Positions 1-64,000 of a DNA stretch of 64,000 nt are shown here, piece by piece. A model generated the notes under the pieces. It searched no databases and was not told the DNA's origin. It saw only the letters and a list, made by a program, of their open reading frames with translations. The DNA is from Escherichia coli (GTDB taxonomy: Bacteria > Pseudomonadota > Gammaproteobacteria > Enterobacterales > Enterobacteriaceae). Numbering within the stretch: position 1 is the stretch's first letter; the number at the start of each line of letters is the position of its first letter. The translations under genes and the position numbers were made by a program. The stretch lies in NCBI RefSeq assembly GCF_046105845.1, contig NZ_CP151004.1. One strand, 5' to 3'.

Positions 1-1
1 G

Positions 2-1024
2 GAGCAGTTCAAAAAGGATTACATCAGTCAGGAAGGGCGCGTCATTGACCCAAGTGACGCGCGTAAAATCACCACTTCCGAAGGGCAAAGTTACGGCATG
101 TTCTTTGCCCTGGCGGCTAACGACCGTGCAGCTTTCGATAATATTCTCGACTGGACGCAGAACAATCTCGCTCAGGGTTCTTTAAAAGAACGTTTGCCCG
201 CATGGCTGTGGGGCAAGAAAGAGAACAGTAAGTGGGAAGTGCTGGACAGCAATTCGGCCTCCGATGGTGATGTCTGGATGGCCTGGTCGTTGCTGGAGGC
301 GGGGCGTTTGTGGAAAGAGCAGCGTTATACCGACATCGGCAGCGCGTTGTTAAAACGTATTGCGCGGGAGGAAGTGGTGACGGTGCCTGGGCTGGGTTCC
401 ATGTTGTTGCCGGGCAAAGTGGGATTTGCAGAGGATAACAGCTGGCGTTTTAACCCCAGCTACCTGCCGCCGACGCTGGCGCAGTATTTCACCCGCTTTG
501 GCGCGCCGTGGACTACGCTGCGCGAAACCAATCAACGTTTATTGCTGGAAACCGCCCCGAAAGGCTTTTCGCCAGACTGGGTGCGCTATGAGAAAGACAA
601 AGGCTGGCAGCTAAAAGCCGAAAAAACATTGATCAGCAGCTACGACGCGATCCGCGTTTACATGTGGGTAGGCATGATGCCTGACAGCGATCCGCAAAAA
701 GCGCGGATGCTCAACCGGTTTAAACCGATGGCGACATTCACCGAGAAAAACGGCTATCCGCCAGAAAAAGTGGATGTGGCTACGGGGAAAGCGCAGGGTA
801 AAGGACCGGTCGGTTTTTCTGCCGCCATGCTGCCCTTTTTACAAAACCGCGATGCGCAGGCCGTTCAGCGCCAGCGCGTGGCCGATAACTTTCCCGGCAG
901 CGATGCCTATTACAACTATGTGCTGACCCTGTTTGGACAAGGCTGGGATCAACACCGTTTCCGCTTCTCGACAAAAGGTGAGTTATTACCTGACTGGGGC
1001 CAGGAATGCGCAAATTCACACTAA
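2..1024 (+). CDS. bcsZ: Endo-1,4-beta-glucanase BcsZ (cellulose synthase operon), 5'-truncated at window edge
   Basis: ORF 98..1024 stays open in frame back to position 2; translation ([21 protein letters not shown]...) looks like a family-8 glycoside hydrolase; its 3' end overlaps the bcsC start. Confidence 0.9.
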
Positions 1025-4000
1025 ACATATTCACGCTTTCTCTCGGTCTGGCCGTCATGCCGATGGTCGAGGCAGCACCAACCGCTCAGCAACAGTTGCT
1101 GGAGCAAGTTCGGTTAGGCGAAGCGACCCATCGTGAAGACCTGGTGCAACAGTCGTTGTATCGTCTGGAACTTATTGATCCGAATAACCCGGACGTCGTT
1201 GCCGCCCGTTTCCGTTCTCTGTTACGTCAGGGCGATATTGATGGCGCGCAAAAACAGCTCGATCGGCTGTCGCAGTTAGCGCCGAGTTCAAATGCGTATA
1301 AATCGTCGCGGACCACAATGTTGCTTTCCACGCCGGATGGTCGTCAGGCACTGCAACAGGCAAGATTGCAGGCGACGACTGGTCATGCAGAAGAAGCTGT
1401 GGCGAGTTACAACAAACTGTTCAACGGTGCGCCGCCGGAAGGTGACATTGCCGTCGAGTACTGGAGTACGGTGGCGAAAATTCCGGCTCGCCGTGGCGAA
1501 GCGATTAATCAGCTAAAACGCATTAATGCGGATACGCCGGGCAATACGGGCCTGCAAAACAATCTGGCGCTATTGCTGTTTAGTAGCGATCGCCGTGACG
1601 AAGGCTTTGCCGTCCTGGAGCAGATGGCGAAATCGAACGCCGGGCGCGAAGGAGCCTCTAAAATCTGGTACGGGCAGATTAAAGATATGCCCGTCAGCGA
1701 TGCCAGTGTGTCGGCGCTGAAAAAATATCTCTCGATCTTTAGTGATGGCGATAGCGTAGCTGCGGCGCAATCGCAACTGGCAGAACAGCAAAAACAGCTG
1801 GCCGACCCTGCTTTCCGCGCTCGTGCGCAAGGTTTAGCGGCGGTGGACTCTGGTATGGCGGGTAAAGCCATTCCCGAACTACAACAGGCGGTGCGGGCGA
1901 ACCCGAAAGACAGTGAGGCACTGGGGGCGCTGGGCCAGGCGTATTCTCAGAAAGGCGATCGCGCCAATGCGGTGGCGAATCTGGAAAAAGCCCTCGCCCT
2001 GGATCCGCACAGCAGCAACAACGACAAATGGAACAGTCTCCTGAAAGTAAACCGCTACTGGCTGGCGATCCAGCAGGGCGATGCTGCGCTGAAAGCCAAT
2101 AATCCTGACCGGGCAGAACGCCTGTTCCAGCAGGCGCGCAATGTCGATAACACCGACAGCTATGCAGTGCTGGGGCTGGGTGATGTGGCGATGGCGCGCA
2201 AAGATTACCCTGCAGCCGGACGTTATTATCAGCAGACGCTACGGATGGACAGTAGCAACACTAACGCCGTGCGCGGTCTGGCGAATCTTTATCGCCAGCA
2301 ATCGCCGGAAAAAGCCGAAGCGTTTATCGCCTCGCTCTCTGCCAGCCAGCGGCGCAGCATTGATGATATCGAACGCAGCCTGCAAAATGACCGTTTGTCA
2401 CAGCAGGCAGAGGCACTGGAAAAACAGGGCAAATGGGCGCAGGCAGCAGCACTTCAGCGCCAGCGACTGGCGCTGGACCCCGGCAGTGTATGGATTACTT
2501 ACCGACTTTCACAGGATCTCTGGCAGGCCGGACAACGCAGCCAGGCCGATACGTTAATGCGTAATCTGGCGCAGCAGAAGCCGAACGACCCGGAGCAGGT
2601 TTACGCTTACGGGCTGTATCTCTCTGGCCATGACCAGGACAGAGCGGCGCTGGCGCATATCAACAGCCTGCCGCGCGCGCAGTGGAACAGCAATATTCAG
2701 GAGCTGGTTAATCGACTGCAAAGCGATCAGGTACTGGAAACCGCTAATCGCCTGCGAGAAAGCGGCAAAGAAGCTGAAGCGGAAGCGATGCTGCGCCAGC
2801 AACCACCTTCCACGCGCATAGACCTCACGCTGGCTGACTGGGCGCAACAACGACGTGATTACACCGCCGCCCGCACTGCATATCAGAATGTCCTGACGCG
2901 GGAGCCAGCTAACGCCGATGCCATTCTTGGTCTGACGGAAGTGGATATTGCTGCCGGTGACAAAGCGGCGGCACGTAGCCAGCTGGCGAAGCTGCCTGCC
3001 ACCAATAACGCCTCGCTGAACACTCAGCGGCGCGTGGCGCTGGCACAGGCGCAGCTTGGCGATACCGCAGCGGCGCAGCAGACGTTTAATAAGTTGATCC
3101 CGCAGGCAAAATCTCAGCCACCGTCGATGGAAAGCGCGATGGTGCTGCGCGACGGTGCGAAGTTTGAAGCGCAGGCGGGCGATCCAACGCAGGCGCTGGA
3201 AACCTACAAAGACGCCATGGTTGCATCCGGTGTGACCACGATGCGTCCACAGGATAACGACACCTTTACCCGACTGACCCGCAATGACGAGAAAGATGAC
3301 TGGCTGAAACGCGGCGTGCGCAGCGATGCGGCGGACCTCTATCGTCAGCAGGATCTTAACGTCACCCTCGAGCACGATTACTGGGGTTCGAGCGGCACCG
3401 GTGGTTACTCCGATCTGAAAGCGCACACCACCATGTTGCAGGTGGATGCGCCGTACTCTGACGGGCGGATGTTCTTTCGCAGTGATTTCGTCAATATGAA
3501 CGTCGGCAGTTTCTCCACTAATGCCGATGGCAAATGGGATGACAACTGGGGCACCTGTACATTACAGGACTGTAGCGGCAACCGCAGCCAGTCGGATTCC
3601 GGTGCCAGCGTGGCGGTCGGTTGGCGAAATGACGTCTGGAGCTGGGATATCGGCACCACGCCGATGGGCTTCAACGTGGTGGATGTGGTCGGCGGCATCA
3701 GTTACAGCGATGATATCGGGCCGCTGGGTTACACCGTTAACGCCCATCGTCGGCCCATCTCCAGTTCTTTGCTGGCCTTTGGTGGGCAAAAAGACTCTCC
3801 GAGCAATACCGGGAAAAAATGGGGCGGCGTGCGTGCCGACGGCGTGGGGCTAAGCCTGAGCTACGATAAAGGTGAAGCAAACGGCGTCTGGGCATCGCTT
3901 AGCGGTGACCAGTTAACCGGTAAAAATGTCGAAGATAACTGGCGCGTGCGCTGGATGACGGGCTATTACTATAAGATCATCAACCAGAATAATCGCCGTG

Positions 4001-4479
4001 TGACCATTGGTCTTAACAATATGATCTGGCATTACGACAAAGACCTGAGTGGCTACTCACTCGGTCAGGGCGGTTACTACAGCCCGCAGGAATACCTGTC
4101 GTTTGCCATACCGGTGATGTGGCGGGAGCGCACGGAAAACTGGTCGTGGGAGCTGGGGGCGTCTGGCTCGTGGTCGCATTCACGCACCAAAACCATGCCG
4201 CGTTATCCGCTGATGAATCTGATCCCGACCGACTGGCAGGAAGAAGCTGCGCGGCAATCGAACGATGGCGGCAGCAGTCAGGGCTTTGGCTACACGGCGC
4301 GGGCATTACTTGAACGACGTGTTACTTCCAACTGGTTTGTCGGCACGGCAATTGATATCCAGCAGGCGAAAGATTACGCACCCAGCCATTTCCTGCTCTA
4401 CGTACGTTATTCCGCCGCCGGATGGCAGGGTGACATGGATTTACCGCCGCAGCCGCTGATACCTTACGCCGACTGGTAA
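1006..4479 (+). CDS. bcsC: Cellulose synthase outer-membrane subunit BcsC (TPR-repeat N-terminal region, C-terminal beta-barrel)
   Basis: 1157-aa ORF with N-terminal signal-like segment, long Ala/Leu/Gln-rich TPR-like region and Trp/Tyr/Gly-rich C-terminal barrel region; follows bcsZ with overlap. Confidence 0.95.
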
Positions 4480-4560
4480 GTTTTCAGATAGCGCCTCTCT
4501 TAATGCCGCTGCGATCGGGTATACTCGGGCGGCAATCTGGGATTTCCGGGGGGAGACAAT

Positions 4561-6549
4561 TTGCGCGTAAGTCGCTCGTTAACAATCAAGCAGATGGCAA
4601 TGGTGGCAGCCGTTGTCCTGGTGTTCGTTTTTATTTTTTGCACCGTTTTGCTGTTCCATCTGGTCCAGCAGAATCGCTATAACACGGCTACGCAACTGGA
4701 AAGCATTGCTCGCTCTGTCCGCGAACCCTTATCTTCAGCTATTTTGAAAGGCGATATTCCCGAAGCGGAAGCTATTCTTGCCAGCATTAAACCGGCAGGC
4801 GTGGTCAGCCGTGCCGATGTAGTGCTGCCTAACCAGTTCCAGGCGCTGCGTAAAAGTTTTATTCCAGAGCGTCCGGTGCCGGTAATGGTTACTCGCATGT
4901 TTGAGCTACCGGTTCAAATCTCGCTGGGTGTCTACTCGCTCGAACGTCCGGCAAATCCGCAGCCAATTGCCTATCTGGTGCTACAGGCGGATTCCTTCCG
5001 CATGTATAAGTTCGTGATGAGCACCCTCTCAACGTTAGTGACCATTTACTTACTTTTGTCGTTAATATTGACGGTGGCGATTAGCTGGTGCATTAACCGC
5101 CTGATTTTGCATCCGTTACGCAATATTGCTCGCGAACTTAACGCCATCCCTGCCCAGGAGCTTGTTGGTCACCAACTGGCATTACCACGTCTGCATCAGG
5201 ACGATGAAATCGGTATGCTGGTGCGCAGTTACAACCTCAACCAGCAATTGCTGCAGCGCCATTATGAAGAACAGAACGAAAACGCGATGCGCTTCCCGGT
5301 GTCGGATTTGCCGAACAAAGCCTTGCTGATGGAGATGCTGGAGCAGGTTGTCGCGCGTAAACAAACCACCGCGCTGATGATCATCACCTGTGAAACCCTG
5401 CGTGATACTGCGGGCGTGCTGAAAGAGGCGCAACGAGAAATTCTGCTGCTGACGCTGGTGGAAAAACTCAAATCGGTACTGTCGCCACGTATGATCCTCG
5501 CGCAGATTAGTGGTTATGACTTTGCTGTCATTGCCAACGGGGTACAGGAACCGTGGCACGCAATCACTTTGGGTCAGCAAGTGCTCACTATCATGAGCGA
5601 GCGCCTGCCGATTGAACGTATTCAACTCCGTCCGCACTGTAGCATTGGCGTGGAGATGTTCTACGGCGATCTCACCGCCGAACAGCTTTACAGTCGCGCT
5701 ATTTCTGCGGCATTTACCGCTCGCCATAAAGGCAAGAATCAGATTCAGTTCTTTGATCCGCAGCAGATGGAAGCCGCCCAACAGCGGTTGACGGAAGAGA
5801 GCGATATCCTTAATGCACTGGAAAATCATCAGTTTGCGATTTGGTTACAGCCACAGGTCGAGATGACCAGCGGTAAACTGGTCAGTGCAGAAGTGTTACT
5901 GCGTATCCAGCAACCGGATGGCAGTTGGGATCTGCCGGATGGCTTAATCGATCGCATTGAGTGCTGTGGGCTGATGGTTACCGTCGGTCACTGGGTGCTG
6001 GAAGAGTCCTGTCGATTGCTTGCTGCCTGGCAAGAGCGCGGCATTATGCTGCCCTTGTCGGTAAACCTCTCAGCGCTGCAACTGATGCATCCAAATATGG
6101 TGGCGGATATGCTGGAACTGTTAACCCGCTATCGCATTCAGCCGGGAACACTGATTCTGGAAGTGACAGAAAGCCGACGTATTGACGACCCTCATGCTGC
6201 GGTGGCAATCCTCCGTCCGTTGCGTAATGCCGGAGTTCGGGTGGCGCTGGATGATTTCGGCATGGGCTATGCGGGGCTGCGTCAGCTGCAGCATATGAAA
6301 TCGTTGCCAATCGACGTACTGAAAATCGACAAAATGTTTGTTGAAGGTTTGCCGGAAGATAGCAGCATGATTGCTGCAATTATCATGCTGGCGCAGAGCC
6401 TGAACTTACAAATGATTGCCGAAGGCGTGGAGACTGAAGCACAACGCGACTGGCTGGCAAAAGCGGGCGTTGGTATTGCCCAGGGCTTCCTTTTTGCTCG
6501 CCCACTCCCTATTGAAATCTTCGAAGAGAGTTACCTGGAAGAAAAGTAG
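4561..6549 (+). CDS. pdeK: Membrane c-di-GMP phosphodiesterase PdeK (YhjK); degenerate GGDEF (SGYDF) plus EAL (EVL) domain
   Basis: 662-aa ORF from a TTG start (alternative ATG at 4594); N-terminal TM segments, SGYDF in place of GGDEF, EVLLR EAL motif. Confidence 0.88.
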
Positions 6550-6695
6550 CTACCCCAAACTGATTACAAAACTTTAAAAAGTGCTGGTTTGTGCGAGCCA
6601 GCTCAAACTTTTTAACCTTTTTGTTTCAATTATGATCCAGGTACATTTCTGTGATGTTGTCTGGGTGTTATTTTAAGGCCGCAGGTACCCCATAA

Positions 6696-8018
<1,323 letters not shown>

Positions 8019-8032
8019 TCTCACCACTTATG

Positions 8033-8064
8033 CCCGCACTCCCTTCCCCGAGTGCGGGTGTTTG
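8033..8064 (+). terminator. Rho-independent terminator downstream of dctA
   Basis: GC stem cccgcactc / gagtgcggg followed by tgtttg, immediately after the dctA stop. Confidence 0.6.
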
Positions 8065-8237
8065 CGCATAATTGACCCCTGTGCCTGAACTTACCACCTG
8101 GGTGAGTTCAGGTTTATTTCACTTCTTCCGTGACATTTTCATGTTCTTGCGGTCTAACACGAAGTGTTTTTAACGTCATTTAGACTGACCGACAACGGGC
8201 AGTTTTTTATTACCAGGATAGTTGATCAGGGGTTCAC

Positions 8238-9734
8238 ATGCAGGGCACAAAAATTCGACTTTTAGCGGGCGGTTTGCTGATGATGGCCACTGCTGGCTAT
8301 GTGCAGGCAGATGCGCTCCAGCCTGATCCAGCATGGCAACAGGGGACGCTTTCCAACGGTTTACAGTGGCAAGTGCTGACCACGCCCCAGCGTCCCAGCG
8401 ATCGTGTTGAAATTCGCCTGCTGGTTAATACCGGTTCGCTCGCCGAAAGTACACAACAGAGCGGTTACAGCCACGCCATCCCTCGTATTGCGTTAACGCA
8501 AAGCGGTGGCCTTGAAGCAGCACAGGCGCGTTCATTGTGGCAGCAGGGGATCGACCCTAAACGCCCGATGCCGCCGGTAATTGTCTCTTATGACACCACG
8601 CTGTTTAATCTGAGTTTGCCCAATAACCGTAACGACTTGCTGAAAGAAGCGCTCTCTTATCTGGCAAATGCCACTGGCAAACTGACTATCACGCCAGAAA
8701 CCATCAACCACGCGCTGCAAAGTCAGGACATGGTGGCAACCTGGCCTGCCGATACTAAAGAGGGCTGGTGGCGCTATCGTCTGAAAGGATCAACCTTGTT
8801 AGGTCACGATCCTGCCGATCCGCTGAAACAACCCGTTGAAGCGGAAAAGATTAAAGATTTCTATCAGAAATGGTACACCCCGGATGCAATGACGCTGCTG
8901 GTGGTGGGAAACGTGGATGCGCGCTCGGTCGTCGACCAAATCAATAAAACGTTTGGCGAACTGAAAGGCAAACGTGAAACACCGGCTCCGGTGCCGACGC
9001 TTTCTCCGCTGCGTGCGGAAGCGGTGAGTATTATGACTGACGCGGTGCGTCAGGACCGGTTATCAATCATGTGGGATACGCCGTGGCAGCCGATTCGTGA
9101 ATCAGCCGCACTGCTGCGCTACTGGCGTGCGGACCTGGCCCGTGAGGCGCTGTTCTGGCATGTTCAGCAAGCGTTAAGCGCCAGTAACAGCAAAGATATC
9201 GGTCTTGGATTTGACTGTCGTGTGCTGTATCTGCGTGCGCAGTGTGCCATTAACATCGAATCACCAAACGACAAGCTGAGCAGCAACCTTAATCTGGTGG
9301 CGCGTGAACTGGCGAAGGTTCGCGATAAAGGTCTGCCGGAAGAAGAGTTCAATGCGTTAGTGGCGCAAAAGAAACTGGAGCTGCAGAAACTGTTTGCCGC
9401 CTATGCGCGAGCTGATACCGATATTCTGATGGGGCAGCGGATGCGTTCGTTGCAAAATCAGGTCGTCGATATCGCGCCGGAGCAATATCAGAAACTGCGT
9501 CAGGATTTCCTTAACAGCCTGACGGTGGAGATGTTAAATCAGGATCTGCGTCAGCAGTTGTCGAATGATATGGCGTTAATACTGCTGCAGCCGAAAGGCG
9601 AGCCGGAATTTAACATGAAAGCGTTGCAGGCGGCCTGGGATCAAATCATGACCCCATCTACTGCCGCTGCGACCACCTCTGTCGCCACGGATGACGTTCA
9701 TCCTGAAGTGACGGATATTCCACCCGCACAGTAA
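8238..9734 (+). CDS. yhjJ: Periplasmic M16-family (insulinase-like) zinc protease homologue YhjJ
   Basis: 498-aa ORF with signal peptide (MQGTKIRLLAGGLLMMATAGYVQA); K-12 yhjJ position between dctA and kdgK. Confidence 0.88.
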   Translation: MQGTKIRLLAGGLLMMATAGYVQADALQPDPAWQQGTLSNGLQWQVLTTPQRPSDRVEIRLLVNTGSLAESTQQSGYSHAIPRIALTQSGGLEAAQARSLWQQGIDPKRPMPPVIVSYDTTLFNLSLPNNRNDLLKEALSYLANATGKLTITPETINHALQSQDMVATWPADTKEGWWRYRLKGSTLLGHDPADPLKQPVEAEKIKDFYQKWYTPDAMTLLVVGNVDARSVVDQINKTFGELKGKRETPAPVPTLSPLRAEAVSIMTDAVRQDRLSIMWDTPWQPIRESAALLRYWRADLAREALFWHVQQALSASNSKDIGLGFDCRVLYLRAQCAINIESPNDKLSSNLNLVARELAKVRDKGLPEEEFNALVAQKKLELQKLFAAYARADTDILMGQRMRSLQNQVVDIAPEQYQKLRQDFLNSLTVEMLNQDLRQQLSNDMALILLQPKGEPEFNMKALQAAWDQIMTPSTAAATTSVATDDVHPEVTDIPPAQ

Positions 9735-9781
9735 TGTCTGATGGTGATGAGTTAGCACAACCATCAGGTATTTATGGATGA

Positions 9782-9817
9782 GCTGGATAGAGGGGTAACA
9801 CTTTATCCAGCCTTTTG
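9782..9817 (+). terminator. Hairpin plus T-tract between convergent yhjJ and kdgK
   Basis: gctggata...tatccagc stem followed by cttttg; a second hairpin (ctgatggt...accatcag) lies at about 9738..9767. Confidence 0.4.
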
Positions 9818-9829
9818 CATATGCTGCTT

Positions 9830-10759
9830 TTACGCCGGCATCGCCTCACGCGGGATAATCGCGCCGCGATACTGAATAACGGTACTTGCGGTCAGGTGCC
9901 CGCGTTTCGCCGCATTTTCCGCACTGCCGCCCGTCAAACGTACCGCCAGATAACCGGCACTGAAAGAGTCGCCAGCTGCGGTGGTATCGATCACTTTTTC
10001 TTTCGGCAGTTTCACCGCCGGAACATCCACTAACCCTTCGCCAGCAATGGACACCAGGCAAGAATCCGCCCCGCGTTTCACCACCACTTCTTTCACGCCC
10101 GCGTTATGGGTACGTGCAATGACGTCTTCCACCGGCTGTTGACCCCACAGAGCGTCTTCATCGTCCAGCGTCAGGAAGGCGATATCCGTGCATTCCAGCA
10201 TTTGCTGGTACACCTGCTGTGTCTCTTCTTTGCTGGCCCACAGGCGCGGACGATAGTTATTGTCGAAAATTACTTTTCCGCCGTTGGCGCGGCATTCGCG
10301 CAACAAAGAAAGCAGTTTCTCGCGGCTGGTCGGGCTTAAGATCGCCAGGCTAATCCCGCTCAGGTAGAGATAATCGAAATTCGCCAGCTCTTCGCAAATC
10401 GCCGCAGATTGCTCGCTCTCCAGCCAGAATTTGGCGGCGGCTTCGTTACGCCAGTAGTAGAACGTACGTTCGCCGGTGCTGTCGGTTTCAATGTAGTAAA
10501 GGCCCGGCAGACGGTTTTCCATCCGTTGGGTCAGGGAAGTATCAACGTTCTCGCCGTGCCAGGCGTCCAGCATCTGCTGGCTAAAACTGTCCGTTCCCAG
10601 CGCCGTTACGTAATGAACGGTTAATTCCGCAGGATCGACCTGACGGGCGATATAGACGGAAGTGTTCAGGGTATCGCCGCCGAAACCGCGCTTAACGTCC
10701 GCGCCTTTCTCGGAAAGCTCAATCATGCATTCGCCAATCACGGCAATCTTTTTGGACAT
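9830..10759 (-). CDS. kdgK: 2-dehydro-3-deoxygluconokinase KdgK
   Basis: PfkB-family sugar kinase sequence beginning MSKKIAVIGECMIEL at internal Met 117 of the 425-aa ORF; the upstream 116 codons run through the promoter region and are not counted. Confidence 0.92.
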   Translation of the reverse strand: MSKKIAVIGECMIELSEKGADVKRGFGGDTLNTSVYIARQVDPAELTVHYVTALGTDSFSQQMLDAWHGENVDTSLTQRMENRLPGLYYIETDSTGERTFYYWRNEAAAKFWLESEQSAAICEELANFDYLYLSGISLAILSPTSREKLLSLLRECRANGGKVIFDNNYRPRLWASKEETQQVYQQMLECTDIAFLTLDDEDALWGQQPVEDVIARTHNAGVKEVVVKRGADSCLVSIAGEGLVDVPAVKLPKEKVIDTTAAGDSFSAGYLAVRLTGGSAENAAKRGHLTASTVIQYRGAIIPREAMPA

Positions 10760-10827
10760 AGTCGTGAACCTGATCTGTAAAAAATTAGCGTTAGTTTGCG
10801 CTGTGGTGGTTTGCTGGTCAACCATAT

Positions 10828-10845
10828 TAAAACAGTGTTCCATTA
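10828..10845. promoter_or_regulatory. Candidate KdgR operator in the kdgK-pdeH divergent region
   Basis: taaaacagtgttccatta matches about 14 of 18 positions of the KdgR half-palindrome consensus as recalled (tgaaacattgtttcattt); about 70 bp upstream of the kdgK start. Confidence 0.3.
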
Positions 10846-10990
10846 TTTTTTTGAGCCAGAACGTATTCCTGAAAGATTCCGTTGTGGAGTGGGGAAATTT
10901 ACCCCGGCCAGGCGGTAAAGTTCTGCCCTTGCGCGCCGATAATCTTTGTCGAGTCCGGGCAGCATCACTTTTAAACACAGGACATCTTTG

Positions 10991-11758
10991 ATGATAAGGC
11001 AGGTTATCCAGCGAATAAGCAACCCTGAAGCAAGCATCGAGAGCTTGCAGGAACGGCGTTTTTGGTTGCAGTGTGAGCGTGCTTACACCTGGCAGCCGAT
11101 CTATCAAACATGCGGACGGTTAATGGCCGTGGAGCTATTAACGGTGGTCACACATCCCTTGACCCCTTCGCAACGCCTGCCGCCGGATCGCTATTTTACT
11201 GAAATCACCGTCAGCCATCGGATGGAGGTTGTGAAAGAGCAGATTGATTTGCTGGCGCAAAAAGCCGACTTCTTTATAGAGCACGGCCTGCTGGCATCGG
11301 TCAATATTGATGGCCCTACGCTCATCGCCCTGCGTCAGCAACCAAAAATCCTGCGCCAGATTGAGCGTCTTCCCTGGCTGCGTTTCGAACTGGTGGAGCA
11401 TATCCGTCTGCCGAAAGATTCAACCTTTGCCTCGATGTGTGAATTTGGCCCGCTGTGGCTGGATGATTTTGGTACCGGGATGGCAAATTTCTCTGCACTA
11501 AGTGAAGTGCGTTATGACTACATCAAAATCGCGCGAGAACTGTTTGTGATGCTGCGTCAGTCGCCGGAAGGCCGCACGCTCTTTTCTCAGCTTTTACATC
11601 TCATGAATCGCTATTGTCGCGGGGTGATTGTCGAGGGCGTAGAAACGCCGGAAGAGTGGCGTGATGTTCAGAACTCGCCCGCATTCGCCGCACAAGGCTG
11701 GTTTCTTTCACGCCCGGCACCGATAGAAACGCTGAATACGGCGGTTTTGGCGCTATAA
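10991..11758 (+). CDS. pdeH: EAL-only c-di-GMP phosphodiesterase PdeH (YhjH)
   Basis: 255-aa ORF from internal ATG (MIRQVIQRIS...), ELL EAL-type motif, no GGDEF domain. Confidence 0.92.
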   Translation: MIRQVIQRISNPEASIESLQERRFWLQCERAYTWQPIYQTCGRLMAVELLTVVTHPLTPSQRLPPDRYFTEITVSHRMEVVKEQIDLLAQKADFFIEHGLLASVNIDGPTLIALRQQPKILRQIERLPWLRFELVEHIRLPKDSTFASMCEFGPLWLDDFGTGMANFSALSEVRYDYIKIARELFVMLRQSPEGRTLFSQLLHLMNRYCRGVIVEGVETPEEWRDVQNSPAFAAQGWFLSRPAPIETLNTAVLAL

Positions 11759-11827
11759 GCTGCCTCATTTTCCGCCTGGCTGGACTATCTTTAGGACTGG
11801 CACAGGAAGAATATGAGGAAGCGAACG

Positions 11828-13888
11828 ATGAGCAAGGCAGGCAAAATAACCGCTGCGATTTCAGGGGCTTTCTTGTTGTTGATTGTCGTGGCGATCATTT
11901 TGATTGCAACTTTTGATTGGAATCGACTCAAACCGACCATCAACCAGAAAGTCTCTGCGGAGTTGAATCGTCCGTTCGCTATCCGTGGCGATCTGGGCGT
12001 CGTGTGGGAGCGACAAAAACAAGAAACTGGCTGGCGCAGCTGGGTGCCGTGGCCCCATATACACGCGGAAGACATCATTCTCGGCAACCCACCAGATATT
12101 CCCGAAGTCACAATGGTGCATTTGCCACGCGTAGAGGCAACACTGGCCCCGCTGGCGCTGCTGACCAAAACGGTCTGGTTGCCGTGGATCAAGCTCGAAA
12201 AGCCCGACGCACGCCTGATTCGCCTCTCAGAAAAGAACAATAACTGGACCTTTAATCTCGCCAACGATGATAACAAAGACGCGACTGCAAAGCCGTCGGC
12301 ATGGTCGTTTCGGCTGGATAATATTCTGTTCGATCAAGGGCGGATCGCCATTGATGACAAAGTAAGCAAAGCGGATCTGGAAATTTTTGTCGATCCGTTA
12401 GGCAAGGCGCTGCCGTTCAGCGAAGTTACTGGATCGAAAGGTAAAGCGGATAAAGAAAAGGTGGGTGATTACGTTTTTGGCCTGAAGGCGCAGGGACGTT
12501 ATAACGGTGAACCGCTCACGGGTACGGGAAAAATAGGCGGTATGCTGGCGCTGCGTGGCGAAGGGACGCCGTTTCCGGTACAGGCTGATTTCCGCTCTGG
12601 TAACACCCGTGTTGCTTTTGATGGCGTTGTGAATGACCCAATGAAGATGGGTGGTGTCGATTTACGGCTTAAATTTTCTGGCGATTCGCTGGGTGATCTC
12701 TATGAACTGACGGGCGTTCTGCTGCCCGATACCCCGCCGTTTGAAACGGATGGTCGGCTGGTAGCGAAAATCGACACTGAAAAATCGTCGGTCTTTGATT
12801 ATCGCGGTTTTAATGGGCGCATTGGCGATAGCGATATCCACGGTTCTCTGGTCTACACCACCGGCAAGCCACGACCAAAACTAGAAGGTGATGTCGAGTC
12901 GCGGCAATTGCGGCTGGCGGACCTGGGACCGTTGATTGGCGTTGATTCCGGGAAAGGAGCTGAAAAGTCGAAACGGTCTGAACAGAAGAAGGGTGAAAAA
13001 AGCATTCAGCCTGCGGGCAAAGTGCTGCCTTATGACCGCTTCGAAACCGATAAATGGGACGTCATGGATGCCGATGTTCACTTCAAAGGGCGGCGCATTG
13101 AGCATGGCAGTAGCCTGCCGATTAGCGATCTTTCTACTCATATCATCCTCAAAAATGCTGACCTGCGCCTGCAACCGCTGAAATTTGGCATGGCGGGCGG
13201 CAGCATTGCGGCGAATATTCATCTGGAAGGTGATAAAAAACCGATGCAGGGGCGGGCAGATATTCAGGCCCGTCGGCTGAAACTGAAAGAACTGATGCCC
13301 GATGTGGAACTGATGCAGAAGACGCTGGGGGAAATGAACGGTGACGCGGAACTACGCGGTAGCGGTAACTCGGTGGCGGCGCTTCTAGGCAACAGTAACG
13401 GCAACCTGAAACTGTTGATGAATGACGGGCTGGTGAGCCGCAACCTGATGGAGATTGTCGGGCTGAATGTCGGTAACTACATTGTCGGTGCGATATTTGG
13501 TGACGATGAGGTGCGGGTGAACTGTGCGGCGGCGAATCTGGATATTGCCAACGGCGTGGCGCGTCCGCAGATTTTTGCTTTTGATACTGAGAATGCGTTG
13601 ATCAATGTTACCGGCACGGCAAGTTTTGCTTCGGAGCAACTGGATTTGACTATCGATCCAGAAAGTAAAGGGATTCGGATTATCACGCTGCGTTCGCCGC
13701 TGTATGTGCGTGGGACGTTTAAAAATCCGCAGGCTGGGGTAAAAGCCGGACCGTTGATTGCTCGCGGAGCCGTCGCGGCGGCACTGGCAACGCTGGTAAC
13801 ACCAGCGGCGGCGTTACTGGCGCTGATCTCACCTTCCGAAGGGGAGGCTAATCAGTGTCGGACGATTTTGTCGCAGATGAAGAAGTGA
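11828..13888 (+). CDS. yhjG: AsmA-family inner-membrane-anchored protein YhjG
   Basis: About 686 aa, N-terminal TM anchor (ITAAISGAFLLLIVVAIILIATF) then large soluble region; alternative upstream ATG at 11813. Confidence 0.88.
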   Translation: MSKAGKITAAISGAFLLLIVVAIILIATFDWNRLKPTINQKVSAELNRPFAIRGDLGVVWERQKQETGWRSWVPWPHIHAEDIILGNPPDIPEVTMVHLPRVEATLAPLALLTKTVWLPWIKLEKPDARLIRLSEKNNNWTFNLANDDNKDATAKPSAWSFRLDNILFDQGRIAIDDKVSKADLEIFVDPLGKALPFSEVTGSKGKADKEKVGDYVFGLKAQGRYNGEPLTGTGKIGGMLALRGEGTPFPVQADFRSGNTRVAFDGVVNDPMKMGGVDLRLKFSGDSLGDLYELTGVLLPDTPPFETDGRLVAKIDTEKSSVFDYRGFNGRIGDSDIHGSLVYTTGKPRPKLEGDVESRQLRLADLGPLIGVDSGKGAEKSKRSEQKKGEKSIQPAGKVLPYDRFETDKWDVMDADVHFKGRRIEHGSSLPISDLSTHIILKNADLRLQPLKFGMAGGSIAANIHLEGDKKPMQGRADIQARRLKLKELMPDVELMQKTLGEMNGDAELRGSGNSVAALLGNSNGNLKLLMNDGLVSRNLMEIVGLNVGNYIVGAIFGDDEVRVNCAAANLDIANGVARPQIFAFDTENALINVTGTASFASEQLDLTIDPESKGIRIITLRSPLYVRGTFKNPQAGVKAGPLIARGAVAAALATLVTPAAALLALISPSEGEANQCRTILSQMKK

Positions 13889-13930
13889 TGAGGTTGGATT
13901 GTGTTTGTTGGTGAGTTCGGGAGCAGCGTG

Positions 13931-14107
13931 TTCCCCTCACCCTAACCCTCTCCCCAAAGGGGCGAGGGGACTGTTTTGTGCGTGTTGAAACAACGAGTAC
14001 CGCTTTTCCGTTCACTTTCTGGGGGGAGGGCTGTTATGTTCGCGATATAACATCTCGCTCCGCTTTTCTCCCTCTCCCTTTCAGGGAGAGGGCCGGGGTG
14101 AGGGTGG
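13931..14107. repeat. Pair of inverted GC-rich palindromic intergenic repeat units (REP/BIME-like; exact family not determined)
   Basis: Unit 1 at 13931-13972 (ttcccctcaccctaaccctctccccaaaggggcgagggg) and an inverted unit at 14068-14107 (ctccctctccctttcagggagagggccggggtgagggtgg). Confidence 0.7.
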
Positions 14108-14122
14108 CAGCCCGCACGATAC

Positions 14123-15445
14123 TTACAACGACTGATGTCGTGTCTCATGGGTCAGCAGCAGGGCGATTAAGGTCAAGCCAGCCATCGCCGCCAGATATAA
14201 CCCCACCGCACCTAACCCGTAGTTAGTCTGCAACCAGGCTGCGATATACGGCGCAACGGAAGCCCCGAGAATCGACGCTACGTTGTAAGAGAACGATGCT
14301 CCGGTGTAACGCACTTCTGTCGGGAACAGCTCTGGTAACAGCGCGCCCATCGGCCCGAAGGTCAGTCCCATCAGACTTAACCCCAGCAGCAGGAAGGCAA
14401 AAACCAGAATCGGGTTGCCAGAACCGAGCAGAGGGTTAAAGGCGAACAGCGCGAACAGGATGATCAGCGTGGTGATGATTACCATGCTTTTACGGCGACC
14501 AAAGGCATCAGCCAGTAATCCGGCGACTGGCACCATCACGCCAAAACCAATCACTGCCATCATCAGCATCCACAATACTTCGTTACGCGGCAGGCCAAGC
14601 CCAACTGGCGCGGCGGCGGTACTAAAGGTCATAGAGTAGACCGTCATGATGTAAAACAGCGTATAGGTTGCCAGCATGATGAAGGTACCGAGCACCGTGA
14701 CGCGTACGTGTTTGGTCAGCAGCGTACCCAGCGGGATCTTCACCTGCTTTTTCGCTTTAGCGACTTTCTCAAACACCGGCGACTCATGCAGCGACACGCG
14801 AACATACAGGCCGATAATGACCAGCACCGCCGAGAAGATAAACGGCACGCGCCAACCCCAGCTCATAAACTGCTCGTCGGTCAGTAGCCAGGAAAGCAGT
14901 AAGAAAGTGCCGTTGGCAAAGAAGAAGCCAATCGGTGCGCCCAGCTGCGGGAAGGAGCCGTACAATGCACGTTTGCGCGGTGGGGCGTTTTCAGTCGCCA
15001 GCAGCGCCGCGCCGCCCCATTCACCGCCTAAGCCCAGACCCTGACCAAATCGAGCCAGTGCCAGCAGCAGCGGGGCGAAAATACCAATCGTGGCATAGCC
15101 CGGCAGCAGACCAATCACCACGGTCGAAATCCCCATCGTTAGCAACGAGGCGACCAGCGTCGCTTTACGCCCAACACGATCGCCAAAATGACCAAAGACG
15201 GCAGAGCCAATAGGGCGCGCGACGAAGGCGATGGCGAAAGTGGCAAGCGACTGTAGCGTTGCTGCCGTAGGATCGCCCTGCGGGAAGAAGATATGCGGAA
15301 ACACAATAACGGCCGCAGTGGCGTAAATATAAAAGTCGAAGAACTCAATGGCCGTGCCAATGAGAGAGGCGACAAGGACTTTATTACGCGAGTTGATCGG
15401 CGTGTATTCTTGCTCGTGGTCGAGTGTTGTGGCTGTTGCTTGCAT
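14123..15445 (-). CDS. yhjE: MFS metabolite:H+ symporter-family transporter YhjE
   Basis: 440-aa ORF with about 12 hydrophobic segments and an MFS-like GxxxD/RxGRR region (FGHFGDRVGRK). Confidence 0.92.
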   Translation of the reverse strand: MQATATTLDHEQEYTPINSRNKVLVASLIGTAIEFFDFYIYATAAVIVFPHIFFPQGDPTAATLQSLATFAIAFVARPIGSAVFGHFGDRVGRKATLVASLLTMGISTVVIGLLPGYATIGIFAPLLLALARFGQGLGLGGEWGGAALLATENAPPRKRALYGSFPQLGAPIGFFFANGTFLLLSWLLTDEQFMSWGWRVPFIFSAVLVIIGLYVRVSLHESPVFEKVAKAKKQVKIPLGTLLTKHVRVTVLGTFIMLATYTLFYIMTVYSMTFSTAAAPVGLGLPRNEVLWMLMMAVIGFGVMVPVAGLLADAFGRRKSMVIITTLIILFALFAFNPLLGSGNPILVFAFLLLGLSLMGLTFGPMGALLPELFPTEVRYTGASFSYNVASILGASVAPYIAAWLQTNYGLGAVGLYLAAMAGLTLIALLLTHETRHQSL

Positions 15446-15760
15446 AATCTTTTCTTATTTTTTGGCTAACGAATAGCCATATTACGCACAGCAAAAGTGA
15501 TATTTCAATGTGTAACAAATCGCGGAAATAGTCAAAAATCAGGCAAAAAGGGGATAATGTTTAGGCCAGTGATTTTTCTTCTATGAAATGCTTCACATAA
15601 TTTTATAAATGGTGGATAAAACTGGTTTCAGGTTAAATAAAAGTTACCAACTGGATTTATATGCTGGGGTTATGAGTTGGAATGAAATTGTTTGCTCCTG
15701 AAGAGATGTAGTTTCAGGTGGTTATGTGCATGTCATTGCCTGGTCTCTGGCTGGCTTGTA

Positions 15761-15803
15761 CCCCCTCACCCTAATCCTCTCCCCGAAGGGGCGAGGGGAT
15801 CGA
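15761..15803. repeat. Third copy of the GC-rich palindromic repeat unit
   Basis: ccccctcaccctaatcctctccccgaaggggcgaggggatcg, same orientation as the unit at 13931. Confidence 0.7.
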
Positions 15804-15836
15804 CCGTGCGTTTATCAGGCATTATAAACCAATGAA

Positions 15837-16850
15837 TTACCGCTGCGTTTTCCCCGGCATTCGCGGGTCGTCTTTATATTCGGCGGTGGCAATCCACGCC
15901 GCGCAAAACAGCGTCAAACGGGCGAAGAAGTAGAAAAACGCCATCAGCCCCAGCACGGAACCAAATGCTGCGCCAGAGGGGGATTTCATCAGCGATGGCA
16001 GGGTGTAGGTCATCACGATTTTAATCACTTCAAAACCAATCGCAGCCAGAAATGTTCCGCGAATCAGGGCTTTTTTGCGCGGACGGTGGCGCGGTAACCG
16101 CCAGAAGATCCAGAAGAAAAGCAGATAGTTGGCGAAGATGGAAATCGCCAGGCCAATCAACCGCCACGTCGGTTTCAGCCACTCAATGCTGTTCAGGTGC
16201 AGGGCGCTAATAATCATTTGCTGCGCCGAACCGGCAACCGAGGTGATCGAAAGCGTCACAATCAGTGCAATCAACAAACCAATCAGCGAAATAAAATCAC
16301 GCAGATATTTTACCCAGAACTTCTCCTGATCTTGCGGCGAGCGTTCCCAGACATCGCGTGACTGGGCGCGAATCGCTTCACGCAGGTTACCCATCCAGTT
16401 GATGCCGGAATAAAGCGCCACCGCCAGGCCGACAAGCCCTACGGTAGTACGCTGCTGAACGGCGGTGTTAATGGTGTTTTTCAACGTGGCGGCTAGCGTC
16501 GGATCGCTGATGTTTTGCAGAATTTTGTCGAAGATATCCTGTAGCAACATCGGATGGGAGGCCAGCACAAAGCCCCCTGCGGCAAACGACACCATCAAAA
16601 TCGGGATCATCGATAAAAATGAGAAATAGGTGATAGCCGCACCAAACTGGTTACCCAGCCGATCGTTAAAGCGCTCTGTTGCGCGAATCAGGTGCGCAAT
16701 AACCGGTTGGCGTTGGACTTTTTCGGCAGTGGTGGTGACGGTTTCCAGCGCCTGGCTAACTTTGCCGCCTTTCTCGCTATTATCCAACTGCTTAATCGGC
16801 TCGTGCTCCAGATCCTGGGTGGGACGTTTGATCTCGTTTTCCTGCGTCAT
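15837..16850 (-). CDS. yhjD: YihY/BrkB-family inner membrane protein YhjD
   Basis: 337-aa ORF, polar N-terminus followed by multiple TM segments. Confidence 0.9.
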   Translation of the reverse strand: MTQENEIKRPTQDLEHEPIKQLDNSEKGGKVSQALETVTTTAEKVQRQPVIAHLIRATERFNDRLGNQFGAAITYFSFLSMIPILMVSFAAGGFVLASHPMLLQDIFDKILQNISDPTLAATLKNTINTAVQQRTTVGLVGLAVALYSGINWMGNLREAIRAQSRDVWERSPQDQEKFWVKYLRDFISLIGLLIALIVTLSITSVAGSAQQMIISALHLNSIEWLKPTWRLIGLAISIFANYLLFFWIFWRLPRHRPRKKALIRGTFLAAIGFEVIKIVMTYTLPSLMKSPSGAAFGSVLGLMAFFYFFARLTLFCAAWIATAEYKDDPRMPGKTQR

Positions 16851-16898
16851 CCGCTCTTTTGTCCTTCTGTCGTGGTCATTCTTAAAAAGTATAGTCGG

Positions 16899-17798
16899 TC
16901 AGTCCAGGTGCTCTTTCATTACGCCAGCCAGCCACTGCATAAACAGGTTTACACGCCGGGAAAGCTCCCGACGCTGCGGATAAATCAGCGAAAGGGAGAG
17001 CGGCTCGGCACGGTAGCCAGGCAACACTTCAATAAGCCGCCCGGCACGCAGGGCTTCGCGCACGGCAATGCGCGGGATCTGAATAATCCCCAGACCGGCA
17101 AGACCGGCGGCGAGATAGTTTTCGCGACTGTTTACCGTCAACATGCCGCCAGACTTAAACCACTGGACGCCATTAACGCTGGCAACCTCAAAACCTAACG
17201 GATGTACACCCAGGTGCGGTGTGTAGCGCACTATTGCGTGCGAAGTCAGATCGTCGGGGCTTTGAGGATAACCAAAGCGCGTCAGATAGTGCGGACTGGC
17301 ACAGTTGACCATGGTCAGTTTGCCGAGGGGACGGGCGATAACGCCATTTTCCGGTAACGCGCCAGTGCGTATCACGCAATCAAAACCATCGTGAAGAATA
17401 TCTACCGGACGGTCATGGCTACTCAGCTCCAGCTCAATTCCCGGATGCAGATAGAGAAATTCCGACAGACGCGGCAGTAACAGGCTTTTCGCGATTCCTG
17501 GCGGGATGTCGATGCGTAATTTACCGCTGATACTGGTGGCATCCTGTTGAAACAGACCGTCCAGTTCGTTGAGATTACTCAACACATCTTTTGCCCGTTG
17601 ATAATAGGTCATGCCTTCTGGCGTGAGTTTGACCCGCCGCGTGGTGCGCTGGAGAAGCTGGGTGCCAAGTTGATGTTCCAGTGCCTGTATCTGGCGCGAA
17701 ACACTTCCCTTTGGCAAAGCAAAGAAATCCGCCGCGCGGGAAAAACTTTCCAGCTCCGCGACTTTGATGAACAACTGCATTGCGTGAATTTTATCCAT
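16899..17798 (-). CDS. yhjC: LysR-family transcriptional regulator YhjC
   Basis: Start taken at internal Met (MDKIHAMQLFIKVAELESFSRAADF...), a typical LysR N-terminal HTH; the ORF extends 24 codons further upstream. Confidence 0.88.
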   Translation of the reverse strand: MDKIHAMQLFIKVAELESFSRAADFFALPKGSVSRQIQALEHQLGTQLLQRTTRRVKLTPEGMTYYQRAKDVLSNLNELDGLFQQDATSISGKLRIDIPPGIAKSLLLPRLSEFLYLHPGIELELSSHDRPVDILHDGFDCVIRTGALPENGVIARPLGKLTMVNCASPHYLTRFGYPQSPDDLTSHAIVRYTPHLGVHPLGFEVASVNGVQWFKSGGMLTVNSRENYLAAGLAGLGIIQIPRIAVREALRAGRLIEVLPGYRAEPLSLSLIYPQRRELSRRVNLFMQWLAGVMKEHLD

Positions 17799-18316
17799 TT
17801 CTTTGACCGATTGTTGTTCACAGCGAAACAGTAACGCGCATATCGCATTGTTTATTGTTTTTTCTAACATCTAATGCCGGGTTTCACAATGTTGTCATGA
17901 CGAATGTAGCGATTTCTCAGCAGGAAAATGGCGGAATAGCTTTATGAGAAGGTGAATCCCCTTAAACAGAGCGTATTTTTCAGCGATTCCCTTTAAAGTG
18001 AACAGAGGACGTATTGGCTATTTGTGCTTATTTTTGTCTCATTGCCATTTGTTATTTTTGCTTGTGGTCGCGGAGTTTCATTTTTAATTGCATGCGTACT
18101 AACCATCAATATAAGGAAATCCTCAAAATTGTTTTAAATAGTGCCCTCGACATGTAATTTCAGGCGTTTAGCTGTAACTATTTATATCGGTAACTATTTT
18201 CTACGCGTCATCTCTGTAGAATGGCTACCGCCAAATGGCGAATTCTTATTTTTTCTCGCGGGTAATACCCTTCCACTACTTAAGTCTTTTTAACGTATTC
18301 AGGTGGAGATTCAGTT

Positions 18317-18919
18317 ATGCAAATAGTCATGTTTGACAGGCAGTCAATATTTATTCATGGAATGAAAATCAGTTTACAGCAGCGTATTCCAGGAGTGAGT
18401 ATTCAGGGGGCCAGTCAGGCAGATGAGTTATGGCAAAAGCTGGAAAGTTACCCTGAAGCCTTAGTGATGCTCGATGGCGATCAGGATGGTGAGTTTTGCT
18501 ACTGGTTGCTGCAAAAAACCGTGGTGCAATTTCCTGAGATTAAGGTGTTAATCACGGCGACGGATTGCAATAAACGGTGGTTACAGGAAGTTATCCATTT
18601 TAATGTGCTGGCCATTGTGCCTCGTGATTCAACCGTTGAGACATTTGCGTTGGCGGTAAATAGTGCGGCGATGGGGATGATGTTTCTGCCGGGAGACTGG
18701 CGAACGACGCCGGAAAAGGACATTAAAGATCTCAAATCGTTAAGCGCCCGCCAGCGGGAGATTTTAACCATGTTAGCGGCGGGCGAATCAAATAAGGAGA
18801 TCGGCAGGGCGCTGAATATCAGTACCGGAACGGTAAAAGCGCATCTGGAATCCCTGTATCGCCGTCTGGAAGTGAAAAATCGCACCCAGGCGGCAATGAT
18901 GTTAAATATCTCCTCCTGA
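18317..18919 (+). CDS. yhjB: LuxR/FixJ-type HTH regulator with receiver-like N-terminal domain, YhjB
   Basis: 200-aa ORF; C-terminal LuxR-type HTH (LSARQREILTMLAAGESNKEIGRALNISTGTVKAHLESLYRRL). Confidence 0.88.
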   Translation: MQIVMFDRQSIFIHGMKISLQQRIPGVSIQGASQADELWQKLESYPEALVMLDGDQDGEFCYWLLQKTVVQFPEIKVLITATDCNKRWLQEVIHFNVLAIVPRDSTVETFALAVNSAAMGMMFLPGDWRTTPEKDIKDLKSLSARQREILTMLAAGESNKEIGRALNISTGTVKAHLESLYRRLEVKNRTQAAMMLNISS

Positions 18920-18969
18920 AGAGGATAATTTTACAGCCAGCAGGAAGTTAGCGGCTGGCTGTAAAAATA

Positions 18970-20649
<1,680 letters not shown>

Positions 20650-21023
20650 TTATCGGGCTTTTCTTTAAGGGTAGTCATTCGCTCCGCCTGGTGGGCGACA
20701 AAGCGTGCGGTGGATCACGTTTATTAACCTGTCAAAAAATATAACGCACTAATATCCATGGAATTTATAAAAATACAGATTTCGTGTTGTTTTTCATTTT
20801 CAGAACATTCAATCCTACTCTCGCCGCAATCATGATATGCCATTCCTGATCTGGATAATAGGCATAGGCTATCTTATTGATAGTTTATATTCATGTAATT
20901 GATTGATTCCTATCAAAAAGCGTATCTCCCTGTTTTTTATGATGGCTTTGTCTCGCAGAGACGTTTGCAGCATTCTGGAAAATTTTCTGGGTCACAATAA
21001 CTCACCACCGTGAGGGAAGAATA

Positions 21024-22421
21024 ATGAAAATGGTCTCACGTATTACCGCGATCGGCCTGGCTGGCGTCGCGATTTGCTATTTAGGGTTATCTGGTTATGT
21101 GTGGTACCACGATAATAAACGCAGTAAACAGGCTGATGTTCAGGCATCTGCTGTCAGTGAAAATAATCAGGTTTTAGGCTTTCTCCGCGAAAAAGGATGC
21201 GACTATTGCCACACGCCTTCGGCAGAATTACCCGCCTATTATTATATTCCTGGCGCGAAACAGTTGATGGATTACGACATTAAGCTCGGATATAAATCTT
21301 TTAACCTCGAGGCCGTGCGTGCGGCTCTGCTGGCTGATAAACCTGTTTCGCAAAGCGATCTGAATAAGATTGAATGGGTGATGCAGTATGAAACTATGCC
21401 ACCAACGCGTTATACCGCGCTACACTGGGCGGGTAAGGTGAGTGATGAAGAGCGGGCGGAAATACTGGCCTGGATTGCAAAACAGCGCGCAGAATATTAC
21501 GCCAGTAATGATACTGCTCCGGAGCATCGCAATGAACCGGTGCAGCCCATCCCGCAAAAACTGCCTACCGATGCGCAAAAAGTGGCGTTGGGCTTTGCGC
21601 TGTATCACGATCCCCGTTTATCGGCTGATAGCACCATTTCATGCGCTCATTGCCATGCGTTGAATGCGGGGGGCGTCGATGGCAGAAAAACATCGATTGG
21701 TGTTGGTGGCGCAGTTGGGCCGATTAACGCGCCGACGGTATTTAACTCAGTATTTAACGTTGAGCAGTTCTGGGATGGTCGTGCGGCAACATTGCAGGAT
21801 CAGGCTGGTGGACCGCCGTTGAACCCGATTGAAATGGCGTCGAAATCCTGGGACGAAATTATTGCTAAGCTGGAAAAAGATCCGCAGCTTAAAGCTCAGT
21901 TCCTCGAAGTCTATCCGCAAGGTTTCAGTGGCGAAAATATTACTGATGCCATTGCTGAATTTGAGAAAACATTAATTACGCCGGATTCCCCATTTGATAA
22001 ATGGTTGCGTGGAGATGAGAATGCGCTGACGGCACAACAGAAAAAAGGCTATCAATTATTTAAAGATAATAAATGTGCAACTTGTCATGGTGGTATTATT
22101 CTCGGCGGACGTTCCTTCGAACCGTTGGGGCTGAAAAAAGACTTTAATTTTGGTGAAATTACGGCGGCGGATATTGGTCGTATGAATGTGACTAAAGAAG
22201 AGCGCGATAAATTGCGTCAGAAAGTACCCGGTTTACGTAACGTTGCACTAACGGCACCGTACTTCCATCGCGGTGATGTGCCGACGCTGGACGGGGCGGT
22301 GAAACTGATGTTGCGCTATCAGGTAGGCAAAGAGCTGCCGCAGGAGGATGTGGATGATATCGTAGCTTTCCTGCACAGTCTGAACGGGGTTTACACGCCG
22401 TATATGCAGGATAAACAATAA
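21024..22421 (+). CDS. yhjA: Membrane-anchored c-type cytochrome peroxidase YhjA with three CXXCH haem motifs
   Basis: 465-aa ORF with N-terminal TM anchor and motifs CDYCH, CAHCH and CATCH. Confidence 0.93.
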   Translation: MKMVSRITAIGLAGVAICYLGLSGYVWYHDNKRSKQADVQASAVSENNQVLGFLREKGCDYCHTPSAELPAYYYIPGAKQLMDYDIKLGYKSFNLEAVRAALLADKPVSQSDLNKIEWVMQYETMPPTRYTALHWAGKVSDEERAEILAWIAKQRAEYYASNDTAPEHRNEPVQPIPQKLPTDAQKVALGFALYHDPRLSADSTISCAHCHALNAGGVDGRKTSIGVGGAVGPINAPTVFNSVFNVEQFWDGRAATLQDQAGGPPLNPIEMASKSWDEIIAKLEKDPQLKAQFLEVYPQGFSGENITDAIAEFEKTLITPDSPFDKWLRGDENALTAQQKKGYQLFKDNKCATCHGGIILGGRSFEPLGLKKDFNFGEITAADIGRMNVTKEERDKLRQKVPGLRNVALTAPYFHRGDVPTLDGAVKLMLRYQVGKELPQEDVDDIVAFLHSLNGVYTPYMQDKQ

Positions 22422-22532
22422 TTAATTTAATCGCCCGAACAGGAATGTTCGGGTGATTTTTATTGCGATAATAAAGTCTGTTTTTAATATTATCATGTTA
22501 AATGTTTATATTATAAAAAGTCGTTTTTCTGC

Positions 22533-22552
22533 TTAGGATTTTGTTATTTAAA
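22533..22552 (+). promoter_or_regulatory. GAD box (GadE/GadX/GadW-dependent activation site) upstream of gadA
   Basis: ttaggattttgttatttaaa matches the 20-bp GAD box as recalled; about 80 bp upstream of the gadA ATG. Confidence 0.7.
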
Positions 22553-22631
22553 TTAAGCCTGTAATGCCTTGCTTCCATTGCGGATAAATCCTACTTTTTT
22601 ATTGCCTTCAAATAAATTTAAGGAGTTCGAA

Positions 22632-24032
22632 ATGGACCAGAAGCTGTTAACGGATTTCCGCTCAGAACTACTCGATTCACGTTTTGGCGCAAAGGCCATT
22701 TCTACTATCGCGGAGTCAAAACGATTTCCGCTGCATGAAATGCGCGATGATGTCGCATTCCAGATTATCAATGATGAATTATATCTTGATGGCAACGCTC
22801 GTCAGAACCTGGCCACTTTCTGCCAGACCTGGGACGACGAAAATGTCCACAAGTTGATGGATTTATCCATTAACAAAAACTGGATCGACAAAGAAGAATA
22901 TCCGCAATCTGCAGCCATCGACCTGCGTTGCGTAAACATGGTTGCCGATCTGTGGCATGCGCCTGCGCCGAAAAATGGTCAGGCCGTTGGCACCAACACC
23001 ATTGGTTCTTCCGAGGCCTGTATGCTCGGCGGGATGGCGATGAAATGGCGTTGGCGCAAGCGTATGGAAGCTGCAGGCAAACCGACCAACAAACCAAACC
23101 TGGTGTGCGGTCCGGTACAAATCTGCTGGCATAAATTCGCCCGCTACTGGGATGTGGAGCTGCGTGAGATCCCTATGCGCCCCGGTCAGTTGTTTATGGA
23201 CCCGAAACGCATGATTGAAGCCTGCGACGAAAACACCATCGGCGTGGTGCCGACTTTCGGCGTGACCTACACCGGTAACTATGAGTTCCCGCAACCGCTG
23301 CACGATGCGCTGGATAAATTCCAGGCCGACACCGGTATCGACATCGACATGCACATCGACGCCGCCAGCGGTGGCTTCCTGGCACCGTTCGTCGCCCCGG
23401 ATATCGTCTGGGACTTCCGCCTGCCGCGTGTGAAATCGATCAGTGCTTCAGGCCATAAATTCGGTCTGGCTCCGCTGGGCTGCGGCTGGGTTATCTGGCG
23501 TGATGAAGAAGCGCTGCCGCAGGAACTGGTGTTCAACGTTGACTATCTCGGTGGTCAGATAGGGACTTTCGCCATCAACTTCTCCCGCCCGGCGGGTCAG
23601 GTAATTGCACAGTACTATGAATTCCTGCGCCTCGGTCGTGAAGGCTATACCAAAGTACAGAACGCCTCTTACCAGGTTGCCGCTTATCTGGCGGATGAAA
23701 TCGCCAAACTGGGGCCGTATGAGTTCATCTGTACCGGTCGCCCGGACGAAGGCATCCCGGCGGTTTGCTTCAAACTGAAAGATGGTGAAGATCCGGGATA
23801 CACCCTCTACGACCTCTCTGAACGTCTGCGTCTGCGCGGCTGGCAGGTTCCGGCCTTCACTCTCGGCGGTGAAGCCACCGACATCGTGGTGATGCGCATT
23901 ATGTGTCGTCGCGGCTTCGAAATGGACTTTGCTGAACTGTTGCTGGAAGACTACAAAGCCTCCCTGAAATATCTCAGCGATCACCCGAAACTGCAGGGTA
24001 TTGCCCAGCAGAACAGCTTTAAACACACCTGA
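22632..24032 (+). CDS. gadA: Glutamate decarboxylase alpha (PLP-dependent)
   Basis: 466-aa sequence from ATG 22632 ([21 protein letters not shown]...) with SD aaggag upstream; called gadA rather than gadB because gadX lies directly downstream. Confidence 0.95.
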
Positions 24033-24050
24033 TAACATAACGTTGTAAAA

Positions 24051-24097
24051 ACCGAATGCCCAACCTTTAAAAAACAGTTGGGCATTCGGTTGCTTAT
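24051..24097 (+). terminator. Rho-independent terminator of gadA
   Basis: Perfect 14-bp stem accgaatgcccaac / gttgggcattcggt followed by tgcttatt. Confidence 0.8.
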
Positions 24098-24400
24098 TAA
24101 TCGCAATAATATATTGGCTGTCTATTCATCGTGTTGATAAGATATATGTTATATGAATGTTTATTAAATGTAGCAATTATATTTAATGTAACAAAAAGGG
24201 ATTATTTGCTTACTATTAATTTCCCTGCGTTCTTATACACGTTTTTGTATTATAAATCCAGTCATCCTGCCCGTAGAACATCACACATTATCATCCTGTT
24301 TTCCCGCTTCGTTTAAATTTATTTATCAATCAATTTGACTTAAGAGGGCGGCGTGCTACATTAATAAACAGTAATATGTTTATGTAATATTAAGCCAACT

Positions 24401-25225
24401 ATGCAATCACTACATGGGAATTGTCTAATTGCGTACGCAAGACATAAATATATTCTCACCATGGTTAATGGTGAATATCGCTATTTTAATGGCGGTGATC
24501 TGGTTTTTGCGGATGCAAGCCAAATTCAAGTGGATAAGTGTGTTGAGAATTTCGTATTAGTTTCAAGAGACACGCTTTCATTATTTCTCCCGATGCTCAA
24601 GGAGGAGGCATTAAAACTTCATGCACATAAAAAAGTTCCTGCATTACTCGTTCATCACTGTACCAGAGATATTCCTGTTTTTCAGGAAGTTGCGCAACTA
24701 TCGCAGAATAAGAATCTTCGCTATGCAGAAATGCTACGTAAAAGGGCATTAATCTTTGCGTTGTTATCTGTTTTTCTTGAGGATACGCAGTTTATACCGT
24801 TACTTCTGAACGTGTTGCAACCGAACATGCGAACACGAGTTTGTACGGTCATCAATAATAATATCGCCCATGAGTGGACATTAGCCCGAATCGCTAGCGA
24901 ATTGTTGATGAGTCCAAGCCTGTTAAAGAAAAAATTGCGCGAAGAAGGTACGTCATATTCACAGTTGCTTACTGAGTGTAGAATGCAGCGTGCTTTACAA
25001 CTTATTGTTATATATGGTGTTTCAATTAAGCGAGTTGCAGTATCCTGTGGATATCACAGCGTGTCGTATTTCATTTACGTTTTTCGAAATTATTATGGGA
25101 TGACGCCCACAGAGTATCAGGAGCGATCGGCGCAGGAATTACCGAACTGTGGCTCGGCGGCAAGTATGGCTGCGCAAGGGAATTTTTACGGCACTGACCG
25201 TTCTGCGGAAGGAATAAGATTATAG
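24401..25225 (+). CDS. gadX: AraC-family acid-resistance regulator GadX
   Basis: 274-aa ORF with C-terminal AraC-type HTH; AT-rich. Confidence 0.93.
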   Translation: MQSLHGNCLIAYARHKYILTMVNGEYRYFNGGDLVFADASQIQVDKCVENFVLVSRDTLSLFLPMLKEEALKLHAHKKVPALLVHHCTRDIPVFQEVAQLSQNKNLRYAEMLRKRALIFALLSVFLEDTQFIPLLLNVLQPNMRTRVCTVINNNIAHEWTLARIASELLMSPSLLKKKLREEGTSYSQLLTECRMQRALQLIVIYGVSIKRVAVSCGYHSVSYFIYVFRNYYGMTPTEYQERSAQELPNCGSAASMAAQGNFYGTDRSAEGIRL

Positions 25226-25241
25226 AGTTTTACTCAGACAT

Positions 25242-25347
25242 AAAAAAAACCCGGCATAGGGGACCGGGAAGAGGATAGTCTGCCGTCTCCAGACTAATAA
25301 ACCGTTATAACACTCCCTGTTGGCACGGGAAACTTTGTGCTCTCAGT
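25242..25347 (-). ncRNA. gadY: GadY small RNA, cis-antisense to the gadX 3' end
   Basis: Minus-strand sequence actgagagcacaaagtttcccgtgccaacaggg...cccggtcccctatgccgggtttttttt matches GadY as recalled; terminal hairpin plus U-tract. Confidence 0.8.
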
Positions 25348-25593
25348 AAGTTAAATATAACTTTTACTGGAAATAAGATCAGCCATTTTTTTATAAACAT
25401 AAGCTATACGCTGTGCGAAAATATATTCGTGCTGCATTTACTTATTATCAATTAACTGTTATGCAAAACTACTTTGTGGATAAATTTTGGTCCTACCAAA
25501 TCTGGCAGTTTTTGCGCTAAGAAACAGTCTGGCATCATTTCATTAGTATACTGAAATTGAAATAATCGCAGTAATGAAATATAAGGGATAGTC

Positions 25594-26322
25594 ATGACTC
25601 ATGTCTGCTCGGTGATCCTCGTTCGTCGTTCATTCGATATTTATCATGAACAGCAAAAAATATCGTTGCACAACGAGAGTATCCTGTTACTGGATAAAAA
25701 TTTGGCAGACGATTTTACGTTTTGTTCACCGGATACGCGACGACTGGATATCGATGAGCTGACAGTTTGCCATTACTTACAAAATATTCGTCAGATACCA
25801 CGCAATTTAGGGTTACATAGCAAAGACCGTCTGTTAATTAACCAGTCACCCCCCATGCCGCTGGTGACGGCGATTTTTGATAGTTTCAATGACTCTGGGG
25901 TAAATTCGCCGATACTGAGCAAAATGCTCTATCTTTCCTGTTTATCGATGTTTTCTCATAAGAAAGAACTGATCCCCTTACTTTTCAATAGTATCAGTAC
26001 TGTTTCAGGAAAAGTTGAACGCCTTATTAGCTTTGATATCGCTAAACGTTGGTATCTGCGCGATATCGCGGAAAGAATGTATACCAGCGAGAGTCTCATC
26101 AAAAAAAAGTTGCAGGATGAAAATACCTGTTTCAGTAAAATATTACTCGCCTCCAGGATGTCGATGGCCAGACGATTACTCGAGTTACGTCAAATTCCTC
26201 TGCATACTATTGCGGAAAAATGTGGCTATAGCAGTACGTCGTACTTTATAAACACATTTCGACAATATTATGGTGTAACGCCACATCAGTTTGCGCAACA
26301 TTCGCCAGGTACCTTTTCCTGA
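25594..26322 (+). CDS. gadW: AraC-family acid-resistance regulator GadW
   Basis: 242-aa ORF with C-terminal AraC-type HTH, paralogous to GadX. Confidence 0.93.
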   Translation: MTHVCSVILVRRSFDIYHEQQKISLHNESILLLDKNLADDFTFCSPDTRRLDIDELTVCHYLQNIRQIPRNLGLHSKDRLLINQSPPMPLVTAIFDSFNDSGVNSPILSKMLYLSCLSMFSHKKELIPLLFNSISTVSGKVERLISFDIAKRWYLRDIAERMYTSESLIKKKLQDENTCFSKILLASRMSMARRLLELRQIPLHTIAEKCGYSSTSYFINTFRQYYGVTPHQFAQHSPGTFS

Positions 26323-26684
26323 CATATTTTGCATTTGAATATTGGTCAGGATCTCACACCTGCTTCATGTGAAACTCTTCCCTGATGATTTCTGCCGGGC
26401 TACCGGCTAGTTCTCTTTCGCAGTTTGCCAGGCGGTATAGGTATTTTCAGGAGGAAAAGACTCGGCATGTTTGGGATTATTAAGCTGACAATTCATACGA
26501 TTACGGGAATGTGGGTCAGTATTGTGTTGTTTAAATTGATGACGAATGGCTGGAGTGGTTTCTACTTTCAGTGCTGTGTACTAAGCCTGGTATTCCTGAC
26601 GGTTAGCTGGTTGTTGAGTGGTGAATGGTTAGCAGGAAAGAGTAAGGCTGAATCCTCACGTTCAACCTTACTCTCATTTACACG

Positions 26685-29600
26685 TTACGCTTTTTTAAAG
26701 CGGGCAAAGAGATGTTCCACTACAACGAAAAAGACCGGAACGAAGTAAATTGCCAGCACTGTTGCGGCAAACATCCCGCCCATCACGCCGGTACCTACCG
26801 CGTTTTGCGCGCCAGAACCGGCACCATGACTGATAACCAGCGGCAGCACGCCGAGAATAAAGGCCAGAGAGGTCATCAGGATTGGGCGTAAACGCATTCG
26901 CGCCGCTTCGATGATCGCCTCTATCGGCGTTTTCCCTTCTTTCTGCATCATCTCAACGGCAAATTCGACAATCAGGATGGCGTTTTTGGCGGAAAGCCCG
27001 ATGGTGGTCAGCAAACCAACCTGGAAGTAGACGTCATTACTTAAGCCGCGTAGATCGGTGGCCAGTAATGCGCCAACGACGCCTAACGGTACAACCAACA
27101 TCACCGAGAACGGAATTGACCAGCTCTCATAAAGTGCGGCGAGGGCGAGGAACACCACGACCAGTGAAATGGCATACAGCGCGGGAGCCTGGTTTGAGGA
27201 TAACGCTTCCTGATACGACAGTCCGGTCCATGAGTAGCCGACGCCTGCCGGAAGTTTAGCGACCAGGTCTGCCATAAATTTCATGGCGTCACCGGTACTT
27301 TTCCCGGCCGCCGCTTCACCTAAAATCTCCATTGACGGGATGCCGTTGTAGCGTTCCAGTCGCGGTGAACCATAGGTCCATTCGGTAGACGAATAGGCAG
27401 AAAGCGGTGCCATCGTGCCAGAGGCGTTGCGTACATACCACTGGTTGATGTTATCCGGCAACATACGGAACGGCGTGCCTGCCTGGACATACACTTTTTT
27501 CACCCGCCCCTGGTTGAGGAAGTCGTTCACGTAGCTGCTGCCGAAGGCGGTGGAAATTGTCTGGTTGATATCAGACAGCGCCACACCCATTGCCTCGGCT
27601 TTCGCGGCGTTGACGTTCACTTTGAACATCGGTGTATCTTCCAGGCCGTTCGGGCGTACCCCGGTGACTTGATTCGGTGATTGCGCTGCCAGTGATAATA
27701 GCTCGTTTCGCGCCTGGGTCAGTTTTTCGTGCCCCAGGTTGCCGTTGTCCAGCAGTTCCATATCAAAACCTGACGCGGTACCCAGTTCAGCCACCGCAGG
27801 TAAGTTGAACGGGAAGACGACGGCTTTATTGATACTGCTTAACGCAATCATTGCCCGCTGAATGATCGCGGTAACCGAGTTTTCCTCACCGACACGTTCA
27901 GACCACGGTTTGAGGCTGATAAACGCCAGACCGTTGTTTTGCCCCTGGCCGCTGAAGCCAAAGCCGCCAACGGTAAACACCGACTGAACATTATCTTTCT
28001 CTTTAGTCAGATAATAATCCGTCACCTGTTGCAGCACTTTCGTGGTGTTAACCATGGTGGCACCGGAAGGTAACTGCGCGGTGGTCATAAATACCCCCTG
28101 ATCCTCTTCTGGTAAGAAAGAGGTCGGCGTACGCAGGAACAGCACCGCCATCCCGGCGCAAATCAGCAGGTAGACCACCATGTAGCGACCGGTACAACGC
28201 AACAGCGAGCGGGTGCTATCGGTATAGTGCTGAGTTGATTTTTCAAACAGCGTGTTGAAGCGTGCGAACAGGGCGTTAGGTTTATGACCGCCTTCCGGCG
28301 CGGCTTTCAGAATGGTGGCGCACAGGGCAGGAGTCAGGCTCATTGCCACAAATACTGAAAGCAGCATGGAGGAGATCAGCGTGATGGAGAACTGGCGGTA
28401 GATCTCCCCGGTTGCACCGCTCATAAAGGCCATCGGCATAAACACTGCGGAAAGAACAACGGCAATCCCGACCAGCGCACGTTGGATCTGCCCCATCGAT
28501 TTATGCGTTGCTTCCTTCGGCGGTAGCTTATCTTCCGCAATGACACGCTCGACGTTCTCCACCACCACGATGGCGTCATCCACCAGTAACCCTATCGCCA
28601 GCACCATCCCGAACATAGTTAACGTGTTGATGGTGAAACCGACCGCCGACAAGATCGCAAACGTCCCGAGAATAACCACCGGTACGGCAATCGTCGGGAT
28701 GATTGTGGCACGGAAATTCTGCAAAAACAGATACATGACTAGGAAGACGAGGATGATAGCCTCAACCAGTGTTTTAAAAACTTCCTGAATAGAAATTTCG
28801 ATAAACGGCGTGGTGTCGTAAGGATAAACCGTCTTCAGACTTGCGGGGAAATAGGCTGATAAGCGGTTCAGCTCCTCTTTGACTGCCCGCGAGGTATCCA
28901 GGGCGTTTGCTCCGGTAGCCAGTTTGATGGCGATCCCGGCAGCAGGTTTGCCGTTATAGCGCGCCACGGTGGAATAATCTTCCGCTCCAAGTTCGACGCG
29001 GGCGACATCACGCAGCAGCACTTGCGAACCATCTTGCTGAACTTTCAACAGGATTTTGCCAAATTCTTCCGGCGTTTGCAGACGCGTCTGCACAATGATC
29101 GAGGCGTTTAGTTGCTGGTCTGCCGCCTGTGGCATGCCACCCAGTTGACCACCAGAAATCTGGTTGTTCTGCACCTTAATCTGGGAAATAACATCGGAAG
29201 GTACCAGATTGTATTTATTGAGTTTTTGCGGGTCCAGCCAGATACGCATGGCGTACTCGGAACCAAAGAGCTGTACGCTACCAACGCCCGCGGTACGGCT
29301 TAGCGGGTCTTTGATATTAGACGCTACATAGTCCGCGATATCGTACTGGTTGAGGCTGCCGTTATCAGAAATAAACGCCGCTACCATCAGGATATTACTG
29401 CTCGACTTATCGACGCTAATCCCCTGCTGCTGCACCGCTTCAGGTAATGAAGGCATAGCGAGTTGCAGTTTATTTTGCACCTGAACCTGTGCGATATCAG
29501 GAGATGTCCCAGTCTCGAAGGTCAGAGTGATAGAGGCATTGCCCGCCGCATCACTGGTTGAAGACATGTACATCAGGCCATCAAGCCCATTCATATTTTG

Positions 29601-29798
29601 CTCAATCACCTGAGTGACCGAGTCTTCTACCGTTTGCGCATCGGCACCTGGATAGGTAGCGCTGACGGTAATGGTCGGTGGCGCAATCTGCGGATACTGC
29701 GCAACCGGTAAGTTCATGATCGCCAGACCGCCTGCAAGCATCATAATAATGGCAAGTACCCAGGCAAAAACCGGGCGATCAATAAAATAGTTAGCCAT
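26685..29798 (-). CDS. mdtF: RND multidrug efflux transporter MdtF
   Basis: 1037-aa ORF with RND pump architecture ([24 protein letters not shown]...). Confidence 0.95.
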
Positions 29799-29822
29799 GA
29801 AAGTCCCCTTAAGCCTGCAACG

Positions 29823-30980
29823 TTATTGTTTCGATTCGGTGCTGGCGTTTTCCTGGCTGGAGGAAATTGCTCGTGCTTTGATACCCGGACGAATGCGTTG
29901 CAAACCGGAAACGATCACCCGATCGCCAGCCTGCAAGCCAGAGGTTACAACCCACTGGTCGCCGATGGCTTTGCTGGCTTCGATTTCGCGTAGCTGCACG
30001 ACATTGTCTTTATCCAGAATGAGCGCCGTTGCTTTACCCTGGGCGTTGTGGGTGACGCCTTCCTGCGGCACCAGTAATACATTCTGGCGGCTACCTTCAT
30101 CCACTAATGCCGTAACGTACATGCCAGGCAGCAAGTCACCATTTGGGTTGGGGAAAATCGCCCGTAACGTCACGGAGCCCGTGGTTTCATCCACCGTCGG
30201 GTCGGAGAATTTCAGCGTGCCGGTCTGGCTGTAACGTTTACCATTTTCCAGATTGAGCTGTACTGGCGTACTGCCCTGAACCTGTTTGATTTGCCCACTG
30301 GCGACCTCTTCTTTCATACGCAAGAAATCCTGCACCGACTGCGTGAGATCGACATAAATCGGGTCCAGACGTTGTACGGTAACCAGCGAATCTGCCTGAT
30401 TAGCGGTAACGAGTGCGCCGACGGTCACCGACGATTTCCCGCTGACGCCCGTAATCGGCGAGGTGACATTCGCGTATTGCAAATTGATCGTCGCCTGTTC
30501 AACAGCCGCTTTGGCGACGGTGACATTGGCTTCTGCTTCATTCAGCTGGGTGCGCGCGGTGTCGTAATCCTGACGGCTAACGTAGTTGGTCTTCAGCAAC
30601 GATGCCTGGCGGTTAAAGGTGATGCGGGCATTGCTGGCGGTAGAGAGCGCTTTCGCCAGCGTGCCTTTGGCGGAGTTCAGCTCGGCCTGTAAAGGTGCAG
30701 GATCAATCTGATACAGCGAATCGCCCTGGTTCACTTTATCGCCTTCGATAAAGTTGCGTTTAATGATAATACCGCCCACCTGGGGACGTATCTCGGCAAC
30801 TTCATAAGGAACGGTTCTACCGGGCAATTCGCTCAATACATTGACCGAACCGGGGGAGAGTGTGACGACACCGACCTCAGGCGTCATGGCGGCAGCGTTT
30901 TCCGCCGATTTGTCATCGCAGGCGGTGAGCATCGCGCCGCAGAATAACAACGGTATTAACAGCTTTCTTCTTCTGTTCAT
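29823..30980 (-). CDS. mdtE: RND efflux membrane fusion (periplasmic adaptor) lipoprotein MdtE
   Basis: 385-aa ORF with lipobox (LTAC); directly upstream of mdtF. Confidence 0.95.
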   Translation of the reverse strand: MNRRRKLLIPLLFCGAMLTACDDKSAENAAAMTPEVGVVTLSPGSVNVLSELPGRTVPYEVAEIRPQVGGIIIKRNFIEGDKVNQGDSLYQIDPAPLQAELNSAKGTLAKALSTASNARITFNRQASLLKTNYVSRQDYDTARTQLNEAEANVTVAKAAVEQATINLQYANVTSPITGVSGKSSVTVGALVTANQADSLVTVQRLDPIYVDLTQSVQDFLRMKEEVASGQIKQVQGSTPVQLNLENGKRYSQTGTLKFSDPTVDETTGSVTLRAIFPNPNGDLLPGMYVTALVDEGSRQNVLLVPQEGVTHNAQGKATALILDKDNVVQLREIEASKAIGDQWVVTSGLQAGDRVIVSGLQRIRPGIKARAISSSQENASTESKQ

Positions 30981-31318
30981 TTTAGTCCCTGAAAATTCTT
31001 GAGAAATAACGGTTCTTTAAATTGCGCGCGAGGAGAGATATGAGGGATTTACAGACCAGCGGCGTAGTGGGGTTGTCAGCCAGTAAGGTGGGATACAGGC
31101 ATAGTGATCGACATGGTGAGGTCAACGACAAAAAAAATGTTGCCGTTCTGCCAACAGTTCCTGCCAGCATTCGGGCAACGAAGGGTTCTACTGGTGGATA
31201 CATATACCAGGGGAATAAAGTCGTTTTAACCTCTCCTTTAGTAATCACCGGGGGTAATGAAATCAGCATCTGCATCCCTCGTCATGCCAGCCATCAATTT
31301 CAGTTGCTTATGTCCTGA

Positions 31319-31846
31319 CTAAAAATAAGATGTGATACCCAGGGTGACGATGTCGCTCATACGTCTTAGTTTCAGCTTGTACATAATGTTGAATTTCTGA
31401 ATCTTTAATGTTTGTTGCGAAATATTGAGCGTCGACGTGATATTGCTTTCATTTTTATTTTTCAGAATCAGTTGCATAATTTTGAACTGATTATGTGAAA
31501 AACATAATTGTGAATTCTTATGGGGCAAGTGTTTACCATAAGTAATCTCAAGAAGATTTTTGATACTTTCTTTGCGGCTGACAAAATAAATAGGCGCTTT
31601 AGCTTTTAGTTTACTGATGTGATAAGGTGCCAAAACAATAATTCTCTCGGCATCTAATTTCTCCAGAAATTTAATCGCTTCTTCATCAAGGATATGATTG
31701 TGATAGGTATCAATGATAACCTTGAAGGGTTTATTACCTACTTTTTTGATCTCTGACAGGGAATTGATTTTTATCATTTCGTGATTATCTTTCAACTGCC
31801 AAAAGCCCTGTAAAAGAAAAGAATCTTTCGTCATGAGAAAAATCAT
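31319..31846 (-). CDS. gadE: LuxR-family acid-resistance master regulator GadE
   Basis: 175-aa sequence from internal Met (MIFLMTKDSFLLQGFWQL...); the ORF extends 26 codons upstream; very AT-rich. Confidence 0.92.
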   Translation of the reverse strand: MIFLMTKDSFLLQGFWQLKDNHEMIKINSLSEIKKVGNKPFKVIIDTYHNHILDEEAIKFLEKLDAERIIVLAPYHISKLKAKAPIYFVSRKESIKNLLEITYGKHLPHKNSQLCFSHNQFKIMQLILKNKNESNITSTLNISQQTLKIQKFNIMYKLKLRRMSDIVTLGITSYF

Positions 31847-32644
31847 AACTTGCTCCTTAGCCGTTATCGTTTCGAACATGTCATCCTTTTCATTATTTAC
31901 ATCCTTGTCCGAATCGTTGTTCAATATAGTAAACGCCTATAAGAACTTTGCCCTTCGTGAACTAATACGTCTATTAACACTAATCAATGCTTCAGATTTA
32001 TCCATCACGCACTCCATATATTGATCCTAAGTAAAATTCCTGGTTGTTATCAGTTTGTAAACAGCAAACAAAAACTTAACGTTTGCGGATTACTGCCCAA
32101 GAATAAGTTATCAATAACCAGTTTGTGATCTCTGAAGAATATTACTAAAGTTAAAATGTAATCCGATTTAAATATCGAGTCTCCTTGTTTCGACTTAAGC
32201 TGGCAATTGGATTGCCAGCTTTCTTTTAACGCATTGAAATTACCTGAGTAAATAACTCATTCATGTCTTCAGGTTTTTATATAGCGTCTGGAGACACGGA
32301 TATTTATGCAATGTAATCAACGCCAGTTGCAAAAAAATGAACCCGGATTACTTATTTAACCGCCCATAGCATCAACGCTTACGGAACTCTTTGTTCACTT
32401 TCCCACAGCACTTTTAAAACATTAAACCTGACTACGGAAAATATCAGCCATGATAATGTTTGAAATGGCTAATTTGCCATGGAATGAAAAAAATTAGATG
32501 AAATTCAGTAGGTTGAAATAATCATCAGCAGGTAATTATTTCAATGATAGTGCGCAATTGATCTACAACGCTGTGTAGCGGAGAGAGTATTAATCGGATC
32601 ATAGTCACATCAAGTGACTATGATCCGGGTGACAACAGGGATAA

Positions 32645-33217
32645 TTATTGCTGCTTAACGAACAAACTGGCGAAGCTGAACAGGCTGGCGGCGCTAAATA
32701 TCAGTTCAATACCCACCAGTGTGGAAACCAAAGTTACAGACACCATCGGCGTTGCACCAAGGAATATCCATGCAATGACGATATCCAGCACACCAATAAC
32801 GAGCTGTAGCCAGCTGCCTTTCATTGAACGCTGACGATACCAACTCATCAGGCGAATAACCCCTGCAACACAGAACAAACCGGCAATAAATGCCGCAATG
32901 GCAAAAATGCCCAGCTCCGGTGCGCGGATGAAGAAATAGCCGATCAATAAATAGGCGACTGCGACGAGGAAACCGGATAATACAGGCCAGAAATTATGAC
33001 TGCGGTTGCTGAATAATCCAACAATAAGCGCTATGCCCGAGCAGATTAATAATGCACCCACTACCGTGCTTAAAATATCGCCAGAGACGAACGGGAAACT
33101 GATACACAGCAACCCGACGATAAACAGTAGCACGGCAATAAACTGGATTGCTCTGCGATGCTTTTTCAGCATCTCCAGATCAAACTTCAAAATTGTTGCC
33201 TTATCTATATATAACAT
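32645..33217 (-). CDS. hdeD: Acid-resistance membrane protein HdeD
   Basis: 190-aa ORF with about 6 TM segments, divergent from hdeAB. Confidence 0.93.
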   Translation of the reverse strand: MLYIDKATILKFDLEMLKKHRRAIQFIAVLLFIVGLLCISFPFVSGDILSTVVGALLICSGIALIVGLFSNRSHNFWPVLSGFLVAVAYLLIGYFFIRAPELGIFAIAAFIAGLFCVAGVIRLMSWYRQRSMKGSWLQLVIGVLDIVIAWIFLGATPMVSVTLVSTLVGIELIFSAASLFSFASLFVKQQ

Positions 33218-33471
33218 AGAACCACCCTATAAAATTAAGAAGAAAATCCCCTGCTATCAATCTATGCCAAAAACGCGTCTAAGAATGCAGTCGATTTAAT
33301 AAAAATTTCCTAATTACAGTATCTGATGCATCTGTAACTCATTGTATTGAAATAAAAATATCTGATTTTGATATTTTCCATCAACATGACATATACAGAA
33401 AACCAGGTTATAACCTCAGTGTCGAAATTGATTCGTGACGGCTCTTTCACTTTATAGTTGAGGATATTACG

Positions 33472-33804
33472 ATGAAAAAAGTATTAGGCGTTATTCTTGG
33501 TGGTCTGCTTCTTCTGCCAGTTGTGAGCAATGCAGCGGATGCGCAAAAAGCAGCTGATAACAAAAAACCGGTCAACTCCTGGACCTGTGAAGATTTCCTG
33601 GCTGTGGACGAATCCTTCCAGCCAACTGCAGTTGGTTTTGCTGAAGCGCTGAACAACAAAGATAAACCAGAAGATGCGGTTTTAGATGTTCAGGGTATTG
33701 CAACCGTAACCCCAGCTATCGTTCAGGCTTGTACTCAGGATAAACAAGCCAACTTTAAAGATAAAGTTAAAGGCGAGTGGGACAAAATTAAGAAAGATAT
33801 GTAA
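33472..33804 (+). CDS. hdeA: Periplasmic acid-stress chaperone HdeA
   Basis: 110-aa ORF with signal peptide (MKKVLGVILGGLLLLPVVSNA). Confidence 0.95.
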   Translation: MKKVLGVILGGLLLLPVVSNAADAQKAADNKKPVNSWTCEDFLAVDESFQPTAVGFAEALNNKDKPEDAVLDVQGIATVTPAIVQACTQDKQANFKDKVKGEWDKIKKDM

Positions 33805-33919
33805 TTCCGGGAATGCGTTACATCGTACTTCCTTGCATATTGAACAGGCCGGAATATCTTCTTTAAAAGCAGCTATTCCGCCTGTTCATATATAATCTCT
33901 ATATTGAATGGGTTACAAA

Positions 33920-34246
33920 ATGAATATTTCATCTCTCCGTAAAGCGTTTATTTTTATGGGCGCTGTAGCGGCTTTGTCACTGGTGAACGCACAATCTGCG
34001 CTGGCAGCCAATGAATCCGCTAAAGATATTACCTGCCAGGAATTTATTGATCTGAATCCAAAAGCAATGACACCGGTTGCATGGTGGATGCTGCATGAAG
34101 AGACAGTATATAAAGGTGGCGATACCGTTACTTTAAATGAAACCGATCTCACTCAAATTCCTAAAGTGATCGAATACTGCAAGAAAAACCCGCAGAAAAA
34201 TTTGTATACCTTCAAAAATCAAGCATCTAATGACTTGCCGAATTAA
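33920..34246 (+). CDS. hdeB: Periplasmic acid-stress chaperone HdeB
   Basis: 108-aa sequence from internal Met (MNISSLRKAFIFMGAVAALSLVNAQSALA...). Confidence 0.93.
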   Translation: MNISSLRKAFIFMGAVAALSLVNAQSALAANESAKDITCQEFIDLNPKAMTPVAWWMLHEETVYKGGDTVTLNETDLTQIPKVIEYCKKNPQKNLYTFKNQASNDLPN

Positions 34247-34258
34247 TGAGGTACAAGT

Positions 34259-34306
34259 AAAAAGGAGTAGCAAGTTGAGCCATCTTGCTGCTCCTTTTTG
34301 CATTTT
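34259..34306 (+). terminator. Hairpin plus T-tract after hdeB (partial terminator ahead of yhiD)
   Basis: aaaaggagtagcaag / cttgctgctccttttt stem followed by ttttgcattttt. Confidence 0.6.
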
Positions 34307-34309
34307 TAT

Positions 34310-34957
34310 ATGACAGCAGAATTTATTATACGTCTTATACTCGCAGCAATTGCCTGTGGCGCTATTGGCATGGAAAGGCAAATACGCGGCAAAGGAGCAG
34401 GGTTACGCACACATGTATTAATTGGCATGGGAAGCGCCCTGTTTATGATTGTTTCGAAATATGGTTTTGCTGACGTACTGTCTTTAGATCACGTCGGACT
34501 GGACCCCAGCCGTATTGCTGCTCAGGTGGTGACGGGCGTCGGGTTTATCGGTGCAGGTAACATTCTCGTTCGTAACCAAAATATTGTAGGTCTGACGACG
34601 GCAGCGGATATCTGGGTGACCGCCGCCATAGGTATGGTTATTGGCAGTGGTATGTACGAACTGGGTATTTATGGTTCAGTGATGACCTTGCTGGTGCTGG
34701 AAGTCTTCCATCAATTAACCTTCCGCCTGATGAACAAAAATTACCATTTACAGCTGACATTAGTGAACGGTAATACGGTATCAATGCTCGACTGGTTTAA
34801 GCAGCAAAAAATAAAAACGGATTTAGTTTCGTTGCAGGAAAATGAAGATCATGAAGTGGTCGCCATTGATATCCAGCTTCATGCCACGACGTCGATAGAA
34901 GATCTGTTGCGATTATTAAAAGGTATGGCAGGGGTGAAAGGCGTTTCAATTAGCTAA
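34310..34957 (+). CDS. yhiD: MgtC/SapB-family inner membrane protein YhiD
   Basis: 215-aa sequence from ATG (MTAEFIIRLILAAIACGAIGMERQ...); the ORF track starts at an upstream TTG. Confidence 0.9.
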   Translation: MTAEFIIRLILAAIACGAIGMERQIRGKGAGLRTHVLIGMGSALFMIVSKYGFADVLSLDHVGLDPSRIAAQVVTGVGFIGAGNILVRNQNIVGLTTAADIWVTAAIGMVIGSGMYELGIYGSVMTLLVLEVFHQLTFRLMNKNYHLQLTLVNGNTVSMLDWFKQQKIKTDLVSLQENEDHEVVAIDIQLHATTSIEDLLRLLKGMAGVKGVSIS

Positions 34958-35008
34958 TCTGTATAGTTATTTATTCGCAGGAGTACCAAAGCGGTACTCC
35001 TGTTGGTT

Positions 35009-35779
35009 TTAATGATCGAGGACGATCAGTGGTGAATGGTTGGCAGGATCTTTAAGTACGGTAATATCCGCGCCGTAGAGCATTGTCAGCGCCTGCTGTG
35101 TCAATACATCCTGCGGTTTACCATTTGCGATAACCTTTCCTTTTTGCATTAATACAATACGGTCTGCATAACGTGCGGCAAGATTTAGATCGTGCAATAC
35201 GCAGCAAACATTGAATTGCCGTTCGTGAACTAACTGGCGTAATAAACGGAACAAGTGCTGCTGATGGTGAATATCCAGCGCCGAAGTTGGTTCATCAAGA
35301 AATAACCATTTCGGTGAGGGAGTAGGTTCCCAGAGTTGCACCAGCAGGCGCGCTAATTGCACGCGCTGTTGTTCACCACCGGATAATTGCCGATAGTCGC
35401 GGTTTGCTAACGCCTGACAGTCACATAACGCCATTATTTGTGCTGTTTCATTATCCTGATTACCAGTACGATGCGGATGCCGACCCATCTGGATAACTTC
35501 TTGTACGCTGAATGGAAACGCCATGTGGCTATTTTGACGCATCACGGCCCGGTGTTTCGCCAGTTCAGTAATCGACCATTCATTTAATGGCTTATTAAAC
35601 AACCGACATTCGCCGCTATCAGGTTGAAGATAGCCGGTTAACTGGCGAAGCAGCGTAGATTTTCCCGCACCATTAGGGCCGAGAATGGCAACAATTTCCC
35701 CACCGGGAAAAGTCAGCGAGACATTATCAGTCAGACGCCGCCCCTGAAGGCTATAAACCAGATTCTGGGCGCTGATCAT
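35009..35779 (-). CDS. chuV: Haemin ABC transporter ATP-binding protein (ChuV/HmuV)
   Basis: Walker [13 protein letters not shown] signature LSGGEQQR, Walker [12 protein letters not shown]; start at internal Met (MISAQNL) overlapping the chuU stop as ATGA. Confidence 0.9.
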
Positions 35780-36768
35780 GTGATCCTCCGGTTGCGCAGA
35801 ATCAACCACATAAAATAAGGACCACCAAGCAGGCTGGTTAATAATCCCACGGGCATTTCTGCTGGCTGTACCAGCGTGCGGGCAAGCGTGTCTGCCATCA
35901 GCAATAAACAGGCTCCGGCGAGGGCGGAACAAGGGATTAGCCAGCGGTGATTTGCTCCGGTAGTCATGCGAATCAGATGCGGGATTACCAGGCCAATAAA
36001 GCCGATAATGCCGCTTACCGATACGGCAGCACCAACGAGCAGTGAGCTCACTAACAGTAATTGCTGGCGTTTACGCTTAACGTTCACGCCGAGGTAATGG
36101 GCTTCTTCATCACCGAGCTGCAGTAAATTCAGCGTTCCGGCGAGATAAGTTGTTGCGATAATGGCCGGTAGGATGAATGAACTGGCAACCAATAACGTCG
36201 GCCATTGCGCCTGTCCAAGATTGCCCATCATCCACAATGTGAGTTGTCGTAGCTGCTGCTCATCGCCGATATAGCTCAGGATGCCGATCGCTGCGCCGCA
36301 CAGGGCATTGATGGCGATACCGGCGAGTAATAATTGCATCATGCTGCCATCGCGATGGCGCTGCGTGATGAGAAAAATGATGGTGCAGACCACTAAACTT
36401 CCGGCAATGGCAAACACCATTTGCTCATAGAGCACCAGCACCACTGGGAAGGAGAAGGGCAGCACAATAGCAACGCCAACCATTAATGCAGAACCGCTAC
36501 TGACGCCGAGTAATCCAGGGTCAGCCATTGGGTTGCGAAAAAGCCCCTGCATAATTACCCCGGCGGTTGCCAACGCTGCACCTACCAGCACCGCCAGCAA
36601 AACCCGTGGTAGACGAATATTGAGCCAGATATCGCGGTATTCCTCATCAAAAAGGGCATCAAAACTGATCTTTAACGCTCCCTGACTGGCACCGAACAGC
36701 ACTAGGGCAAGCAATAATAGTGATAGCCCCATAAAGACCCTGGCGGATGAAAATGAATCCTTGAGCAC
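35776..36768 (-). CDS. chuU: Haemin ABC transporter permease (FecCD family) ChuU
   Basis: 330-aa polytopic ORF; 2-nt overlap into chuV. Confidence 0.9.
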
Positions 36769-36818
36769 GCAAAACTCCGTTATGACGTTGCGGCGCGGAG
36801 AGTCTGCGCCGCATGGGA

Positions 36819-37442
36819 TTACGCCGGTTTCAGGTCAGGTTCAATCAGACTGTAGATCTGCTTGTTGAGTGCTGGCGCGTTTGCCAGTTCATGAATGTGT
36901 GCAGCGACATCGGCACGGTGAACAAAACCATGACACTCCTGATGTTGTATCCGTTGTGCTTTGCCCGTTGCCGCACCATCAAGCAGACCGCCAGGGCGGA
37001 GAATGGCGTAATCAAGCTGGCTGGTTTGCAACCAGCTTTCCGCCAGCGTTTTTTCCCGTACCGCCTGACCAAACGCAGCCTTTGCCCGCTCCGATAAAAA
37101 CGGCCAGCTATCGCCGCATCCCAAAGAGGTCACCAGAATCATGCGACTGATGCCGGCCTTTTCGGCCTCATCAATCACTGTTCTGTGCGCCAGATAATCC
37201 TGAGCTCCGCCCATTGTTGAGATGATAAGCGCATCCGGGCCAGCTGCGCGGCAAGCAGCCGCAACTACGCTGGCATCACAGGCGTCGCCTGTAAAAACCT
37301 GTACGCCTTGTTGCGCCAGTTTCGTGGCGGCATCGGCATGACGAATGACAGCAACGACCGGACGTTGTTCCGCCAGCGCCAGTTCAAGCGTTCTGGCACC
37401 CACACCTTTTCCGCCTGCGCCAAAGAGTAGCCACGGCGTCAT
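36819..37442 (-). CDS. chuY: NAD(P)-binding Rossmann-fold reductase ChuY (haem catabolite reductase)
   Basis: 207-aa ORF with N-terminal GxGxxG-like motif (LLFGAGGKGVGA); start overlaps the chuX stop by 1 nt. Confidence 0.85.
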   Translation of the reverse strand: MTPWLLFGAGGKGVGARTLELALAEQRPVVAVIRHADAATKLAQQGVQVFTGDACDASVVAAACRAAGPDALIISTMGGAQDYLAHRTVIDEAEKAGISRMILVTSLGCGDSWPFLSERAKAAFGQAVREKTLAESWLQTSQLDYAILRPGGLLDGAATGKAQRIQHQECHGFVHRADVAAHIHELANAPALNKQIYSLIEPDLKPA

Positions 37443-37936
37443 CAGGCGTGCTCCTTTAACGATGCCGCCAGAGCATGGAAAGCGTTGACCTGTTCGCTCA
37501 GGAGCTGACGATGGTCATCCCTGCCGAGGAAGATTTTCAGCATGGCGCTGCCTTCCTTATTGAAAAAGAGAATAGAGGCGGTGTCCATGCCCATAAATTT
37601 ACGTTCGATCAAGGCAATATGCGTGCAGTTTTCTGCTTTGATATGCCCGGACATGCCGTGCTTTCCGCGTAGGTTGAAATAGCCGTGGCGGTGGAAACCC
37701 GAAGGCAGTTCGCCGCTAAATTCGAGGATTACATCGGCAGTATGTACTAACGTGGTGACGTTGCCCCATTCGCAGACGGTATCCCAGACAGTATCGAATT
37801 TATCGCCTGACACTATGGTAGAGGAGGGCAGATTTTTCACTACTTCCAGCAGTGTGGTGTTGTATTGTTCGGCTACCACCTCCAGCGTACCGTCCGGCTC
37901 CGTTTTCAAAAATTCTTGTAACGAGACATGGCTCAT
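37442..37936 (-). CDS. chuX: Haem utilisation / haem-binding protein ChuX
   Basis: 164-aa ORF between chuW and chuY. Confidence 0.85.
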   Translation of the reverse strand: MSHVSLQEFLKTEPDGTLEVVAEQYNTTLLEVVKNLPSSTIVSGDKFDTVWDTVCEWGNVTTLVHTADVILEFSGELPSGFHRHGYFNLRGKHGMSGHIKAENCTHIALIERKFMGMDTASILFFNKEGSAMLKIFLGRDDHRQLLSEQVNAFHALAASLKEHA

Positions 37937-37948
37937 AAATCACTCCTG

Positions 37949-39286
37949 TTATGGTTTTTCACGCACAATCGCTGGCGCATTAAGTACCTGAATTAGTTCA
38001 TTAAGAGACTGCAAAATATTGCTTGCCCAGAAACGACCTTCATTAGTCAGCCGCAGGCAAGTTGAAGCATCGCGGCTTAAGCCTTTTTGGTGCCATTGAG
38101 CCAGTAACGGCGCGAGTTTTTCGGCATGTGGCGTAAGTTCATCCAGCGGTACACGCGCTGTTTCAACACCTGACTGCAAGGTATGACGCCATTGCGCATT
38201 ACGTTCGGCGTTACGCATGATCATCATCAGCGGTTTTTTGCCTGCCGCGACGGATTCATGCCAGGTCTGCAGATTGCGTTCGTTCATCCAGGAGTAACCA
38301 TTAATCGAACCGCCGGCTCCGGAACCAAAGGCCAGACAATCGGCACCTTGTTTAATCAGCAGGTTATAGAGATTGCATTCGCGTGTGGTACGGCCCCAGT
38401 GGCTGTTACTAATACAGCGCCAACCGGCTTCGTCCATGAAGTCACACCCTTGCAGATAAAGATCGCGACGTTCTGCCGGAGAGGGCACGGTAGTACGCCC
38501 ATTTTCCACGGCTTTGCCCAGCGGTGTATTGGGCAGGACATTGAGCGCATAGAGATCGACGCCGTCGAGACCGATATCGCGAGCAATAGCCAGATCTTCT
38601 CCCCAGGTTTGCGCATCCTGACCCGGCAGGCCAAACAGCAGGTCACAGACCACCGCTGCACGGTCGCGTTTGACCAGGCTTTCCATAAACGCAATGGCGG
38701 TTGGGCCATCCGAGGTGCGGGCCATTTTCTTGCGGATTTTGCTGTTAAACGACTGAATACCAATTGAGAAGCGGTTTGCTCCTGCATCAAGGCAAGCATC
38801 GATTCGCTCAGCGTCAAAATTCAGTACCCGGCCTTCGATAGTGATTTCACAATCAGGGGCCAGTGGCAGCTTTTCTCGTAATGTGGTGATAATTCTGGCC
38901 AAATCGTGTGCCGAAAGCGCGGAAGGCGTGCCGCCACCGAAATAGACCGCGTGGATGGGGGCAGACTGATGCAATACGCTGTCCGCTTCCATTTCTATTT
39001 CACGAATCAGGGCGTCGGTATAATGAGCACACGCATCCTCATTAAAACGGTTCTGATAAAAACCACAAAACGTGCAGTGTGTCGCACAAAAAGGAATGTG
39101 TAGATAAACCAGTCGCTTACGTGGTGATACCGTTTGATTGATCATCTCTTGCCAGGTCTGTGCCAGTTGCTCTTTGGCAACTGGAATGGCCCCACGAAAC
39201 GGCATCATGGCGCGCCTGTCTTTAAATGGCTGATCACCGTCTAAAGCAAAATGTGGCGTGAGATCCAGGGTGTTATTTACGTTCAT
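37949..39286 (-). CDS. chuW: Radical-SAM anaerobic haem-degrading enzyme ChuW (HemN-like)
   Basis: 445-aa ORF with CxxxCxxC motif (CATHCTFC) near the N-terminus. Confidence 0.9.
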   Translation of the reverse strand: MNVNNTLDLTPHFALDGDQPFKDRRAMMPFRGAIPVAKEQLAQTWQEMINQTVSPRKRLVYLHIPFCATHCTFCGFYQNRFNEDACAHYTDALIREIEMEADSVLHQSAPIHAVYFGGGTPSALSAHDLARIITTLREKLPLAPDCEITIEGRVLNFDAERIDACLDAGANRFSIGIQSFNSKIRKKMARTSDGPTAIAFMESLVKRDRAAVVCDLLFGLPGQDAQTWGEDLAIARDIGLDGVDLYALNVLPNTPLGKAVENGRTTVPSPAERRDLYLQGCDFMDEAGWRCISNSHWGRTTRECNLYNLLIKQGADCLAFGSGAGGSINGYSWMNERNLQTWHESVAAGKKPLMMIMRNAERNAQWRHTLQSGVETARVPLDELTPHAEKLAPLLAQWHQKGLSRDASTCLRLTNEGRFWASNILQSLNELIQVLNAPAIVREKP

Positions 39287-39305
39287 TCGTCTGATTTAAA
39301 TCCAT

Positions 39306-40220
39306 TTATTGCGGCCAAAGCTGCTGGTGTAAAGACTCAACGACATCAGCAATACGCGGACCCATTCCCAGAATCAGGTTTTGATCAACGGTGATAATGC
39401 GCTGGTTTTTCCATGCGGCAGTGTGGGTAATTCCGGCAATAGAACGTAGCCGGTTAATATCGCCATCGACCATTTGTGAGGTTACGACAATCACTTCTGG
39501 ATTAGCCGCAATCAGTGATTCTGCACTGTAGCTTTTGTACTGCTGGTGGGTTGCGACGTTTTCTGCTCCGGCAAGCGAAAGAATGGCGTCCGCGACGCTG
39601 CCTTTACCGGCAACCTGTGGCGCACTTCCGCCTGCGGAGAGAATAAACATGGCTTTAACCGGGGCTTTTTTGGCCGCCACGTTTTGCTGTACTCGCTCCA
39701 GGCGTTGGTTGATCTGTGTCACCAGCGCCTCGCCTTGTTCAGGAACCTGTAGCGTTTTTGCCAGTTGGCGAATGTTGGCGTACATCTGCTGAAGGGTGGC
39801 AGGCACACGCGGCAGGGTGACGACGTTGACTTTCTGCGCTCGTAATTGGTCGAGCACAATTTGTGGCCCGGCATCCTGCCAGGTAATTACGCTATCCGGG
39901 CGAAGTGACAAAATGCCTTCGCTGTTGAGTTGTTTCCAGTAGCCAATATGCGGCAGTTTGGCGGTTTCTGGTGGATAAGATGTCGTTTCATCGACACCAA
40001 CCACGCGTTCGCCAGCGCCCATCGCGTAGATTAGCTCCGTCAGCGATCCTCCTGCGACCACGATACGTTCGGCAGCCGTTACGCTAAAAGCCCAGCTAAG
40101 AGCCAGTACTGCCGTAAACAATTTTTTTCGTTTTACCGCGGTCTTCGCGGCAGAGGCCACGGCTGAAATACATAACGTCAGTGGAGAAAAAAGAAACGGC
40201 CTGGTGATGATCCTTGGCAT
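39306..40220 (-). CDS. chuT: Periplasmic haemin-binding protein ChuT (start uncertain)
   Basis: Substrate-binding-protein-like ORF; the longest ORF start (40298) lies upstream of a Fur box, so the ATG at 40220 or a downstream non-ATG start before the signal-like KKLFTAVLALSWAFSVTA is more likely. Confidence 0.8.
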   Translation of the reverse strand: MPRIITRPFLFSPLTLCISAVASAAKTAVKRKKLFTAVLALSWAFSVTAAERIVVAGGSLTELIYAMGAGERVVGVDETTSYPPETAKLPHIGYWKQLNSEGILSLRPDSVITWQDAGPQIVLDQLRAQKVNVVTLPRVPATLQQMYANIRQLAKTLQVPEQGEALVTQINQRLERVQQNVAAKKAPVKAMFILSAGGSAPQVAGKGSVADAILSLAGAENVATHQQYKSYSAESLIAANPEVIVVTSQMVDGDINRLRSIAGITHTAAWKNQRIITVDQNLILGMGPRIADVVESLHQQLWPQ

Positions 40221-40245
40221 AATATGAGAACTCTTATCAAGTTGA

Positions 40246-40264
40246 GAATGATCATGATTATCAT
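40246..40264. promoter_or_regulatory. Fur box at the chuT(WXYUV) promoter
   Basis: gaatgatcatgattatcat closely matches the Fur consensus gataatgataatcattatc. Confidence 0.65.
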
Positions 40265-40594
40265 TTGAGTTATATATGAAATACAACCGTCGATTCAATA
40301 CGCACGGCGTTACAAGCGTATTTATTTTTGATTTTTATCAAGATGCTTCGTCAGCTAACGTTCTTGTTACCGACTAAATTTCAGCGCGGGAAAAAGCTGA
40401 GAACCCAGAGATATCGAGGCTTGCAGAGCAAAGCGAAGAGAAAATTATCACTGTTAACGACAAAGTTTAGTGATGAGGTCATGGGGGAATAACCATAAAA
40501 ATAAAGTGGTTTTCAGGGCGCGGGATAGGTTTCATAACCCCCTGTTTATTGTGTTAATGGCGGTTAAAAAAAGCTTGATCATAAAAAATTGATC

Positions 40595-40613
40595 GATAAT
40601 AATTCTCATTATC
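40595..40613. promoter_or_regulatory. Fur box at the chuA promoter
   Basis: gataataattctcattatc matches 15 of 19 consensus positions; about 290 bp upstream of the chuA ATG, implying a long 5' leader. Confidence 0.65.
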
Positions 40614-40881
40614 ACATTTGCGCTTAACAAAACACGACCATATGGATAACAAAACCATAGCATTTGCAAGGGATAACGCACAGCGCTCTTCACTCCTGAT
40701 GGGGCATATCGTTTTGCCTGACAAAGAGGGCGTGCTTTTGCGTATTTGCCGAGATACCAGGCAATTTCATGGGATATAAACGCCTGTAAACTCACCCGGC
40801 GAATATTATCGCCCTGAATTTTAAATAAATTTATTTTTCGCCAGCCACCCCGGTATTAACCCAGGCAGCCAGCATTTTTTA

Positions 40882-40896
40882 TTTTCCTCATGGAGA
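40882..40896 (+). promoter_or_regulatory. U-rich/SD hairpin in the chuA leader (candidate FourU-type RNA thermometer)
   Basis: ttttcc tcat ggaga: the U-rich tract can pair with the GGAG Shine-Dalgarno just 5' of the ATG. Confidence 0.4.
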
Positions 40897-40902
40897 ATCG
40901 CT

Positions 40903-42885
40903 ATGTCACGTCCGCAATTTACCTCGTTGCGTTTGAGTTTGTTGGCTTTGGCTGTTTCTGCCACCTTGCCAACGTTTGCTTTTGCTACTGAAACCATGAC
41001 CGTTACGGCAACGGGGAATGCCCGTAGTTCCTTCGAAGCGCCTATGATGGTCAGCGTCATCGACACTTCCGCTCCTGAAAATCAAACGGCTACTTCAGCC
41101 ACCGATCTGCTGCGTCATGTTCCTGGAATTACTCTTGATGGTACCGGACGAACCAACGGTCAGGATGTAAATATGCGTGGCTATGATCATCGCGGCGTGC
41201 TGGTTCTTGTCGATGGTGTTCGCCAGGGAACGGATACCGGACACCTGAATGGTACTTTTCTTGATCCGGCGCTGATCAAGCGTGTTGAGATTGTTCGCGG
41301 ACCTTCAGCATTACTGTATGGCAGTGGCGCGCTGGGTGGGGTGATCTCCTACGATACGGTCGATGCAAAAGATTTATTGCAGGAAGGACAAAGTAGTGGT
41401 TTTCGTGTCTTTGGTACTGGCGGCACGGGGGACCATAGCCTGGGATTAGGCGCGAGCGCGTTTGGACGAACTGAAAATCTGGATGGTATTGTGGCCTGGT
41501 CCAGTCGCGATCGGGGTGATTTACGCCAGAGCAATGATGAAACCGCGCCGAATGACGAGTCCATTAATAACATGCTGGCGAAAGGGACCTGGCAAATTGA
41601 TTCAGCCCAGTCTCTGAGCGGTTTAGTGCGTTACTACAACAACGACGCGCGTGAACCAAAAAATCCGCAGACCGTTGAAGCTTCTGATAGCAGCAACCCG
41701 ATGGTTGATCGTTCAACAATTCAACGCGATGTGCAGCTTTCTTATAAACTCGCCCCGCAGGGCAACGACTGGTTAAATGCAGATGCAAAAATTTACTGGT
41801 CGGAAGTCCGTATTAATGCGCAAAACACGGGGAGTTCCGGCGAGTATCGTGAACAGATAACAAAAGGAGCCAGGCTGGAGAACCGTTCCACTCTATTTGC
41901 CGACAGTTTCGCTTCTCACTTACTGACATATGGCGGTGAGTATTATCGTCAGGAACAACATCCGGGCGGCGCGACGACGGGCTTCCCGCAAGCAAAAATC
42001 GATTTTAGCTCTGGCTGGCTACAGGATGAGATCACCTTACGCGATCTGCCGATTACCCTGCTTGGCGGAACCCGCTATGACAGTTATCGCGGTAGCAGCG
42101 ACGGCTACAAAGATGTTGATGCTGACAAATGGTCATCTCGTGCGGGGATGACTATCAACCCGACCAACTGGCTGATGTTATTTGGCTCATATGCCCAGGC
42201 ATTCCGCGCCCCGACGATGGGCGAAATGTATAACGATTCTAAGCACTTCTCGATTGGTCGCTTCTATACCAACTATTGGGTGCCAAACCCGAACTTACGT
42301 CCGGAAACTAACGAAACTCAGGAGTACGGTTTTGGGCTGCGTTTTGATGACCTGATGTTGTCCAATGATGCCCTGGAATTTAAAGCCAGCTACTTTGATA
42401 CCAAAGCGAAGGATTACATCTCCACGACCGTCGATTTCGCGGCGGCGACAACTATGTCGTATAACGTCCCGAACGCCAAAATCTGGGGTTGGGATGTGAT
42501 GACGAAATATACCACTGATCTGTTTAGCCTTGATGTGGCCTATAACCGTACCCGCGGCAAAGACACCGATACCGGCGAATATATCTCCAGTATTAACCCG
42601 GATACCGTTACCAGCACCCTGAATATTCCGATCGCTCACAGTGGCTTCTCTGTTGGGTGGGTTGGTACGTTTGCCGATCGCTCAACACATATCAGCAGCA
42701 GTTACAGCAAACAACCAGGCTATGGCGTGAATGATTTCTACGTCAGTTATCAAGGACAACAGGCGCTCAAAGGTATGACCACTACTTTGGTGTTGGGTAA
42801 CGCTTTCGACAAAGAGTACTGGTCGCCACAAGGCATCCCACAGGATGGTCGTAATGGAAAAATTTTCGTGAGTTATCAATGGTAA
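40903..42885 (+). CDS. chuA: TonB-dependent outer-membrane haem/haemoglobin receptor ChuA
   Basis: 660-aa ORF with signal peptide, TonB-box-like region (ETMTVTAT) and aromatic C-terminus ending ...VSYQW. Confidence 0.95.
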   Translation: MSRPQFTSLRLSLLALAVSATLPTFAFATETMTVTATGNARSSFEAPMMVSVIDTSAPENQTATSATDLLRHVPGITLDGTGRTNGQDVNMRGYDHRGVLVLVDGVRQGTDTGHLNGTFLDPALIKRVEIVRGPSALLYGSGALGGVISYDTVDAKDLLQEGQSSGFRVFGTGGTGDHSLGLGASAFGRTENLDGIVAWSSRDRGDLRQSNDETAPNDESINNMLAKGTWQIDSAQSLSGLVRYYNNDAREPKNPQTVEASDSSNPMVDRSTIQRDVQLSYKLAPQGNDWLNADAKIYWSEVRINAQNTGSSGEYREQITKGARLENRSTLFADSFASHLLTYGGEYYRQEQHPGGATTGFPQAKIDFSSGWLQDEITLRDLPITLLGGTRYDSYRGSSDGYKDVDADKWSSRAGMTINPTNWLMLFGSYAQAFRAPTMGEMYNDSKHFSIGRFYTNYWVPNPNLRPETNETQEYGFGLRFDDLMLSNDALEFKASYFDTKAKDYISTTVDFAAATTMSYNVPNAKIWGWDVMTKYTTDLFSLDVAYNRTRGKDTDTGEYISSINPDTVTSTLNIPIAHSGFSVGWVGTFADRSTHISSSYSKQPGYGVNDFYVSYQGQQALKGMTTTLVLGNAFDKEYWSPQGIPQDGRNGKIFVSYQW

Positions 42886-42933
42886 TCATCTGCCCCGATA
42901 TTTCGGGGCATTTATCTGGAAGGAAGAGAGACA

Positions 42934-43962
42934 ATGAACCACTACACACGCTGGCTTGAGTTAAAAGAACAAAATCCCGGAAAGTACGCGCGTGACATCG
43001 CAGGTTTAATGAATATTAGCGAAGCAGAACTGGCATTTGCACGCGTCACGCACGATGCGTGGCGGATGCGCGGCGATATCCGTGAAATTCTGGCGGCGCT
43101 CGAAAGTGTTGGCGAGACCAAATGTATTTGTCGTAATGAATATGCAGTCCATGAGCAAGTTGGTGCGTTCACAAACCAGCATTTGAACGGACATGCCGGA
43201 TTGATCCTCAATCCACGCGCGCTGGATTTGCGTCTGTTTCTCAATCAATGGGCCAGTGTTTTCCACATCAAAGAAAATACGACTCGTGGCGAACGCCAGA
43301 GTATTCAGTTCTTTGATCATCAGGGCGATGCATTACTAAAAGTTTATGCCACCGACAATACCGATATGGCGGCATGGAGTGAGCTTCTGGCACGGTTTAT
43401 CGCCGATGAGAATACGCCGCTTGAGTTAAAAGCCGTTGATGCGCCAGTCGTTCAAATGCGAGCCGATGCCAGTGTGGTCGAGCAAGAGTGGCGGGCGATG
43501 ACCGACGTTCATCAGTTTTTTACGTTGCTCAAGCGCCACAACCTGACGCGCCAACAGGCGTTCAATCTGGTGGCAGACGATTTGGCCTGCAAAGTATCCA
43601 ACAGTGCGTTGGCGCAAATTCTTGAATCTGCACAGCAGGATGGCAATGAAATCATGGTGTTTGTTGGCAACCGTGGCTGCGTACAGATTTTCACTGGCGT
43701 GGTAGAAAAAGTGGTGCCAATGAAAGGTTGGCTGAATATTTTTAACCCGACGTTTACTCTTCATCTATTAGAAGAGAGCATTGCTGAAACCTGGGTAACC
43801 CGTAAACCTGCTAGTGACGGTTATGTGACCAGTCTGGAATTGTTTGCCCATGATGGTACGCAGATAGCGCAACTTTATGGTCAACGTACAGAAGGCGAAC
43901 AGGAGCAAGCGCAATGGCGTAAGCAAATTGCTTCGCTGATACCGGAAGGCGTTACTGTATAA
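42934..43962 (+). CDS. chuS: Cytoplasmic haem oxygenase / haem utilisation protein ChuS
   Basis: 342-aa ORF immediately downstream of chuA. Confidence 0.92.
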   Translation: MNHYTRWLELKEQNPGKYARDIAGLMNISEAELAFARVTHDAWRMRGDIREILAALESVGETKCICRNEYAVHEQVGAFTNQHLNGHAGLILNPRALDLRLFLNQWASVFHIKENTTRGERQSIQFFDHQGDALLKVYATDNTDMAAWSELLARFIADENTPLELKAVDAPVVQMRADASVVEQEWRAMTDVHQFFTLLKRHNLTRQQAFNLVADDLACKVSNSALAQILESAQQDGNEIMVFVGNRGCVQIFTGVVEKVVPMKGWLNIFNPTFTLHLLEESIAETWVTRKPASDGYVTSLELFAHDGTQIAQLYGQRTEGEQEQAQWRKQIASLIPEGVTV

Positions 43963-44022
43963 CGTATAATTAACGGGAGGTCTGGCTATTTATTGTTGGG
44001 CCTCTTTATATTAATCAATCGA

Positions 44023-44553
44023 TCACACCAGATAATCAATATGCTGATGGCGTACCAACTCATTGATCCGCTTAAGATTGAGGATCATCATGATATTGTG
44101 TTTATGGCAGTAGAACGTTTTTAGCGATATTTTCAGTTTCTCCAGAATATCTTCCGTTGTCATTTGATTCGCAATGCAGCTCAGAACCTGATGCTGCTTG
44201 CGCGAAAGGGACACATCCGCTTCAGGCACAGAGCAGTAACTGCCATTGATGAGTGCGACAAAGTCGATGATGGTGATAGTTCGCGGAACAAAGGTCACCG
44301 GTACTTTCCCCAGGCAGCGTTTAATATTAAAGGGGGAGAAAATAATCACATGGACAGGTTTTAATCGTTCAATTTGAGTGAGCAAATTAGAATGAAATAC
44401 ATTATTCATTAATGTATCAATAATGACGAAGGCATGCTGATGCAACATTACGTCGATCTCTTCTTCGTTCTGTATATGAACGACATTACCTTTACTCAGA
44501 ATGTTTTTCATCGCAGTGAAGAACATCGTATCCCTGGTAATTATAAGAAACAT
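44023..44553 (-). CDS. dctR: LuxR-family regulator DctR (YhiF)
   Basis: 176-aa AT-rich ORF with C-terminal LuxR-type HTH. Confidence 0.9.
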   Translation of the reverse strand: MFLIITRDTMFFTAMKNILSKGNVVHIQNEEEIDVMLHQHAFVIIDTLMNNVFHSNLLTQIERLKPVHVIIFSPFNIKRCLGKVPVTFVPRTITIIDFVALINGSYCSVPEADVSLSRKQHQVLSCIANQMTTEDILEKLKISLKTFYCHKHNIMMILNLKRINELVRHQHIDYLV

Positions 44554-44708
44554 AACCGACTCCTGGTGCGGACATTAACTTTATAATCAGTTTGCCAAAG
44601 GTAATTAACAGGACAGGGCTTATAATAATAATAGTTAGCTGGCTGTGTATTAATTTGATGTAATGCATGATGCAGATGCTGAGAAAGCATCTGCATCTCT
44701 CGGTGGTG

Positions 44709-45275
44709 TTATTTGACCAGCTCAGGTGTTACCTGACTCACCGCATTGGTGTAGTAAGGCGCGCCCCAGCCCGGTTCCGGCCAGAATGCACCATAGCCGT
44801 AATCCCACAGGTTATAGGTGGTATTAACCACTTCTCTCAAATGCCACACCTGGATGCCCTGCATATTCACTTCGAGGAAGTTATACGGGACTTTATTGAT
44901 AAAGCCAGGTTGTTCACCCTGAATGGTACCGAGGATGGTAACAAAGTGATTACGATAGTTCACTGGATCAAGGAAGCCGCTTTGTCTGGCGAGCAGTCGG
45001 CCCTGATAGTTGGCTTCAATATCAGGCTTCGCATAGCTATCCAACGGTAATACAGCGATTTCTAACAACGTATCCGTTTTGCCATTGATAACGTTGATAA
45101 CCTTCCCACCAAAGCGCGCTTGTTGACCAACATATAACCCCGGCTGGTTATGAACAGCAACAAAACTTTTTTGAATATCAGGTTGGTTATTGCCTTTGAT
45201 ATTTTGCGGAATTGAACTACATGCGGCAAGCAAAAATGAAAGGCTGAGGATGAGTGCACCTTTTGTCATGTTCAT
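44709..45275 (-). CDS. slp: Starvation-inducible outer membrane lipoprotein Slp
   Basis: 188-aa sequence from internal Met (MNMTKGALILSLSFLLAACSS, lipobox LAAC); the ORF extends 11 codons upstream. Confidence 0.9.
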   Translation of the reverse strand: MNMTKGALILSLSFLLAACSSIPQNIKGNNQPDIQKSFVAVHNQPGLYVGQQARFGGKVINVINGKTDTLLEIAVLPLDSYAKPDIEANYQGRLLARQSGFLDPVNYRNHFVTILGTIQGEQPGFINKVPYNFLEVNMQGIQVWHLREVVNTTYNLWDYGYGAFWPEPGWGAPYYTNAVSQVTPELVK

Positions 45276-45518
45276 GTTACTATCCTTATCAACAAATATT
45301 AAAACCATAATAGATATTTCTTTATAGTTTTCATCTGATTCTGAGGCGATATGCCTGATAGTAACGTAAACCTGTCTGATGTTTATATCCCTCTGTTTAG
45401 TTTAATTCTGTTAATTTTGGGGCGTGACATGAGTATCCATCGCCCCATAAAATAGCCTTTTTTTAAAGGTACATAAAATCTATTTTATTCAATGATTATA
45501 AAGCGCTAATGTTCAATA

Positions 45519-46742
45519 TTATGGGATTATATTCTGGTAATGATTTGATAAGCGAATTCTTTTGCCAGTTGGTATTTCTATTTCCACCCCATAATTTATA
45601 GTTTTTTCATCAGGTAGCGATCTCTTTAAATAAGGTGCGCATGACATTTTTTTTGGGTTAAGCGTCTCGCGTTGAAATACTTCGAATTGATATTCAGACA
45701 TTTCTGCCCATGTTTGAATTTTATTGTATCGGGAGAGTGTCGTAAAGGCTTTAACTTGCTTATAACATTGTTTTTTGAATTCTTGCTGATATTTTAATAT
45801 GTCATTGTATGAAATATTGGTTATCCTGGCCTCTAAGAATTTAATTATTGTCGAAGCAATTTCCGCTTTTGCTCGTAAAAAGTTGTCATTAATGGTTAAT
45901 AATGTTGAAAATAAACCTTCGATTTGTTTGTCAAGATATTGTTCGTCTTTATATAATTTGGGGGTAGGGTGTTCTTTATGTGAAAAAATAGTGTCACCTA
46001 AATTTGCGTCAGTGAAATTTATATTAAGTAGATCTTCGAAATAAAACCTTGACAAGGTTAGAACGAACCCGGACAGGTTCTGTCCTGTCATATTGAAATC
46101 AATAAAGTTGGTTCCGGCAAAGACTTTCATCCTGTTTTTATTTTCACTGTGCTCAATATATAACTTCGTCATTTTTTGATACAGGTTTTGAATATCTTTT
46201 ATATTAGTCGGTAAGTCAGCTCGTTGTTCAGCAATAAAATTAGTATCTGAAAACGTGGTTTGGACACTGAATGTTATGGGTATTCCCTCTTCTACGCTAA
46301 TTTTAGTTATGATTGCCTTGTCGGGTTTAGGATTAGCGACAACAATGATTCGACATTCAGCACTTTTGTTCTTTTCGTATCTAATGTTATTAATTTGATT
46401 AAGTAGTCCCTGTGCCTGCCGCGTAAGTGGTGTCGAACTTATCGATTCAATGTTAGTAATAAGACTTACAAGTTGAGCCACAACTTTGGAGTAGTCTGCA
46501 TTTGTATATGTGGTGTTCGTGCGGCACGCATAAATTTGTGGGAGGTGTTTCCGCGCTAAATCATATTGTTCAGGGTTGTATCCTTCTCCAGAGAATGGGG
46601 AATTAATGGGTTGTTGTTCTTCCTGATTATCACAAGGCCACATCGGTGTGTCTGGTGTTTTAACATTGTCGGTATCTGTTGTGCGGTTATAAATATCGCC
46701 GTGATATGTATTTATCATACTTGGGGTAAAGTCAATTGACAT
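45519..46742 (-). CDS. yhiS: YhiS-type hypothetical protein, intact 407 aa; polar N-terminus and a pentapeptide-repeat-like tract
   Basis: ATG at 46742 with SD aagga 6 nt upstream; very AT-rich; no signal peptide or TM segment; central tract [45 protein letters not shown]. Confidence 0.8.
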
Positions 46743-47322
46743 AACATTCCTTATTGTTCATCTATTTCGCTAAATTTTTGTAAATCGGAGAATTAGAGCA
46801 GGAATGGATTTTCTTCTACGCGGAAATAAACACAATGCGCCATATCTTCCTGATATAATTACCTTTAACTTCCCTTTCATTTCCACCCGGTAATATTTGT
46901 GTATAAAAAAAGGGCAGTGATAGTATCGTAAAGGAAAACGTTAACAACTATCAAAAAGCGCTCATTTTAAAAAGTTATGATGTTCTCCGATAGTGTGTGA
47001 AGTGATATTTTTGTGATGTTTTAGATGTGTAATAATGAACCAGGTTAAAGTGTATTTAAAAATGTGTTGTATTGGCGACTGAAATCTGCCCTTTAAAAGG
47101 GGGGATAGCACTGAGACAAAGAGGCATTGCTTCTCCGATAAAATGTCAGAGAAGCATGATTGCGTGGTGATTGTCGATTGATGACTTACTGACGGATCCG
47201 TCATCATTCTCAAAGCATTAGTTAAGTTATTTGTGATTTTTAAGGATTATCCTATCTATGATTTTCTACTCAGAAGGATAAGGCACTCACAATGCTCCTT
47301 ATAGTTTACTGCTGGCATCTAT

Positions 47323-48324
47323 TTAAAATAGCATTTGAGTCAAATAGCCCATCAAGATAGCCATACCTAAGATAACCGTCAGGAATGCAGCTATCATCGG
47401 CATTCTGAACATTGATTTAAGTAATATCACTTCCGTCAGGCTTGCTCCGGCACTGCCGATGATTAATGCCATTAATGCTCCCAGCCCCATTCCTTTTGTC
47501 ATCAGAACAGATGCCAGAGGGATAACCGCCTCTGCCCGGATATACAGCGGAATTCCGACAACGGCGCTCAATGGGATGGCGAAGGGATTATCTGCCCCTG
47601 CATGAGCGGCAATCCACTCTGAGGGAATAAAGCCATAAATAAAAGAGCCTATTAATACCCCTAACAAAAGATATGGCAGTACATCTTTAAACTGTTGCAA
47701 CGCATCTTTGGTGGCTAGTTTTATGGGATTAATACTTACCACAGCTTTGGTACTGCAACAGTTTACTACAGGTTTCTCAATGGCTTTAGCCGCTGGACTA
47801 CAGCAACTCACTTTTATTGGCGTATATGTCGTCCCCGGCGAAGTTTTGGCTGGAGCACAACAATTTGCTGATGAGCTTTTACTGGCAATGATATGACGTT
47901 CAAATCCCAGGGAATCCAGGATAATACTGGCAAGTACGGAGACGCCGGCGGCGATAATCGCGTACAACAAGGTAACTTTCCAGCCAAAGGTCACCCACAT
48001 TAACCCGACGATAATGGGATTAAGTAATGGGGAAACAAATAAAAAAGTGAGGGTCGGACCAAACCCGGCTTTCGCTGATAACAATCCACGTAACATGGGG
48101 ATTGTCGAGCAACTACAGAACGGGGTAACGGCTCCCAACAGAGCAGCCAGGAGATAACCTCTCCCTTTTCTGGCCCCCATCATCTGCTGGATTTTATGGT
48201 CTGGCACCTTTTGTCTTATCAGGCTGACACCGGCACTAATCACTATAAACAGCAAAGAAAGCTCGACGGCGAGAAACACAAACATCTCTGCGGCATCTTG
48301 CAGCATCGCAAGCCAACTACTCAT
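47323..48324 (-). CDS. Cys-rich polytopic permease (DUF318 / ArsP-like, TPFCSCS motif)
   Basis: Start taken at ATG 48324 (MSSWLAMLQ...), which has SD gagg; an alternative ATG lies at 48336. At least 8 hydrophobic segments, motif AVTPFCSCSTIPML, central loop with three CC pairs. Confidence 0.8.
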   Translation of the reverse strand: MSSWLAMLQDAAEMFVFLAVELSLLFIVISAGVSLIRQKVPDHKIQQMMGARKGRGYLLAALLGAVTPFCSCSTIPMLRGLLSAKAGFGPTLTFLFVSPLLNPIIVGLMWVTFGWKVTLLYAIIAAGVSVLASIILDSLGFERHIIASKSSSANCCAPAKTSPGTTYTPIKVSCCSPAAKAIEKPVVNCCSTKAVVSINPIKLATKDALQQFKDVLPYLLLGVLIGSFIYGFIPSEWIAAHAGADNPFAIPLSAVVGIPLYIRAEAVIPLASVLMTKGMGLGALMALIIGSAGASLTEVILLKSMFRMPMIAAFLTVILGMAILMGYLTQMLF

Positions 48325-48349
48325 ACGTAACCTCATTGAATAAATCTAT

Positions 48350-48369
48350 ATTTCCAGAATAATCGAAAT
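48350..48369. promoter_or_regulatory. 20-bp dyad box 1 (ATTTC-N10-GAAAT) in the divergent permease/regulator promoter region
   Basis: atttccagaataatcgaaat; second near-identical copy 37 bp away. Confidence 0.4.
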
Positions 48370-48386
48370 GAAATTCAGATCAAGAT

Positions 48387-48406
48387 ATTTCTGGTATTAT
48401 CGAAAT
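48387..48406. promoter_or_regulatory. 20-bp dyad box 2 (ATTTC-N10-GAAAT), candidate operator of the adjacent ArsR-like regulator
   Basis: atttctggtattatcgaaat; about 25 bp upstream of the regulator ATG. Confidence 0.4.
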
Positions 48407-48431
48407 ATCAACCAGACAAAGGGGGTGTCAT

Positions 48432-48728
48432 ATGCAGTTGGAAGAAGTTGCTAAAGCGCTGAAAGAGCTAGGTCACCCGACCCGTTTGTTCATATTCAAA
48501 CACCTGGTCAAAGCGGGGGAACAAGGTTTGCCGGTCGGTGAGTTGCAAAAGCAGCTTGGGATACCCGGCTCTACACTCAGTCACCATATTTCAGCACTGG
48601 TATCGGTAGGGCTGGTCAAACAAAACCGTGAGAGTCGGACGCTGATGTGTGTTTCGCAATACGCAATGCTGGAAGCGATAATTGAATTCTTACGCGAGGA
48701 GTGCTGCGTAAATAGCAAAATTGCCTGA
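48432..48728 (+). CDS. ArsR/SmtB-family winged-helix regulator, atypical (no CVC site; C-terminal CC pair)
   Basis: 98-aa ORF with ATG and strong SD (aaaggggg); HTH region LGHPTRLFIFKHLV...LGIPGSTLSHHISALVSVGLV; C-terminal EECCVN. Confidence 0.8.
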   Translation: MQLEEVAKALKELGHPTRLFIFKHLVKAGEQGLPVGELQKQLGIPGSTLSHHISALVSVGLVKQNRESRTLMCVSQYAMLEAIIEFLREECCVNSKIA

Positions 48729-48777
48729 TGCGCTACGCGCTACAGATTTCATGCCATATATTGAATTTGCACGGTTT

Positions 48778-48816
48778 TGTAGGTCGGATAAGACGCGTTA
48801 GCGTCGCATCCGACAT
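48778..48816. repeat. REP (repetitive extragenic palindrome) element
   Basis: tgtaggtcggataagacgcgttagcgtcgcatccgacat resembles canonical E. coli REP units (gccggataaggcg...cgcatccggc); lies between convergent genes. Confidence 0.6.
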
Positions 48817-48861
48817 AAACGAAGCGCACTTTACCAACTATCGGCAGTGGATATCGCCGCT

Positions 48862-49287
48862 TTATTTCAGGCGTTTACCCGCTTCATCAACCACTTTCTC
48901 GCCATCTTCCTTGGTGAACGCGCCTTGTTGCGCATTTGGCAGAATTTCCAGCACCACTTCTGAAGGGCGGCACAGGCGAGTTCCCAGCGGCGTCACCACA
49001 ATCGGGCGATTAATCAGAATCGGGTGCTGAAGCATAAAGTCGATTAACTGATGGTCAGTAAATTTATCTTCTGCAAGGCCCAGTTCCTCATACGGCTCGA
49101 CGTTTTTACGCAGCAGCGCGCGTACGGAAATCCCCATATCGGCAATGAGTTTGACCAGCTCATCGCGCGTTGGCGGTGTTTCCAGATAATAGATAATGGT
49201 CGGTTCTGTACCGCTGTTGCGGATCATCTCCAGCGTGTTACGCGACGTGCCGCAGGCCGGGTTGTGATAAATGGTAATGTTGCTCAT
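48862..49287 (-). CDS. arsC: Arsenate reductase (glutaredoxin-coupled) ArsC
   Basis: 141-aa ORF, N-terminal MSNITIYHNPACGTSRNTLEMI with catalytic Cys. Confidence 0.95.
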   Translation of the reverse strand: MSNITIYHNPACGTSRNTLEMIRNSGTEPTIIYYLETPPTRDELVKLIADMGISVRALLRKNVEPYEELGLAEDKFTDHQLIDFMLQHPILINRPIVVTPLGTRLCRPSEVVLEILPNAQQGAFTKEDGEKVVDEAGKRLK

Positions 49288-49299
49288 ATCAATATCTCA

Positions 49300-50589
49300 T
49301 TACAAAGTGAAAGAGAGACGTAGCGCCAGCGCAGCCAGCGTCACAAAAAGCACCGGCAGGGTCATGATAATTCCTGTACGGAAGTAATATCCCCAGCTGA
49401 TAGTCATATTCTTCTGCGAAAGTACGTGCAGCCAGAGTAGCGTAGCCAGGCTACCAATTGGGGTAATTTTCGGTCCCAAATCGCAGCCAATCACGTTGGC
49501 ATAAATCATCGCTTCTTTGATAACGCCAGATGCCGTGCTGCCATCAATGGACAACGCGCCAACCAGTACCGTCGGCATATTGTTCATAATAGAAGAGAGG
49601 AAGGCGGTGAGGAATCCGGTGCCGAGCGTCGCGGCCCACAGGCCGTTTTCCGCCAGCACGTTGAGTACGCCAGAAAGATATTCCGTTAGTCCGGCATTGC
49701 GCAGGCCATAAACCACCAGATACATGCCGAGCGAGAAGATGACAATCTGCCAGGGCGCACCGCGTAGCACCTTACCCGTATTAATTGCATGACCGCGTTT
49801 AGCGACGGCAAATAATATCAGCGCGCCCACTGCCGCAATGGCGCTGACCGGAATGCCGAGCGGTTCCAGGACGAAAAATCCCACCAGCAGAAACAGTAAA
49901 ACAACCCAGCCAGTTTTGAAGGTTGCAGGATCTTTAATCGCTTCTGCGGGAGATTTCAGCAGCGCCATATCGTAGTTCTGCGGAATATCTTTGCGGAAAT
50001 AGAGATGCAACATCACCAGCGTGGCAACAATTGCGGCGATATCCACCGGCACCATCACCGATGCGTATTCGCGAAAGCCGAGGCCAAAGAAATCTGCGGA
50101 AACGATATTCACCAGGTTGGAGACAATAAGCGGCAGGCTGGCGGTATCGGAAATGAATCCGGCCGCCATCACGAACGCCAGCGTAGTGCCTTTACTGAAC
50201 CCTAAAGCCAGCAGCATGGCGATGACAATTGGCGTTAAAATCAGCGCCGCACCATCATTGGCAAACAGAGCTGCAACGGCAGCACCGAGCAGGACAATCC
50301 AGGTGAACAGCAAGCGACCGCGTCCATTGCCCCAGCGTGAGACGTGCAGCGCTGCCCATTCAAAAAAGCCGGACTCATCCAGCAGCAGGCTGATGATAAT
50401 AACGGCAATAAACGCAGCCGTCGCGTTCCAGACGATATTCCACACCACCGGAATATCACCCGGATGTACCACGCCCGTAACTAACGCCAGTACTGCGCCG
50501 AGTGTTGCACTCCAGCCGATGCCTAAACCTTTCGGCTGCCAGATAACCAATACGATGGTCAGGACAAAGATAGCGCCTGCCAGTAACAT
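49300..50589 (-). CDS. arsB: Arsenite/antimonite efflux pump ArsB
   Basis: 429-aa polytopic protein from internal Met ([17 protein letters not shown]...). Confidence 0.95.
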
Positions 50590-50643
50590 AATGCCTCCCG
50601 GAAAAAACACATGTGCAAATCCATATGTGTTTAGATAAATTTT

Positions 50644-50997
50644 TTAACTACAAATGTTCTTACTGTCTTCGGAACAATTTTGTCGAGCCAGGTTGCGGAC
50701 AATCACCTGAACCTTTTCCTGTTCACATCGCCAGGCCTCATCAATAATTTTCGCCGCCCATGCTGGAATATGCGGTGATAAGCGGTAATGAACCCACTTA
50801 CCTTGCTTGCGATCCAGCAATAGCCCGCTTTCACGAAGAAGCGCCAGGTGGCGGGATATCTTGGGCTGCGACTGATCGAGGGCAGTACAGAGATCGCAGA
50901 CACATAACTCTCCCAGCTCGCTTAGCAGTAAAACGATGCCCAGACGGGTCTCATCAGCAAGAATTTTGAACAGTTGGATGGGTAACAGAAATGACAT
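50644..50997 (-). CDS. arsR: Arsenical resistance operon repressor ArsR (canonical, CVC metal site)
   Basis: 117-aa ORF with ELCVCDLC As(III)-binding motif and ArsR HTH. Confidence 0.95.
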   Translation of the reverse strand: MSFLLPIQLFKILADETRLGIVLLLSELGELCVCDLCTALDQSQPKISRHLALLRESGLLLDRKQGKWVHYRLSPHIPAWAAKIIDEAWRCEQEKVQVIVRNLARQNCSEDSKNICS

Positions 50998-51148
50998 ATT
51001 GCGCTCCTGATTGTTGCCGGTAGTGTCTCTCTTCGAAGCGGATAAGTCAAAAACATATATGACTTAACGAATATGTAAGTGTGGAGAAAGGTATAGATGT
51101 GAATTAAGCGTTGGGTATTCATTTGAAAGGAGGTCTGAATCAGGACGT

Positions 51149-51233
51149 AAAAAAACCGACTTTGCGTCGGTTTTTTACTTTCCAGCCCTGAGTTGGTGGC
51201 TCTGGCTGGAGTGAGAGAGCTCTTATCTAACAG
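51149..51233 (-). ncRNA. agrB: agr-type antisense sRNA repeat (probably agrB), antitoxin of dinQ
   Basis: About 85 nt between arsR and dinQ; minus-strand transcript would end at hairpin ccgacgcaaagtcgg plus U-tract; body is complementary to a dinQ leader segment (ctggccggagtgagagagttcttatctaaca at about 51632-51662); A/B assignment from recalled K-12 order. Confidence 0.5.
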
Positions 51234-51383
51234 TTCAATACTATTAGCCAGTGGCTAACATTGCAAGAATTAGCGATTTCTTCAGCTGGAGAAGGGACAG
51301 TTTGCTATACATGTTGGTGAAAGAGGATTTATATACTTTCATCGGGTCGCTGCCGTACCAAGCCTTGTCCGAATCCGGACGTA

Positions 51384-51467
51384 AAAAAACCGACTTCGCG
51401 TCGGTTTTTTACTTTCCAGCCCTGAGTTGGTGGCTCTGGTTGGAGTGAGAATGCCATCATCTAACGC
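51384..51467 (-). ncRNA. agrA: agr-type antisense sRNA repeat (probably agrA)
   Basis: Second copy of the same repeat and hairpin, 235 bp from the first. Confidence 0.5.
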
Positions 51468-51529
51468 ATCAATGCTAATACCATACTGAAACTATTGCAA
51501 GGACGTGCTGGTTTTATAACCTGCATGTA

Positions 51530-51545
51530 CTGTATGATTATCCAG
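51530..51545. promoter_or_regulatory. LexA (SOS) box at the dinQ promoter
   Basis: ctgtatgattatccag fits CTGT-N8-(A/C)CAG; about 195 bp upstream of the dinQ ORF. Confidence 0.55.
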
Positions 51546-51738
51546 TTAGCTCTGAGGCATTTTCACTCTGGTAATGCGCATAAACGCTTTCAAAGTCCTG
51601 GTCAGAAGTACGGGTGGTGCCGTTAACTGATGCTCTGGCCGGAGTGAGAGAGTTCTTATCTAACAATGAGACATGCGCCGTGACAGGCAGTGGATGAGTA
51701 AGCGGATGCATTCTCACTCCATCGCATGGAGAAAACGG

Positions 51739-51822
51739 GTGATTGATAAAGCAATCATCGTTCTTGGGGCGTTAATTGCGCTGCTGGAACTGATCCGCTT
51801 TCTGCTTCAGCTTCTGAACTGA
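51739..51822 (+). CDS. dinQ: Type I toxin DinQ (27-aa membrane peptide)
   Basis: GTG-initiated 27-codon ORF translating to (M)IDKAIIVLGALIALLELIRFLLQLLN, matching DinQ as recalled. Confidence 0.7.
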   Translation: MIDKAIIVLGALIALLELIRFLLQLLN

Positions 51823-51838
51823 TAGCGGAAACGTAACT

Positions 51839-51868
51839 AAGGGCAAAGAGCACACCACTCTTTGCCCT
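51839..51868. terminator. Hairpin between convergent dinQ and gor (bidirectional terminator)
   Basis: Perfect 11-bp stem agggcaaagag / ctctttgccct followed by ttaacattt. Confidence 0.6.
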
Positions 51869-51875
51869 TTAACAT

Positions 51876-53228
51876 TTAACGCATGGTCACGAACTCTTCT
51901 GCCGCCGTCGGGTGAATGGCGACGGTATTGTCGAAGTCTTTTTTGGTCGCCCCCATCTTCAGCGCCACCGCGAAGCCCTGCAACATTTCATCCATACCAA
52001 AACCAATGCCGTGAATTCCGACAATCTTCTCTTCCGGTCCAACGCATACCAGTTTCATGCGGCACGGCTGGCGGTGAGTGGTGACGGCGGTATACATCGC
52101 GGTGAAAGAGGATTTATACACTTTCACCTGATCGTCGCCGTACTGCTCGCGCGCCTGCGGTTCCGTTAAACCAACAGTACCAATCGGCGGATGGCTGAAG
52201 ACCACGGTCGGAATGTTGCTGTAATCCAGATGCTCATCAGGCTTGTTATTAAACAGGCGTTCAGAGAGACGGCGACCCGCTGCAACTGCCACCGGTGTCA
52301 GTTCCACTGCACCCGTGTTATCGCCCACCGCGTAAATACCTTCAACGTTGGTGTTTTGATATTTATCGACGACGATATAGCCTTTTTCGTTGGTTTTTAC
52401 ACCAGCGGCTTCCAGGTTGATGTTGTCATTGGCAGGCTCGCGACCAATCGCCCAAATCAGGCAATCTACCGTTTCACTGCGACCATCTTCCAGCTCCAGC
52501 GTCAGGCTGCCGTCGGCATTTTTCACCACCGCTTTCGGGATGGCGTTGGTGTGCAGCTGCGGGCCTTCGGCGTTCATCACTTCGACCAGCGTTTCAGAGA
52601 TCATCGGGTCGAAGCTGCGCAGCGGCGCATGTTTACGCACAAACAGATGCGTTTTCGCGCCGAGGCCGTTAATCACGCCCGCCAGCTCAACGGCGATGTA
52701 ACCCGCGCCAACAACCGCCACGCGCTCTGGCAAAGCAGGAAGGGCGAAGAAGCCATCAGAATCAATACCGTATTCCACGCCCGGAATATCCGGGTGGCTC
52801 GGACGACCGCCGGTGGCGATCAGAATATGATCGGCCGTGATGGTTTCGCCGTTTACCTCCAGCGTTTTGGCATCAACGAAGCGGGCAAAGCCTTTGATTA
52901 CATCAACGTTATTTTTACCGAGCACGTTTTCATAGGAAGTATGAATACGGTCGATATAGGCGGTACGGCTGGCGATCAACGTTTCCCAGTTGAATTTATT
53001 TATAGTGGTATCGAAACCATAATCCGGACCGTACATGTGGATCGCTTCACGGATTTGCGCCGCGTGCCACATCACTTTCTTCGGTACGCAGCCGACGTTC
53101 ACGCAGGTGCCGCCCAGCTCTTTGGCTTCAATCAGCGCGCATTTCTGGCCGTACATAGCCGCGCGGTTGATGGAGGCGATACCGCCGCTGCCGCCGCCGA
53201 TGGCGATGTAATCATAGTGTTTAGTCAT
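51876..53228 (-). CDS. gor: Glutathione-disulfide reductase
   Basis: 450-aa ORF with FAD-binding GGGSGG and redox-active [10 protein letters not shown] motif. Confidence 0.95.
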
Positions 53229-53299
53229 GACAGAGTGTCCTTATCGTTGATTACCGCGATTGTAGCGCGAGACGTAATAGGTGCCAGCAATGGCTGCAA

Positions 53300-54142
53300 T
53301 TACTCCGGCACGATCCAGCTTACGGTGGCGTGCCCGGTACCAGCCGGAACCAGTTTGCTGTGCAGCCACGGCAGCACGTTATTCATCTGCTGTTCCAGCT
53401 TCCACGGCGGATTAATCACAATCATGCCGGAAGCGGTCATGCCACGGCGATCGCTGTCTGGCAGTACCGCCAGTTCAATTTGCAGAATTTTGCGAATGCC
53501 GGTCGCTTCCAGGTCGTGGATCATGCGCTTAATTTGCTGGCGCAGCACCACCGGATACCACAGTGCGTAAGTGCCAGTGGCGAAACGTTTGTAACCTTCT
53601 GCTATCCCGCTGACCACCGACTGATAGTCGGTTTTCATTTCATACGGCGGATCGATAAGGATTAAACCACGGCGGGAAACCGGCGGCAGTTTGGCCTTAA
53701 GCTGCTGGAAGCCATCGGCTTTTTCGACGCGCGCACGGCTGTCTTTCTGAAATTCAGAACGCAGCAACGGGTAATCGCTCGGGTGCAGTTCGGTCAGTTG
53801 CAGGCTGTCCTGTTCACGCAGTAACTGACGGGCAATCAACGGTGAACCGGGGTAGTAACGCAACTGACCGCTACGGTTGAAGTGTTTTACCACATTGATG
53901 TACGCCTCCAGCTCCGCAGGCAAATCGTCCTGCTGCCAGATACGGGCGATACCTTCGAGATATTCGCCGGTACGCTCGGCATGTTCGCTGCCTAACTGAT
54001 AACGCCCGGCCCCTGCGTGGGTATCGAGATAGAGAAACGGTTTATCTTTCTCTTTCAGCGACTCGATGATCAGGCTCTGAACGGTATGTTTAAGGACGTC
54101 GGCGTGGTTGCCAGCGTGAAAGCTGTGGCGATAACTGAGCAT
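53300..54142 (-). CDS. rlmJ: 23S rRNA m6A2030 methyltransferase RlmJ (YhiR)
   Basis: 280-aa sequence from internal Met (MLSYRHSFHAGNHADVLKH...), DPPY motif (LILIDPPYE); the ORF extends 17 codons upstream. Confidence 0.9.
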   Translation of the reverse strand: MLSYRHSFHAGNHADVLKHTVQSLIIESLKEKDKPFLYLDTHAGAGRYQLGSEHAERTGEYLEGIARIWQQDDLPAELEAYINVVKHFNRSGQLRYYPGSPLIARQLLREQDSLQLTELHPSDYPLLRSEFQKDSRARVEKADGFQQLKAKLPPVSRRGLILIDPPYEMKTDYQSVVSGIAEGYKRFATGTYALWYPVVLRQQIKRMIHDLEATGIRKILQIELAVLPDSDRRGMTASGMIVINPPWKLEQQMNNVLPWLHSKLVPAGTGHATVSWIVPE

Positions 54143-54344
54143 GGGTAAAGGTGTTCCGGTAAGTAAAAATCGGCCCGTATTCGGGGCGCACAAAAGCCTA
54201 TCAGGACAGTATACCGAAAAGAGGCCGCCGCCGCGAAAGCGTAACGTTTCTCATTGAAATTCACTACACTTAACCCCATGCTACAAACATTATGTAAAGC
54301 GCCTGTTGAGCGCTTCCTTAACCTCTTTAACCAGGACTGCGCTA

Positions 54345-56387
54345 ATGACGAATCCGTTACTGACTCCCTTTGAATTGCCTCCGTTTTCTAAAATTCTCCC
54401 GGAACATGTCGTTCCAGCCGTGACTAAGGCGCTGAACGACTGCCGCGAAAATGTGGAGCGCGTAGTAGCGCAAGGGGCACCGTACACCTGGGAAAATCTC
54501 TGCCAGCCGTTGGCGGAAGTGGACGATGTGCTGGGGCGTATCTTCTCCCCGGTCAGCCATCTGAACTCGGTGAAAAATAGCCCGGAACTGCGTGAAGCGT
54601 ACGAACAAACCCTGCCGCTGCTGTCGGAATACAGCACCTGGGTAGGGCAACATGAAGGGCTGTATAAAGCGTATCGCGACCTACGCGATGGCGATCATTA
54701 CGCCACGCTGAACACGGCGCAGAAGAAAGCGGTTGATAACGCACTGCGCGACTTCGAACTCTCTGGCATCGGTCTACCAAAAGAGAAACAACAACGCTAC
54801 GGTGAGATTGCTACCCGTCTTTCTGAACTGGGCAATCAGTACAGCAACAACGTCCTCGATGCGACGATGGGCTGGACCAAACTCGTTACCGACGAAGCGG
54901 AGCTGGCGGGGATGCCAGAAAGCGCGCTGGCTGCGGCAAAAGCCCAGGCCGAAGCGAAAGAGCTGGAAGGTTATTTGCTGACGCTGGATATCCCAAGCTA
55001 CTTGCCGGTAATGACCTACTGCGACAACCAGGCTCTGCGCGAAGAGATGTATCGTGCTTACAGCACCCGCGCTTCCGATCAAGGCCCGAACGCCGGTAAG
55101 TGGGACAACAGCAAGGTGATGGAAGAGATCCTCGCGCTGCGTCACGAACTGGCGCAACTGCTGGGTTTTGAAAACTACGCCTTTAAATCCCTTGCCACTA
55201 AAATGGCAGAAAATCCGCAGCAGGTGCTTGATTTCTTAACCGATCTGGCAAAACGCGCGCGTCCGCAAGGTGAAAAAGAGCTGGCGCAACTGCGTGCCTT
55301 CGCTAAAGCCGAATTTGGCGTGGATGAGTTGCAGCCGTGGGATATCGCGTACTACAGCGAAAAACAAAAACAGCACCTCTACAGCATCAGTGACGAACAA
55401 CTGCGTCCGTACTTCCCGGAAAACAAAGCGGTTAACGGCTTGTTTGAAGTGGTGAAACGTATTTACGGCATCACCGCTAAAGAGCGTAAAGATGTTGATG
55501 TCTGGCATCCGGATGTACGTTTCTTCGAACTGTATGACGAGAACAACGAACTGCGCGGCAGCTTCTACCTCGACCTGTATGCCCGTGAAAACAAGCGCGG
55601 CGGGGCGTGGATGGATGACTGTGTAGGCCAGATGCGTAAAGCCGACGGTTCGCTGCAAAAACCGGTCGCGTATCTGACCTGTAACTTCAACCGCCCGGTA
55701 AATGGTAAACCGGCGCTGTTTACCCATGACGAAGTGATCACCCTGTTCCACGAGTTCGGTCACGGCCTGCACCATATGCTGACCCGCATTGAAACTGCTG
55801 GTGTATCTGGTATCAGCGGGGTGCCGTGGGATGCGGTCGAACTGCCGAGCCAGTTTATGGAAAACTGGTGCTGGGAGCCGGAGGCGCTGGCGTTTATCTC
55901 CGGTCACTATGAAACCGGCGAACCGCTGCCGAAGGAGCTGCTGGATAAAATGCTGGCGGCTAAGAACTACCAGGCGGCGCTGTTTATTCTGCGCCAGCTG
56001 GAGTTCGGCCTGTTTGATTTCCGCCTCCATGCCGAGTTCCGCCCGGATCAGGGAGCGAAAATCCTCGAAACTCTGGCAGAAATCAAGAAACTGGTTGCCG
56101 TAGTACCGTCTCCATCCTGGGGCCGTTTCCCGCACGCTTTCAGCCATATTTTCGCCGGTGGTTATGCCGCAGGTTACTACAGCTACCTGTGGGCCGACGT
56201 GCTGGCGGCAGATGCCTTCTCGCGCTTTGAGGAAGAGGGCATTTTCAACCGTGAAACCGGACAGTCGTTCCTCGACAACATTCTGAGCCGTGGCGGTTCA
56301 GAAGAGCCGATGGATCTGTTCAAACGCTTCCGTGGTCGTGAACCGCAGCTGGATGCGATGCTGGAGCATTACGGCATTAAGGGCTGA
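54345..56387 (+). CDS. prlC: Oligopeptidase A (M3 family zinc metallopeptidase)
   Basis: 680-aa sequence from internal ATG ([17 protein letters not shown]...), HEFGH zinc-binding motif. Confidence 0.95.
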
Positions 56388-56394
56388 TCATTCA

Positions 56395-57147
56395 GTGAAA
56401 ATCTGCTTAATTGATGAAACAGGCACCGGAGACGGTGCCTTATCTGTTCTGGCGGCCCGCTGGGGGCTGGAGCACGATGAAGACAACCTGATGGCGCTGG
56501 TGTTAACGCCGGAACATCTGGAATTGCGCAAGCGTGATGAGCCAAAACTTGGCGGCATCTTTGTTGATTTTGTTGGCGGAGCGATGGCGCACCGACGCAA
56601 ATTCGGCGGTGGTCGCGGTGAGGCGGTGGCGAAAGCGGTGGGCATTAAAGGCGATTATTTGCCGGATGTGGTGGATGCCACTGCAGGACTTGGGCGCGAT
56701 GCCTTTGTGCTGGCTTCAGTCGGCTGCCGCGTGCGGATGCTGGAGCGTAATCCAGTCGTTGCCGCATTGCTCGACGACGGCCTGGCGCGTGGTTATGCGG
56801 ATGCGGAAATCGGCGGCTGGTTGCAGGAGCGTTTGCAGTTAATTCACGCCTCCAGCCTGACGGCGCTGACCGATATTACTCCGCGCCCGCAGGTGGTCTA
56901 TCTCGATCCGATGTTCCCGCATAAGCAGAAAAGCGCGCTGGTGAAAAAAGAGATGCGTGTCTTTCAGTCGCTGGTGGGGCCGGATCTCGACGCGGATGGG
57001 TTGCTGGAGCCTGCGCGGCTGCTGGCGACTAAACGCGTGGTGGTAAAGCGTCCGGACTACGCGCCACCGCTGGCGAATGTTGCTACGCCAAACGCGGTTG
57101 TCACTAAAGGGCATAGGTTTGATATTTATGCAGGTACGCCAGTGTAA
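56395..57147 (+). CDS. rsmJ: 16S rRNA m2G1516 methyltransferase RsmJ (YhiQ)
   Basis: About 250 aa from a GTG start just after the prlC stop ([30 protein letters not shown]...); the ORF track's upstream extension overlaps prlC. Confidence 0.85.
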
Positions 57148-57152
57148 AAGTA

Positions 57153-57182
57153 AAGCAGGGTAGCGATAACGCTACCCTGCTT
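57153..57182. terminator. Bidirectional hairpin between convergent rsmJ and dtpB
   Basis: Perfect 12-bp stem agcagggtagcg / cgctaccctgct with loop ataa. Confidence 0.65.
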
Positions 57183-57195
57183 TCTGCAAGAATAA

Positions 57196-58665
57196 TTAAT
57201 GGCTTTCCGGCGTCGCAATCATGCGTTTCAGCCACGGCACCATCAACAGCATCACTACTGCAACGCCCAGCGTGACCAGGCCAATCTTACCAAACACGTT
57301 GGTATAGACGGGCAACGTCTCAAGCGGATCGGTAATGTTGTCTGGTACTGCGGTAAATGTTGCCACATAGCCGCCCAGCAAGAACGCGGCAGCCTGCGTC
57401 AGGAACCACATCCCGAGAATAAAGCCCATCAAATGCTGCGGCACCAGGGCAGCAATCATCGCCAGACCCAGGGCGCTAATAAACAATTCACCCAGGCTCT
57501 GGAACAAGTAAACCAGCACGATAAACCACGGCGATGTCAGTCCTTGTGCATCAGCAAACCACATTCCCGCAGCGGCGGCTGTAAGAAAGCCCAGCGAGCA
57601 CATAAACATGCCGAGAGTAAATTTCATCGGCATCGAGAGGTCTTTGCCTTTGTTACCCAGATGCGTGTAAATGCCTGCTAGTATTGGGCTGGCGAGTACC
57701 ACCCAGAACGGGTTAAGCGCCTGGAAGCTGACCGGGTTGATGGAAAAGCCGAGAATTTCATGATGCACGTTGTTGATAGCAAAGAAATTCAGCGACGTTG
57801 GCATCTGGGCGTAGAGAATGTAAAACACCACCGCTTCGAGCATCAGGACAAAGGCGACAAACATTTTATTGCGCCCGGTTTTATCCAGCTTGAATGCCTG
57901 ACGAAAGAAAATGATGGTGACGACGATGGAGAGAACAATCAGCACCAGATTGGCGACTTCTACGTTGTGCATCAGCCATGCACAGACGAAGATCATCACC
58001 ACGCTGCCAAGTAACACGTACAACAGTTTGCTGAAGCTCATCGGCCGGAAGTCGGGTTCAGAACCAATGTCTTTCACCATTCCGCGACAGGCGATGTAAA
58101 CCAATAGCGCGATAATTAATCCCGCACCGCACAGGTTGTAGGTGACTGAATAGCCGAATCTATCAGCGATCACAGGGGCCAGCGATAACGCTATCAACGA
58201 GCCGATGTTGATCGACATATAGAACAGGGTAAATGCGCCATCAAGCCGCGGATCTTTCGGCGGATAGCACTTCGAAAGCAAGCTGGCTGGGTTAGCTTTA
58301 AACAGGCCGTTACCGACAGCGATAGTCCCCAGGGCGATGAAAATCAGGTCAGGCTTAAGTAGCGACAGGCCGGTCATGAAGTAGCCAATCGCCAGCACAA
58401 GTGCTCCGAGAACAATGGTGCGTTTGGTCCCCAGCAGGTGGTCGCCGACATAGCCGCCAATGGAAATGAGGCCATAGACCAGCGCAGCAAAAGCACCAAA
58501 AGTGACAAAAGCCTGTTCTTGCGAGAATCCAAGCTGCTTAACGAAGAAAACCGCCAGTACGCCCTGCACGCCGTAGTAGCCGAATCGCTCCCATAACTCG
58601 ACAAAAAAGATCATGAAAAATGGGCGAGGTTGCTGCAGCATCCCCATGGGTGTTGTTGTATTCAT
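57196..58665 (-). CDS. dtpB: Di-/tripeptide:H+ symporter DtpB (POT family)
   Basis: 489-aa polytopic ORF, POT/PTR2-like. Confidence 0.93.
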
Positions 58666-58921
58666 ATTTATTAACCTTCCAATACCATCCTGAAAAGTAT
58701 GAACGCGTAAGGGATAACGCGCGAAAAAGTTTACATCTGTCAGAGATTCTTAATATTGATGCGGTGAATAGATTAATACACTATTACAACAGAAAATAAC
58801 CAGCTGATCACACTAATGATGGAAAATATGATGGTGTTAAATGTTGTATTGGTAGGGGATTTTGATTGCGTACGCAGACCGTAGGCCAGATAAGGTGTTT
58901 ACGCTGCAAGGTAACAAGGCG

Positions 58922-58956
58922 CGCCAAAAAGCAAAACGCCCGCATATGCGGGCGTT
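58922..58956 (-). terminator. Rho-independent terminator of uspA
   Basis: Minus-strand stem aacgcccgc / gcgggcgtt with loop atat, followed by ttttgcttttt. Confidence 0.8.
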
Positions 58957-58980
58957 CAGGAACACGTCGTAGAGGGAAGA

Positions 58981-59415
58981 TTATTCTTCTTCGTCGCGCA
59001 GCGGAACAATCAGCATATCAACGTGAACGGTGTTGATCAGCTGACGTGCGGAAGACATCAGTTTGCTCCAGAAGTCCTGGTGGTGACCACAAACCACCAA
59101 ATCCATATCGTATTTCTTGATTGCATCGACCAGAACCTGACCCAGGTCGCCGCTGCCGCTCAGGGTTTCAGTGATTGGGTAGCCTGCATTAGTGGAAAGC
59201 TCGGTCAGCGCATGATGTGTCTCTTCAGAGATGCGTTTCTGCATATCACCCAGATTCACATCAATAAGCCCGGTGTATAGGTCAGAGTAGTTTACATCTA
59301 CGTGGATCAGAGAAACTTTCGCATTGTAGGGGCGAGCCATAGAGACTGCTTTCTCTACCAGAACTTTGCTTTCCGGGGAGAGATCGACCGCGATGAGAAT
59401 GTGTTTATAAGCCAT
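58981..59415 (-). CDS. uspA: Universal stress protein A
   Basis: 144-aa ORF ([40 protein letters not shown]...). Confidence 0.95.
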
Positions 59416-59805
59416 AGTGTTACTCCTTCCATAAAGTTGTCGATGACTGGCCAGCTAGCGTTTCTTGTGCCGTTACGTCACCCGCGTCCTGCGAACTACG
59501 TGCGCGGGGCTAACCCAGCCGTAAAGATTCAGTGTTAAGACCATCCTTACCTTATAGCGACCCGGATGATCCGTCAATCCGCCTTGCTTACCCGTTAGAT
59601 AAACAAATTTTCGACATGAATATATTGATAGTGGTTAACCTTCTGGAAAAAAAACAACCTGATCTCCTACACTATCTATAGAGCCGCTCGGATGTTGGTC
59701 ACCACAAAAGCGGTTTCTCCAGGACCTGGTGTTAACTGATTGGCAGCGTATCGGGAGCGGTAGCCCCGGGGTGGAACTCCGCGGGCAGGTCGCCGGGGAG
59801 GAGGT

Positions 59806-60141
59806 ATGATAAGCACCGTCGCATTATTTTGGGCTTTATGTGTCGTTTGCATTGTTAACATGGCGCGCTATTTCTCATCACTACGCGCGTTGTTAGTGGT
59901 ACTGCGTAACTGCGATCCATTGCTCTATCAATATGTTGATGGAGGGGGCTTTTTTACCTCACATGGCCAACCCAACAAACAGGTGCGTCTCGTTTGGTAT
60001 ATCTATGCCCAACGTTATCGCGATCATCACGATGATGAGTTTATTCGCCGCTGTGAGCGGGTGCGTCGGCAGTTTATTCTGACCAGCGCATTGTGTGGTC
60101 TGGTGGTGGTCAGCCTGATTGCATTGATGATTTGGCATTAA
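59806..60141 (+). CDS. uspB: Universal stress protein B (small membrane protein)
   Basis: 111-aa ORF with two TM segments, divergent from uspA. Confidence 0.93.
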
Positions 60142-60211
60142 GCACTTCAGCAAAAATAACGCATAAAAAAAGCGGGCCAGTAAACTGACCCGCTCGTTTT
60201 GGTGCGTGCGA

Positions 60212-61711
60212 TTACAGGAACTGCAAGGAGAGCCAGTAAAGCCCGCCGGAAAGCAGTACCGCAGCCGGAAGGGTAAACACCCAGGCCATCAGAATACTGG
60301 TCACGGTTTTACGCTGTAAGCCGCCGCCATCTACCACCATCGTCCCCGCGACAGAAGAGGAGAGTACGTGAGTGGTGGAAACCGGCATCCCGGTATAACT
60401 CGCCAGGCCGATGGACACTGCCGCCGTCATCTGGGCAGACATCCCCTGAGCGTAGGTCATGCCTTTCTTACCGATTTTCTCACCGATAGTCGTTGCCACA
60501 CGACGCCAGCCAATCATCGTACCGATACCTAACGCCAGCGCGACCGCCATGATGATCCACACCGGTGCATACTCGATGGTGCTAAGCATGTCGGACTTCA
60601 GTTTCTTCAACAGGCGCTGATCGTCAGCACTCACACCAGGCATCTTCACCACTTTGTCGATAGTGTCAGAAACGCACAGCATAATGCGGCGCATCTGGCT
60701 ACGTTGATCAAGCGACAGCTTGTCGTAGCTTTCCACATCGGTAGTCAACATGCCTTTCAGGCGGTTGAGCGCGTTAATGGTATTCGACGGATGGCAATGG
60801 AACTCCGCAGGTTGCGTTGCGCCAGCTTCCGGAGCCGGTACTAACTGATCAGCACCGGTAGCCTGTTTCAGCAGCGCAGGGTGCTGCTCAAAGTAAGCTT
60901 CCACGTTGTTGATGGCATCACGGGTACGGGTGATTTCGTAGCCAGTGGCATTCATGTTCACCACGAAGCCTGCTGGTGCGACGCCAATCAATACCAACAT
61001 AACCAGACCAATGCCTTTCTGACCATCGTTCGCGCCATGCGAAAACGCCACGCCGATAGCGGAAAGGATCAGCGCAATACGCGTCCAGAACGGCGGCTTT
61101 TTCTTGCCGTCTTTCTTTTCACGCTCCGCTGGGGTCAGGTGGATACGGGCGCGTTTCTTGGTGCCGCTCCAGTAGCGACGCAGCAAGAAAATCAGACCGC
61201 CAGCAAACACCAGGCCGACAATAGGGGAAACGATCAGAGAACCGAAAATACTTAATACTTTCGGGATATTGAGTGCATCCACCACTGACGTCCCGGTCAT
61301 CAACGCATTGGTTAAACCAATCCCGATGATCGCGCCAATCAGCGTATGAGAGCTGGATGCAGGTAAACCAAAGTACCAGGTACCCAGGTTCCAGATAATC
61401 GCCGCCAGCAACATAGAGAACACCATGGCAAGGCCATGAGACGATCCCATATTAAGCAGCAGATCCGTCGGCAGCATATGCACAATGGCATAGGCAACAC
61501 TCAGACCACCCAGCAAAACACCCAAAAAGTTGAATACCGCCGCCATAACCACGGCGAGCTGAGAACGCATCGCGCGGGTATAGATAACGGTTGCCACGGC
61601 GTTGGCTGTGTCATGGAAACCATTGATGGCTTCGTAGAACAGCACAAAAGCCAGTGCAAGCAATAATAACAGCCCGGTATGCAAATCCAGGCCAGCAAAC
61701 AAATGTAGCAT
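60212..61711 (-). CDS. pitA: Low-affinity inorganic phosphate transporter PitA
   Basis: 499-aa polytopic ORF, PiT-family like. Confidence 0.95.
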
Positions 61712-61942
61712 AGGACGTTACGCCATTTTGAGGACATGAACGCGGCGCATTATCAGTGACTTTCGCGGCGCGGGCAAAGTGAAATATAGACTTTTTTTGA
61801 TTTGCCTCCTGTATGGATTTCACTCAAAAAATAATTATCTTATATAATTCAGGCAAATACTTCCTTTTAGTAATATTGATGCTGGTGCGACCACTGAGGA
61901 ATCTTTACAATTCACGCCCGTTTTTTCTAAGAGGAGCGCAAC

Positions 61943-63157
61943 GTGGAAAGGTTTGATGCCATTATTATAGGCGCTGGTGCGGCGGGTATGTTCTGTTCTG
62001 CGCTGGCAGGTCAGGCAGGACGCCGGGTTCTGCTGATCGATAATGGTAAAAAACCAGGGCGCAAAATCCTTATGTCTGGCGGTGGGCGCTGCAACTTTAC
62101 CAACCTTTATGTCGAACCAGGCGCTTATCTGAGCCAGAATCCGCATTTTTGTAAGTCTGCACTCGCGCGTTTTACCCAGTGGGATTTCATTGATCTGGTC
62201 AATAAACACGGCATCACCTGGCACGAGAAAACGTTAGGGCAACTCTTCTGCGATGACTCCGCGCAGCAGATTGTCGACATGCTGGTGGATGAGTGCGAGA
62301 AGGGCAATGTGGCCTTCAGATTGCGTAGCGAAGTGCTGAGCGTGGCGAAGGATGATACAGGCTTCACGCTTGAACTGAACGGCATGACTGTCGGTTGCGA
62401 AAAGCTGGTCATCGCGACCGGTGGACTGTCAATGCCGGGGCTGGGCGCGTCGCCGTTTGGTTATAAGATTGCCGAACAATTTGGCCTCAACGTGCTGCCG
62501 ACCCGCGCGGGCCTGGTGCCATTCACTCTGCATAAACCGTTGCTCGAAGAGTTACAGGTGCTGGCGGGCGTGGCGGTGCCTTCCGTGATTACCGCTGAAA
62601 ACGGCACCGTTTTCCGTGAGAACTTACTCTTCACCCACCGCGGCTTATCTGGACCGGCGGTGTTGCAAATTTCCAGCTACTGGCAACCGGGTGAATTTGT
62701 CAGTATCAATCTGCTACCGGATGTGGACCTCGAAACCTTCCTGAATGAGCAGCGTAATGCACATCCGAATCAGAGCCTGAAAAACACACTGGCGGTTCAT
62801 CTACCGAAGCGGTTGGTTGAACGTTTACAACAACTCGGGCAAATCCCGGATGTTTCGCTAAAACAGCTCAACGTGCGTGACCAACAGGCACTGATTAGCA
62901 CATTGACCGACTGGCGCGTACAACCCAACGGCACTGAAGGCTATCGCACTGCCGAAGTGACGCTCGGCGGAGTGGACACCAACGAACTCTCTTCACGGAC
63001 GATGGAAGCGCGCAAAGTGCCTGGGCTGTACTTCATCGGCGAAGTGATGGACGTCACCGGTTGGCTGGGGGGCTATAATTTCCAGTGGGCGTGGTCGAGT
63101 GCGTGGGCTTGTGCGCAGGATTTGATTGCAGCGAAGTCGTCCAGAGCTATTTCCTAA
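61943..63157 (+). CDS. yhiN: FAD-dependent flavoprotein YhiN (HI0933-like family)
   Basis: 404-aa ORF with N-terminal dinucleotide-binding motif (DAIIIGAGAAGMFC). Confidence 0.9.
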   Translation: MERFDAIIIGAGAAGMFCSALAGQAGRRVLLIDNGKKPGRKILMSGGGRCNFTNLYVEPGAYLSQNPHFCKSALARFTQWDFIDLVNKHGITWHEKTLGQLFCDDSAQQIVDMLVDECEKGNVAFRLRSEVLSVAKDDTGFTLELNGMTVGCEKLVIATGGLSMPGLGASPFGYKIAEQFGLNVLPTRAGLVPFTLHKPLLEELQVLAGVAVPSVITAENGTVFRENLLFTHRGLSGPAVLQISSYWQPGEFVSINLLPDVDLETFLNEQRNAHPNQSLKNTLAVHLPKRLVERLQQLGQIPDVSLKQLNVRDQQALISTLTDWRVQPNGTEGYRTAEVTLGGVDTNELSSRTMEARKVPGLYFIGEVMDVTGWLGGYNFQWAWSSAWACAQDLIAAKSSRAIS

Positions 63158-63458
63158 AGATGAAAATTATTAGAGTCGCATTAAAAATGAGCTAATTTTG
63201 ATAGTGGTTATCTTGTGATTATTTTCTAATGAGCCTGTGAACTGAGACCCTCCATGCTTAATATAAGGTGGAGGGAAAGGTGATTAAAACTCCCCCAGTG
63301 GCCAGATCTTTATAAAATATGAACAGGTTGAAAAAAACAGTAACTTTGCTGTTTTTTATACTTAACCACTATGCATTAATGCTGCGTTATTTCATTCTAC
63401 CTAAGAAAAACCAGCGTTACGCAAATGGTCAACGCTGGTTTTATCCGGTACGTTGCAA

Positions 63459-64000
63459 TTATTTTTTAGCAGAACCCGCTTCTAATATTGAAACGATTGA
63501 GAACAACGTAAAGCATACCGCTCCCAAACCGACCAGAACCCGCGAAGGAATAAAATATCCCATATCGGTCTGCGCCATTTCCGCAAGAAACGATGCCAGG
63601 AAAAGGCAAAACAGGCAGGTGAAGACGGGAATCATCGGTATTCTGTTGGCTAACGAACAGGTACGTCTCCAGACCAGTGCCAGTAGCCAGACTTTTGAGA
63701 ATATGCTGTAACAGATCATTCCGAGGCAAATGAGGATAATGCCGGGAGCCAGTCGGGCGCTTGCATCGGAGCTGACTAACACGTATATGCCCTGCAGCAC
63801 CGTGATTGAGCCGAGAATAATAACCCAATAACACCACAGCCAGTGCTCTTTGGATGAGAACGTATTACGTGTTTGATGGACGATTGTGGCAACAAGGCCA
63901 ATTAGACAGGCACAGATTGCGGTTAACCCAAGCAATACGTGACCGGCGACATAATGCGGAGTTATGTCGGCACTACGTAACAGCGTAATAGACCAAATGA
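63459..64000 (-). CDS. yhiM: Inner membrane protein, probably YhiM, 5'-truncated at window end
   Basis: Hydrophobic multi-TM ORF reaching the window edge; identity rests mainly on recalled position next to yhiN. Confidence 0.6.
   Translation of the reverse strand, partial: IWSITLLRSADITPHYVAGHVLLGLTAICACLIGLVATIVHQTRNTFSSKEHWLWCYWVIILGSITVLQGIYVLVSSDASARLAPGIILICLGMICYSIFSKVWLLALVWRRTCSLANRIPMIPVFTCLFCLFLASFLAEMAQTDMGYFIPSRVLVGLGAVCFTLFSIVSILEAGSAKK

Follow-up and report, generated by a model that had tools for sequence, protein, structure and literature searches.

An intact dinQ-agrAB type I toxin-antitoxin module with K-12-type specificity between arsR and gor in an Escherichia chromosome

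Introduction

The dinQ-agrAB locus of Escherichia coli MG1655 is reportedly the subject of Weel-Sneve 2013 and Kristiansen 2016. In E. coli K-12 it has been characterized as a type I toxin-antitoxin locus (PMC3567139, PMC5066626), in which LexA control of dinQ was shown (HI 4.83; PMC3567139) and for which the numbering of the dinQ mRNA, its elements 1-4 and the agrB target G88-A119 were defined by Kristiansen et al. (PMC5066626). Toxicity of the peptide and its neutralization by antisense RNA have been shown for K-12 (PMC3567139, PMC5066626) and for a plasmid homologue (PMC12317039), and the plasmid-borne dqlB-agrB pair is a toxin-antitoxin system that stabilizes plasmids (PMC12317039).

A 64-kb stretch of DNA (the whole stretch analyzed, hereafter the window) had been read from its letters alone, and an SOS-controlled dinQ-agrAB type I module was predicted between arsR and gor. 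Every defining sequence feature of this module was found, in the same order, and alignment to K-12 dinQ, agrA and agrB, a check proposed with the original prediction, showed that the peptide and the LexA operator are identical and that all elements map. Window positions 51147-51875 are almost certainly an intact copy of the chromosomal dinQ-agrAB type I toxin-antitoxin module of Escherichia, with the specificity of the K-12 type, and no sequence evidence speaks against this identification. The locus is already known and well studied in E. coli, and it is intact and ordinary here; as a discovery it is of low interest because the system is known at textbook level. The result is confirmatory in that a reader of the sequence alone was able to recover a three-gene regulatory module of fewer than 100 codons, two genes of which, the agr RNAs, are still left out by NCBI automatic annotation.

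Results and Discussion

Identity and setting of the locus

The module lies between the following genes:

50644-50997, minus strand: arsR, left flank of the module
51876-53228, minus strand: gor, right flank of the module

The gap between arsR and gor measures 878 bp and contains all of the features named in the original prediction; as in K-12, dinQ is flanked by the ars operon and gor. In the curated MG1655 record, dinQ (b4613), agrA (b4712, dinQ-proximal) and agrB (b4713, arsR-proximal) occur in the order seen in the window, and T1TAdb likewise puts agrA between dinQ and agrB. Based on the MG1655 annotation and the T1TAdb order, the copy at 51149-51230 was named agrB and that at 51383-51464 agrA.

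Megablast located the region in 5,422 of 5,426 complete E. coli genomes, where the match covers an annotated dinQ, and dinQ is annotated between arsR and gor in more than 5,400 RefSeq E. coli genomes. Over 51000-51900 (901 bp) the window is 94.4% identical to K-12 and 98.4% identical to the best complete genome, and the 14-kb stretch around the locus has at most 98.2% identity to any complete E. coli. The window is Escherichia chromosome from a lineage absent from the complete E. coli collection, and is not K-12. The original expectation that standard gene calling would miss the module was half right: PGAP now annotates dinQ, and does so in every RefSeq E. coli record inspected, while among those records the agr RNAs are annotated only in the curated one of MG1655.

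The DinQ peptide

51739-51822, plus strand: dinQ coding sequence, with a GTG start, 27 sense codons and a TGA stop at 51820-51822
51839-51869, unstranded: terminator common to dinQ and gor, a 14-bp hairpin

The predicted 27-codon, GTG-initiated ORF encodes DinQ. Its GTG is nt 195 of the dinQ mRNA (+1 = 51545), and its translation, VIDKAIIVLGALIALLELIRFLLQLLN, is identical at 27 of 27 residues to K-12 WP_001295215.1, with one synonymous CTT/CTA difference between the coding sequences. The peptide matched the NCBIfam model NF041472 (toxin_DinQ), an equivalog model for ‘damage-inducible type I toxin DinQ’, with 54 bits against a cut-off of 30 (E 1.4e-14); a Pfam search returned no DinQ model. It is hydrophobic (GRAVY +1.79). 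The same peptide is encoded in E. albertii and Escherichia sp. E1V33, and it was unchanged in all 11 of the full-length E. coli loci fetched that have an open frame, the exceptions being dinQ of strain Z226-6, which has a nonsense codon, and the promoterless copy of EC958, which has L>Q. Loss of the frame in related genomes, named beforehand as evidence that would count against the prediction, was not seen apart from the nonsense codon of Z226-6. Relative to K-12, two bases in the stem of the dinQ/gor terminator have changed in a compensatory manner (51845 T>A with 51863 A>T).

LexA operator and dinQ promoter

51528-51547, unstranded: LexA operator TACTGTATGATTATCCAGTT, overlapping the dinQ -10 and transcription start
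51533-51538, plus strand: dinQ -10 TATGAT, within the LexA box
51506-51525, unstranded: candidate second, weak LexA operator CTG-N10-CTG, a 20-mer that matches 12 of 20 consensus positions

The core of the LexA box, CTG-N10-CAG, lies at 51530-51545, and TACTGTATGATTATCCAGTT is the sole exact match to TACTGT-N9-CAGT in the 64-kb window. The operator sequence is identical to that of K-12, KE55 and E. albertii. Its last base is 192 nt before the GTG, in agreement with the LexA-type box originally placed about 195 bp upstream of dinQ. A search with the perfect LexA palindrome TACTGTATATATATACAGTA at up to three mismatches gave no match, as the real box has five mismatches in its AT-rich spacer; CTG-N10-CAG and TACTGT-N9-CAGT were used instead. 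The element at 51506-51525 may represent a second operator.

The agrA and agrB antisense RNAs

51149-51230, minus strand: agrB, the arsR-proximal antitoxin RNA (82 nt; Rfam RF02891; MG1655 b4713)
51383-51464, minus strand: agrA, the dinQ-proximal paralogue (Rfam RF02891; MG1655 b4712)
51238-51266, minus strand: agrB promoter TTGCAA-17 nt-TAGTAT, 7 nt before the 5' U, read by eye
51472-51500, minus strand: agrA promoter TTGCAA-17 nt-TAGCAT, read by eye

Both copies matched the Rfam AgrB family RF02891 (gathering score 40) end to end: agrB with 108.1 bits (E 9e-20) at 51147-51230, and agrA with 99.7 bits (E 6.5e-18) at 51381-51464. These two intervals are identical at 77 of 84 positions. The 5' ends of agrB and agrA do not overlap dinQ and lie, respectively, 509 and 275 nt upstream of the GTG, both RNAs being on the minus strand and divergent from dinQ. 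The prediction of two direct repeats on the opposite strand holds, but the repeat unit exceeds the 85 nt that had been proposed: it spans 114 nt ungapped at 88% identity, or 135 nt if gaps are allowed (51133-51267 vs 51367-51501), at a spacing of 234 nt, and therefore takes in the promoter of each copy.

The agrB promoter sequence is conserved in K-12 and the agrA promoter is identical in all E. coli loci aligned; constitutive expression of agrB and its transcription start have been shown in K-12 only (PMC3567139). The agrB RNA folds into two hairpins including the terminator (z = -4.95). Each repeat had been said to end in one and the same hairpin followed by a U-tract. This is accurate for agrB, which ends in ccgacgcaaagtcgg plus a U-tract, while the agrA terminator, ccgacgcGaagtcgg, differs from it by one loop base (GCGAA vs GCAAA). 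A consensus promoter/terminator scan missed both agr promoters, which have 8 of 12 consensus matches, and also both terminators, because A-U pairs lengthen the stem into the U-tract. The promoters were thus read by eye, and the terminators by eye and by folding.

The dinQ leader and antisense pairing

51545-51875, plus strand: dinQ primary transcript, about 331 nt, with +1 = 51545 taken from the published numbering
51588, plus strand: +44 processing site, mapped from the published numbering
51560-51572, plus strand: element 1 (U16-C28), which keeps element 2 locked while the mRNA is full-length
51638-51650, plus strand: element 2 (G94-G106)
51711-51722, plus strand: element 3 (U167-U178)
51726-51731, plus strand: element 4 and Shine-Dalgarno (SD) GGAG (A182-G187), forming the SD-sequestering hairpin with element 3
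51632-51663, plus strand: agrB target (mRNA G88-A119), which contains element 2

The assignment of +1 to 51545 was tested on ten boundary residues (U16, C28, G88, G94, G106, A119, U167, U178, A182 and G187). All fit except C28, which is U here and keeps a G-U pair in duplex 1:2. The four published 5'-UTR elements are all present, base for base on the published numbering, and in the alignment the LexA box, target, elements 2-4, SD and peptide are unchanged from K-12. The minimum free energy (MFE) fold of the +1 RNA contains all 13 pairs of duplex 1:2 and the six-pair hairpin 3:4, and this hairpin is also in the MFE fold of the +44 RNA when the target is blocked. The probability that the SD is unpaired was 0.07 for the +1 RNA, 0.20 for the +44 RNA, and 0.02 for the +44 RNA with nt 88-119 blocked to mimic bound agrB. 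The published 2:3 duplex was not predicted by ViennaRNA for the +44 RNA of the window (pair mass 0.2), and the same was true of K-12, in which SHAPE data support that duplex. For three other natural alleles the duplex was predicted, with 7 to 9 pairs. The missing prediction thus appears to reflect a shortcoming of the energy model and not a peculiarity of this locus.

The repeats had been predicted to be complementary to the dinQ leader, and the leader does carry a third direct copy of a 34-nt box at 51632-51665, with 94% identity to the agrB copy and 79% to the agrA copy. The 5' 32 nt of agrB pair with dinQ nt 88-119 through 30 Watson-Crick (WC) pairs and one G-U pair, with one mismatch (duplex dG -58 kcal/mol), and agrA pairs with the same target through 24 WC and four G-U pairs, with four mismatches of 32 (dG -41). 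The substitution A11>G in the window agrB, relative to K-12, gives a G-U pair with dinQ and pairing is kept. By the same count over 32 nt, K-12 agrB makes 31 WC pairs and K-12 agrA 25 WC and four G-U pairs, in line with the published K-12 pairing of 30/31 for agrB and 25/31 for agrA (PMC3567139). In vitro, K-12 agrA neither bound nor repressed +44 dinQ (PMC5066626).

Predicted mechanism

The steps of the mechanism were shown experimentally in K-12 (PMC3567139, PMC5066626); here we infer them, and with them toxin-antitoxin function at the window locus, from sequence identity. LexA on the operator over the dinQ -10 and start would restrict transcription of dinQ to the time after DNA damage. The 331-nt primary transcript would be untranslatable, since element 1 would pair with element 2 and leave element 3 free to sequester the SD. 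Removal of the first 43 nt would yield the +44 RNA, in which element 2 could pair with element 3 and so free the SD; the 27-aa, GTG-initiated peptide would then be made, insert into the inner membrane and depolarize it. Constitutive 82-nt agrB, via its 5' 32 nt, would pair with dinQ nt 88-119 and cover element 2, and its binding would both re-close the SD hairpin and create an RNase III substrate, such that toxin synthesis is held down. The recognition box of agrA mismatches the dinQ of the source strain, and agrA would not be expected to act as antitoxin here.

Co-varying specificity alleles across strains

Across strains, the middle 8 to 9 nt of the dinQ target box (mRNA nt about 106-114) vary as discrete alleles:

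GAGAGTTCTT: K-12 and the window; exact 48-mer in 1,681 complete E. coli genomes
AATGCCATT: CREC-591, BL12 and isolate 648; exact 48-mer in 1,922 complete E. coli genomes
TAGTCGTC: ATCC 11775 and DG342-2; exact 48-mer in 418 complete E. coli genomes
AATACCATT: O157:H7
AATGCCCAC: CFSAN061763

About 20 loci were sampled for this survey, and counts of exact 48-mers and of a 241-mer served as proxies for the wider collection. Wherever the promoter was intact, each sampled genome had one agr copy that forms 29-31 WC pairs of 32 with the dinQ of that genome, and there are at least five target-box alleles, each with a near-perfect agr partner in the same genome. The cognate copy is the distal one (agrB) in K-12, the window and CFSAN061763, and the proximal one (agrA) in CREC-591, isolate 648, O157:H7, DG342-2 and E69. 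A 241-nt query from CREC-591, covering the proximal agr 5' end and the dinQ target, was at least 99% identical in 1,669 of 5,426 genomes. Based on these matches, proximal ‘agrA’ is the near-perfect antisense in about 31% of complete E. coli genomes.

This natural covariation of the target box and the agr 5' ends supports an intermolecular duplex. It also suggests that proximal ‘agrA’ is the cognate antisense in roughly one third of E. coli, in E. albertii and in a cryptic Escherichia lineage, and that the roles of agrA and agrB in K-12 are not general. Gene conversion among the three direct copies of the 34-nt box is the probable means by which the alleles were exchanged. If the cognate antisense is truly lineage-dependent, conclusions drawn from K-12 agrA and agrB mutants would not be transferable to O157:H7, B2 and other lineages, and the locus would offer, in compact and natural form, a case of toxin-antitoxin specificity that evolves through gene conversion.

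History of the locus

51306-51358, minus strand: gor relic between agrB and agrA, an 83% identical direct repeat of gor-internal 52091-52143

The local alignment of the gor relic scores 61, against a maximum of 28 among shuffles, and its 11-aa translation resembles Gor 371-382. The relic ends 8 nt before the agrA repeat unit and is not a functional part of the module. In both E. albertii and Escherichia sp. E1V33 there is a single agr, which occupies the agrA position and is cognate; in E. albertii, relics of the gor 3' end and of gor 52126-52144 lie directly beside it. Because the gor-relic junction is common to the window and E. albertii, the arrangement suggests that [agr-dinQ-3' gor] was long ago duplicated in tandem and that the left copy then decayed, and agrB may be the surviving orphan antisense gene of that decayed duplicate. 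A duplication of agrA and agrB within E. coli was considered and dropped, given the E. albertii gor relics at the same junction next to a single agr. A possible relic of the dinQ 3' end at 51280-51300 was not significant, as 165 of 500 shuffles scored as well.

Single-agr E. coli (ATCC 11775, BL12) were likewise rejected as the ancestral state: in them the left flank of agrB is joined to the promoter and 5' end of agrA, which makes them recombinant deletions between agrB and agrA. In about 810-830 genomes (about 15%), such as ST131 strain EC958, agr has recombined with the homologous box in the dinQ leader. The dinQ promoter, the LexA box and the agr promoter are thereby lost, together with the first ~119 nt of the mRNA, up to and including A119 of the shared box; PGAP still annotates dinQ in these genomes.

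Taken together, we lean towards a joint reading of the locus as a polymorphic specificity switch in which the cognate copy depends on the strain, agrB is the orphan of a decayed duplicate, and losses are repeat-mediated. No description of the allele covariation, the promoter loss or the gor-relic duplication was found in the literature searched, coverage of which was incomplete. The allele-swap and deletion polymorphisms might be new; they are the sole parts of this analysis that might be, and they concern the population, not the window.

Alternative readings of the window

Three alternatives bear on what the window encodes and whether it works. Among natural strains, decay of this locus does occur: about 15% of complete E. 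coli genomes, EC958 included, are without the dinQ promoter, LexA box and agr promoter, and dinQ of Z226-6 is interrupted by its nonsense codon. A decayed remnant in the source genome, with similarity and no function, is nevertheless hardly credible, as the window is intact in both agr promoters and terminators, the LexA box, the -10, the four UTR elements, the SD, the ORF and the terminator. A different product is conceivable too, namely the 49-aa ATG ORF at 51673-51822 that was first annotated for dinQ, which carries the N-terminal extension MRRDRQWMSKRMHSHSIAWRKR. This frame is open in the window and appears in the list of ORFs; it encloses the dinQ coding sequence, so that dinQ, originally described as too short for that list, sits inside one of its entries. 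However, translation from the GTG was shown in K-12 (PMC3567139), a GGAG Shine-Dalgarno precedes the GTG by 7 nt, the alignment to the NCBIfam DinQ model is confined to the C-terminal 27 aa, the plasmid homologue pJARS35 has an ATG exactly at the GTG position, and the 27-aa form is what PGAP annotates. We consider the longer product extremely unlikely and retain the 27-aa GTG peptide.

The strain survey provides the case for the remaining alternative, that the acting antitoxin in the source strain is the proximal copy agrA rather than agrB. The proximal copy is a near-perfect antisense in many E. coli (CREC-591, isolate 648, O157:H7), the agrA-to-target stretch of CREC-591 recurs at 99% identity or more in the 1,669 of 5,426 genomes noted above, and the outgroups E. 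albertii and Escherichia sp. E1V33 have a proximal copy only, which is cognate. The target box of the window is, however, the K-12 allele GAGAGTTCTT, with which agrB forms 30 WC pairs and one G-U pair (dG -58) and agrA only 24 WC and four G-U pairs with four mismatches (dG -41), and K-12 agrA, which pairs comparably poorly, was inactive on +44 dinQ in vitro (PMC5066626). A role for agrA as the antitoxin of this strain is very improbable, and agrB is retained as the cognate antisense of an intact module.

Comparison with known systems

In the Ibs/Sib and Zor/Orz systems, paralogous antisense RNAs tell their cognate toxin mRNAs apart by a few variable nucleotides in a conserved pairing region, and each antisense has its own toxin gene, whereas at dinQ two antisense paralogues face one toxin. 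These systems serve only as an analogy for the agr allele classes. The tisB-istR1 system uses a ribosome standby site where dinQ has a four-element SD switch, and has one antisense gene as opposed to the two paralogues at dinQ. Its peptide and RNAs are unrelated in sequence to those of dinQ-agrAB. The likeness, drawn in part in PMC3567139, lies in a toxin mRNA that LexA controls and that cannot be translated before its 5' end is processed, a divergent, constitutive trans-antisense RNA with RNase III cleavage of the duplex, and a small depolarizing inner-membrane peptide.

Homologues of dinQ/dqlB with adjacent AgrB-like RNAs were found in 3,147 plasmid records, mostly of conjugative plasmids. 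In these dqlB/dinQ-agrB loci (IncX and other conjugative plasmids), the toxin (NF041473 or NF041472) and its 5' UTR are homologous to those of the chromosomal module, and one AgrB-family RNA lies alongside, carrying a matching recognition box of its own. They differ in having a single antisense gene and in serving plasmid maintenance rather than the SOS response. Two plasmid dinQ loci, L013 and L014, were checked for CTG-N10-CAG upstream of the toxin, and neither has it; one such motif occurs upstream of dqlB in L015.

The closest system is dinQ-agrAB of K-12 MG1655, with which the window shares the locus, flanks, order, peptide, LexA operator, 5'-UTR elements and target-box allele, agrB being the cognate antisense in both. 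Most of the changes between them fall in the non-functional gor relic. Beyond these, the agrA recognition box of the window differs at four positions, agrB carries A11>G and dinQ C28>U (both giving G-U pairs), and the terminator stem carries its compensatory pair. Since these window-specific substitutions (C28>U, A11>G and the terminator pair) keep pairing, they favor the identification of the locus as dinQ-agrAB.

Co-variation of the dinQ target box and agr alleles

The agr RNAs of the dinQ-agrAB type I toxin-antitoxin locus pair through their 5' ends with a target box in the dinQ leader (mRNA G88-A119). Across Escherichia, at least five alleles were identified in which the middle of this target box co-varies with the agr 5' ends, as seen in the window and in comparison loci L001-L012, L018, L024 and L027. 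The co-varying segments in the window are:

51650-51658, middle of the dinQ target box
51213-51221, agr 5' end
51447-51455, agr 5' end

The near-perfect antisense of dinQ is agrB in both K-12 and the window; in ∼31% of complete E. coli genomes (1669 of 5426, at ≥99% identity to the 241-nt agrA-to-target query from CREC-591) it is the proximal copy, 'agrA'.

Positions 51441-51454 and 51708-51721 form a perfect 14-nt inverted repeat, and the agrA RNA therefore holds an exact copy of element 3 of the dinQ 5' UTR (GCAUUCUCACUCCA). The published pairing of this element with element 2, which frees the Shine-Dalgarno sequence in the +44 RNA, was predicted by ViennaRNA when the target allele was AAUGCCAUU, UAGUCGUC or AAUGCCCAC, none of them the K-12 type, and was not predicted by the same tool for the allele shared by K-12 and the window. 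The 2:3 duplex would be longer with target alleles bearing AAUGC.

Deletions and degenerate copies

EC958 (L003 700-860) has lost both the dinQ and agr promoters, together with the LexA box and the initial ∼119 nt of the mRNA (up to and including the shared box, A119), through recombination of the agr box with its homologue in the dinQ leader. Roughly 15% of the complete E. coli genomes carry a deletion of this type; the dinQ ORF persists without a promoter and retains its PGAP annotation, and in EC958 it carries the substitution L15Q. Strain Z226-6 (L012 1038-1085) harbors a dinQ pseudogene with a nonsense codon in place of Glu17; both agr genes are intact.

Three further strains (BL12, 2022H048 and ATCC 11775) possess one agr gene, an agrB-agrA recombinant created by a 234-bp deletion, with its left flank from agrB and its promoter and 5' end from agrA. 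Each recombinant is the cognate antisense of the dinQ allele in its own genome. The neighbor of the locus in 2022H048, ATCC 11775 and EC958 is arsC, not arsR.

The stem of the common dinQ/gor terminator (51839-51869) carries a compensatory double substitution relative to K-12, at 51845 and 51863, that converts a T-A pair to an A-T pair; the hairpin additionally has one loop change.

Annotation and related loci

RefSeq PGAP records (L001, L002) annotate dinQ and lack agrA and agrB, though Rfam holds a family for them (RF02891); both are annotated only in the curated MG1655 record, NC_000913.3. The Rfam description reads 'ArsR-gov region', a typographical error for gor.

A 59-aa ORF lies antisense to the dinQ leader in the window (51538-51717, minus strand), and a 'hypothetical protein' is annotated antisense to the leader in some RefSeq genomes (L006 1137-1310; L010 837-1010). 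This ORF over the dinQ 5' UTR is probably a spurious call.

Chromosomal loci of Citrobacter werkmanii (L016, L017) and C. amalonaticus (L025) contain two to four AgrB-like RNA genes in tandem arrays, spaced about 116 nt apart and adjoining dqlB toxin ORFs.

Possible origin of the repeats

Between agrB and agrA lies a 53-nt copy of an internal gor segment (51306-51358), 83% identical to 52091-52143 and in the same orientation. This relic ends 8 nt before the agrA repeat unit, and E. albertii (L018) carries gor relics at the same junction. The arrangement suggests that a segment comprising agr-dinQ-3' gor was duplicated in tandem long ago. The window copy of the relic is better preserved than that of K-12, which has suffered a 4-bp deletion.
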